Part shown: piece after piece, positions 1-25,432 of the stretch | Layout: each line of letters begins with the position of its first letter | Position numbering within the stretch: position 1 is the first letter of the stretch | Assembly: GCA_048939465.1 (NCBI GenBank) | Contig: JBHLPL010000016.1 | Span: forward strand, 1 to 25,432 | Length of the DNA: 25,432 nt | Source of the DNA: Promethearchaeota archaeon | GTDB lineage: Archaea; Asgardarchaeota; Odinarchaeia; Odinarchaeales; JBHLKK01 | Direction of reading: 5' to 3' | The notes under the pieces: model-generated | Databases searched by the model: none | The model's input: only the letters and a program-made list of their open reading frames with translations | What the model was told of the DNA's origin: nothing | Program-made: the position numbers and the translations under genes

Positions 1-700
1 TCCACTTGCCTCCGTTAGGTTTTGAGAACACTTTTACCGGGTTATGAACCGCCATTTTTTGAGCAATCTTCAATGTGCTGTCCTTCGATCCGTCATCAAT
101 AACTATGATCTCTTTTGAGTTGTAGGTGAGGTTGGTCAAAGAATTGATGGTTTTTTCAATTACTTTTTCCTCATTATATGCGGGTACGATAATGGAGACT
201 CTAGGCCCCTCAGCAACAGGTTTTACTCTCGATCTGTAAGCTAAGGACGCAGACACATTAACAAAAGTTCTAACACCCAAAAATACCAGGGAACCGATGA
301 AGAGGTAAAATGAAATCACATACAATAATTCTCGGTTGAAAATTGATAAAACCACTTGTATTATTCCAACGGCAACTATTGCCAATACGGTAATACCAAC
401 CGAAGTGATTTTGGACCTTTTCATTGGTGATGAGAATTTTTTCCTGGCCTTAGAATACCATAAAAGAGTCCCTATCAGGGTTGCTACTGCAGCTAAAGCT
501 GAGATATACGTTATCCAGTAAAGAACTGGATATACAAATGGGTTTGAGATTACTTCAAAGATAAGATTCCCTACAAATAACATTCCGGAGATAATATAAT
601 ATACTGCAAGCCAAAGGACCTCATAATAGATTAGAAGTGATATCAAAAGTATTAAGCTAAATATTACTAGACCTAGTAGAATAGTTCTTTTGCGAACCAT
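1..700 (-). CDS. Family 2 glycosyltransferase (cellulose synthase/PgaC-like) with N-terminal multi-TM region; 3' end runs off the window
   Basis: Not in the ORF track because it is truncated. Hand translation from ATG at 700: MVRKRTILLGLVIFSLILL... hydrophobic ~150 aa, then RVSIIVPAYNEEKVIEKTI...EIIVIDDGSKDST...KPNGGKW, the classic GT-A N-terminal motifs. Confidence 0.9.
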   Translation of the reverse strand, partial: MVRKRTILLGLVIFSLILLISLLIYYEVLWLAVYYIISGMLFVGNLIFEVISNPFVYPVLYWITYISALAAVATLIGTLLWYSKARKKFSSPMKRSKITSVGITVLAIVAVGIIQVVLSIFNRELLYVISFYLFIGSLVFLGVRTFVNVSASLAYRSRVKPVAEGPRVSIIVPAYNEEKVIEKTINSLTNLTYNSKEIIVIDDGSKDSTLKIAQKMAVHNPVKVFSKPNGGKW

Positions 701-790
701 GACTCGCCTGAATTTCGATAGAATATAAAAGGATTTAGTTTCTTAATAGCAAAATATCTGGAAAAAAGAAAGCACCGGTGAAATAGAGAA

Positions 791-1573
791 ATGGTATTCC
801 TATCAACAAAGCTTCATAGTTCGGGCGCTAGGAACATAGCAAATAGGCTGAACTCGATTTCTGGCGGGAAAGTCTTGGATGCTTGCACTGGAAATGGCGA
901 ATTCATCGGTACATTGATGAAGACCTTCAAAGACTATGATTCCTTTGTCGGAATCGATACTTCGGATAAAGAACTGGAAGCAGCAAGAAAGGATTTCAAA
1001 GATCAACCTGTGAATTTCATTCGGATGAATGCTGAAAAGCTCGAATTTGGGGAGGACTATTTCGACACAGTATGCGTTGCCAATTCGCTGCATCACCTTA
1101 CAAATGTCGACCTCGTATTGTCTGAGATGAAACGTGTTCTGAAATCTGACGGTTATTTCATTGTTCAGGAAATGTTTTGCGACGGTGAACAGACAGAAGC
1201 ACAAAGAACAGACGTCCTCAGTCATGGTCTATGTGCAGAAATCGACTCTCTTTTGGCCGTTCCCCACAGAAGAACATTCACCAAACGAAGAATTGAGAGC
1301 TTTGTCAAAAGACTGGCGTTAGAGAAAGTTGAAGTTTTTGAATCCTCGAGGTATGTCAAATGCTTATTCTGTGATCAATGGGAAAAATGCGAAGATCCAA
1401 AGGATAGAGACATAGTAAACTCTGCCCTAAAAGGAATCGATAGAGATCTTGAAAAGCTGAAAGACCATCAGGCACAGAGAAGATTCCAAGAGAGGGCGGA
1501 GAGAATTAAGAAAAAGATAGTGAGATTCGGTTCAACTCCAGCTTCTACTCTATTCTTTATTGGAAGGAAGTAA
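791..1573 (+). CDS. Class I SAM-dependent methyltransferase with Cys-containing C-terminal extension
   Basis: Motif I VLDACTGNGEF, motif II acidic GIDTS, FDTVCVANSLHH, VLSEMKRVLK; C-terminal CLFCDQWEKC. Confidence 0.85.
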   Translation: MVFLSTKLHSSGARNIANRLNSISGGKVLDACTGNGEFIGTLMKTFKDYDSFVGIDTSDKELEAARKDFKDQPVNFIRMNAEKLEFGEDYFDTVCVANSLHHLTNVDLVLSEMKRVLKSDGYFIVQEMFCDGEQTEAQRTDVLSHGLCAEIDSLLAVPHRRTFTKRRIESFVKRLALEKVEVFESSRYVKCLFCDQWEKCEDPKDRDIVNSALKGIDRDLEKLKDHQAQRRFQERAERIKKKIVRFGSTPASTLFFIGRK

Positions 1574-1802
1574 TATACGATACCCCGTCTTCTTCGATGG
1601 AATCACAACGCAAGACATTAGCAAACCCACTCCTCATTTTTCCTTTAAGGCCTAAAGAGGCAGCGATAGAAAGAAGGGAAAGAAGCCACTTATTGAGTTT
1701 GAAGGGGAACATCATGGCTACATGGATTGAACTGGCCGATTACAATCTCCTCGCATCTTCAAGAGACAAAGCCTCATCAAATTCGGAGAAAAATCTTAAG
1801 AT

Positions 1803-2402
1803 TCATTTCTGATCTTTCTTTATGAAGTACCTCATGATAGGGCGCGTTTCTGATCTTCTAAGAACTTCCAAGAATCCTGCCTTCTTAAACACAGATACAA
1901 AGCCGATATAGGAGAAGGCATCGGGATAATTCGGTCTTTTTGGATCTATGGGATACCCCTCAACAATCTCCCCACCGTTCTCTCTGGCATACTCTGTGGC
2001 TGCCAATAGCAGTCTCAGGGAAACACCTTTCCTTCTGTAAGGCTTGCTTACAAAGAAGCAAACCACAGACCAAACAGGTTTCTCATCAACTCTCTTGAAG
2101 ATTCTTGAACTCTCCAAAACAGGAAAATGCTCTCTTGGAGCCACTGAACACCAACCTACAGGCTGACCATCTGTATACGCAAGTATCCCTGGAATCTCTC
2201 CTGAGTCCACAATTCTTTTCAAGGCCTTCTTGTTACTTTCACCTTTTTGTTCACAGAACTGTGAACGCTTTATCCTCCACCACATGCACCAGCATCCGCC
2301 ACATGCACCTGTTGGACCAAATAGTTTTTCCAAATCACCCCATCGGTCAGTGGTTAAAGGATGGAACTCAAGGCTTGAGAGCCGCGGATTTCCTAAATTC
2401 AT
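1803..2402 (-). CDS. GNAT family N-acetyltransferase
   Basis: Motif A CFFVSKPYRRKGVSLRLL; N-terminal CGGCWCMWW; VEGYP. Confidence 0.85.
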   Translation of the reverse strand: MNLGNPRLSSLEFHPLTTDRWGDLEKLFGPTGACGGCWCMWWRIKRSQFCEQKGESNKKALKRIVDSGEIPGILAYTDGQPVGWCSVAPREHFPVLESSRIFKRVDEKPVWSVVCFFVSKPYRRKGVSLRLLLAATEYARENGGEIVEGYPIDPKRPNYPDAFSYIGFVSVFKKAGFLEVLRRSETRPIMRYFIKKDQK

Positions 2403-2436
2403 TTTTTCCCCTCGAGATTGTTCAACTACTCGCAGA

Positions 2437-2456
2437 CAAGAGCTTATTTGCTCTTG
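2437..2456. promoter_or_regulatory. Perfect 7-bp inverted repeat (possible operator or terminator hairpin)
   Basis: CAAGAGC-ttattt-GCTCTTG in the 71-bp gap between the 2474-3529 and 1803-2402 genes. Confidence 0.3.
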
Positions 2457-2473
2457 CAGTAACCAAGCCCCAT

Positions 2474-3529
2474 TTAGTCTTTAATACGTTTAAAGATTCT
2501 CAAAGCGATTAAGGTTATCCATTTGCTAGGTTTACCTGCTCTCTCTATATTGGTTTGCATTCTGCCAGCTGGAGTACTCTCAAGAATCCATTTCCCATCA
2601 GACCTGCGCTCCTGCAGTAAGACCAGCAAAGCATCATCTAGGCGCTTGTCTTCGGTGTAACCTAGTTTGGTCAAGACATCTAGACCTCTCAGAATGCTGT
2701 ATCCGTAAAACCATGGGAAACTTAGTCTCAGCCACGATTCATTGATCACCCTGTAGTCGTGATGATCTGCCTTGAAGAGACGATGCATGAGAAAGAATTC
2801 TGCAGCTTCTTCAATCGTCTCTCTCATTTCTCTGGTCAGACTTTCTTTTGGGACTTCGCTAAAGGCCTCCAGTGGGCAGATTGTTCCATAAAAGCATCCA
2901 TGTTTATCTCTGATGTGAGCCTTCCAGTATGGACAGAGCCAACCCCCATCCCGATTTTGAATCTCTACAAGCCATTCCAGTGCTTTCATTACGCGAGGGT
3001 CGTCTCCATAACCCATCCTTATTAGAGCTGCAGCCATATTACCGGTAAGACATGAATATTGGTGCTCAATAACCTTCGCATGTATCCAATCGTTTCGTGC
3101 GGGCAACTTCTTGCCTTTCTTAAGCAAGGATTCATATTCCTCTAATCCCTGTTCATAAGTGCAGCTTGAAAAACCCCCCTCATCCAGTTGAAACCCAAAA
3201 ATGTACTCACAGGCTCTTCTAACTCTTACATCGCTCCTATCCATTCCCAGCTGACCTAATACCATTATCTGCCAATAAGAAGACTTATACTTGGGGTGGT
3301 ATGGGCTAGTAGAATCTTCCCAGTGCCCCTCCGATTTCTGTTTAGAAAATATCCTCGCTGCAATCCTTGAAGAAGGGATAGCATTCTTAGCTGCTTCCAA
3401 TTCAGGATCATCTTCTTTCCTGTCTAAAAGATCCCTTAGAGTGAGATATCGAACCGAAGGATTCTTCTCTTCTAAGAGCCAGCCAACAAGACTTTCATCC
3501 AACACGTCTTCCAAAGCATCCATTCTCAA
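2474..3529 (-). CDS. Prenyltransferase/squalene-cyclase-repeat (alpha/alpha barrel) protein of unknown function
   Basis: Repeated QxxxGxW-like motifs: QKSEGHW, QLDEGGF, QNRDGGW, RRSDGKW. Confidence 0.75.
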   Translation of the reverse strand: MRMDALEDVLDESLVGWLLEEKNPSVRYLTLRDLLDRKEDDPELEAAKNAIPSSRIAARIFSKQKSEGHWEDSTSPYHPKYKSSYWQIMVLGQLGMDRSDVRVRRACEYIFGFQLDEGGFSSCTYEQGLEEYESLLKKGKKLPARNDWIHAKVIEHQYSCLTGNMAAALIRMGYGDDPRVMKALEWLVEIQNRDGGWLCPYWKAHIRDKHGCFYGTICPLEAFSEVPKESLTREMRETIEEAAEFFLMHRLFKADHHDYRVINESWLRLSFPWFYGYSILRGLDVLTKLGYTEDKRLDDALLVLLQERRSDGKWILESTPAGRMQTNIERAGKPSKWITLIALRIFKRIKD

Positions 3530-3790
3530 CCTCTCTCCCTTCGTACCATATTTAGGAGTTAGCCATCAGGCAATTAAAAGATTGATATTTGCTTTGAAAT
3601 TACCTCATCAGAAATGACGAAGAGGCTCTTGTGTCCCTTCCTTGCTGTCTATGGAGTCCTGGAAATGTTTTGACTTAACCCTTTTGTGATTTCTTCTCTT
3701 ACCCTTACGTGGAAGAAGGTTGGTGTCTCTCTTAGAACGTATGTTCCAAGAGATGGCCGATTAAGAAGGTCTTTTTGCTTGCGTCTTCTT

Positions 3791-5203
3791 TCAGATTGAT
3801 GTGAGGAACATGTTGATGGTAGGAGCATACACAATAAGAAAGATAATTCCGAAAAACGCAAGGATGAACCATAACTGTCTTGTAAGAAAATGACGCAACC
3901 TGCTCCTGGAGAATTCGTTGGCTACTTTGGTGAATTCACGGGCCCGCGCGCGGTAGTATCTAGCCAACCCTTCATCAGTGATTGTAAGCTCACCGTCTGT
4001 TTCTTCAACTAGACCACTGCGTCGTGCCTGATCTAGATTCTTGATGATCCCTCGCCTTTCTAGCTCCCTATGACCAAACAAGGCGTGGAAATCGTAATAC
4101 CTACATGCAGAAGCTGAGCCTTGCAGAAAGCTGCTATTAAGCTGACTGGGAGCAGCAGCCCCTCGAGTGAGCTGTGCAAGCACCCAGTCAGTTATCTTAT
4201 CTTCAAAAAAGGCACTTGCCCCCAGACGAATGGTATCTACGCTGAGTTCCTCACCGGCTACAACCATCTCCTTCAATGTTATTGCAGCATCCCACAGAAT
4301 GATCCCTGCGATTAGAAGGGCTATCAAGGCATCCGCGAAGTAGAAGTTAAAGATGGAAAATGTTAATCCGATTATCACACCAGTAGTGATTTTTAAATGG
4401 GCTTCGTTGTCTTTAGCATCGCTTAATAAGGACAGATTTCCAGACATTCGGCCCACAGCCGTTTTCATGTAAACTAAGCCAAAGTTGAATAGTATAGATA
4501 GCCCAGATACGAGATAGGCCTCAACTGTCACGGATATTGGTTCATTGACAAGGAGGCTGACTATCGCTCCTTGTGCTAGGGATCCGCCGGTAATTGTCAT
4601 GAGTCCAATGATCATTATGGCACCCGCTCGATCACGTTTGTACCGAACGCTCAATCCGATGATAGGCACCTTCACAAGGTCTGTCAGTTTCTCAATACCC
4701 TCGAAGAACATGGCGTTACTGCCAATATTGGAAGCAATCCAGATTTCGATGGCAGCGAGAATCAGCAGAGTGAAGACCGAGATGATTAGCACGATGCGCT
4801 CTGTGAGAAACTTCTGCATCCAATAAGAGTCGTGCAGAATCTGAAGACGTCCTACGCGGAGAGCTCTTCGTCCCTTATCCGTAATGGTTACTTGATCGTC
4901 TTTCACAGTAAACAGGTCGCTGTTGACGCCTTGCTGGAGGGCTTCATCTATATTCGCTGAGGTTATGGTAAGCTGGTTTAGCGACATAGAAAAGAAACAA
5001 TCGAAATGATTGTAGAGCTGTGCGCGACTATTTACACCTTCTGTAACCGCACACAATACGGCGTATAACGCAGATTTCTCGGGACCCCGTCGAAAAAACT
5101 CCTTGACTTCACGATGCCGGTAACCCCGACGGATTTCTTTCTCACTGAAATCAAATATAGAATCAAGTGACTTGGGATTAGCAGAAGATGACTTTCTCTT
5201 CAA
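3791..5203 (-). CDS. Cation diffusion facilitator (CDF)-type membrane domain flanked by two winged-helix-like domains
   Basis: Central ~6 TM segment aligns by eye to the Cation_efflux pattern (SNAMFFEGIEKLTD; SLLSDAKDNEAH; FADALIALLIAGIILWDA). The N- and C-terminal soluble regions both end in wing-like TITDKG / TITDEG. TTG start. Confidence 0.7.
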   Translation of the reverse strand: MKRKSSSANPKSLDSIFDFSEKEIRRGYRHREVKEFFRRGPEKSALYAVLCAVTEGVNSRAQLYNHFDCFFSMSLNQLTITSANIDEALQQGVNSDLFTVKDDQVTITDKGRRALRVGRLQILHDSYWMQKFLTERIVLIISVFTLLILAAIEIWIASNIGSNAMFFEGIEKLTDLVKVPIIGLSVRYKRDRAGAIMIIGLMTITGGSLAQGAIVSLLVNEPISVTVEAYLVSGLSILFNFGLVYMKTAVGRMSGNLSLLSDAKDNEAHLKITTGVIIGLTFSIFNFYFADALIALLIAGIILWDAAITLKEMVVAGEELSVDTIRLGASAFFEDKITDWVLAQLTRGAAAPSQLNSSFLQGSASACRYYDFHALFGHRELERRGIIKNLDQARRSGLVEETDGELTITDEGLARYYRARAREFTKVANEFSRSRLRHFLTRQLWFILAFFGIIFLIVYAPTINMFLTSI

Positions 5204-5296
5204 GAATTCTCCCTCGTCATTGCTGAATCAATGAATCTCGAAACGTCTTTAATGATCGGGTTGTATATAGGATTATTCTCTGACCCAGATGATTCT

Positions 5297-6049
5297 CTAA
5301 TCTTCATCGGAATCCTTGCCAGCTAGCTTCATTATCCGCTCCTCGATATCTTCTACTTTTTTGAGCAGTCGTGAAATGTCTTCTTGGATATTTTCCAGCT
5401 TCGTGTCTGATTCCCAACTCTTAAGAACACGGCTAATATGGGTTTTCAGCTCTTCAAAACTCTTCTCTGTTCTAGGTAGAACCCCGCTTTTCCTTAATCT
5501 GCTGAGTACCTTAACAAGTTCCATCTCATCTATTTCACTGATTTGCGCCGCCTCAGATAATGTTTTTGCGTTTGCAATGGCGGTGAGAGCATGAAGGTCG
5601 TCTTCATCTAACATATCCTTTCCTATAATAGGTCTGAGGCCGTACTCATCCAATATTTCTCTCATCACTCCCTGGACAATAATCTCCAATTCTTCAGGTC
5701 CGAGCAAAACAAACAAGTCCTTCAGCTGGATTACGGCCACGCCGAGTTCCTTAGAGACTTTTTCTGCCGCATCATCCGAGAACCCTTTACATACGACCAT
5801 TGGAAGATATTCGGGGCCAAGCATTTTGGCGTTGGCATAAGCTTGTCGGAGTGTGGACACGTCGCACATTCCTGCCTTGACTTCAACAGCAAAGGGCTGT
5901 CCTACACTGTTTTTCGCAACAATGTCTACTTCCGCAGCCTCTACTCCGTCCACTACAACCAAACGTGAAACATCGATTATTTGAAAGCCTAAGAAGTTTT
6001 CAAGTATGTATCTTGCAATCCTTTCGCTACTACGTCCACGTTTAGACAA
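5297..6049 (-). CDS. PD-(D/E)XK (restriction endonuclease/Mrr/YraN-like) nuclease domain + HTH + coiled-coil tail
   Basis: SSERIARYIL...EVDIVAK...AVEVKAG catalytic pattern; helical ALTAIANAKTLSEAAQ...VLSRLRKSGVL; heptad tail LENIQEDISRLLKKVEDIEERIMKL. Confidence 0.75.
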   Translation of the reverse strand: MSKRGRSSERIARYILENFLGFQIIDVSRLVVVDGVEAAEVDIVAKNSVGQPFAVEVKAGMCDVSTLRQAYANAKMLGPEYLPMVVCKGFSDDAAEKVSKELGVAVIQLKDLFVLLGPEELEIIVQGVMREILDEYGLRPIIGKDMLDEDDLHALTAIANAKTLSEAAQISEIDEMELVKVLSRLRKSGVLPRTEKSFEELKTHISRVLKSWESDTKLENIQEDISRLLKKVEDIEERIMKLAGKDSDED

Positions 6050-6169
6050 ACTTCACACCACACAAAAACTATTTAGAGCGTTGCATAATAATCTTTGTTT
6101 CCTGCAAACCATTTTATAAAGATCACAGTACGTCATTTTCAAGAAGATGTACGGTGTTAATTATCTAAG

Positions 6170-6931
6170 GTGGCAAGAATGAAAGTAGTCTACCACGAGA
6201 GGTATGAAGAAGTCTACACGGGCGATCCAGCAGCAGCCCCAGGAAGAATGGAGAGTATTCATAACGTTTTATCCTCCAATTTTGAGTTTGTCAAACCTCG
6301 ACCTGCAACTGAAGACGATCTGAAGCTTGTGCATACGGCAGACCATATTAGAGACGTTAAACGCTACGGGCTAACCTATGAAATTGCTCTGCTTGCAGTT
6401 GGAGGCGCAATAAAGACCGCTGAGCACGCAATGGAACTTGAACCTGCTTTTGGGTTGATTAGGCCGCCCGGGCATCACGCAAGTAGGAATTCTTGTTGGG
6501 GTTTTTGCTATTTCAACAATGTGGCAATATCGATAGAACGACTTAGACTGAGTAATAGGATTAGAAGAGCTCTTATTGTTGACATTGATCTGCACTTTGG
6601 TGATGGAACCTGTAATATATTTAGGGATATATCAGAAGTCTCATATTTTCACGTCAGTGGCGGTAACAGCAAGGATTTCCTGAATGATCTCTCAAATTAC
6701 CTTAGCACCAAAAAGAACTGTGATATTGTTGCAGTATCGGCGGGATTTGACAGACATGAAGAAGACTGGGGAAGAATGCTAAAGACAGAGGATTATTCTG
6801 AGATTGGGAGAATCGTGAAAGACTTTTCTGAAGAGGTCTGCGAAGGTAGACGTTACGGGGTTTTGGAAGGAGGATACAACCACCAAGTGCTTGGCGAGAA
6901 CGTAAAGAGTCTGCTAGACGGTATGGGGTAG
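6170..6931 (+). CDS. Zn-dependent histone deacetylase family protein (AcuC/HDAC-like)
   Basis: RPPGHHA, GFCYFNNVA, DIDLHFGDG, SAGFD and EGGY motifs all present. Start may be the ATG at 6179. Confidence 0.93.
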   Translation: MARMKVVYHERYEEVYTGDPAAAPGRMESIHNVLSSNFEFVKPRPATEDDLKLVHTADHIRDVKRYGLTYEIALLAVGGAIKTAEHAMELEPAFGLIRPPGHHASRNSCWGFCYFNNVAISIERLRLSNRIRRALIVDIDLHFGDGTCNIFRDISEVSYFHVSGGNSKDFLNDLSNYLSTKKNCDIVAVSAGFDRHEEDWGRMLKTEDYSEIGRIVKDFSEEVCEGRRYGVLEGGYNHQVLGENVKSLLDGMG

Positions 6932-6944
6932 CTCCAGTAGATAG

Positions 6945-8165
6945 TTACTCCCAAGGACGCTTGTCCAAAGACAACTTCTCCACTTGTTCGAGTACGTAAT
7001 TTCTAATTTCGGCTGGCTCGGGTAGCTTTGCAACTATCTCCCCTTCCCTGATGATTGGCTTGATTATTGAATCCGTTTCTGCCCCACAATTGGGGCAGGT
7101 CGGAGAAGCCTTATCCGAGGGCAAAACAACATCCGTCAGGCAATCTGGACATCTCCAAACATTCTTCCATCCTGAGAGCCTATCCCGCTTGGCCACAGGC
7201 AACCACTTGCCTTCTCTCAAAACTGTAACAATATCCATTGCAAAATCAACAGTCGGAGCATTGCTCACATATGTGCCAACACCAAAACCGTCCACCCCTG
7301 CTTTGCCTAGTTCTCTAACGCTTTCTTCGTTCATCCCTCCGGATACGAAGATCTTGACGTCTTTATGCCCTCTTATGTCAAGTTCCCATCTGACCTCGCG
7401 AACTATTTTTGAGAAGTCTCCCTTCCGAGTCTTGGGGGTATCCAGTCTGACTCCCCAAAGATTGTCTCCTAGCGCGTCTGCTGCCATCAGTGATTCCGCT
7501 TTTTCATCAGAATAGGTGTCACAAAGAGGTATGCGCGGTATATTGGAAGGCATAATCTCATCGTAAGCTTTCCAAGCTTCAACTTGGTTTCCAAAGATTA
7601 TGATAAGAGCGTGTGGCATCGTTCCTGAGGGTCTAAGACCCAGCATACGAGCGCTCAAAATGCAGGATACGCCGTCAAAGCCAGAGATATAGCACGCTCT
7701 AGAGATCATCGGACTAATTGCCGGATGCTGGCGTCTGATTCCGAAAGATATGACTATTTTTTTACCAGCGATCTTCTTTATTCGACTGGCGGCAGTAGCT
7801 ATTCCAGAAGCCTGACACAGAAAACCGAGCAGAGGAGTTTCAAAAACTCCGTATTCTGCATACGCTCCTTCTATTAAGAGCACAGGCTCACGAACATTGT
7901 TATAATCCGTAGAGTAAAAAACGCTCCCTTCTGGCATTGCATAAACATTAACAGGACATCCTTCAAGAAGATACGCCACTTCTTCGATTCCAGACGATAT
8001 CCCCCAAGGCCAGTGGTTCGGCAGACCGCCAGTTGTTACTTCTGCCGTTGCAACCACATCATCTAATCCTTTTTCTTTGAGAATTTGCCTGGTTCTCACG
8101 AAGTAGATGTCCGTGGTCTCACCTGATTTAATCTCTTCATCGGATGCTGTATGAAATCTCTTCAT
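6945..8165 (-). CDS. pncB: Nicotinate phosphoribosyltransferase with C-terminal zinc ribbon
   Basis: TDIYF, SFGIRRQHP, GTMPHAL, VRLDT, FVSGG, GFGVGT; CPDC...CPNC. Frame is open to 8210, but the ATG at 8165 (MKRFHTA) is the more typical start. Confidence 0.92.
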   Translation of the reverse strand: MKRFHTASDEEIKSGETTDIYFVRTRQILKEKGLDDVVATAEVTTGGLPNHWPWGISSGIEEVAYLLEGCPVNVYAMPEGSVFYSTDYNNVREPVLLIEGAYAEYGVFETPLLGFLCQASGIATAASRIKKIAGKKIVISFGIRRQHPAISPMISRACYISGFDGVSCILSARMLGLRPSGTMPHALIIIFGNQVEAWKAYDEIMPSNIPRIPLCDTYSDEKAESLMAADALGDNLWGVRLDTPKTRKGDFSKIVREVRWELDIRGHKDVKIFVSGGMNEESVRELGKAGVDGFGVGTYVSNAPTVDFAMDIVTVLREGKWLPVAKRDRLSGWKNVWRCPDCLTDVVLPSDKASPTCPNCGAETDSIIKPIIREGEIVAKLPEPAEIRNYVLEQVEKLSLDKRPWE

Positions 8166-8278
8166 CTCTCTCTTCCTCTCTAATTGGAGACTAGGGTTGA
8201 AGTTCATCAATTTCTACGTAATTTTTTTAGGTATCCGTACCTTTTCTATTTATCTGTTACGCGTATGAGGCCAAGAAG

Positions 8279-8827
8279 ATGTTTGCGTTACTGATTATAG
8301 ATATGTTAAACGACTTCATTAGAGAGAACTCTGTTCTGGAGGTTCCGAAGGGAAGAGAAATCATTCCAAATATCCAGAAGCTCATATCAAAGGCCGAGGA
8401 AAGAGGGATTCCTGTAATATATGTTTGTGATGCTCATGAAAGAGATGATAATGAATTCTTGGAATTCAAACCGCACGCTATAAAGGGGACCGCGGGGGCG
8501 GAAGTCGTGGAGGAACTCCACCCTAGAAAGGGAGATATTATTATCGAGAAGACGAAATTCGACGGATTCTACAACACAAAACTGGACATCACGCTAAGGG
8601 ACCTTATGGCGGATACGCTAATTATTGCGGGGGTTCTTACTGATATTTGCATATTGTATACTGCTGCTAGCGCAAGTATGAGAGAATACAGGGTGTATGT
8701 TGTTAGTGATGGAACAGCAACCCACGAAGAAGAAACACACAAAGGTTTTTTGGATTATATGGCGAATTCTGCAAGGGTAGCTAGCATCGTTGACACTCAG
8801 GGAGCGTTGCTATTAATGGAAGAATAA
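8279..8827 (+). CDS. pncA: Isochorismatase-family cysteine hydrolase, probably nicotinamidase
   Basis: Catalytic Asp (IIDMLNDF), Lys (EKTKFDGF), Cys (GVLTDIC); metal ligands DAH...PH; divergent from pncB. Confidence 0.8.
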   Translation: MFALLIIDMLNDFIRENSVLEVPKGREIIPNIQKLISKAEERGIPVIYVCDAHERDDNEFLEFKPHAIKGTAGAEVVEELHPRKGDIIIEKTKFDGFYNTKLDITLRDLMADTLIIAGVLTDICILYTAASASMREYRVYVVSDGTATHEEETHKGFLDYMANSARVASIVDTQGALLLMEE

Positions 8828-8854
8828 CCTGTGATCTGTTTTCTCAGAAATAGG

Positions 8855-8922
8855 TGGAGGTCTAGATCGTCGCGAGGTCATCATTTTTTATCAGACTGGG
8901 GTCGGCGTCTATCATTCCTCCA
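8855..8922 (-). ncRNA. Box C/D-like 2'-O-methylation guide sRNA with variant terminal boxes
   Basis: Minus strand reads TGGAGG-AAT-GA-TAGA-cgccgaccccagt-CTGA-taaaaa-ATGATGA-cctcgcgacga-TCTA-GA-CCTCCA. It has a 6-bp terminal stem, a 3-nt bulge plus tandem GA kink-turn closed by a 4-bp stem, perfect D' and C' boxes, and 13- and 11/12-nt guides. Confidence 0.8.
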
Positions 8923-9047
8923 GCAGTAAATAGGGGTATTGGTTCTAAAAAACTTATGGAATCCTAACGAACGAAAGAAGAGTCCATAAAGCTTAAATAA
9001 GCAATTCAGCGACAGAAAATCTAGAATTACAGAATATCTTAATCGGT

Positions 9048-9191
9048 GGGCCCGTAGCTCAGTCAGGTAGAGCACCGGGCTTTTAAACCCTGGTGCTTCC
9101 TTGTGAAGAAACCCGGTGGGTCGTGCTGCAAATCGCACGCGAGCCGCTGCAATCTGCAGAATCGTGGGTTCGATTCCCGCCGGGCCCGCCA
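9048..9191 (+). tRNA. tRNA-Lys(UUU) with a 37/38 intron (9086-9110, 25 nt) and a composite 46/47 insertion (9120-9161, 42 nt); CCA encoded
   Basis: Removing both segments gives a 77-nt cloverleaf: GGGCCCG/CGGGCCC acceptor, GCTC/GAGC D stem, CCGGG/CCCGG anticodon stem with CTTTTAA loop, GTGGG-TTCGATT-CCCGC T arm. The 37/38 BHB helix is CTTT:GAAG. Confidence 0.93.
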
Positions 9192-9207
9192 GTCTATTCT
9201 CCTATTC

Positions 9208-9816
9208 CTAAGACACTTTGACGGATACGCTCAAACCTCGTCCTGCATCGATTGGCAAGATTACTGTGCTCCATTTCTCTGGATTCGTGATTTCATTGAC
9301 AAAATCTTCCATCCTTTCGCGGTGGGATACTGTATTATGTGCAGTAACTATACTTCCTGCTTTTAGTTTGGGGAACATCGAGGTCAAATACATAAGATAC
9401 TCGTCTTTTGCTCCATCAATAAAGGCAAAATCTATTTCTACATCAAGTTTATCAATCTGGTCTATCGCATTTCCATGAATTATCTCGATACAGTCTGCTA
9501 TTCCTTCTAGATCCTCGATCTTGCTTGCCTTCTTTAAATTGGATTTAGCAGCTTCAGCTCTTTCCGAGCTTCTTTCGATTGTATATACCTTTCCTACACC
9601 ATCGCTGTCGATCAAACCTTTTGCAAGCCAGAGCGCAGAATATCCAACTCCTGTTCCAACTTCAACGACATTGACAAAATCTCTAGGTTGTGCGTACATA
9701 CGAAGCAGAATGCTTAGGAATTCCCCGCAATCCCGAGAAATCGGATGATAGCCAAATCTCTGTCTGCTGATCTCATCCATCAGATTTAAGAATGATTTTG
9801 ACATCATGATTTTCAC
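9208..9816 (-). CDS. O-methyltransferase (Methyltransf_3, COMT/YrrM-like)
   Basis: VVEVGTGVGYSALWLA, VYTIE, FAFIDGAKDEY, VTAHN. Confidence 0.88.
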   Translation of the reverse strand: MKIMMSKSFLNLMDEISRQRFGYHPISRDCGEFLSILLRMYAQPRDFVNVVEVGTGVGYSALWLAKGLIDSDGVGKVYTIERSSERAEAAKSNLKKASKIEDLEGIADCIEIIHGNAIDQIDKLDVEIDFAFIDGAKDEYLMYLTSMFPKLKAGSIVTAHNTVSHRERMEDFVNEITNPEKWSTVILPIDAGRGLSVSVKVS

Positions 9817-9846
9817 ATATTCGTTCTTTAATTAAGATTTCTCACA

Positions 9847-10362
9847 TTAAAAGGAGAATCTACATCCAGAAATTTCGGGGCCCGCCTTCCATGGCCGTCT
9901 CTCTGAATCAGATAAATCCATAAACATCTCTACATGTCCGAGATTTTTAAAACCCCGTTCAAAAAAGAATTTCATAGCTAGTACGTTTCGCGCTACAGGC
10001 TTCACTTTGAGGAATCTTATTCCTCTGCTGCGGGCCTCGGTGATTATCCTCTGTATTAATTGGTTTCCTATTCCCTTCTTTCGGAAACCCTTCTTTATTA
10101 CAATAGGTTCAACTTCGCCTTCCTCTCCCTCAACAATCAATCCAGTAAGTCCAATAACCTGGGATTCATGAACAGCGACCCAGATTTGGTCAGGTCCCAC
10201 CTCTTCGAGGTGCTCGTCGAAGTGGTCTTCTGGGTGTTCCCCTCCAATTGTTGGATCCTGGTAAATTTCACGATGCCACTCAGTAAGCTCTCCCCATAGG
10301 GCACGACATTGATCTCTGTATTCGTCGTTGTATTTGTGAATTACAAACGATATACCCATCAA
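9847..10362 (-). CDS. GNAT family N-acetyltransferase
   Basis: Motif A IVIKKGFRKKGIGNQL; NVLAMKFFFERGF. Confidence 0.88.
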   Translation of the reverse strand: MMGISFVIHKYNDEYRDQCRALWGELTEWHREIYQDPTIGGEHPEDHFDEHLEEVGPDQIWVAVHESQVIGLTGLIVEGEEGEVEPIVIKKGFRKKGIGNQLIQRIITEARSRGIRFLKVKPVARNVLAMKFFFERGFKNLGHVEMFMDLSDSERRPWKAGPEISGCRFSF

Positions 10363-10404
10363 ACATTCACTTCCGTTATTTTCTTTTAGATGATTAAGAC
10401 TTGA

Positions 10405-11199
10405 CTACCAATAATCCATTATCAAAAACTGCCGCTCAGGAAAAATAGACCTCAGCAATCGATCCCTTTCCTTTTGACTAAGTGTTGTCTTAACATCTAT
10501 CTGATTCGTTCTCAGTGACTTGATGGGATCCATAATGCCAAAGACCAGCTGTATCAGAGAGTCACGACTCATTGAAATCTTTAAATCAACCGGTTGGTTG
10601 GTCCACACAATGGTTTCGACATTCTCTCTGGTTCTTCTAATGAATATACTATTCTCTTCGCACTCTATCTGGACTAAGCCTTCCCATCTTTTCATGCTTT
10701 CTAAGCGCTCCAAGAAAACGGGCTCTAATTCCGTGAGGAAAATTCGCAAATCAAGTACTGAAAACATTAGCACATCATTGGTTTTCGTTTCAAAAAACCC
10801 TAGATCAGTAAAGATCTTTTCATATGTTGGAGTCTGAACATAGTAACTACTAACAACTGTAGCTCCCTTCTTAGCAAGCACGTCGTTAACCTTCCCTATG
10901 AGTTCTTCGGCTATCTCTTCAAAGTCGTGTTCAACGTCAACAACTATCTCCATGATATCTCCCCATTTTGATCTTCTGTGATATTTTGCATGAGCGTATC
11001 CTAAGATGTGATTTTGATCTTCAACCGCAACCCAGTTTATGAGGTCGGTTGCGTACGATTTGTCTTCCTTACGAAGCATGAGTCTAAATGTTCTATGATC
11101 TCTATGAGCGACTCCCACAAATTGTCTAGAAAACTCATTGTACAGCTCAAGCATCTTCGGTATGTCTTCTTTCTTCGCTTCTCGCAGTTGTATTTTCAT
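10405..11199 (-). CDS. GNAT-fold + SCP2-like (Eis-type C-terminal) protein with degenerate acetyl-CoA loop
   Basis: N-terminal IQLREAKKEDIPKMLELY and WVAVEDQNHILGY GNAT strands; C-terminal VDLKISMSRDSLIQLVFG SCP2-like segment. ATG at 11199 lies 2 nt after the upstream stop, preceded by GGGGA. Confidence 0.7.
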   Translation of the reverse strand: MKIQLREAKKEDIPKMLELYNEFSRQFVGVAHRDHRTFRLMLRKEDKSYATDLINWVAVEDQNHILGYAHAKYHRRSKWGDIMEIVVDVEHDFEEIAEELIGKVNDVLAKKGATVVSSYYVQTPTYEKIFTDLGFFETKTNDVLMFSVLDLRIFLTELEPVFLERLESMKRWEGLVQIECEENSIFIRRTRENVETIVWTNQPVDLKISMSRDSLIQLVFGIMDPIKSLRTNQIDVKTTLSQKERDRLLRSIFPERQFLIMDYW

Positions 11200-11201
11200 G
11201 A

Positions 11202-11999
11202 TTAATCCCCCCATCTCCAATGTAAGACGCGTTTAAGCAATTCAATGTCTTCCTGTTCTCCTCTTTTGAGTACGAGTCTTTTGCTCTCAATAGCTTCCTC
11301 CCATGGTACCACATTCCACCATATCTTGGTATAAGTCTGTAAATCTGTGGAAAACTCTATGTCGATCCTCTTAGGCACCCTTCTTGGAACTTGAAAACGA
11401 CCTTTCTTGAACTGGAAGCATAATTCTCCGACTTCCTTGATGCCTATAACAATGGTTTTTTCCCATCCTTTCAACTTCCTTTTGGCAATCTTCGAGTCTT
11501 TCAATCGACGGTTACGCCTTCGAATCCAATTAGTAAAGAGCGAACGAAAATCTAGGTATTTCATAAAGGTGCGAAAAGTAGCCAAGTCAACAAATCCGAG
11601 TCGTTCATAAACTCTGTGAGCTGGATTATCGAGCTCAGTGTAGAGGGCGGAACTTGAAATCCCCTTATTCTTTGTGGACTCTAAAGCTTTCCCAATTACA
11701 TTGCTTGCTATCCCTTTCTTCCTATGGTCGGAATCTGTGCACACAGCAGCAACTGCCCCGGTTCTCAAGTAGGTCTTCTCGCCGACATGTAGTTTCCTAG
11801 ACATTATCTCAACGTAGCTCACAAGTTTCCCATCAACCTCCGCAACGAATGCGTCATCAGAATTAATCTTTTCTTGACTGTACCACTGTAAGAGCTGTTT
11901 AGGAGTCACTGGACCAAAGCATTCCCTGAGAATCTTGGCCAGATTTGTTTCATCACCTTTCTTATAGTTGCGAACTAGGTACTTCGTGGGTTCACTCAA
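11202..11999 (-). CDS. GNAT (Eis N-terminal-like) + SCP2-like domain acetyltransferase
   Basis: GAVAAVCTDSDHRKKGIAS motif A; NPAHRVYERLGF; C-terminal IDIEFSTDLQTYTKIWW...EAIESKRLVLK SCP2-like. Confidence 0.8.
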   Translation of the reverse strand: MSEPTKYLVRNYKKGDETNLAKILRECFGPVTPKQLLQWYSQEKINSDDAFVAEVDGKLVSYVEIMSRKLHVGEKTYLRTGAVAAVCTDSDHRKKGIASNVIGKALESTKNKGISSSALYTELDNPAHRVYERLGFVDLATFRTFMKYLDFRSLFTNWIRRRNRRLKDSKIAKRKLKGWEKTIVIGIKEVGELCFQFKKGRFQVPRRVPKRIDIEFSTDLQTYTKIWWNVVPWEEAIESKRLVLKRGEQEDIELLKRVLHWRWGD

Positions 12000-12102
12000 A
12001 TGTTGCCCCCCTAATTAATAACTGTAATAATCGTTAAGATATGACTAAGTAGAGGCCAAAGCCTTTATTAAACTCTCCAAAAAGCCTTATAAGATTCGTC
12101 AG

Positions 12103-12331
12103 AATCTGGGGAGAATAGTATGCCAGCATCAAAAACATCCGTGCAAGGCTATATTATGACGCAGGCACTGACTCAGTCGAGAAAATGGCATCTTCGAATC
12201 CTAAAGAACTTCGAGCACTGCTTATTGAATTTGTTAAAAGAACCCAATTCGACGGAATCGCACCGTTGTCAAAGGAGGCTGAATTCTCAGTCAGAAAGGC
12301 CAAGGAATTGCCAAAGATAGTGGAATACTAG
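12103..12331 (+). pseudogene. 5'-truncated, frameshifted remnant of a DUF4332-like (HhH) protein gene
   Basis: Frame from 12119 reads YASIKNIRARLYYDAGTDSVEKMASSNPKELRALLIEFVKRTQFDGIAPLSKEAEFSVRKAKELPKIVEY* and is preceded by an in-frame TAG (12116). NLGRI lies just upstream in another frame. Family assignment is from recalled similarity, not a search. Confidence 0.7.
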
Positions 12332-12430
12332 AGAAACCTACGATCTCAATAGTGGTAAATCCGGACCTTATTGATTTCATTGTTATCAAAAACCTTTTAG
12401 GAGAAATAATTCCTAGTTAAAAAGGAATGT

Positions 12431-12559
12431 GGGCCCGTAGCTCAGGTAGGTAGAGCGTCGGTCCATTTAGTCGATGGGACGAAGCTCTTAACCCGATGGA
12501 CTGTTAAGCGCATGGTTTAACAGGTCGAATCAGGGGTTCAATTCCCCTCGGGCCCGCCA
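12431..12559 (+). tRNA. tRNA-Lys(CUU) with introns at 30/31 (12462-12483, 22 nt) and 46/47 (12500-12529, 30 nt); CCA encoded
   Basis: Spliced product is a 77-nt cloverleaf (TCGGG/CCCGA stem, CTCTTAA loop, AGGGG-TTCAATT-CCCCT). The 30/31 intron has a full BHB (GAG:CTC, CGTC:GACG, CCAT:ATGG). The 46/47 intron has helix CGAT:GTCG plus a CTGTTAA/TTAACAG stem. Confidence 0.95.
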
Positions 12560-12689
12560 ACCATAATTCGAGAATCTTTTGCCCAGAAACCCCAATATTG
12601 GTGCTTCGAGACATACCTGGCAATTCAGAATGCTCGATAATTCTCCGTTAGGGGAGACTCATAAGTGCTTGCTAGGGTGGAGATAGACT

Positions 12690-13451
12690 TTGTGCAATAC
12701 GGGAAGAATAAGAAAAGAATGGAATGATGCTGCTGAATCATGGGTAGATTTTGTAAGGAAAGGGAAGGACTACCATAGAGATCAAATCAACAATCCTGCT
12801 GCCTTTGGCTTGATAGGCAATGTAAAAGGTATGAACGTGTTGGATCTGGCCTGTGGAGAGGGATACAACACAAGAATCCTTGCTAGAAAAGGGGCCAAGG
12901 TAGTCGGTGTAGATCTTTCAGAGAGAATGATTGAATTTGCGAGGCAGGAAGAAAAGACAGAGGAACTTGGCATATCATATCATAATTTGGACGCCTCGGA
13001 CCTTAAGGAATTTTCAAGCCATCATTTTGATCTTGTAACATGTTTTATGTCTCTCCAAGATATTGAGAGCTATGAAAAAGCAATATCGGAAGTAGCCAGG
13101 GTCTTGAAGAATCGTTCTAGATTCATCTTCTCGATCCCTCACCCGTGTTTTGAAAGAATAAATGGGTTGGAAGTAAGTACAAGAAGGAAGTATTTCCGAG
13201 CAGTTCGATACTCTTTGGAATGGAAAATGGAAAGACTAAAAGAACCATTCAGAACCACGTCCTTCCATAGGACTTTGACAGACTACATTGCTGTCCTTAA
13301 CGGGAGCGGATTATTCGTGTCTAATCTCTTGGAGCCGAAGCCCACGGAAAAGGGAGTACTGAAACATCCTAGGCTCAAAAAGAATTTGGCGATACCAGAA
13401 TCGATAGTAATTGAATCCATAAAAATCGAGGACGGCTGGGTCAGATCCTGA
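12690..13451 (+). CDS. Class I SAM-dependent methyltransferase
   Basis: VLDLACGEGY, VVGVDLS, FDLVTCFMSL, ARVLK, FSIPHPCF. TTG start. Confidence 0.9.
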   Translation: MCNTGRIRKEWNDAAESWVDFVRKGKDYHRDQINNPAAFGLIGNVKGMNVLDLACGEGYNTRILARKGAKVVGVDLSERMIEFARQEEKTEELGISYHNLDASDLKEFSSHHFDLVTCFMSLQDIESYEKAISEVARVLKNRSRFIFSIPHPCFERINGLEVSTRRKYFRAVRYSLEWKMERLKEPFRTTSFHRTLTDYIAVLNGSGLFVSNLLEPKPTEKGVLKHPRLKKNLAIPESIVIESIKIEDGWVRS

Positions 13452-13904
13452 AGAGAGACTTGGAGATATCGACCTGCAAATCCTTATTATTGTCACTCAC
13501 CGATAGGTTTGGAATTCGATGCACTCCCATATCATCGTCCTACCCCGGTCTCTTAAATGCGACGCGCAGGACCTATTCATGCGACTGCCTTCCGTTAAAT
13601 TGCCTTTGGAGGTAAGTTGTCAATAATATAGTAACTATGTGTTATCTAATCCAGATGAGAATGGCACCAAGGGAATCTGCTGGTCATATATACTTACAGT
13701 AGGAAAAGATGATGCACTTGTATGTACAGGTCCACCATGCAAGAATGAATTCAGAAAATACGCAATTAGATAATTTGTAGTGTTAGTATCTCTTTTAGTT
13801 TCCTTGATCTTACCAACATATAGCTCTCAGTATATAGCAAAATTCATTGATTCTTTTAAATAATCGTAGAAGCCATTACTGCATAATCCAAAAACGAATG
13901 GATC

Positions 13905-14825
13905 GTGACGTATTTGAAGCAAAGCATCCTCCTCCCCATTCCAAAGAATTTCAACTTCTGGACTACTGTCTGGAGCAGCGGCTGGTGCAGCTTAGAGCCT
14001 TTTGCCGTTAGCAAGGAAGAGCAGACACTGTCTCGCGTTCAAAAATTATCGAGTGGAAAAATCGTTAGGGTTACGCTGGCACAAAACCGTAAGGGCGAAC
14101 TCCCAATCTTGGTAGAATCCCATAGAAGGATGAGCATTTCAGACGTTGACGAACTCGAAAATGTTGTGAAAATCTGTCTAAGATTGGACGAAGATCTTTC
14201 ACCTCTCTACTCTCTGCTTGAAGATTACCCAGAGTTTGGCTGGGCAGAAGAACTCGATGTTGGTCGCTCTGTTAGATCCCCCACCGTTTTCGAAGACGTC
14301 GTTAAGACAATCTGCACCACAAATGCTAGCTGGTCTCTTACAAAAGCTGCAATACACAGAATCTGCAGAAGGATCGGGGATAGCTTCTCTGATGAGTTTC
14401 ACACGTTTCCAACACCCCGGCAAATGGCCTCAAAAAGTGAGGAATTCATGAGAAAAGAGATAAGAGTCGGCTATCGCAGCCCCTATCTGATAGAACTGGC
14501 TCAAAAAACAGCTGAAGGGAGATTTGATGTTGAATCATGGAACACCTGTTTGACAAGTTCTACTGACCTTAAAGCTGAAATCACAAAACTAAAGGGAGTG
14601 GGGAGTTACGCAGCAGACAACATATTGAAGCTCCTGGGTAGGTATGATTTTCTGGCTATAGACAGCTGGGTGAGAAAGAGATTTGCTAAAATCCACAGGA
14701 AAGGGAAAATGGCCTCCGATGGGGAGATTGAAGAATTCTACGCTCCGTTCGGGGAATGGAGGGGTTTGGTTTTGTGGCTTGACTTGACAAAGGAGTGGCT
14801 TATCCCCGAGAGTGAAAGAAAGTAG
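13905..14825 (+). CDS. HhH-GPD DNA glycosylase (OGG_N + HhH; AlkA/OGG1-like)
   Basis: RSPTVFEDVVKTICTTN, FPTP, HhH LKGVGSYAA, catalytic Asp in AIDSWV, YAPFGEWRG. Confidence 0.85.
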   Translation: MTYLKQSILLPIPKNFNFWTTVWSSGWCSLEPFAVSKEEQTLSRVQKLSSGKIVRVTLAQNRKGELPILVESHRRMSISDVDELENVVKICLRLDEDLSPLYSLLEDYPEFGWAEELDVGRSVRSPTVFEDVVKTICTTNASWSLTKAAIHRICRRIGDSFSDEFHTFPTPRQMASKSEEFMRKEIRVGYRSPYLIELAQKTAEGRFDVESWNTCLTSSTDLKAEITKLKGVGSYAADNILKLLGRYDFLAIDSWVRKRFAKIHRKGKMASDGEIEEFYAPFGEWRGLVLWLDLTKEWLIPESERK

Positions 14826-14906
14826 TTCTATTGGAATGTATAGATTGAATTAGTATTACGCTGGGCGATCATTTTGTAAAGAAGGTTCTGAGTAACGTTT
14901 TGCGTC

Positions 14907-15224
14907 TCAAAAGTACTTATCCTTGGCTGTTTTAATAGTCCCAGAAACGCCTAGCACGTGTATTAGGACTGGCATTCTTTCCACCTCTCTTAGGGTGGCC
15001 AATGGTACTCTGATCAAATCAACTGCTCTGTGAGTGCACTGAATAATCCCCCTCTTTGAGCCTTCTTCATAGTAGGAAAGCCAGAATTGTGCTTTGCTTG
15101 CTCCGTACTCGCCGTATATCCTGATAATCTCATTCATAATGCTATGTATAAGCATACTCTTCCTAACTTCCCCCTCTGAAAACAACTCGAACGCAATGTA
15201 TCTCCGCCTTTGTCTTTTTCTCAT
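14907..15224 (-). CDS. rnp2: RNase P protein subunit Pop5/Rpp14
   Basis: RRRYIAFEL, GIIQCTH, VLGVSGTIKTA; overlaps the rnp3 stop (ATGA). Confidence 0.93.
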   Translation of the reverse strand: MRKRQRRRYIAFELFSEGEVRKSMLIHSIMNEIIRIYGEYGASKAQFWLSYYEEGSKRGIIQCTHRAVDLIRVPLATLREVERMPVLIHVLGVSGTIKTAKDKYF

Positions 15225-15952
15225 TTATGGCTCACCGGTCTTTTCACGATTTTTATTCCTTTCATGACGTAATCTGGATCTCGTTTCTCAACATTGCGAA
15301 GAATCATACGTTTGGGTACTTCAGACAAGGCCTGCTTTGCCTTTTTTTCATCAATGTCCAACAGTTTCGCCAAGGCCATTAGCTCTCGCGGTCCCCTTAA
15401 TTGGTATTTGTGGGTGGCCCCGCTGCTTAGCAGAAGAGGCGCATTAGCGTTAACTGTTTCTTCAACCACCTTGCAAAACCCGTTAAGAATGTTTACCCGT
15501 GGAACTCCACGCGTCGAAATTATCCAACTCAACGAAATCTCTACTGCTGTGTTATTCTTGGCAGCCAACTTCGCAGCTGTTCTGCGAAAAATCTTTGCAT
15601 TTTCAGGGTTTATCACTATTATGTCTACTCGCGAATCTCGTGCTGCTAAGGAAAATAGGTTGCGATTTGGGCATTCAACCCCAATTATGTCGATATTGCC
15701 CCTGATACGACTCAGCGCCCGCTTAAGCGAGACTGAAGATTTTGCCGTGATATCCGCCCTCGAAAGGATCTTGATTTTGAAGTCTCCTAATTCATCCTTC
15801 AGCTTATTGAAGTCACTGATAGGTCTCCGGGCAAAATCTGCGAAACATACACCGTGGATTCCCAGTCCTTCGACAAACTTGCCTATCTCAGAAGGTGTAG
15901 ACTCACCAATGGATAGTGTTGAATTGACGCGCATATCATAGAATTCTGTCAT
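15221..15952 (-). CDS. rnp3: RNase P protein subunit Rpp30
   Basis: PHP-like FYDMRV, AARDSRVDII, AVEISL, LSSGATHKYQLRGPRELMAL. Confidence 0.92.
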   Translation of the reverse strand: MTEFYDMRVNSTLSIGESTPSEIGKFVEGLGIHGVCFADFARRPISDFNKLKDELGDFKIKILSRADITAKSSVSLKRALSRIRGNIDIIGVECPNRNLFSLAARDSRVDIIVINPENAKIFRRTAAKLAAKNNTAVEISLSWIISTRGVPRVNILNGFCKVVEETVNANAPLLLSSGATHKYQLRGPRELMALAKLLDIDEKKAKQALSEVPKRMILRNVEKRDPDYVMKGIKIVKRPVSHK

Positions 15953-16434
15953 TATTTCACCAAGAAATGCCTTTTGTAAGATTCAATAATTCCTTTATTT
16001 GTTAGAGTTGACGGCTTCGCAGTACTAACCCTAACTTTTATCGCATCGTCGATCGGCCTGAAAATAGGTCTTCCTCGATAAGCTGATTGTTTATCGATGC
16101 GCAGGTGAAGGACCCCCGTCTCATCTAAGCGCATCTCTAGCTCCTTGGAGAGAAGCAATCGCTCTTTCTTGTCAAATTTGCTGAATAGGTAAAGTAAAGA
16201 TTCCTCTACAAGCTTTTTCTCAAGAATTTTCATACGATAGACAACTATTTGATTCCGGTAATGCCCCTTCAGAACGTCTCTTCTAGTCCTGATTTCGTCT
16301 CTGAATCTGTCAGGTATCAGATTAAGTACGGCTTGAAGTACCTTATCTTCATCTTCCGTGGCATGCGCAAATACTTCAAATTCGATAGATTTTGGGCGTA
16401 TTTCAAACAAATGCAGACCACCAAAATTAGTCAT
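15952..16434 (-). CDS. DUF54 RNA-binding protein (COG1325, predicted exosome-associated)
   Basis: [40 protein letters not shown]; conserved position between rpl15e and rnp3. Confidence 0.85.
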
Positions 16435-17018
16435 TTGCCTCGATGGTCGTGTGTTCTAAGACTTGGTCGTATTTTTTCTGCACCTATGCCCTTATGTCTC
16501 AATCCGCGCGCCGCCCTACCTGCACTGGTCAATCCTCGGTAAACCCGTCCTTTGTTCGCTTTATCAGATATCCAATTAATCTTGGGATCGTTCATGATCA
16601 CCGGATGGCTACGATCCACAAGGATAACTTCATACCATTTTTGTTTGCCGTCTTGAGCGACCCAGTACGAGTTTAGAACCTCCATGTTTGGGTATCTCTT
16701 GGCAGCTCTTTCTTCAGCTATCCATCTCAGATTCTTTCCTGGCGTCAAACGCTTAAATCCCATCTTCCTAGGCTTTCTACCCATTCTCGGTCTGGACCTT
16801 CTTAGAGAACCTCTCCTAACACGAACCCGCACAATTATGTATCCTTGTTTTGCTTTGTATCCTAGTCTCCTTGCCCTATCCAGTCGTGTTGGATGGTCAA
16901 TTCTAACGGCGGTTGGTTGTCTTCTCCATTTGATTAATCGATGCCATGTTAGCTCCTTTACGTACGTTTGGTCTGGCTTTTTCCAAGCTTTCGCGATATG
17001 CTGATACACATTTGGCAC
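16431..17018 (-). CDS. rpl15e: 50S ribosomal protein L15e
   Basis: [26 protein letters not shown]-like [21 protein letters not shown]. Start placed at GTG 17018, 6 nt after SD-like GAGGTG; the ORF track starts at 17027. Confidence 0.97.
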
Positions 17019-17146
17019 CAGTAGCACCTCTATCGACCTTTAAGGTTTAGGCCAACAGTTACGTAGCAGAAGATTTTTCGGTCAATGTCCCTGCTGTTAA
17101 TACCGAACATTCCTTTTAAATTGTACCATTTTTGATGAAAACTATC

Positions 17147-17161
17147 CTAATTAACCTTTCG
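17147..17161 (-). promoter_or_regulatory. Candidate BRE-TATA for the rpl15e operon
   Basis: Minus strand CGAAAGG-TTAATTAG. A second TATA-like TTTAAAAG at 17120-17113 lacks a good BRE. Confidence 0.4.
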
Positions 17162-17251
17162 CCTAGGAATACGAGTCCAGAATCCCCTGTTTTGGTGAAA
17201 CTTTTTTATCGTGAATAGGCATTTCTTAATCTTGGGAACAGGGCGTTTAAT

Positions 17252-18259
17252 ATGAAAGAAGCGTCATTTTACGAAAAACAAGATGGAAAATTGAAATGTG
17301 GTCTCTGCAGCCACAGATGTTTGATCCTTGAGTCAAAAAAAGGGATTTGTGGAGTGAGACAGAATAAAGGCGGGGTACTTTATTCGCTGGTCTATGGAAG
17401 AACTGTTGCCCAACACATAGATCCGATAGAGAAAAAGCCCCTTTACCATTTCCATCCGGGATCATACGCATATTCTATTGCAACTGCGGGCTGCAACTTC
17501 AAATGTAAGAACTGCCAGAATGCAGATATCTCCCAAATGCCGGCAGATCATAACAGGATAATCGGAGACAATGTTCCTCCGGATAGGATTGTGAAATTAG
17601 CGAAACAATACAACTGCAGGAGTATCGCGTACACATACACTGAACCAACGATTTTCTATGAGTATGCCTATGATATCTCCAGATTGGCAAGCCGTGAGGG
17701 TATTAAAAACATCTTCGTAACAAATGGTTACATCACTGAAGAGGCTTTGCGGGAAATCAATCCTTATCTGGATGCGGCCAACATAGACTTAAAGAGTTTC
17801 AGCGACAAGTTCTATCGGAGTAACTGCGGCGCCCGCCTCAAACCCGTCCTGCAATCCATAGAGCTTCACAAAGAGCTGGGAATCTGGATTGAGATAACGA
17901 CACTTATCATACCAACCTTGAATGATTCGGAGCGTGAACTGCGCCGAATCGCAGAATTTATCAAGAGCGTTGGTGAAGAGATTCCCTGGCATGTTTCTGC
18001 TTTCTACCCCGCCTATAAGCTAAGAAACATAGAGCGAACCCCCACGAAAACTCTCAGAAAAGCCAGAAAGATAGGATTAGAGGTTGGGTTAAGATATGTC
18101 TACACAGGCAACATTCTTGGGGACGTCGGAGAACATACCTACTGTTATAAATGCGGTGCAGCACTAATTCGTAGGTATGGATTCGAGATTATGGAGAACC
18201 GAATCAAAGACTCTAAATGTCCCAATTGCGGTGCGAAGATTGATATTGTTGGGATCTAA
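17252..18259 (+). CDS. amrS: AmmeMemoRadiSam system radical SAM enzyme
   Basis: N-terminal CGLCSHRC...GICGVR, DPIEKKPLYHFHPG, CNFKCKNC (CX3CX2C), YTYTEP, C-terminal CYKC...CPNC. Confidence 0.93.
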   Translation: MKEASFYEKQDGKLKCGLCSHRCLILESKKGICGVRQNKGGVLYSLVYGRTVAQHIDPIEKKPLYHFHPGSYAYSIATAGCNFKCKNCQNADISQMPADHNRIIGDNVPPDRIVKLAKQYNCRSIAYTYTEPTIFYEYAYDISRLASREGIKNIFVTNGYITEEALREINPYLDAANIDLKSFSDKFYRSNCGARLKPVLQSIELHKELGIWIEITTLIIPTLNDSERELRRIAEFIKSVGEEIPWHVSAFYPAYKLRNIERTPTKTLRKARKIGLEVGLRYVYTGNILGDVGEHTYCYKCGAALIRRYGFEIMENRIKDSKCPNCGAKIDIVGI

Positions 18260-18302
18260 TTCTTATAGGTTTGCTGCACTGAGAATAATGCAAAAGATTT
18301 AG

Positions 18303-18455
18303 TGGTGGGTCGGGTGGGATTTTCCCCATCCAAGGCTCCCTTAAACGGTTTTGAACCCACGAGTTTGTGACAAAGTCATTTTGGCATCTGTTCTCGCGCG
18401 ATCTGGCCTGTTGGTCCCCAGGCGCGGATCCTAAACCAGGCTAGACCACCGACCC
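18303..18455 (-). tRNA. tRNA-Pro(GGG) with three introns: 37/38 (18415-18401, 15 nt), 46/47 (18391-18363, 29 nt; 3' edge uncertain by 2 nt), 59/60 (18349-18320, 30 nt); CCA encoded
   Basis: Spliced cloverleaf is 79 nt: GGGTCGG/CCGACCC, GTCT/GGAT, CGCGC/GCGCG with CTGGGGC loop, GTGGG-TTCAAAT-CCCAC, ACCA. BHB helices CTGG:CCAG (37/38) and TTCA:GGAA plus a 10-bp intron stem (59/60). Confidence 0.93.
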
Positions 18456-18493
18456 GCCTTGACTCTCGCTCTTAAATAATTAGCGGCGAATTA

Positions 18494-18506
18494 CTTTTAA
18501 GTTTTT
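18494..18506 (-). promoter_or_regulatory. Candidate BRE-TATA for tRNA-Pro
   Basis: Minus strand AAAAAC-TTAAAAG about 40-50 nt upstream of tRNA G1. Confidence 0.45.
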
Positions 18507-18510
18507 GTTG

Positions 18511-19923
18511 TCAAAACCATGTTGGTGTTTTTCTAAAGAATCGTGTAATAAAATCAGAGAATTCATAATTCTTCTTGCACACATTTGTAATATCCTCGTT
18601 CCTGTAAATCTCATATCCTTCTTCGATTTTCTTACGAATGTATTTTCCCAAGCCGACTGAATCAATGTTCGTCCTCAATTCCTCAGCGAGACATTCCTTG
18701 GCGTCAGCGTAATCTCTTTTCAGCTCAATAACCCACCGACCACCTTCTATCCAAGGCCCGGAAAGGACTCTGTCTGATTCGGCGTATTTTTCTAGGAAGA
18801 TGTCTTGGTTTGGGCTGCCTACAGGGGGACCAGTGTGAGTCCTTACCTTGGGGAGATTTGCATTTTCTAATTCAAAAATCATTGCAACAGTCTTCTCCTC
18901 ATCGGACCAAACGCCCTCCCTGGTGACCCTAAACTCATTCTGGGAGAGAATCTGCTTGACTGCCTTAACTGATTTGTATAATTGCCCCCAGAGTACATCA
19001 GGAACAATGTCTGGGGCTTCAAAAACCAGAAGTAGAACATCAGTTCCTCTTGCTCTTATAGTACTCTTGATTTCTTCTGAGGTGTGTGGCTTCCTCTTTT
19101 CTGGAAAGAAGAATTTAAGAGTAGGATCTTTCAGGAAAGCATAAGCTGCCGCCCTGAATTCGTCCAGCTTTGCTGGGGTGAGAGCTGCTGCCACGTTTCT
19201 TGTTTTGTCGACAGGGTCTACGACAATAAACTCATCCGAGAAAATCTTCCTCGTCATCTCTGGATCTTCATAGTGCTTCTGAATGTCGACAACCTCTCTC
19301 TTTCTCCACTTCTGACATGATTTCAAAACTTCGATGAAAGTGTCATACCCAATTACCAGCAGCTCACCTAGATATCCCGAGAATCCACCAGTCTTTATTT
19401 CAGCACCATAAACCCCTATCCCCTTCATGAATCCCTTTAGAAGACGTACCTCATCCAGCTGACGTATGGCTAGATGTTTGTTTACATATTCCGTGTGAAG
19501 TGGTGTCCTGTCTACGGCTGTTTGCATTTCTGATATGTCTCTAATCTCAAAACCGGGGACCACGTCAATCCGATAGGAATTTATTCGTCCCTGAATGTAA
19601 GGGTGTTCAGCATATCTCTCTTTCCATTTCTCGAACAGTATCTTGGCGATATCCAATCCTATGGAAACAATATCCTTTTTGGAGAACTTTTTTGGAAAGA
19701 GTATGAATATGTCAATGTCCCTATCGCCGGATATCCACGTATTCTTGGCAATCGACCCCTCAATTCGTACTTTTACGTTCTCTATTTCTCGCCTTTTGAT
19801 TTCTTGATCAAGCCTTTCGACCATGGTCTTGGTAATACTGAGGGTCTCTTCCTTCTCTCTCTTGCTTGGAACAAGCCTTCTCAAAGCCTTTCTGCATAGG
19901 TTTACACATTCAGCTTCTTTCAT
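18511..19923 (-). CDS. cca: CCA-adding tRNA nucleotidyltransferase (archaeal class I)
   Basis: EGSIAKNTWISGDRDIDIF, YAEHPY, AVDRTPLH, GFSGYLGELL, DPVDKTRNVAAA. Confidence 0.97.
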   Translation of the reverse strand: MKEAECVNLCRKALRRLVPSKREKEETLSITKTMVERLDQEIKRREIENVKVRIEGSIAKNTWISGDRDIDIFILFPKKFSKKDIVSIGLDIAKILFEKWKERYAEHPYIQGRINSYRIDVVPGFEIRDISEMQTAVDRTPLHTEYVNKHLAIRQLDEVRLLKGFMKGIGVYGAEIKTGGFSGYLGELLVIGYDTFIEVLKSCQKWRKREVVDIQKHYEDPEMTRKIFSDEFIVVDPVDKTRNVAAALTPAKLDEFRAAAYAFLKDPTLKFFFPEKRKPHTSEEIKSTIRARGTDVLLLVFEAPDIVPDVLWGQLYKSVKAVKQILSQNEFRVTREGVWSDEEKTVAMIFELENANLPKVRTHTGPPVGSPNQDIFLEKYAESDRVLSGPWIEGGRWVIELKRDYADAKECLAEELRTNIDSVGLGKYIRKKIEEGYEIYRNEDITNVCKKNYEFSDFITRFFRKTPTWF

Positions 19924-20483
19924 GGTTTTGCTTCTCTCAATACTTCATATATCGGTCCTTTTGGTGTCAGGTTGCTCTTCTTCAAGTAGATGCTGGCAAT
20001 CTTCATGACACCTACTTCCGTATTCTCTAATTTTTCAAGTATCTTCAGGAGTCTTTCTCGATTCCTTCCACTTCTGACTCGTCCTATAGTTGCGTGTGGC
20101 GTATATCTTCTCCCTTCAGGCCTGAAGTCTAGCTCGGTCAGGCCTCTTTCAAGTTCTGCCTGCATTCTGATTACTTCCTCACTACCTTCCCCGGCTCCTA
20201 TCCATATTGTGCGTGGGCGTCGCGGGTTAAAGCAACCAACCTTATTGATTCTTAATTCGAAGGGCTTGAACGATATTCTTTGCATCACTTCAAAAATGGG
20301 GTCAATCACAGAAGGGGAGATATTTCCCAAAAACTTCAGAGTAAAATGGATATTTTGGCGCTCTACGTGTTTGATATCTGCTCCAGAGCGTTCTATCTCC
20401 TCCTGAATGGAGACTATTCTATCGAGCAATTGTGGGTCTTTTATATCAAGTGAGATAAAAGCCCTTATCTTTTCCAAAAACAT
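19920..20483 (-). CDS. thpR: RNA 2',3'-cyclic phosphodiesterase / 2'-5' RNA ligase (2H family)
   Basis: Two HxT motifs (HFTLKF, HATIGR), IRAFISL, GPIYEV. ATG 20483 follows GGAGGG; the ORF track starts at 20501. Confidence 0.95.
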   Translation of the reverse strand: MFLEKIRAFISLDIKDPQLLDRIVSIQEEIERSGADIKHVERQNIHFTLKFLGNISPSVIDPIFEVMQRISFKPFELRINKVGCFNPRRPRTIWIGAGEGSEEVIRMQAELERGLTELDFRPEGRRYTPHATIGRVRSGRNRERLLKILEKLENTEVGVMKIASIYLKKSNLTPKGPIYEVLREAKP

Positions 20484-20619
20484 CCCTCCATTTGATTTCA
20501 CTTCTCTTTTAGAAAAGCGAATATTTAAATTCTCATTGTGAGATTACATCATGGAAAATATCTGACCAAGGAGGGCAAGGATTCTACAAAAAGGGCAGAA
20601 AGGAATCGGGGGGTTAATT

Positions 20620-21759
20620 CTGAAAAGAAAGAGAAAGTCATTCAAATACGCTTCCACTCCTTTTCAAGATGAGAAGTTTAAAAAAGAACTCGGAGAATCT
20701 CTCGAACTCTCGCCTGTTAATAGAATCACACTTCGTCCAATAGGGTATCCACTGCGCACCTTGGGTGAGGGCACAGCCCCATCCCTAACCACTGATGACA
20801 CCAAACTATTCCAGGCTTACGCAGTAGATCAATGGAATGGCATGAAAGTCAGGAAGGGATCTTTCCTTTTTGATCAATATATGTTTCCTGATTTTGCCTT
20901 CGAAGTGACTGATGCATTTCCTGCCGAAGGTCACATAACCTCGGAAACAATGGTTCAGCTAGACCAAGCACAGAAGCAAATTCTACCAAAAGCTCCGGAG
21001 GTTGGGTTCTCCGATATTGTGGGACAGGAACGCGCAAAGGAAAAGTGTAAAATAGTCCAGCAATACCTTAAAGACCCTGAGAAATTTGGTGAATGGGCTC
21101 CCCGAAATATCTTGTTTTTTGGCCCTCCTGGAACGGGCAAAACCATGACCGCTGTTGCATTAGCAAATGAAACATCCGTTGAAATCTACCTGGCAAAGGC
21201 CACGGATCTTATTGGTTTCCATGTCGGTGGGGGAGCAGACCGCATACATCGCCTCTTCCGTGATGCAGCCGATAAAGCTCCTAGCATTGTTTTTATCGAC
21301 GAGCTTGATGCCATTGGCCTAGATCGTCGCTACCAATCCGTTCGTGGTGATGTTTCTGAGGTGGTCAATGCATTGCTGACCGAGTTAGACGGTCTCAGCA
21401 TCAACTCTGGTGTCGTTACAATCGGAGCCACAAATGTTGTGTCTTTCCTTGATGTTGCACTAAGAAGTAGATTTGAAGAAGAGATAGAGTTCAGCCTTCC
21501 CACACCGGAAGAGCGTCTTCAACTACTTGAATCATACTCTAAACGTATGCCATTCCCGGTGAAAGCAGATCTACCTTATTTTGCGCGCATAACTAAAGGT
21601 TTCTCTGGCCGTGATATCAAAGAAAAACTCCTGAAAAACGCATTCCACGCAGCCATCCTAAGGGGCGAGGATAGAATAACCGAAAGTATGCTCAAAGATG
21701 CTCTGGCCGTATTACTTAAGGAAGCGCCATCCGATCAACCAAAACGAATGTTTACGTAG
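20620..21759 (+). CDS. Archaeal AAA+ ATPase (COG1223-like), probably longer than the ORF-track call
   Basis: Walker A GPPGTGKT, Walker B IVFIDELD, SRH ATN...LDVALRSRF. The frame is open from 20566 and encodes ITLRPIGYPLR upstream of the TTG at 20761; CTG at 20620 follows GGGGGG. Confidence 0.85.
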   Translation: MKRKRKSFKYASTPFQDEKFKKELGESLELSPVNRITLRPIGYPLRTLGEGTAPSLTTDDTKLFQAYAVDQWNGMKVRKGSFLFDQYMFPDFAFEVTDAFPAEGHITSETMVQLDQAQKQILPKAPEVGFSDIVGQERAKEKCKIVQQYLKDPEKFGEWAPRNILFFGPPGTGKTMTAVALANETSVEIYLAKATDLIGFHVGGGADRIHRLFRDAADKAPSIVFIDELDAIGLDRRYQSVRGDVSEVVNALLTELDGLSINSGVVTIGATNVVSFLDVALRSRFEEEIEFSLPTPEERLQLLESYSKRMPFPVKADLPYFARITKGFSGRDIKEKLLKNAFHAAILRGEDRITESMLKDALAVLLKEAPSDQPKRMFT

Positions 21760-22323
21760 GTGCTTAGCTTGGTAAAGAAAGCCCTCGGTATAGTTGGCAT
21801 GCCCGGATCAGGTAAGAGCATTGCCGTAGAAGTTGCGGAATCGTTCGATGTTCCAGTAATTACAATGGGGGATGTCGTCAGAGAGGTGGCAGAGAGCAAG
21901 GGCATTACTTTGTCCCCCTCAGAACTTGGGAACCTGGCGCTAGAATTGCGAAGAGAAGGTGGCAACGCAGCCATAGCTAACATGTGTCTTCCAAAAATCA
22001 TGGAACTCAAATCAGATTCTCTCCTAATTGATGGTCTAAGAAGTATGTCTGAAGTGGATGCTTTCAAAACCCGGGTCAACAAGCTTTTCATAATCGCAAT
22101 CCACGTATCTCCAAAGACTCGATTTGACCGATTAAAACAACGTGGAAGACCGGACGATCCTAAAACATGGACTGAATTCAGACGGCGAGACTTACGTGAA
22201 ATTGAAATGGGGCTGAGTGAAGTTATAGCTCTCGCTGATTACATGGTCATAAATGAAAACACAATAGGAGAAGCCAGGAAGGAGCTAAAACGCATTTTTG
22301 AAGAGGTCATAGAGAATGCTTAG
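21760..22323 (+). CDS. UPF0200 P-loop nucleotide kinase (CoaE-like fold)
   Basis: GIVGMPGSGKS, MGDVVRE, IDGLRSMSEV, RFDRLKQRGRPDDP, RDLREIEMG. Confidence 0.85.
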   Translation: MLSLVKKALGIVGMPGSGKSIAVEVAESFDVPVITMGDVVREVAESKGITLSPSELGNLALELRREGGNAAIANMCLPKIMELKSDSLLIDGLRSMSEVDAFKTRVNKLFIIAIHVSPKTRFDRLKQRGRPDDPKTWTEFRRRDLREIEMGLSEVIALADYMVINENTIGEARKELKRIFEEVIENA

Positions 22324-22744
22324 CATTCTTATCAGGACACCCCTCAGAGACACTGAGAATCCTCAGAAGGTAAAACAGGCCGTCTTGAACGTCGTTTCTT
22401 CTGTCTCGTTTGAGACCGAGAAGTCTGATGGAACGTGTTATCTGGTCGTAGAATCTAAAGAACTATCTACGCTATCTCCTTTACACAGAAAGCTTAGGGA
22501 GCAAAGAATATTAGAGACCGCAAGAACTATTCTAAAGAAAAATGCCTCCAAAGACTCGGTGACCTTCTTTTTGAATAAACAAGCCGCATATGCGGGCCAT
22601 ATACACTTTTGCGAGCCAGAAAGAGAATCTCCCCTAGGCCCAATCACTGTGAAGATTAGTTCAGAAAACCTAGATCATCTGATAGACTGGTTGGCACCTC
22701 ATACTGTAAAGGGTAAGCCTATGAGAGAAGTGTCACTCGAATGA
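22316..22744 (+). CDS. UPF0201/DUF54 RNA-binding protein (COG1931)
   Basis: TENPQKVKQAV, LREQRILETAR, FFLNKQAAYAG, LGPI, IDWLAP. Confidence 0.87.
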   Translation: MLSILIRTPLRDTENPQKVKQAVLNVVSSVSFETEKSDGTCYLVVESKELSTLSPLHRKLREQRILETARTILKKNASKDSVTFFLNKQAAYAGHIHFCEPERESPLGPITVKISSENLDHLIDWLAPHTVKGKPMREVSLE

Positions 22745-22750
22745 AGTCTC

Positions 22751-23653
22751 TCAAAAAGGTATCTGAATTTCGAGAAAATCCTCGGCGATTTGAGCTGTCG
22801 GGAATATATTTCTAATCTGCTCTCCTAAGATTGTGGTATCTTTGTATCTGGGGCTAATATGGGATAGTACAAGACGCTTGACCTTTGCTTTCCTTGCCAA
22901 ATGTGCGGCTTCAACAACTGTCGAGTGCCCGCCTTCTATTGCCTTTTCTCTAAGCGTGTCATCGAATGTCCCATCATGTATCAAGAGATCTGCTCCTCTG
23001 CTGAGTTCCAATATCTTTTGAGAGGGGCGTGTGTCTCCCGAGTACACGATTTTGCGTCCTGGCCGGGATGGTCCCAATACCTCACCAGGTTTGATTGTAC
23101 GGCCTTCATGATCAATAGACTTACCTGCCTGAAGCTGACTCCACTGGGCCCCCTCGGGTACGTTGAGCATCCTTGCCTTTTCAGGGTGGAATTTTCCAGG
23201 TCTTTCCTTCTCTATTAATGCGTAGGCGAGGGTGGGAACAATGTGATCTCCACGAACACATGTGACTGAATATTCTTCGTCTTCAACTATTACTCCTTCT
23301 CCAACATCATAGATTTTGATTTCATAACCATTATTGTGCTCAAAACTCTCAGTAATTGCCTTCATAAATGATATTGTCCCGCTAGGTCCATAGATGGTCA
23401 TTGGCTTGCTTCTCTCCTGAAGAGATAACGTCATAATTATTCCTGGGATTCCTAGAACATGATCTCCATGAAGATGTGATATGAAGATCCTCGTTATTCT
23501 GTGAAGATTCAGCTTTGCCTTAGCGAACTGAAGCTGCGTCCCTTCTCCACAATCAAAGAGAAGAATCTCTCCTTTCCTTTTTACGGCTATTGCTGGTGAT
23601 CCCCTTGAAGGCGTTGGAATGCTTCCCCCAGTGCCAAGAAATACTACCTTCAC
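22751..23653 (-). CDS. rnz: Ribonuclease Z
   Basis: FLGTGGSIP, FDCGEGTQ, HLHGDH, exosite GKFHPEKA..., YSGDT, GHST, SHISPRY. Confidence 0.97.
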   Translation of the reverse strand: MKVVFLGTGGSIPTPSRGSPAIAVKRKGEILLFDCGEGTQLQFAKAKLNLHRITRIFISHLHGDHVLGIPGIIMTLSLQERSKPMTIYGPSGTISFMKAITESFEHNNGYEIKIYDVGEGVIVEDEEYSVTCVRGDHIVPTLAYALIEKERPGKFHPEKARMLNVPEGAQWSQLQAGKSIDHEGRTIKPGEVLGPSRPGRKIVYSGDTRPSQKILELSRGADLLIHDGTFDDTLREKAIEGGHSTVVEAAHLARKAKVKRLVLSHISPRYKDTTILGEQIRNIFPTAQIAEDFLEIQIPF

Positions 23654-23658
23654 AATTT

Positions 23659-24687
23659 CTACTTCCTGAACACCAGTATCTGGCGTGTCAAACTTCGATG
23701 GATGTACATTGTATGTCTTTCATAGAGATCGAGCTTTGATATGTCTTCCAAATCGAGAGCTGAAACCGTGGATGGACAGGCAAGGCATAGATATCCATCA
23801 ACTTTTAGTACGTCAGAGGTATTCTCCATGAATTCTGTTATAAGTTTTTCAACTTTCTCCCCTTTTGTGGATGCCGAAATCCCGTAAGGAGGATCGGTTG
23901 CAATCCCCCCTACGCAAGATAAGGGCAGTCTTCTTGCATCCCCGAGAATGACAGAATAGTTGTCCGCAATGAAATGTTTAAGATTTCGAATTGATCCCCT
24001 AACCATCTTCATATCAAGATCCGTGCCTACAACAGAACAACCCAAGAGCCCTGCCTCAATGAGTAAACCGCCGGTTCCGCTAAACGGATCCAAGAAGACA
24101 TCTTCAGCGGTTACGCGAGACAAATTAACCATTGCCCTAGCCAGGCGTGGCTCTATTACCCCTGGATAGAAGTATGGACGATTTCTCCCCTTTCTTCTCC
24201 CAAAGCCCTTCCTATTAACCTGACCAATGATCAAGCCAAACAGAAATTCATCGCTTGTTATTAATCCAAAGAAAGTGTAATCTGGGTTCTTAAGGTCTAC
24301 GTGGACTCCATCAGGAAATTGATTAATGAGTTCAAGACCGATTTGCTTTTCCAATTCAAGCACTCTTAAATTCTCAGAATATTCCTTAACTCTTCTTACC
24401 CGCACAGCGAATTTCTTTCCAGGCTCAATTCCAAAGGAGCCAGCATTAATGTCTTCGGCGTCAAACTCATCGGCACGAGCCCTGTATAGAAGTCTGCAGC
24501 AAAAATACGCCATAGCTGCTCTTCTTGAAATTGCTTCGCAAGCTCTATCGTCTGTTGTGACCAGCAATGCTTGGTCAAGCCTTTCGACATTAGAATATGG
24601 AATTCCTTCACTATCTAGGATTGCCAGACACTCTGAAGCTGGAATAGTTTCATTTTCACCCGAAAGAAACAGAAGTAGATTTGGCAT
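23659..24687 (-). CDS. trmG10: THUMP-domain tRNA (guanine10-N2)-methyltransferase (TrmG10/Trm11)
   Basis: LSGENETIPASE, THUMP FAVRVRR, RPYFYPG, ARAMVNL, DPFSGTGG, TDPPYG, HRSLTRQI. Confidence 0.92.
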   Translation of the reverse strand: MPNLLLFLSGENETIPASECLAILDSEGIPYSNVERLDQALLVTTDDRACEAISRRAAMAYFCCRLLYRARADEFDAEDINAGSFGIEPGKKFAVRVRRVKEYSENLRVLELEKQIGLELINQFPDGVHVDLKNPDYTFFGLITSDEFLFGLIIGQVNRKGFGRRKGRNRPYFYPGVIEPRLARAMVNLSRVTAEDVFLDPFSGTGGLLIEAGLLGCSVVGTDLDMKMVRGSIRNLKHFIADNYSVILGDARRLPLSCVGGIATDPPYGISASTKGEKVEKLITEFMENTSDVLKVDGYLCLACPSTVSALDLEDISKLDLYERHTMYIHRSLTRQILVFRK

Positions 24688-24688
24688 A

Positions 24689-25432
24689 TTATTTCCCTTT
24701 CAGGGCTTCAGCTATCAAAGCTGCTACCGAAATGCAGCTTACATCGCTTGGAATCGTGTCTGTACCAATTATAAGCTCTGCACCTGCCTTCATTATCCTG
24801 AAACGAGCATTCCCAATAAGTAATGGATGAGTACAGGCTGCAAAAATCCGTTTAGCCCCTTGGCTTTTGATAATCTCGATAGCTTTAGCCATTGTTCCTC
24901 CTGTACTAATTATATCATCAACGACCGCAACTTCTCTTCCTTCTACCGGCATAGTCTTTCCTTTCATTGTTATCTCTCCTGTATCCCTGTCTCTGAACTT
25001 ATCAAAGCTAACGAATTCCCCTCCAATGGTTGATACTACCTTCTCTGCTAGATGAATGGCCCCATCATCAGGAGCAACAATAAGGGGATTCTCCACTCTC
25101 ATGCTTTTTAGGAGCTTTCCTATAAGAGGCATGGCACTAAGATCAACTGTAGGTATCCTAAAATGTTCTAAGGCCTTCTTTGAATGTATATCAACGGTTA
25201 AGAGCTCATCTACTCCAACTTTTTCCAGCAAACTGCCTACAGTTTTAATGTTAATTGCTTCACCTTTCTTGAATCGCTTGTCTTGTCGTGCATATGCCAA
25301 ATACGGAACAACTGCAGTAACTTTTGAAGCTCCCATGTCTTTTGCGGCATCTACCAAGAAGAAAAGCTCTAACAGATTCCTATTCTGTGGTGAACAAGTA
25401 GATTGCACGATTACAACGTGATCCCCTTTTAC
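24689..25432 (-). CDS. prs: Ribose-phosphate pyrophosphokinase; 5' end outside the window
   Basis: VPYLAYARQD, VDIH, APDDGA, VVDDIISTGGT. The frame stays open to the window edge (VKGDHVVIVQS). Confidence 0.97.
   Translation of the reverse strand, partial: VKGDHVVIVQSTCSPQNRNLLELFFLVDAAKDMGASKVTAVVPYLAYARQDKRFKKGEAINIKTVGSLLEKVGVDELLTVDIHSKKALEHFRIPTVDLSAMPLIGKLLKSMRVENPLIVAPDDGAIHLAEKVVSTIGGEFVSFDKFRDRDTGEITMKGKTMPVEGREVAVVDDIISTGGTMAKAIEIIKSQGAKRIFAACTHPLLIGNARFRIMKAGAELIIGTDTIPSDVSCISVAALIAEALKGK

Follow-up and report, generated by a model that had tools for sequence, protein, structure and literature searches.

A probable dual-guide box C/D sRNA of the sR110 family with an all-Watson-Crick terminal k-turn stem in an Asgard archaeon

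The sR110 RNA of Sulfolobus acidocaldarius is a box C/D sRNA that reads GAUGAUGA-CGCCGCUCCAGU-CUGC-AGU-AUGAUGU-CAACGCGACGAG-CUGA (supplement of Dennis et al., 2015; PMC4644070). It was detected by RNA-seq with a coverage of 5636, and its target entry is 'NP NP', i.e., no target was predicted for either guide (Dennis et al., 2015, BMC Genomics 16:632; PMC4644070). In the same work, the equivalent of E. coli G2251 is predicted to be methylated in three archaea. In E. coli itself, the ribose of G2251 is methylated by RlmB (PMC11542601). A 2024 review table additionally equates Gm1950 of H. marismortui with E. coli Gm2251 (PMC11542601). However, Grosjean et al. (2008) aligned Gm1950 with E. coli C1909 and showed no haloarchaeal counterpart of Gm2251 (PMC2584109), and because of this conflict Gm1950 was rejected as an archaeal precedent for Gm2251.

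The consensus spelling of the terminal boxes of such guides is RUGAUGA for box C and CUGA for box D. K-turns with a Watson-Crick pair at position 3b.3n do not fold in Mg2+ alone but do so upon L7Ae binding, and human U4 snRNA has a natural G-C pair at this position (PMC4382518). Consensus box C/D k-turns need protein for folding too (PMC5689011). Non-canonical K-motifs are the reason why 3-11% of the sRNAs of Pyrobaculum and Pyrococcus escape covariance models (PMC6009581).

The locus described here lies in the window, i.e., the whole 25,432-nt stretch of an archaeal contig that was analyzed. Positions 8922..8855 on the minus strand very probably encode a 68-nt dual-guide box C/D sRNA with predicted methylation sites in the P-loop and helix 89 of 23S rRNA. 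Judged by its guides, it is a member of the Sac-sR110 family and not a new RNA class, and it is only mildly surprising. From the sequence we infer that the RNA is transcribed, assembled into an RNP and used to direct the methylations themselves.

Anatomy and conservation of the sRNA locus

On the minus strand, the elements follow each other in the order TGGAGG-AAU-GA-UAGA / CGCCGACCCCAGU / CUGA / UAAAAA / AUGAUGA / CCUCGCGACGAU / CUA-GA / CCUCCA. The terminal (canonical, C) stem is formed by UGGAGG (8917..8922) and CCUCCA (8855..8860), and this pairing is seen in the sequence, the fold and the covariation. The variant box C, AAUGAUAGA (8908..8916), is identical in two congeneric genomes and aligns with the C box of the orthologues. 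It comprises the AAU bulge (8916-8914), the GA of the sheared pairs (8913-8912) and the non-canonical (NC) stem strand UAGA (8911-8908). The variant box D, CUAGA (8861..8865), provides the opposite GA of the sheared pairs (8862-8861), which abuts the closing stem, and together with the preceding U8866 it gives UCUA (8866-8863), which forms four Watson-Crick pairs with UAGA. Box C thus reads AUGAUAGA instead of RUGAUGA, with an extra A before the final GA, and retains the functionally essential UGA (the bulge U and the sheared GA), while box D reads CUAGA instead of CUGA. Despite this spelling, C stem, 3-nt bulge, tandem G.A/A.G pairs and NC stem are all present in both sequence and fold.

The internal boxes have the consensus spelling in the sequence and in the orthologue alignment. 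Box D' CUGA (8891..8894) and box C' AUGAUGA (8878..8884) enclose the 6-nt spacer UAAAAA (8885..8890), which varies in length and sequence among orthologues, and together the three elements have the layout of a k-loop. The D' guide CGCCGACCCCAGU (DNA CGCCGACCCCAGT; 8895..8907) is 13 nt long, and CCCCAGU, its 3' part, can pair with the 23S P-loop. The D guide CCUCGCGACGAU (DNA CCTCGCGACGAT; 8866..8877) is 12 nt long and can pair with the 5' strand of helix 89. Counted from box to box as spelled above, both are close to the usual spacer of about 12 nt. If the G.A pairs serve as the reference points, C and D' are 17 nt apart and C' and D 15 nt, as compared with 15 and 14 nt in the consensus.

The original prediction had described consensus internal boxes, one extra A in each terminal box, mutually complementary changes, and a retained AAU bulge, tandem G.A pairs and TGGAGG/CCTCCA closing stem, and all of these features are found in the sequence. 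The fold agrees with this layout: the RNAfold minimum free energy is -16.2 kcal/mol (z = -2.45 against shuffled sequences), and the structure consists of the 6-bp terminal stem and the UAGA/UCUA helix, split by an asymmetric AAUGA/GA loop. In this predicted structure, a loop of this kind between two helices is the two-dimensional footprint of a k-turn. The prediction had also presented consensus internal and variant terminal boxes as a reversal of the usual state, in which C' and D' are degenerate. This describes mainly eukaryotic RNAs, while archaeal C' and D' boxes are better conserved according to a review (PMC7994747).

Upstream of the sRNA, the conserved block GATTCCATAAGTTTTTTAGAACCAATA (8937..8963, minus strand) would be its own promoter. 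It contains the TATA-like sequence TTTTTTAGAA (8952-8943), which ends 20 nt before the terminal stem, and orthologues of the Odin genus have AAAGTTTTTAG upstream at a similar distance. Directly past the 3' strand of the stem lies the U-rich tract UAUUUCU (8846..8852, minus strand; UUUUU in the two congeners), a possible archaeal terminator.

The sRNA adjoins a QRPTase-family phosphoribosyltransferase gene (6945-8210, minus strand) and an isochorismatase/PncA-like ORF (8279-8827, plus strand), which are likely an NAD-salvage pair. Two tRNA genes are found on the plus strand at 9048-9188 and 12431-12556 (Rfam, 50.3 and 43 bits). The first is 141 nt long and reads as tRNA-Lys(UUU). It has two insertions, one of 26 nt in the anticodon loop and another of about 43 nt that separates the anticodon arm from the T arm. 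ARAGORN reported zero tRNAs and missed both genes, because these neighboring tRNAs contain introns. Beyond the tRNA-Lys gene lies an O-methyltransferase-family ORF (9208-9816, minus strand).

The source genome (G000) is an archaeal MAG of 152 contigs with 43% G+C and 91% completeness, belonging to the same GTDB class as Odinarchaeum, and it was compared with two congeneric MAGs (G001 and G002). A congeneric MAG record (JBHLKK010000072.1, L035) is labeled 'Candidatus Hodarchaeota', and genome search placed the genus in the same order and class as Odinarchaeum-like genomes. Genes for the RNP proteins are present: fibrillarin (PF01269, 325.7 bits) and Nop5 (PF01798, 235.7 bits) are adjacent on contig C116, and L7Ae (PF01248, 100.2 bits) lies on contig C69.

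In the aligned intergenic regions of the three congeneric genomes, 68/68 nt of the sRNA are identical, and the upstream block is nearly invariant. The 35 nt past the sRNA 3' end and the 14-nt spacer between promoter and stem, on the other hand, carry many substitutions. This conservation of 68 nt between diverging flanks shows that the sRNA is real. Exactly one copy was found in each of the 7/7 genomes of the class. A sequence-only covariance model (R1), built from 12 orthologues (alignment A2), matched 47/151 Asgard genomes sampled across the phylum. Exact-pattern scans additionally identified orthologues in a Thermoprotei MAG, in Nitrososphaerales and in the genome of a Nanoarchaeota isolate. 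In metagenomes, 49 contigs with an orthologue were picked up by a looser pattern. A metagenome scan with the Odin-type guide pattern gave zero matches. Pattern-based retrieval demanded consensus internal boxes, so their invariance among those matches is partly built in, and the model-based Asgard matches include the D' variants CAGA, CGGA and CCGA as well as C' variants. The orthologues occupy unrelated genomic contexts in several archaeal phyla.

Rfam contains no family matching the sRNA, either at gathering thresholds or at E<=10, and DdR13, the best sub-threshold match, reached 13.9 bits where the threshold is 65. Orthologues from Odin, Heimdall and Asgardarchaeum likewise have no match, in line with the earlier description of the element as unannotated. 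Like alignment A2, model R1 and the published sR110, the window sRNA carries ..CYCCAGU before D' and ..GCGACGA. before D. The family spans Asgard archaea, Thermoproteota (Sulfolobus, Thermoprotei and Nitrososphaerales) and Nanoarchaeota, and with this broad spread it may be among the most widely retained methylation guides of archaea.

Terminal k-turn spellings among orthologues

The pairs of the terminal k-turn were counted in Python for 43 distinct orthologues anchored on the G.A pairs. This anchoring was chosen because indels in the boxes misalign the termini in the MAFFT alignment, for which RNAalifold was uninformative. At 3b.3n (n=43), we found G.U in 15 orthologues, U.U in 8, A-U in 7, A.G in 5, C.U in 3, G-C and U-A in 2 each, and A.A in 1. 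At 4b.4n (n=43), G-C was found in 27, A-U in 6, U-A in 4, G.G in 3, and C-G, U.G and G.U in 1 each. Thus, 4b.4n is a real covarying pair, and the textbook U.U, absent at 3b.3n from 35/43 orthologues, is in the minority. The C-stem pairs -1 to -4 show 3-5 standard pair types each, and sliding the 3' strand by one position destroys the pairing (n=43). Since the parser demanded at least three stem pairs, pairs -1 to -3 are partly forced, while pair -4 and the pair types are not.

Terminal boxes are spelled in many ways within the family. Boxes C and D read GAUGAAAU/UGGA in Odin, GAUGAGCGA/GCGA in Asgardarchaeum, GAUGAUUU/AUGA in family f4, AUGAAGA/CGGA in genome G104 and GAUGAAGUA/ACUGA in soil Nitrososphaerales, and Heimdall orthologues have the consensus. 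Box D of the orthologues is found as CUGA, AUGA, GCGA, CGGA or CAGA, apart from UGGA in Odin. In the window genus, the NC stem consists of U-A, A-U, G-C and A-U pairs, one more than the three pairs of the consensus (U.U, G-C, A-U). In the comparison with Odin, the C side is free of gaps and the D side is longer by one nucleotide, while full pairing is regained through substitutions in both strands, i.e., the changes are compensatory, as originally proposed. In the closing stem, the Odin orthologue has GUAGAGG/CCUCUAC, where an A-U pair substitutes for a G-C pair of the window sRNA. The GAUAGA/CUAGA pair is a lineage-specific k-turn spelling that is confined to one locus and one genus.

These counts have a practical consequence. 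Annotation searches that demand terminal RUGAUGA and CUGA boxes miss real guides, given that the textbook U.U at 3b.3n occurs in only 8/43 orthologues.

Predicted targets in 23S rRNA and the methylation register

No SSU or LSU rRNA is assembled in G000, G001 or G002, and pairing of the guides was therefore judged on rRNA of the Odin genus and other Asgard archaea, with E. coli numbering checked on rrlH. On Odin-genus rRNA, each guide is complementary to a segment that includes an N+5 target nucleotide.

The D guide forms 11 pairs, including 2 G.U, with the 5' strand of helix 89 as represented by Odin rRNA GUCGUCGCGGGC. The target corresponds to E. coli 2456-2467, directly after GGGGAUAACAGA, and N+5 falls on U2460. 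A perfect match to the window D guide would read GUCGUCGCGAGG. The pairing is maintained by changes on both sides in other lineages. Odin rRNA GUCGUCGCGGGC and the Odin guide GCCUGCGACGAU have 12 paired positions, of which 2 are G.U; in G073, rRNA GUUGUCGUGGGU pairs with D guide GCCUACGACAGU; and in G040, rRNA UUGUCACGGG pairs with D guide CCCGUGACAA. Both G073 and G040 differ from Odin (G003) at rRNA positions 2458 and 2462, and their D guides have changed in step.

The D' guide core CCCCAGU is complementary to the P-loop sequence (G/A)CUGGGG at E. coli 2247-2253, with N+5 on G2251. Guides of the GCCGUCCCAGU type, found in most Asgard orthologues, form 11 pairs with the P-loop target ACUGGGGCGG(U/C), in which ACUGGGGCGG corresponds to E. 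coli 2247-2256. Covariation is seen here as well: GGU in G073 rRNA goes with ACC in the guide, and GGGGUGGC in G104 rRNA goes with guide GCCACCUC. The D' guides of the window genus and Odin have one or two extra nucleotides compared with other Asgard guides, and on the Odin P-loop they form 7 contiguous pairs, then a bulge (one A in the window guide), then 3-4 more pairs. In the window guide, the CGCC after the bulged A can pair with a downstream CGGC... segment. This pairing is weaker than the 11 contiguous pairs of other Asgard archaea.

Other rRNA sites were considered for both guides. A segment at Odin LSU 1106, ACUGGGGUU, matches the D' guide exactly over 9 nt, and it is not conserved in those Asgard genomes that keep the guide core; the P-loop was preferred because it explains all lineages. 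For the D guide, the helix 93 segment ACCGUCGUGAGA (E. coli about 2589-2600) is a poorer match in Odin and G073 and remains a minor possibility. It is the best D-guide match only in G104, a MAG with 12% contamination whose LSU gene may be from another organism. A genome-wide search for guide complements outside rRNA in G000, G003/G004 and G073/G029 returned chance-level matches only, and those inspected lie in protein-coding sequence.

Two Asgard LSU genes, L078 (G029) and L079 (G073), are 3.4 and 4.1 kb long. Shortly before the helix 89 target, they have ...GUAGCCCUGAACAGAG in place of the conserved GGGGAUAACAG, which suggests an insertion or an intron in the peptidyl-transferase centre (PTC) region beside the guide target.

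The anatomy and the targets can be combined in a mechanism along known lines. The terminal boxes would fold into a standard simple k-turn with C stem, AAU bulge, sheared G.A/A.G pairs and an all-Watson-Crick NC stem, while the consensus D' and C' boxes would form a k-loop. L7Ae would bind both motifs, whereupon Nop5 and fibrillarin would assemble. The D' guide on the P-loop would then place fibrillarin at the equivalent of E. coli G2251, and the D guide, paired with the 5' strand of helix 89, would bring N+5 to U2460; with a ruler that starts at the G.A pairs, N+5 would be G2459. Since both predicted sites lie in the PTC, about 210 nt apart, the sRNA may also hold the two rRNA strands together during folding.

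Which of the two helix 89 nucleotides is methylated depends on how the distance is measured. The extra NC-stem pair might move the fibrillarin ruler by one nucleotide, so that the D guide methylates the equivalent of G2459 and not U2460, which we regard as possible but rather unlikely. The distance from C' to the GA of box D is 15 nt in the window genus and 14 nt in most orthologues, which favors such a shift. The 15-nt distance also occurs together with a consensus CUGA in G040 and Nitrososphaerales (AUA-CUGA), where guide and target pair in the same register and N+5 falls on G2459, i.e., both registers exist in the family. However, a count that starts at the C of CUAGA leaves U2460 as the site in the window genus. 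A ruler set by the G.A pairs would give G2459, while a ruler set by the first paired guide nucleotide would give U2460. Such spacing changes can reportedly lower or shift methylation, according to in vitro work from the Maxwell lab. If the shift is true, the family would switch between adjacent PTC sites through changes in box D or beside it, with an unchanged guide. This would be retargeting by box change rather than by guide change. The 14- and 15-nt registers are both found, apparently repeatedly, in Asgard archaea and Nitrososphaerales.

The original prediction had also raised the option that only the D' half directs methylation, i.e., that the non-consensus terminal k-turn disables the D guide and leaves the sRNA as a half-mer. 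While boxes C and D indeed each deviate from RUGAUGA/CUGA by one inserted nucleotide, the bulge, the tandem G.A pairs and both stems of the k-turn are intact, and the majority of orthologues likewise do without U.U at 3b.3n. Within the genus, the D guide does not vary. Its complementarity to rRNA is the longest (11 pairs, as compared with the interrupted D' pairing), and it shows compensatory changes with helix 89 in three other lineages. Furthermore, box motifs are needed in vivo for maturation of the whole sRNA (Tripp et al., reviewed in PMC7994747). We therefore consider a half-mer very improbable, and the dual-guide reading is retained in what follows.

Chance expectation, significance and comparison with known systems

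Individual motifs of the sRNA are no better than chance, while the complete architecture is unique in the genome. The 1.96-Mb genome contains 16 copies of the internal motif CTGA-N(2-10)-RTGATGA, with about 17 estimated for random sequence, and GATAGA...CTAGA occurs 12 times in the genome and 12 times in a reversed-genome control. A relaxed k-turn scan was open to any NC-stem spelling, provided that GA was present on either side, that the bulge measured 3 nt, that the closing stem had 5 bp or more and that there were internal boxes. It gave 3 matches in the genome and 1 in the control, and the sole convincing match is the window sRNA.

These scans bear on the suggestion that the terminal boxes mark a variant guide class, in which several sRNAs of the organism share a GA-UAGA...UCUA-GA k-turn. 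The genome-wide search that had been proposed for such a k-turn returned the motif at its chance frequency and no other occurrence with sRNA architecture. The scan for any spelling was convincing at the window locus only, and orthologues of other lineages are spelled in many other ways. A distinct class is thus very improbable. Least credible of all, an explanation as a chance motif or a non-sRNA element, e.g., the terminator hairpin of the convergent pncA-like gene, could draw on the chance-level single motifs and on the location, which is 28 nt beyond the stop codon of the isochorismatase-family ORF and on the strand opposite to this ORF, but is contradicted by 68 perfectly conserved nucleotides between diverged flanks and by orthologues in unrelated contexts across archaeal phyla whose guides covary with rRNA.

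The genome seems to contain very few recognizable C/D sRNAs. Strict scans of G000 for consensus C/D sRNAs found none, and scans of the same genome for a terminal stem with consensus boxes gave unconvincing matches only. A box-score scan gave two matches (control 0), one of which is a second plausible box C/D sRNA on contig C15 at about 1553 (plus strand). It reads GUGAAGA-11 nt-AUGA-10 nt-AUGAUUA-12 nt-CUGA with a 5-bp closing stem AGAGC/GCUCU, and its 3b.3n pair would be A-U.

With the window sRNA, a dual-guide member of the sR110 family, an Asgard genome gains a probably functional gene that had not been annotated. The sRNA also provides plausible targets, the P-loop G2251 and helix 89 U2460/G2459, for a family whose Sulfolobus member was published without any. 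The predicted P-loop ribose is also methylated in bacteria and eukaryotes by other means, and the known mechanism of box C/D guides is left unchanged.

Compared with the consensus archaeal box C/D k-turn, the window sRNA has the same C stem, 3-nt bulge, tandem sheared G.A/A.G pairs and NC stem, and the genome has the same L7Ae, Nop5 and fibrillarin genes. The consensus has U.U at 3b.3n followed by G-C at 4b.4n, whereas the window sRNA has U-A and A-U, then G-C and A-U, without any U.U, and on the D side its guide lies one nucleotide farther away. It resembles the k-turn of U4 snRNA (McPhee, Huang & Lilley, 2014) in having a Watson-Crick pair after the G.A pairs. However, U4 belongs to another RNA and RNP and has a G-C pair, while the window sRNA has a U-A pair in a methylation guide.

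With respect to the target, E. coli RlmB acts on the same conserved ribose (Gm2251) that is predicted for the D' guide, but as a stand-alone protein enzyme. In yeast and Arabidopsis, the snoRNA-guided Gm2619/Gm2620 of 25S rRNA (PMC11542601) is again the universally conserved ribose predicted as the target of the window sRNA, and no sequence homology between the window sRNA and eukaryotic P-loop snoRNAs was detected (no Rfam match). Among archaeal guides, Pyrobaculum calidifontis sR36 and Thermoproteus tenax sR107 carry the P-loop element GCCGUCCCAGU directly upstream of CUGA. In these RNAs the element is the D guide and is combined with another second guide, while in the window sRNA it is the D' guide and is combined with a helix 89 guide.

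The closest likeness is to sR110 itself. Both RNAs are dual-guide C/D sRNAs with the same guide cores (CGCCGCUCCAGU / CGCGACGA) in the same order, the D' guide being CGCCGCUCCAGU in sR110 and CGCCGACCCCAGU in the window sRNA, and the D guide CAACGCGACGAG and CCUCGCGACGAU, respectively. While in sR110 the terminal boxes (GAUGAUGA/CUGA) follow the consensus and the internal ones (CUGC/AUGAUGU) are degenerate, the window sRNA, with consensus internal and variant terminal boxes, is its mirror image.

Follow-up and report, generated by a model that had tools for sequence, protein, structure and literature searches.

The sRNA locus and its host genome

Between the 3' end of an open reading frame (8279-8827, plus strand) and an intron-containing tRNA gene (9048-9188, plus strand), the window, that is, the whole stretch of 25,432 nt that was analysed, carries on its minus strand, at 8921-8856, a 66-nt element whose layout is that of an archaeal dual-guide box C/D sRNA. 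Read as the reverse complement of the window, the putative RNA is 5'-GGAGG-A-AUGAUAG-A-CGCCGACCCCAGU-CUGA-UAAAAA-AUGAUGA-CCUCGCGACGAU-CUAGA-CCUCC-3', the elements following one another as terminal stem, C box, D' guide, D' box, short loop, C' box, D guide, D box and terminal stem. Both guides named in the original prediction were found where it had placed them, the D' guide at 8907-8895 and the D guide with its variant D box at 8877-8861. Rfam returns no known family at this locus, just weak generic C/D matches with E > 1.

The internal boxes are standard: the D' box CUGA (8891-8894, minus strand, as are all elements of the sRNA) and the C' box AUGAUGA (8878-8884) are separated by 6 nt, as in a k-loop. 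The terminal boxes, namely the C box AUGAUAG (8909-8915) and the D box CUAGA (8861-8865, UAGA plus C8865), are non-standard, yet both keep the GA dinucleotide beside the terminal stem, which is made of GGAGG (8917-8921) paired with CCUCC (8856-8860) and is directly abutted by the GA of the D box. The deviating bases of the two boxes are mutually complementary, with U-A-G of the C box pairable with C-U-A of the D box (U-A, A-U and G-C), and the kink-turn stem would be one pair longer in this sRNA. The D guide CCUCGCGACGAU (8866-8877) provides a spacer of 12 nt, or 13 nt if counted from UAGA, in line with the usual length of ∼12 nt, and its family-conserved position 5 is A8870. The D' guide ACGCCGACCCCAGU (8895-8908) has position 5 upstream of the D' box at C8899, and its spacer of 13-14 nt is one or two above the usual. 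A conserved A/T box, AAGUUUUUUAGA (8945-8956, minus strand), lies ∼23 nt upstream of the 5' stem and is a candidate archaeal TATA element; in the form AAGUUUUU(U)AG it is kept both in the genus of the host and in G003-G006, four genomes of the same order, while the flanks have otherwise diverged. The 3' half of the stem is followed by a T-rich run. We infer that the A/T box acts as a promoter and the T-rich run as a terminator.

The tRNA gene at 9048-9188 (141 nt) and another one at 12431-12556 (plus strand, 126 nt) are stretched by several insertions, and both are detected by Rfam and missed by ARAGORN. Long inserts also mark a tRNA-Pro(GGG)-like gene (∼18340-18457, minus strand), which is missed by ARAGORN as well as by Rfam at its gathering threshold.

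The host is an uncultured Asgard archaeon, and its genome is a MAG of 152 contigs, 91% complete. It encodes the proteins of a C/D RNP, with nop5 and fibrillarin side by side on one contig (C116) and L7Ae on another (C69). Sequence searches detected no 23S or 16S rRNA genes either in this genome or in its two congeners. Because the host 23S is not assembled, every pairing described below uses relatives as stand-ins: targets were tested via the rRNA of homologue-bearing genomes, found across the phylum by an LSU search with a DNA query, and the rRNA of G003 stood in for the host's when the window's own guides were considered. The host's own 23S sequence thus enters the model as presumed from its relatives.

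Distribution of the family

Copies of the sRNA in the two congeners are identical to that of the window, and those of G003-G006 are 77-80% identical to it, with another terminal stem (GUAGAGG/CCUCUAC) and yet another C/D variant. These Odinarchaeum-type copies (L024, L025, L023 and L022) combine the C box GAUGAAAU with UGGA as D box. The third position of their kink-turn is an A.G pair, and the order thereby contains a second departure from the standard form.

A covariance model, R1, was built from an alignment of ten sequences, A1, in which the C' box AUGAUGA and the GACGAU of the D guide are invariant and the D' box is CUGA in nine (CAGA in G022). R1 finds homologues in 73 of the 151 genomes sampled across the Asgard phylum. 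Its score on the window's copy (65.4 bits, E = 5e-18) follows by construction, this copy being among the ten; support independent of the A1 set comes from matches such as those in G049, G032 and G075. An exact-pattern scan of species genomes places the family also in Heimdallarchaeota, Thermoproteales, Thermoproteota and Nanoarchaeota records. The window's sRNA itself carries both family signatures in one RNA, a D' guide that ends in ...CCCAG(U/A) ahead of the D' box, with the P-loop as predicted target, and a D guide that ends in ...GAC(G/A)A ahead of the D box, with helix 89 as predicted target. To judge from these comparisons of sequence, it belongs to an ancient and widespread archaeal family, of which it is a diverged form specific to its order.

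Two Nanoarchaeota homologues (L135 and L132) keep the P-loop guide, and their D guide CAGAGAGACGAU fits not helix 89 but GUCGUCUCUC, at E. coli ∼2505-2514. This is a third GUCG site, at which the 23S of these genomes (L137 and L138) differs from the GUCGGCUCUU of other archaea. As the Nanoarchaeota guide fits this other site, the second guide is not fixed across all archaea.

Predicted pairing of the D' guide with the P-loop

In a typical member of the family the D' guide reads (G)CGCCGUCCCAG(U/A) and stands directly before the D' box. The P-loop sequence GCUGGGGCGGCAC is almost invariant among the relatives, in which the P-loop reads GGCUGGGGCGGCAC, and typical D' guides form an uninterrupted duplex of 9-11 bp with it. 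By the N+5 rule the target is then E. coli G2251, the second G of the GGGG run, which faces the fifth position upstream of the D' box. Scans of the whole 23S rank the P-loop first for the D' guides of G022, G012 and G003, and second for those of G017 and G028. The original assignment of the D' guide to G2251 is supported at the level of the family, by the contiguous pairing of its typical homologues. A modification at this place is known from an archaeon: Gm was reported within G[Gm]GGC of Thermococcus kodakarensis 23S rRNA, at the equivalent of G2251 and adjoining the equivalent of E. coli G2252 (PMC12124282). Furthermore, sRNA-guided methylation of the G2251 equivalent was predicted in three archaea by Dennis et al. 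(PMC4644070), and in yeast the Gm2251 counterpart, Gm2619, is guided by snR67 (PMC11121408).

The guide in the window's order departs from this pattern by one extra base: it contains GACCCC in the window's genus and AACCCC in G003-G006, versus GUCCC in typical members. On G003 rRNA, RNAduplex pairs the window's D' guide with the P-loop through 7 bp, a bulged A and 4 bp (-22.6 kcal/mol), which reproduces the bulged-A pairing proposed earlier. Within the 23S and 16S of G003 the P-loop is the best site of this guide, by 1.2 kcal/mol. As 5 of 100 shuffled D' guides equal its best energy, this guide alone stands weakly above chance, and for the D' guide of G003 itself the P-loop is marginally best (-18.3 vs -17.9 and -17.8). 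Since the window's guides alone are weakly above chance, the weight of the target case comes from the homologues. The bulge, together with a D' spacer of 13-14 nt and not 12, may lower or abolish the activity of the D' guide.

The D guide and helices 89 and 93

The 5' strand of helix 89, AGUCGUCGCGGGC, is flanked by the conserved AACAG and AAGAG; it corresponds to E. coli 2455-2467 and equals the E. coli strand in length. In the closest relatives it pairs over 11 bp with the window's D guide. The D guide of G003, GCCUGCGACGAU, has 12 of its 12 bases paired with helix 89 (-24.2 kcal/mol), the next site on the rRNA reaching -16.6 and helix 93 being outside the top six. Among 28 genomes in which the sRNA and this part of the 23S are both present, helix 89 is a better site than helix 93 in 24, with mean duplex energies of -18.0 vs -12.5 kcal/mol; the 23S helix 89 stretch of one further genome (L075, G063) is N-masked and was left out. 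In the five genomes for which the whole 23S was scanned, helix 89 was the top D-guide site in each.

The guides also follow the changes of their target. For helix 89 the energy is -17.5 when a guide is paired with the rRNA of its own genome versus -14.8 under permutation, and 0 of 2000 permutations reached the own-genome value; for helix 93 the figures are -12.46 vs -12.47, reached by 1031 of 2000. The genomes in this test are related and not independent, and the counts give no clean probability, though the contrast between the two helices is plain. Where helix 89 changes, the guide changes: G040 shows the double compensatory pair of GUUGUCACGGG with CCCGUGACAA, and in family f4 GUCGUGGG occurs with CCUACGAC or CUCACGAC.

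For the window's own D guide, G003 rRNA gives -19.4 on helix 89 and -16.7 on helix 93. Because 34 of 100 shuffled D guides reach the same helix 89 energy, the case for this particular guide rests on homology. Where the D box is a standard CUGA, position 5 of the guide falls on the A of the invariant GAC, and this A faces U2460. The D box of the window is one base longer, and this extra base shifts the count by one: homology makes U8866 position 1 and U2460 the target, while a strict count from UAGA leads to G2459. The same ambiguity applies to helix 93, where it yields U2593 or G2592, just as the original prediction had it. Most likely, the D guide follows the 5' strand of helix 89 (E. coli 2456-2467), with a predicted site at U2460 or G2459.

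Discussion

Our reading of the locus is as follows. A 66-nt dual-guide sRNA would be transcribed from the minus strand, probably under a promoter of its own, and would assemble with L7Ae, Nop5 and fibrillarin, all encoded by the host. Its D' guide is predicted to pair with the 23S P-loop (helix 80) and to direct 2'-O-methylation of the G2251 equivalent, whereas the D guide would pair with the 5' strand of helix 89 (2456-2467) and direct methylation of the U2460 equivalent, or of G2459 if counted from UAGA. Both predicted sites belong to the catalytic core of 23S rRNA. The extra guide base would bulge out, and the C/D kink-turn appears rewritten but still pairable. Of this model, we observed the anatomy of the sRNA, its conservation, how its guides pair in relatives and how the D guides co-vary with helix 89; to the model as a whole we give a probability of about 0.6.

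Other targets have been considered for each of the guides. The D guide had originally been assigned to helix 93, and its action there (on G2592 or U2593), alone or besides helix 89, is a tentative possibility with odds well short of even. The stretch GACCGUCG(U/C)GAGA of helix 93 does form 9 bp with the window's D guide, plus 2 bp past one mismatch, and the match is present in all the relatives; G104 even favours helix 93, and in G008, G037, G090 and G095 the two helices are about equal. Moreover, the Pyrobaculum sR17 guide CCUCGCGACGGA is perfect on helix 93, and its published predicted target is U2867, which corresponds to E. coli U2593. Nevertheless, an A x C mismatch interrupts this pairing in every relative; it is conserved, occupies guide position 2 or 3, two or three bases away from the D box, and stands beside the target nucleotide. 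Helix 93 does not co-vary with the guides as helix 89 does, and on the proxy rRNA it is only third-ranked for the window's D guide. The assignment to helix 93 is, in our view, largely displaced: helix 89 should replace it or, at most, have helix 93 added to it, with U2593 as a possible weaker second site.

For the D' guide, it might be argued that it has decayed or been retargeted in this order, the extra base leaving 7 bp at the P-loop, and that it either lacks activity there or serves a different CUGGGG, for instance the one at 23S ∼1106 (ACUGGGGUUAAGG). The extra base is indeed common to the window's genus and G003-G006, and the D' guide of G003 forms 9 Watson-Crick bp at 1106 with an energy nearly tied with that at the P-loop. 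The 1106 site, however, is in a variable helix, and a match of this kind is at chance level given the ∼six CUGGGG sites in rRNA. A search of the G003-G006 genomes for a perfect and conserved alternative D' target found none, the counts being those of the reversed-pattern control, and the window's guide still prefers the P-loop, with its 5' part CGCC paired. We therefore consider loss or retargeting unlikely. Far less probable still is the tRNA-Pro(GGG) of the window, which had been offered as an alternative D' target through its nt 1-9. The tRNA exists, and so does the 9-bp match (8 Watson-Crick pairs and 1 GU) of CGCCGACCC in the 5' part of the guide with GGGUCGGUG of the minus-strand gene near 18457. 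As a target it was rejected: the pairing uses guide positions 5-13 and leaves positions 1-4 unpaired, which puts the N+5 nucleotide, G1, at the very edge of the duplex. Similar runs of 8-10 bp are many in the window, and elsewhere in the family the P-loop is the indicated target.

The two guides have close parallels among published archaeal sRNAs. Sac-sR110 of Sulfolobus acidocaldarius (Dennis et al. 2015, PMC4644070) is a homologue with the same dual-guide layout: its D' guide CGCCGCUCCAGU complements the P-loop, and its D guide CAACGCGACGAG has the CGCGACGA core in common with that of the window. Unlike the window's sRNA, it has standard C and D boxes, 12-nt spacers and no bulge. Its targets were given as not predicted for both guides (PMC4644070), and our comparison supplies predicted ones for this published orphan. 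The P-loop guide is borne also by Iho-sR410 and Tte-sR107 (PMC4644070, supplement). The D guides of Pyrobaculum Pca-sR17 (CCUCGCGACGGA) and Thermoproteus Tte-sR117 (CCUCGCGACGAG) are almost identical to the window's CCUCGCGACGAU, whereas their D' guides, of the GGGUAUCAAAU type, are unrelated to the window's D' guide. The 3' ends differ as well: the GGA of Pca-sR17 is perfect on helix 93 (U2867), while the GAU of the window fits helix 89. In that work sRNA-guided methylation of G2251, U2734 and U2867 was predicted in archaea (PMC4644070). Its numbering is offset by 274 from that of E. coli, as derived from C2880 = E. coli C2606 and gap-free E. coli rows, which makes U2734 the equivalent of 2460 and U2867 that of 2593; U2460 and U2593 had therefore been predicted before for such guides.

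Outside the archaea, yeast snR67 (Gm2619) and bacterial RlmB (Gm2251) modify the same nucleotide, the P-loop G that contacts the CCA end of tRNA (PMC11121408). The former is a eukaryotic snoRNA with a second target, Um2724, and the latter is a stand-alone protein enzyme. Homology between the guides of the archaeal sRNA and of snR67 is indistinguishable from convergence on the same rRNA sequence. With this in mind, one may picture a single sRNA with P-loop and helix 89 guides that is older than the divergence of Asgard, TACK and DPANN archaea and is the archaeal forerunner of the eukaryotic RNA-guided Gm2251 (snR67 type), with the Odinarchaeia-related lineage keeping a working copy in spite of its bulged guide and a kink-turn longer by one base pair. 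We regard this scenario as speculative and rather improbable; if it were true, the ruler of the C/D RNP would tolerate both deviations.

In sum of its parts the sRNA and its guides are real, and they make a somewhat odd addition to a known, ancient family, not a new kind of system. The analysis assigns probable targets to an unannotated Asgard guide RNA, in a phylum for whose C/D sRNAs we found no papers in the literature library searched. Predicted from the guides, P-loop Gm2251 guidance would be widespread in the Asgard phylum, as in Crenarchaeota and eukaryotes. With its bulged guide and rewritten kink-turn, the sRNA could serve as a natural test of the spacing rules that C/D RNPs obey.

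A separate observation concerns the rRNA of the relatives. Right after GUGAGA in helix 93, the 23S departs from the consensus in G017 (L010), G043 (L118), G046 (L119), G079 (L121) and G126 (L125), and these departures look like introns inserted at the same spot in several relatives.

Follow-up and report, generated by a model that had tools for sequence, protein, structure and literature searches.

The window analysed here is the whole stretch of 25,432 nucleotides from an Asgard archaeon, and at 9048-9191 it contains a tRNA-Lys(UUU) gene with two inserts, one of 25 nt at 37/38 and one of 42 nt at 46/47. In the Rfam search of the window, 9048-9188 matched the tRNA family RF00005 with 50.3 bits; ARAGORN, unlike Rfam, predicted no tRNA in the window. 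When 9086-9110 and 9120-9161 are taken out, a normal 77-nt tRNA-Lys(UUU) cloverleaf remains, with an encoded CCA and a 5-nt variable region, the size found in the orthologs of the sister family and in intron-less Asgard orthologs. The features are as follows.

8992..8999, plus strand: TATA-like box CTTAAATA, about 50 nt upstream of the tRNA, kept in six of six lineages with variable flanks
9048..9085, plus strand: exon 1, positions 1-37, with the anticodon TTT at 9082-9084 (from Rfam and the sequence)
9086..9110, plus strand: canonical 37/38 intron, 25 nt, a full BHB (central helix 4/4, outer helix 7, inner helix 2), conserved in the genus
9111..9119, plus strand: exon 2, positions 38-46, with the exon strand of helix H1 at 9114-9117 and the 5' bulge at 9118-9119
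9120..9161, plus strand: composite 46/47 intervening sequence, 42 nt, of equal length in six lineages
9121..9142, plus strand: inner stem-loop h', 9121-9125:9138-9142 plus 9127-9129:9135-9137
9143..9146, plus strand: GCCG, invariant in sequence, intron strand of helix H1 (4/4 pairs in every lineage), which sets the 5' splice site GG^G between 9119 and 9120
9147..9159, plus strand: hairpin H2, 13 nt, 5 bp with the loop at 9152-9154; a 4-bp helix lies directly before the 3' site
9160..9161, plus strand: AA of the 3' splice site AA^T (9161/9162), invariant, the typical 3' bulge of the variable-loop introns of the order
9162..9191, plus strand: exon 3, positions 47-76, with the encoded CCA at 9189-9191

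This is the only Lys(UUU) gene found in the assembly, which is 91% complete, and AAA makes up 3.4% of the codons in the genome. Together with the conservation of the TATA-like box, which may be the promoter, these observations argue that the gene must work. The neighbourhood at 6945-14825 encodes a nicotinate phosphoribosyltransferase, an isochorismatase-family hydrolase, an O-methyltransferase, three GNAT acetyltransferases, a class I methyltransferase, and an OGG-like glycosylase; its synteny is kept in the genus, and nothing in it points to a mobile element. The stretch 8855-8922, immediately before the presumed tRNA promoter, is nearly invariant in the six lineages. This segment has 10 bases in common with a 16-nt ancestral intron supposed by the original prediction (see below), probably by chance.

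The original prediction had described the 46/47 insert as a composite intron without a single standard BHB, and the coordinates and pairings on which it was built are all present. The stem 9121-9125:9138-9142 has 5 bp (one G.U), the exon CGGT (9114-9117) pairs with GCCG (9143-9146), and the perfect hairpin 9147-9159 is followed by AA at 9160-9161 and then by T47 at 9162. The pairs of h' have predicted probabilities of 0.8-1.0 at 37 C, and 98% of the corresponding alignment cells are paired. Drawn on one central helix, the whole 42 nt has 3/4 pairs, or 4/4 in G001 alone, and lacks a flanking helix. The 13-mer, rightly thought to be without a good BHB of its own, reaches as a nested intron at best 3/4 pairs with atypical bulges in the registers 9143 to 9149.

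The insert is exactly 42 nt long, without indels, in all six species-level lineages of the genus, for which two other genomes and contigs were used; the further lineages were reached via the neighbouring proteins on the contigs. Contigs from four independent studies span the insert, and no internal indel was seen among the matches listed. Since the exact length is kept in six lineages, the insert is genuine and not an assembly artefact, a question that had been raised with the original prediction. Seven of the 42 positions vary, on a flank tree that sums to about one change per site, and the three genomes are 88-90% identical over the insert, towards the top of what the other introns of the genus show (58-100%). 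In some orthologs (L122, L123, and L126), C27 in the anticodon stem is replaced by T, giving a T.G pair, and the insert is still 42 nt. Joints that skip the whole insert (9072 to 9162, and 9086 to 9162 with other letters between) were short-sided matches and are most readily explained by intron-less tRNAs from other organisms.

Both parts of the insert, that is, all 42 nt, are present in the six lineages. The sister family has a simple, plain 26-29-nt intron at 46/47, which ends in GCCG-AA and has an unrelated inner sequence, and no 16-nt or 29-nt version of the insert was found in any relative examined. A phylum-wide pattern search did not find a similar insert outside the genus, the Lokiarchaeia-type matches being D-loop matches. 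Pattern scans of metagenome contigs gave no match, and no tRNA was found among the neighbours of more distant methyltransferase homologs.

Some perfect 5-bp hairpin occurs in 19% of shuffled 42-mers; thus, support for H2 has to come from the orthologs. Among shuffled 13-mers, 0.3% close into five perfect pairs over their whole length. In every lineage, pairing is kept at 9149:9157, 9150:9156, and 9151:9155, the last as A-T or G.T, and 9148:9158 is T-A in the clade of this genome, G-C in G001, and, in three lineages, G.G. These three G.G lineages have a perfect helix shifted by three bases (9144-9147:9156-9159) in place of the H2 pairing, and a perfect 4-bp helix ends just before AA^U in six of the six lineages, not always the same helix. 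The covariation test was not significant, as 328 of 500 shuffles score as high; there is a single double change, and the two substitutions behind T-A share one short branch of the tree. The two lineage groups in which G at 9158 was lost gained the 9148:9158 pair, for which G.G would be the ancestral state under midpoint rooting only. The orthologs lend the hairpin modest support. H2 pairs two of the three bases of the would-be bulge CT^G and is predicted to lock it (9148/9149).

The insert had also been described as containing a duplicated 13-nt element, with, as one possible reading, a mobile mini-element inserted twice into a 16-nt ancestral intron. The imperfect direct repeat is present letter by letter, with 7 exact bases and, when gapped, 12 matches in 14 columns; this agreement is what speaks for a mobile origin. 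Duplication was not confirmed, as the significance is marginal in this genome (p = 0.07, exact; p = 0.025, gapped and post hoc) and absent from four other lineage variants (p = 0.27-0.6, gapped). The match relies on T9148 and A9158, which are confined to the clade of this genome. The genome contains one exact copy of the 13-mer and no second one, and its four near copies are at the level of chance (0-10 in shuffles). With neither a 16-nt nor a 29-nt form in the relatives examined, we give the mobile element almost no probability at all; an old local duplication may conceivably lie behind the repeat.

As a comparison set, we used 18 ordinary variable-loop intron loci from the genus and the sister family. 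The central helix is 4/4 in 11 of them and imperfect in seven, an inner helix is nearly always present, and there is no real outer helix. These introns begin with A almost without exception, whereas the 42-nt insert begins with G. The first base of the 3' bulge is A in 17 loci, T in one, and C in none; thus, a cut at CT^G or CG^G would be atypical, and AA^U fits. A control in the same window, tRNA-Lys(CUU) at 12431-12559, has a 30-nt 46/47 intron (12500-12529) with a 4/4 helix and a 9-bp inner helix, and the 5' strand of its anticodon stem carries a second insert, about 22 nt long.

One- and two-step removals with introns of at least 8 nt were enumerated in all variants. No one- or two-step path had canonical motifs at every step and ended in the normal tRNA with its 5-nt variable region, as ordered splicing of nested or tandem introns would have it. 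When 3/4 central pairs were allowed, 266 paths appeared, and relaxed motifs are therefore uninformative here; an Asgard preprint likewise warns about them (10.64898/2026.10.13.758758). A 30-nt motif at 9132-9161 (AA^A..AA^T, 4/4, outer helix of 5 bp) and a 27-nt motif at 9126-9152 both score well, but neither has a good second step to a normal tRNA, and the predicted pairing of both is near zero. If 9120-9125, which is identical to mature positions 46-51, is taken as exon, the variable region becomes 6 nt long and the motif is 3/4. At the 5' site, an HBh' half-motif is present in all six lineages, with a 4/4 central helix and an inner helix of 4-6 bp.

We calculated the cost of each motif as the free energy needed to force it open in the full precursor (ViennaRNA, 37 C). 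Ordinary variable-loop introns with 4/4 helices cost 1.2-4.6 kcal/mol, a 3/4 control costs 7.4 kcal/mol, and a 29-nt insert in the tRNA-Phe(GAA) of Odinarchaeum costs 12-14. For the 42-nt insert, the 5' half-site costs 3.8 kcal/mol here (3.2-5.7 over the six lineages) and the 3' half-site costs 1.8 kcal/mol (1.0-4.2). In this model, the half-sites are the only option near the ordinary range in all six lineages, with a gap that is partly built in by the looser constraint. Without the 37/38 intron, the cost of the 5' half-site rises from 3.8 to 9.0 kcal/mol; this hints at removal of the 46/47 insert before that intron. In the red alga C. merolae, the 37/38 motif was processed last (PMC3728597).

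The Phe(GAA) insert of Odinarchaeum (L172-L175) is conserved and lies in the variable loop; it has 3/4 pairs, no adjacent inner helix, a G start, and two copies of CxGG 7 nt apart, and it is possibly another composite intron. Judging from this insert, weak motifs may be tolerated in the order. In tRNA-Tyr(GUA) (G000 C66:10537-10674, minus strand; L051, L078, L106, L004, L005, and L007), the 37/38 intron looks composite, with a copy-like stretch of the 3' strand of the anticodon arm and a D-stem complement in both families, and in the genus there is an additional insert in the D region. Near 9233 of G000 C121 (plus strand), a tRNA-like 5' end without an Rfam match is probably part of another heavily interrupted tRNA gene.

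The genome encodes two EndA paralogs (L146:1168-1782 and L147:1474-2049). The catalytic one has Aeropyrum EndA (3P1Z) as its best match (E = 1.5e-44), and the region of the catalytic Y, H, and K aligns to 3P1Z. The specificity loop is gap-free in the EndA alignment, RKPK here versus EKPR in Aeropyrum; this loop confers cutting of relaxed motifs (PMC3241643, PMC12397907) and has been reported for Asgard enzymes, and enzymes of this type cut relaxed motifs (PMC5829648). Two RtcB homologs were found (G000 C31:2961-5708, minus strand, and C78:6301-7587). The homolog on C31 is a 973-aa frame in which the Pfam match is interrupted after model position 57, the pattern that an intein would give. By sequence, the host thus has genes for a broad-specificity EndA and for RtcB. 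A substrate whose 3' junction is barely cut is cited in PMC3241643, and the two sites would thus not need to be cut together. The 5' and 3' sites may also be independent hBH and HBh' entities (PMC4090602). Cutting on two different central helices was found in neither PMC3241643 nor PMC4090602, and no published substrate of this kind was found.

The insert, its conservation, its pairings, and the enzyme genes are established here, and from them we infer transcription, each of the cuts, and the order of events. We propose that there is one 46/47 intron whose splice motif is spread over two helices. The 5' site GG^G would lie in an ordinary HBh' half-motif, in which exon positions 41-44 pair with GCCG and the inner stem follows. 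The 3' site AA^U would lie after a second 4-bp helix within the intron, the hairpin in this genome and the three-base-shifted helix in lineages with G9158. A two-subunit EndA would bind each helix in turn and cut in separate events, and RtcB would then join G46 to U47. The hairpin would also conceal 9148/9149, where a cut and ligation would leave 13 nt in the tRNA. A nick by EndA in the hairpin loop is possible, and it would be harmless if no intermediate is ligated. On this proposal, the whole 42 nt is lost without a ligated intermediate, the 5' cut being made on the helix of the exon with GCCG and the 3' cut on the hairpin helix; we consider this the best reading, at not far below an even chance. 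Stated more broadly, it would be a tRNA intron with its sites read on two central helices, where the symmetric EndA acts twice as a single-site cutter and the hairpin masks a cryptic cut in an essential tRNA, and this we put forward tentatively. Against the split motif stand the thin covariation, the G.G within the hairpin pairing in three of six lineages, and G as the first base of the intron; moreover, a loop cut at 9152/9153 with sealing of 9152 to 9162 could give a wrong product.

The main rival is a pair of tandem introns with the upstream one removed first, as the original prediction had suggested: 9120-9148 (29 nt) would leave via HBh', ligation would follow, and 9149-9161 (13 nt) would then leave with CGGT pairing to 9156-9159. 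This route yields exactly the normal tRNA, its step 1 has the 4/4 helix and the 4-6-bp inner helix in all lineages, and abutting introns are known in the sister family. Yet step 1 would need a cut at a bulge that begins with C, as in none of the 18 ordinary loci, and that the hairpin would lock, and any selection restoring 9148:9158 would oppose it. Step 2 is 4/4 in G001 but only 3/4 in the other five lineages, without an inner helix; mismatched helices do occur in seven of the 18 ordinary loci, and the Phe(GAA) insert of Odinarchaeum is similarly weak. The costs, 8.7 kcal/mol here for the 29-nt intron (7.8-10.3 over the lineages) and 9.4 for the 13-nt remainder (6.4-9.5), exceed those of the 4/4 controls, and we regard the route as unlikely. 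In the reverse order, abutting introns would share a strand: 12 nt (9150-9161) would be removed first via CCGC 9144-9147 paired with 9156-9159, and the upstream part afterwards. The layout CCGC..GCGG is that of the tRNA-Val(CAC) tandem in four Odinarchaeum genomes, and in the three G9158 lineages the first motif is 4/4 Watson-Crick and costs 4.8-6.7 kcal/mol. It is 3/4 in this genome (9.2 kcal/mol), its sister clade, and G001, where the costs are 8.6-11 kcal/mol, and the second step is one base off: a perfect motif leaves a 6-nt variable region, an x-marked motif (one mismatch, then three pairs) leaves 4 nt without G46, and the registers that give the normal TGGTC pair only 1/4 and 2/4. We judge this order decidedly unlikely.

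The structure and end product of the split motif would also be reached in a single binding event at a three-way junction, with EndA bound to H1, the hairpin displaced, and AA^U brought to the second active site. The original suggestion of an enzyme that tolerates an extruded hairpin comes closest to the preferred reading, but the geometry is better matched by two separate events at the half-sites than by a single one. The helices H1, h', and H2 can indeed be formed together (-18.2 kcal/mol for the local segment); by geometric inference, however, with the hairpin formed, AAU exits from 9159 across the helix from where a BHB bulge exits, and in the G.G lineages the dominant shifted hairpin consumes three bases of the H1 strand. 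If the helices stack, the cleavable bulges leave from the same strand, and a two-fold symmetric enzyme cannot engage both at once; we therefore rank two events above one, and the junction appears quite improbable. Even less can be said for one relaxed step, in which CGGT pairs with 9156-9159 and 13 nt are looped out opposite the 5' bulge (bulge-helix-loop). The pairing is 4/4 in G001 and 3/4 elsewhere, and enzymes of this type cut relaxed motifs (PMC3241643), but the step is the costliest option in the full precursor (16.6 kcal/mol here, on the exon helix; 10.5-16.6 over the lineages), accounts for neither the invariant GCCG nor the 9148:9158 pair, and uses a 3/4 motif of the kind that arises by chance at most boundaries, as in the 266 paths above (10.64898/2026.10.13.758758); we hold it to be highly improbable. 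The removal of 9120-9148 alone, also foreseen in the original prediction, would leave a mature tRNA-Lys with an 18-nt variable region and a 3-4-bp arm. The 29-nt motif is the sole full HBh' motif at the 5' site, and the three pairs of the arm hold in all lineages. A long variable arm is a mark of Ser and Leu tRNAs. This outcome would require a cut at CT^G, which is both locked and atypical. Every 46/47 intron of the order has a 3' site like the invariant AA^TC end of the insert, and the sister-family and intron-less Asgard orthologs have 5-nt variable regions; we give this outcome scarcely any weight.

[quoted passage not shown] In those introns both cuts flank one central helix, whereas in the Lys insert the helix of the 5' site is 13 nt from the 3' site, with a second helix between them. 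Like the nested multi-intron pre-tRNAs of Thermoproteales, the gene has several inserts, and the primary transcript does not allow its motif to be drawn in a single step. In Thermoproteales, each removal exposes a good next motif (ordered splicing described by Sugahara 2007 and Tocchini-Valentini 2009, as cited in PMC3978253 and PMC3728597), whereas no order of one or two removals does so on the way to the normal tRNA in the Lys insert. In the tRNA-Val(CAC) of Odinarchaeum (L161, L166, L168, and L170), a 41-46-nt insert consists of two abutting introns with two 4/4 motifs that share the strand CCGC, the downstream one removed first, at 1.2-3.0 kcal/mol for the steps. Both are variable-loop inserts without a single BHB, and the letters CCGC..GCGG also occur in three of the six Lys lineages; the Val insert, however, resolves into two 4/4 motifs and varies in length, whereas the Lys insert is fixed at 42 nt and its shared-strand route is one base off. 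By its sequence, the Lys insert would belong to the EndA-spliced non-canonical tRNA introns, but it fits neither one central helix nor a clean nested or tandem arrangement.

Introns that are non-canonical, multiple, or removed in a set order are well documented for both Thermoproteales and Asgard archaea (PMC4090602, PMC3978253, PMC11291895). In the papers that could be searched, neither this insert nor a split motif was found described, and a paper search for tandem tRNA introns with BHB motifs found none. The Asgard introns of the preprint 10.64898/2026.10.13.758758 come from the same phylum, and many are non-canonical: a canonical motif was present in only 21% of the missed variable-region inserts, the removal of which was left open. 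Its main text mentions neither nested or tandem introns nor Odinarchaeia.

In the usual description of archaeal splicing, the two cuts flank a single 4-bp helix, and this is the shape for which annotation tools look. If the two sites of the Lys insert are indeed read on separate helices, the splicing rule would be looser than has been assumed. This would bear on the numerous variable-region inserts of Asgard archaea that have no canonical motif, and on the origin of the independent recognition of 5' and 3' sites, as in the eukaryotic enzyme. If the insert instead consists of two tandem introns, it would be a modest addition to known ordered splicing. The six natural variants are a ready small test set for in vitro work.

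Follow-up and report, generated by a model that had tools for sequence, protein, structure and literature searches.

Three tRNA genes, for tRNA-Lys(UUU), tRNA-Lys(CUU) and tRNA-Pro(GGG), lie on a stretch of 25,432 nucleotides from a Promethearchaeota archaeon (the window), and in each of them additional nucleotides interrupt the variable loop. This raises the questions whether these insertions are introns, which endonuclease would remove them and whether the lineage acquired them recently.

Seven introns in three tRNA genes

ARAGORN called none of the three genes in the unspliced window, and Rfam reported two of the three at its gathering threshold, both with large insertions (9048-9188 and 12431-12556). 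For tRNA-Pro(GGG) there was no Rfam match even at E<=10 when positions 18250-18520 were searched. Because of this low yield we used our own parser, and tRNA-Pro(GGG) was parsed both by hand and with our own search for a cloverleaf combined with bulge-helix-bulge (BHB) motifs. Altogether, seven introns were found. An earlier reading made from the DNA sequence only (the sequence-only reading) had counted at least seven. The introns are listed with the paired positions of the 4-bp central helix and the lengths of the stems on the intron and exon sides:

9048..9191, plus strand: tRNA-Lys(UUU) with encoded CCA; exons 9048-9085, 9111-9119 and 9162-9188; Rfam tRNA 50.3 bits; cloverleaf parse
9086..9110, plus strand: canonical 37/38 intron of tRNA-Lys(UUU), 25 nt, full hBHBh′; helix 4/4, intron stem 2 bp, exon helix 7 bp
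9120..9161, plus strand: composite intron of tRNA-Lys(UUU) after nt 46, 42 nt; outer-boundary helix 3/4 (CGGT:GCAG), adjacent stem 0, exon helix 0
12431..12559, plus strand: tRNA-Lys(CUU) with encoded CCA; exons 12431-12461, 12484-12499 and 12530-12556; Rfam tRNA 43 bits; unique clean parse
12462..12483, plus strand: 30/31 intron (anticodon stem) of tRNA-Lys(CUU), 22 nt, full hBHBh′; helix 4/4, intron stem 5 bp, exon helix 4 bp
12500..12529, plus strand: 46/47 intron of tRNA-Lys(CUU), 30 nt, HBh′; helix 4/4, exon helix 0
18303..18455, minus strand: tRNA-Pro(GGG) with three introns; gene 18455-18306, encoded CCA 18305-18303; manual and own parse
18401..18415, minus strand: canonical 37/38 intron of tRNA-Pro(GGG), 15 nt; helix 4/4 (CTGG:CCAG), intron stem 2 bp, exon helix 5 bp
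18365..18391, minus strand: intron of tRNA-Pro(GGG) after nt 46, 27 nt; helix 3/4 (GCGA:TCAC), intron stem CAGA/TTTG 4 bp, exon helix 0
18320..18349, minus strand: 59/60 intron (T-loop) of tRNA-Pro(GGG), 30 nt; helix 3/4, intron stem 10 bp, exon helix 5 bp

Once the seven insertions are taken out in silico, standard cloverleaf tRNAs remain, with no stem mismatch in the parses, and ARAGORN, which gives no call for the unspliced sequences, then identifies them as tRNA-Lys(ttt), tRNA-Lys(ctt) and tRNA-Pro(ggg). Orthologues of tRNA-Pro(GGG) were found in five related genomes. With this directly observed gene structure, the three loci are very probably tRNA genes that function in an Odinarchaeia-type Asgard archaeon and whose precursors contain archaeal BHB introns.

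Geometry of the introns after nucleotide 46

In all three genes one insertion is located directly 3′ of nt 46, as the sequence-only reading had stated and as the parses and the ARAGORN calls after splicing bear out. That reading had also described a shared geometry, in which nt 41-44 form the central helix, a stem is present within the intron and a helix on the exon side is lacking. The exon helix (h) is indeed absent in every case and the intron-side stem (h′) is present in every case, with 9 bp in Lys(CUU), 4 bp in Pro(GGG) and a position beside the inner helix in Lys(UUU). The central helix is complete in Lys(CUU) and has three of four pairs in Pro(GGG); Lys(UUU) lacks this simple geometry and reaches 4/4 with an internal partner only, its outer boundary having 3/4.

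The Lys(CUU) intron is a textbook relaxed HBh′ motif: nt 41-44 (CGAT) pair with GTCG, the bulges are GGA and AAT, and the intron stem CTGTTAA/TTAACAG comprises 7-9 bp (9 by our own count). In tRNA-Pro(GGG) the canonical cuts would leave a variable loop of 7 nt (AGAACTC). Such a loop is unusual in a class I tRNA. Solutions with a 5-nt loop (AGA+TC, AG+CTC or A+ACTC) have helices of 1-2 of four pairs in a hand evaluation, and the conserved 7-nt solution was therefore tentatively preferred. The orthologues from the sister family show a complete helix (GCGA:TCGC), the same AA↓A cut (the arrow marks a predicted cut) and likewise the 7-nt loop.

When the introns were shuffled with fixed boundaries, the strict BHB motif arose in 0.2-1.2% of the trials at variable-loop sites, which is far less often than in the real introns. 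A comparison of 77 introns of the genome gave no significant similarity, only chance matches of 7-11 nt; the introns are thus unrelated in sequence, as had been noticed before.

The 42-nt insertion of tRNA-Lys(UUU) is more complex. It was rejected as one strict BHB intron, since the helix at its outer boundaries has 3/4 pairs and lacks an adjacent stem. GCCG at 9143-9146, which can pair perfectly with nt 41-44, is located beside a stem and 13 nt before the expected 3′ cut. Between this GCCG and the AA↓TC cut site lies a 13-nt hairpin, CTGCA-ATC-TGCAG (9147-9159), which carries a compensatory change in another genome (G001); the outer-boundary helix has 3/4 pairs in the window genome and 4/4 in G001. 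The orthologues of the sister family lack these 13 nt and read TGG↓A...GCCGAA↓TC. Another parse, with a 41-nt intron at 50/51 and a 6-nt loop, was judged less likely, since these orthologues read TGG↓...↓TC.

These observations suggest a two-step removal, to which we give somewhat less than an even chance. The insert would leave in two rounds at one 5′ junction: first 29 nt via CGGT:GCCG, then the 13 nt as a bulge-helix-loop mini-intron via CGGT:GCAG. Alternatively, the whole insert would be one relaxed intron. In line with two rounds, the inner boundary has the 4/4 helix and the adjacent stem and is homologous to the simple intron of the sister family, the outer boundary, 3/4 here, is complete in G001, and the D-loops of both Gln tRNAs of the genome contain mini-insertions (10-13 nt) that have a 4/4 helix but lack a stem. 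Archaeal introns that need sequential removal are described by the tRNAscan-SE authors (PMC8450103). The argument for two rounds is, however, a structural one, and the hairpin with its compensatory change can equally be explained as a bulge insertion that is tolerated while the intron leaves in one step.

The genome encodes a splicing endonuclease of predicted broad specificity

Exactly two genes of the genome, on two contigs, are matched by PF01974 and PF02778. They encode EndA homologues of 204 aa (alpha) and 191 aa (beta), each composed of an N-terminal and a C-terminal domain. The alpha protein aligns with Aeropyrum pernix EndA alpha (3P1Z_B; E 1.5e-44) without gaps, including the loop region and the histidine of the catalytic triad, which is at the position mutated in 3AJV; its L1/CSL loop reads GIRKPK, compared to DVEKPR in A. 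pernix. The beta protein has a valine at the position of the catalytic histidine and a 9-residue gap at the L1/CSL loop. In having a looped catalytic alpha and a second paralogue without histidine and loop, the pair resembles the A. pernix enzyme (3P1Z/3AJV) and the Asgard EndA of Kaneta et al. 2018 (PMC5829648), but the beta protein is much nearer to the alpha4 enzyme of M. jannaschii (1A79; E 1.6e-28) than to the crenarchaeal beta (3P1Z_A; E 4e-4).

[quoted passage not shown] On the basis of homology and this report, the enzyme of the present genome is predicted to be a broad-specificity (alpha-beta)2 EndA, which would assemble from the catalytic alpha and the histidine-less beta to a heterotetramer and cleave relaxed motifs. 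The sequence-only reading had called for a broad-specificity enzyme of the (alpha-beta)2 or epsilon2 type and for a classification of EndA. The two paralogues and the L1/CSL loop in alpha point to the first type; the second, in which three units form one chain of about 390 aa, has no candidate, since only the 204-aa and 191-aa homologues were found.

In the splicing reaction that we propose, nt 41-44, on the 3′ side of the anticodon stem, would pair with a four-base segment close to the intron's 3′ end and thereby form the 4-bp central helix. Cuts are predicted in the 3-nt bulges flanking this helix, on the 5′ side after nt 46 and on the 3′ side after the conserved AA. The hairpin inside the intron would be the sole flanking helix, which would make the motif HBh′. 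The predicted (alpha-beta)2 EndA would cleave, with the L1/CSL loop of alpha permitting relaxed motifs, and the exons would then be ligated. The proposed cuts predict a compact 5-nt Lys loop, TGGTC, and this loop is found in other Asgard families (two loci).

Introns at 45/46 and 46/47 are frequent in this lineage

The genome is a metagenome bin of 152 contigs, 91% complete with 3.8% contamination. From a curated list drawn from 187 acceptor-stem candidates, 44 tRNA genes were parsed (Met, Ile UAU, iMet and Ser UGA in part only). They contain approximately 77 introns, about 1.75 per gene, and 40 of the 44 are interrupted; the home-made parser accepts introns partly by the BHB rule, so that the positions are biased toward BHB-compatible solutions. 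[quoted passage not shown] The density claimed earlier, similar to that of Thermoproteales, is thus matched or exceeded, and the average of that order is surpassed.

Six of the 44 parsed genes have a 46/47 intron, the additional ones found with our parser being Arg CCU, Arg UCU and Trp, and seven to eight have a 45/46 intron. In the sister family, one complete genome contains 46/47 introns in five to six genes and 45/46 introns in nine. The T-loop site 59/60 is the most frequent non-canonical site of the window genome in our census; after the T-loop, no non-canonical sites carry introns more often than 45/46 and 46/47 in either genome. About half of the class I tRNAs contain comparable inserts, in the neighbourhood of canonical 37/38 introns. 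The positions 45/46 and 46/47 are habitual variable-loop intron sites throughout this order. The sequence-only reading had taken 46/47 for an uncommon site and had named its being common in this lineage as the result that would speak against it. Its claim of novelty falls with these counts, while the observation of the three introns stands.

In the whole genome, ARAGORN found 7 tRNAs and Rfam 24. Because of these numbers and the missing ARAGORN calls in the window, the tRNA counts used for judging such bins are badly underestimated.

The three variable-loop introns are shared with a sister family

Orthologues of tRNA-Lys(UUU) and tRNA-Pro(GGG) carry an intron at the same site in all four sampled genomes of the sister family (G003-G006), and the orthologue of tRNA-Lys(CUU) does so in G003. 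Directly comparing the families, the insertion site, the helix partner and the AA cut signal are kept, while the interiors of the introns diverge yet retain a stem. The conserved intron ends are ACTG...CAGGTYGAA for Lys(CUU), GCCGAA for Lys(UUU) and CAA for Pro(GGG); in the Lys(CUU) orthologue the intron at this site is 29 nt long and has the ends ACTG...CAGGTTGAA. The 30/31 intron of Lys(CUU) is also found there at identical site and length. Turnover is visible elsewhere: Arg CCU and Arg UCU have 46/47 introns in the window genome and are uninterrupted in G003, and the intron site of the Thr orthologues differs by one nucleotide between the families.

Since the sister-family orthologues of all three genes share the introns, these were probably inherited from a common ancestor with the Odinarchaeum-type (sister) family of the same order and are not recent parallel gains. 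The difference between the two families in Arg CCU and Arg UCU shows that gain or loss at 46/47 also took place later. The lineage-wide gain put forward by the sequence-only reading does not hold in the sense of fresh gains; its observation is confirmed, its interpretation partly supported.

An independent recent gain of the three introns in the own lineage, as a burst at one site, would explain why their sequences are mutually unrelated, and the Arg CCU and Arg UCU differences from G003 document real turnover at 46/47. We nevertheless consider it unlikely, since same-site introns with conserved ends in the orthologues of all three genes fit vertical inheritance with divergence of the interior. 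Still less probable is that the inserts are retained in the mature tRNAs as enlarged variable arms, which would give class II-like Lys and Pro tRNAs. ARAGORN does tolerate 13 nt left in the variable region and still calls tRNA-Lys, but it is the helix partner and the cut signal that are conserved between the families and not the interior, BHB-level geometry arises in no more than about 1% of shuffles, the compact Lys tRNAs in other Asgard families contain a loop of 5 nt, and inserts of this kind are present in about half of the class I tRNAs, beside canonical 37/38 introns. That the loci are decayed pseudogenes or assembly artefacts, as the draft state of the bin and the imperfect motifs in two of the three variable loops might suggest, is hardly credible, given that the exons are conserved and fold perfectly, that the genome-wide parse of the draft bin found no second gene for the Lys(UUU), Lys(CUU) or Pro(GGG) anticodon, that six further, independently assembled genomes show the same structures and that the 9.5-kb stretch is present in DNA runs of several studies. 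Among the runs listed for the 9.5-kb stretch and for the Pro/CCA-enzyme stretch, none was an RNA run.

Vertical inheritance of introns that would be excised by EndA is thus our preferred reading. A more far-reaching proposal is speculative and, taken as a whole, rather doubtful: the variable loop (45/46 and 46/47) of Odinarchaeia would be a lineage-specific intron hot spot, at which the 3′ end of the intron mimics the 5′ strand of the anticodon stem, Lys(UUU) would contain a nested intron whose removal takes EndA two consecutive rounds at the same junction, and tRNA-Pro(GGG) would mature with an exceptional 7-nt loop conserved in two families.

Relation to known archaeal tRNA introns

The variable-loop introns of the window belong to a known kind of archaeal tRNA intron, and heavy interruption of Asgard tRNA genes is also known already. 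The HBh′ introns of Thermoproteales (Marck & Grosjean 2003; Sugahara et al. 2008, as cited in PMC4033280 and PMC8450103) are likewise small (15-42 nt), located at sites other than 37/38 and present with up to three per gene; they share the 4-bp central helix, the 3-nt bulges, the intron-side stem, the missing exon-side helix and the dependence on an (alpha-beta)2 EndA, which is predicted here. According to a preprint, Thermoproteales introns form transposition-like families, whereas the present host is an Asgard archaeon, the introns of which share no sequence families. In Methanopyrus kandleri, pre-tRNA-Glu(UUC) similarly combines a relaxed HBh′ intron (20b/21) with a canonical 37/38 intron in one precursor (PMC5829648). 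That intron is located in the D-loop and is a single case in its genome, and its cleavage by the A. pernix (alpha-beta)2 EndA was shown experimentally, whereas the introns described here are in the variable loop and their cleavage is predicted from sequence.

Intron-rich Asgard tRNA genes and an Asgard (alpha-beta)2 EndA with L1 have been published (PMC11291895; bioRxiv 10.64898/2026.10.13.758758; PMC5829648). The Asgard families of the bioRxiv preprint agree with the present genome in that more than 90% of the tRNA genes are interrupted, over half of them by several introns, at many non-canonical sites including the variable region and with unrelated intron sequences; some genes are missed by standard annotators and two EndA paralogues are encoded. 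The Odinarchaeia-type class studied here is not named in the main text of the preprint, the focal families of which have 2.2 introns per gene compared to about 1.75 here, and a 45/46 and 46/47 hot spot common to two families is not described in that text.

With the window genome, the Asgard lineages known to have introns in nearly all tRNA genes now include an Odinarchaeia-type family. Some of its variable-loop introns appear to be old and vertically inherited while their neighbours turn over, which provides material on the question of how such introns arrive. The precursors of tRNA-Lys(UUU) and tRNA-Pro(GGG) are concrete substrates with which the limits of the Asgard EndA may be probed.

The three window tRNA genes and their introns

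ARAGORN called no tRNA in the window, and Rfam found two with very large internal insertions (9048-9188 and 12431-12556). The third came to light on reading the sequence: it occupies 18455-18306 of the minus strand, is followed by an encoded CCA and had no Rfam match even at E ≤ 10. The genes were parsed with a depth-first search written for this analysis, which threads a cloverleaf template through the sequence, jumps only where a bulge-helix-bulge (BHB) motif can form (a helix of 4 bp that stops 2 nt short of each cut, bulges of 3 nt) and counts the helices flanking each candidate BHB. Seven predicted introns resulted, in line with the at least seven counted in the sequence-only reading:

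9048-9188 (+), tRNA-Lys(UUU): canonical 37/38 intron, 25 nt; insertion after nt 46, 42 nt
12431-12556 (+), tRNA-Lys(CUU), single clean parse: 30/31 intron, 22 nt; 46/47 intron, 30 nt
18455-18306 (-), tRNA-Pro(GGG): 37/38 intron, 15 nt; intron after nt 46, 27 nt; 59/60 intron, 30 nt

After in silico removal of the introns, ARAGORN called tRNA-Lys(ttt), tRNA-Lys(ctt) and tRNA-Pro(ggg); the same three sequences, left unspliced, gave no call. The observation of a variable-loop intron at 46/47 in each of the three genes is confirmed.

The 3′ CCA is already encoded in these three genes and in most other tRNA genes of the genome bin bearing the window (G000). Directly upstream of tRNA-Pro(GGG), and in the same orientation, lies a gene for a CCA-adding enzyme (18511-19923, minus strand; PF09249, PF21133, PF01909). 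The DNA runs that contain window positions 9000-18500 stem from several studies and are labelled as metagenomes of mangrove and sediment.

Splice motifs after nt 46

The Lys(CUU) 46/47 intron is a textbook HBh′ motif: the central helix CGAT:GTCG (CGAT, nt 41-44) pairs 4/4 between the bulges GGA and AAT, an intron stem of 7-9 bp abuts the helix, and the exon-side helix is absent. For Pro(GGG), GCGA:TCAC pairs 3/4 and is adjoined by a 4-bp stem (CAGA/TTTG). When introns were shuffled with the boundaries fixed, the strict BHB rule was satisfied at these variable-loop sites in only 0.2-1.2% of trials, and therefore the Lys(CUU) and Pro motifs are not due to chance. The conserved Pro(GGG) motif sets the predicted 3′ cut so that a 7-nt variable loop, AGAACTC, results in G000; the loop in relatives is AGAATTC or AGAATCC. 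Among the alternatives that give Pro(GGG) a 5-nt variable loop, none has a credible motif.

The Lys(UUU) insertion is composite. GCAG, located before the predicted cut AA^TC (^, cut), pairs only 3/4 and is not flanked by a stem. GCCG (9143-9146) is a perfect partner that adjoins a stem; between it and the predicted cut sits a hairpin of 13 nt (9147-9159). This might be a single relaxed intron with the hairpin in its 3′ bulge. Alternatively, and we give this somewhat less than an even chance, two nested introns are excised successively at one 5′ junction: 29 nt would be removed via CGGT:GCCG in the first round, and a 13-nt bulge-helix-loop mini-intron via CGGT:GCAG in the second. Nesting is favored by the outer helix at the CGGT:GCAG site, which pairs 4/4 in the same-genus genome G001, and by D-loop mini-insertions of 10-12 nt in both Gln tRNAs, which demonstrate the presence of elements this short in G000. 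The Gln insertions (C134:29158-29269 and C150:4017-4083; helix 4/4, no flanking stem) are bulge-helix-loop mini-introns. Both same-genus genomes, G001 and G002, have the Lys(UUU) gene with the same composite intron (42 nt), and one pair of the 13-nt hairpin is altered on both sides in G001, from T:A to G:C.

Inheritance of the introns across the order

Four genomes of a sister family in the same order were available for comparison, among them G003, which consists of one 1,418,269-base contig. In all four, the Lys(UUU) gene reads TGG^ACCCC...GGGG GCCG AA^TC; the intron is of simple HBh′ type, its helix pairs 4/4, its stem measures 4-6 bp, and the loop sequences differ. In the sister-family Pro(GGG), the intron at the corresponding site is 16-17 nt long, its helix (GCGA:TCGC) pairs 4/4, and the CAA^A end is identical. 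Lys(CUU) of G003 contains both the 30/31 and the 46/47 introns, and the ends ACTG...CAGGTTGAA are conserved. The three window introns are therefore older than the split of the two families, and are inherited rather than newly gained. Within the sampled genomes, these introns occur only in this order; in Asgard genomes further removed, compact Lys tRNAs (loci L052 and L053) lack a variable-loop intron and have the 5-nt loop TGGTC.

Other genes differ between the families. Arg CCU and Arg UCU contain a 46/47 intron in G000 and are uninterrupted in G003; Thr GGU has one in G003 only. The Trp intron is located at 46/47 in G000 and at 43/44 in G003. Thr(UGU) and Thr(CGU) are interrupted at 45/46 in G000 (C88:7220-7348 and C116:36947-37079) and at 46/47 in G003 (592431 and 891977), each with a 4/4 helix, which indicates either a one-nucleotide intron shift or a replacement.

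Genome-wide intron census

The G000 bin comprises 1.96 Mb in 152 contigs and is 91% complete. Candidates were collected from acceptor-stem pairs anchored on the T-arm, D-arm or CCA, together with Rfam hits, and then parsed; Met, Ile UAU, iMet and Ser UGA could be only partly resolved.

Predicted tRNA introns in G000 and G003. The parser takes introns by the BHB rule, so the census is partly circular and counts are approximate.
tRNA genes parsed: G000, 44; G003, 41
Introns, total: G000, 77; G003, 56
Introns per gene: G000, 1.75; G003, 1.37
Uninterrupted genes: G000, 4; G003, 8
Genes with at least two introns: G000, 25; G003, 21
37/38 introns: G000, 22
T-loop introns, mostly 59/60: G000, 13
45/46 introns: G000, seven parsed genes (Ala GGC, Ala CGC, Thr UGU, Thr CGU, Val CAC, Val UAC, Glu UUC) and Met by hand; G003, nine genes
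46/47 introns: G000, six genes (Lys UUU, Lys CUU, Pro GGG, Arg CCU, Arg UCU, Trp); G003, three Thr and two Lys genes, plus Pro GGG
43/44-44/45 introns: G000, 3

In addition, most Leu genes of G000 have an intron inside the long variable arm. The site had been taken to be uncommon, which both censuses contradict for this order, where 45/46 and 46/47 are common; elsewhere 46/47 may be uncommon. The 46/47 introns in further G000 tRNAs and in G003 bear out the suggested lineage-wide occurrence. Searched all against all with blastn-short, the 77 introns matched one another over just 7-11 nt (E ≥ 0.007 in so small a database), which agrees with the view that the intron sequences are mutually unrelated.

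Standard tools badly undercount the tRNAs of G000: ARAGORN finds 7 with default settings and 25 with -i, Rfam 24 above threshold, and acceptor-stem anchoring at least 44-46. A 160-nt tRNA at C121:9234-9393 (+), with anticodon loop CTTATAA, a D-loop intron and a variable-region insert of about 29 nt, reads as tRNA-Ile(UAU) given a perfect 37/38 BHB (CTTA:TAAG), and has an orthologue in G003. If it is tRNA-Ile(UAU), AUA would be read by a UAU tRNA. Both families also have, beside a normal tRNA-Cys, an intron-free 71-nt Cys(GCA)-like tRNA (C11:6414-6484 (+) in G000; 183515-183585 in G003) with an odd T-loop (TGCAAAT), a D-loop lacking GG and the acceptor stem GCCGGGA, which is shared with a bacterial-looking Leu(UAA) on C43.

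The splicing endonuclease

PF01974 and PF02778 matched exactly two G000 genes. EndA alpha (contig C90, 204 aa) aligns end to end with the catalytic alpha subunit of Aeropyrum pernix EndA (3P1Z_B, E 1.5e-44), gap-free across the L1/Crenarchaea-specific loop, and has His at the position substituted in the 3AJV mutant. EndA beta (C139, 191 aa) is nearest to the M. jannaschii enzyme (1A79), with Val in place of the catalytic His and a 9-residue gap at the loop. The predicted architecture of the G000 enzyme is (alpha-beta)2. An epsilon2-sized EndA is absent from G000, whose two PF01974/PF02778 proteins have 204 and 191 aa. A broad-specificity enzyme of (alpha-beta)2 or epsilon2 type had been anticipated, and at sequence level the two paralogues fit the former. 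The catalytic EndA is nearest to proteins from MAGs titled Hodarchaeota (82% identity), Odinarchaeia/Odinarchaeota (65%) and Helarchaeota (61%). According to Kaneta et al. 2018 (PMC5829648), an (alpha-beta)2 EndA with L1 occurs in Asgard archaea, Odinarchaeota LCB_4 among them, and enzymes of this type cleave HBh′ introns.

Comparison with intron-rich lineages

By tRNAscan-SE 2.0, Thermoproteales average 0.84 introns per gene, and Pyrobaculum calidifontis has 71 introns in 46 genes (PMC8450103). About 1.75 introns per gene over the 44 parsed G000 genes supports the proposed Thermoproteales-like density. Of the tRNA genes in Atabeyarchaeia and Freyarchaeia, 92-95% were reported to contain introns (Valentin-Alvarado et al. 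2024, PMC11291895). A preprint (bioRxiv 10.64898/2026.10.13.758758, October 2026) puts three focal Asgard families at 2.2 intervening sequences per gene and describes repeated gains, BHB enrichment that includes variable-region insertions, unrelated Asgard intron sequences, and two EndA paralogues in 44/60 genomes. The unrelated introns of G000 agree with this; Thermoproteales introns, in contrast, form transposition-like families according to the same text.

Intron richness of tRNAs as such is already published for Asgard archaea, and G000 fits the known picture as a further intron-rich lineage, of a class left unnamed in the main text of the preprint. Overall, the sequence-only interpretation stands for enzyme type, intron density and lineage-wide occurrence; it does not stand for gain at an uncommon site, the site being common in the order and the introns inherited rather than newly gained. 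Sites of this class are thus used habitually across the order, with turnover of individual introns.
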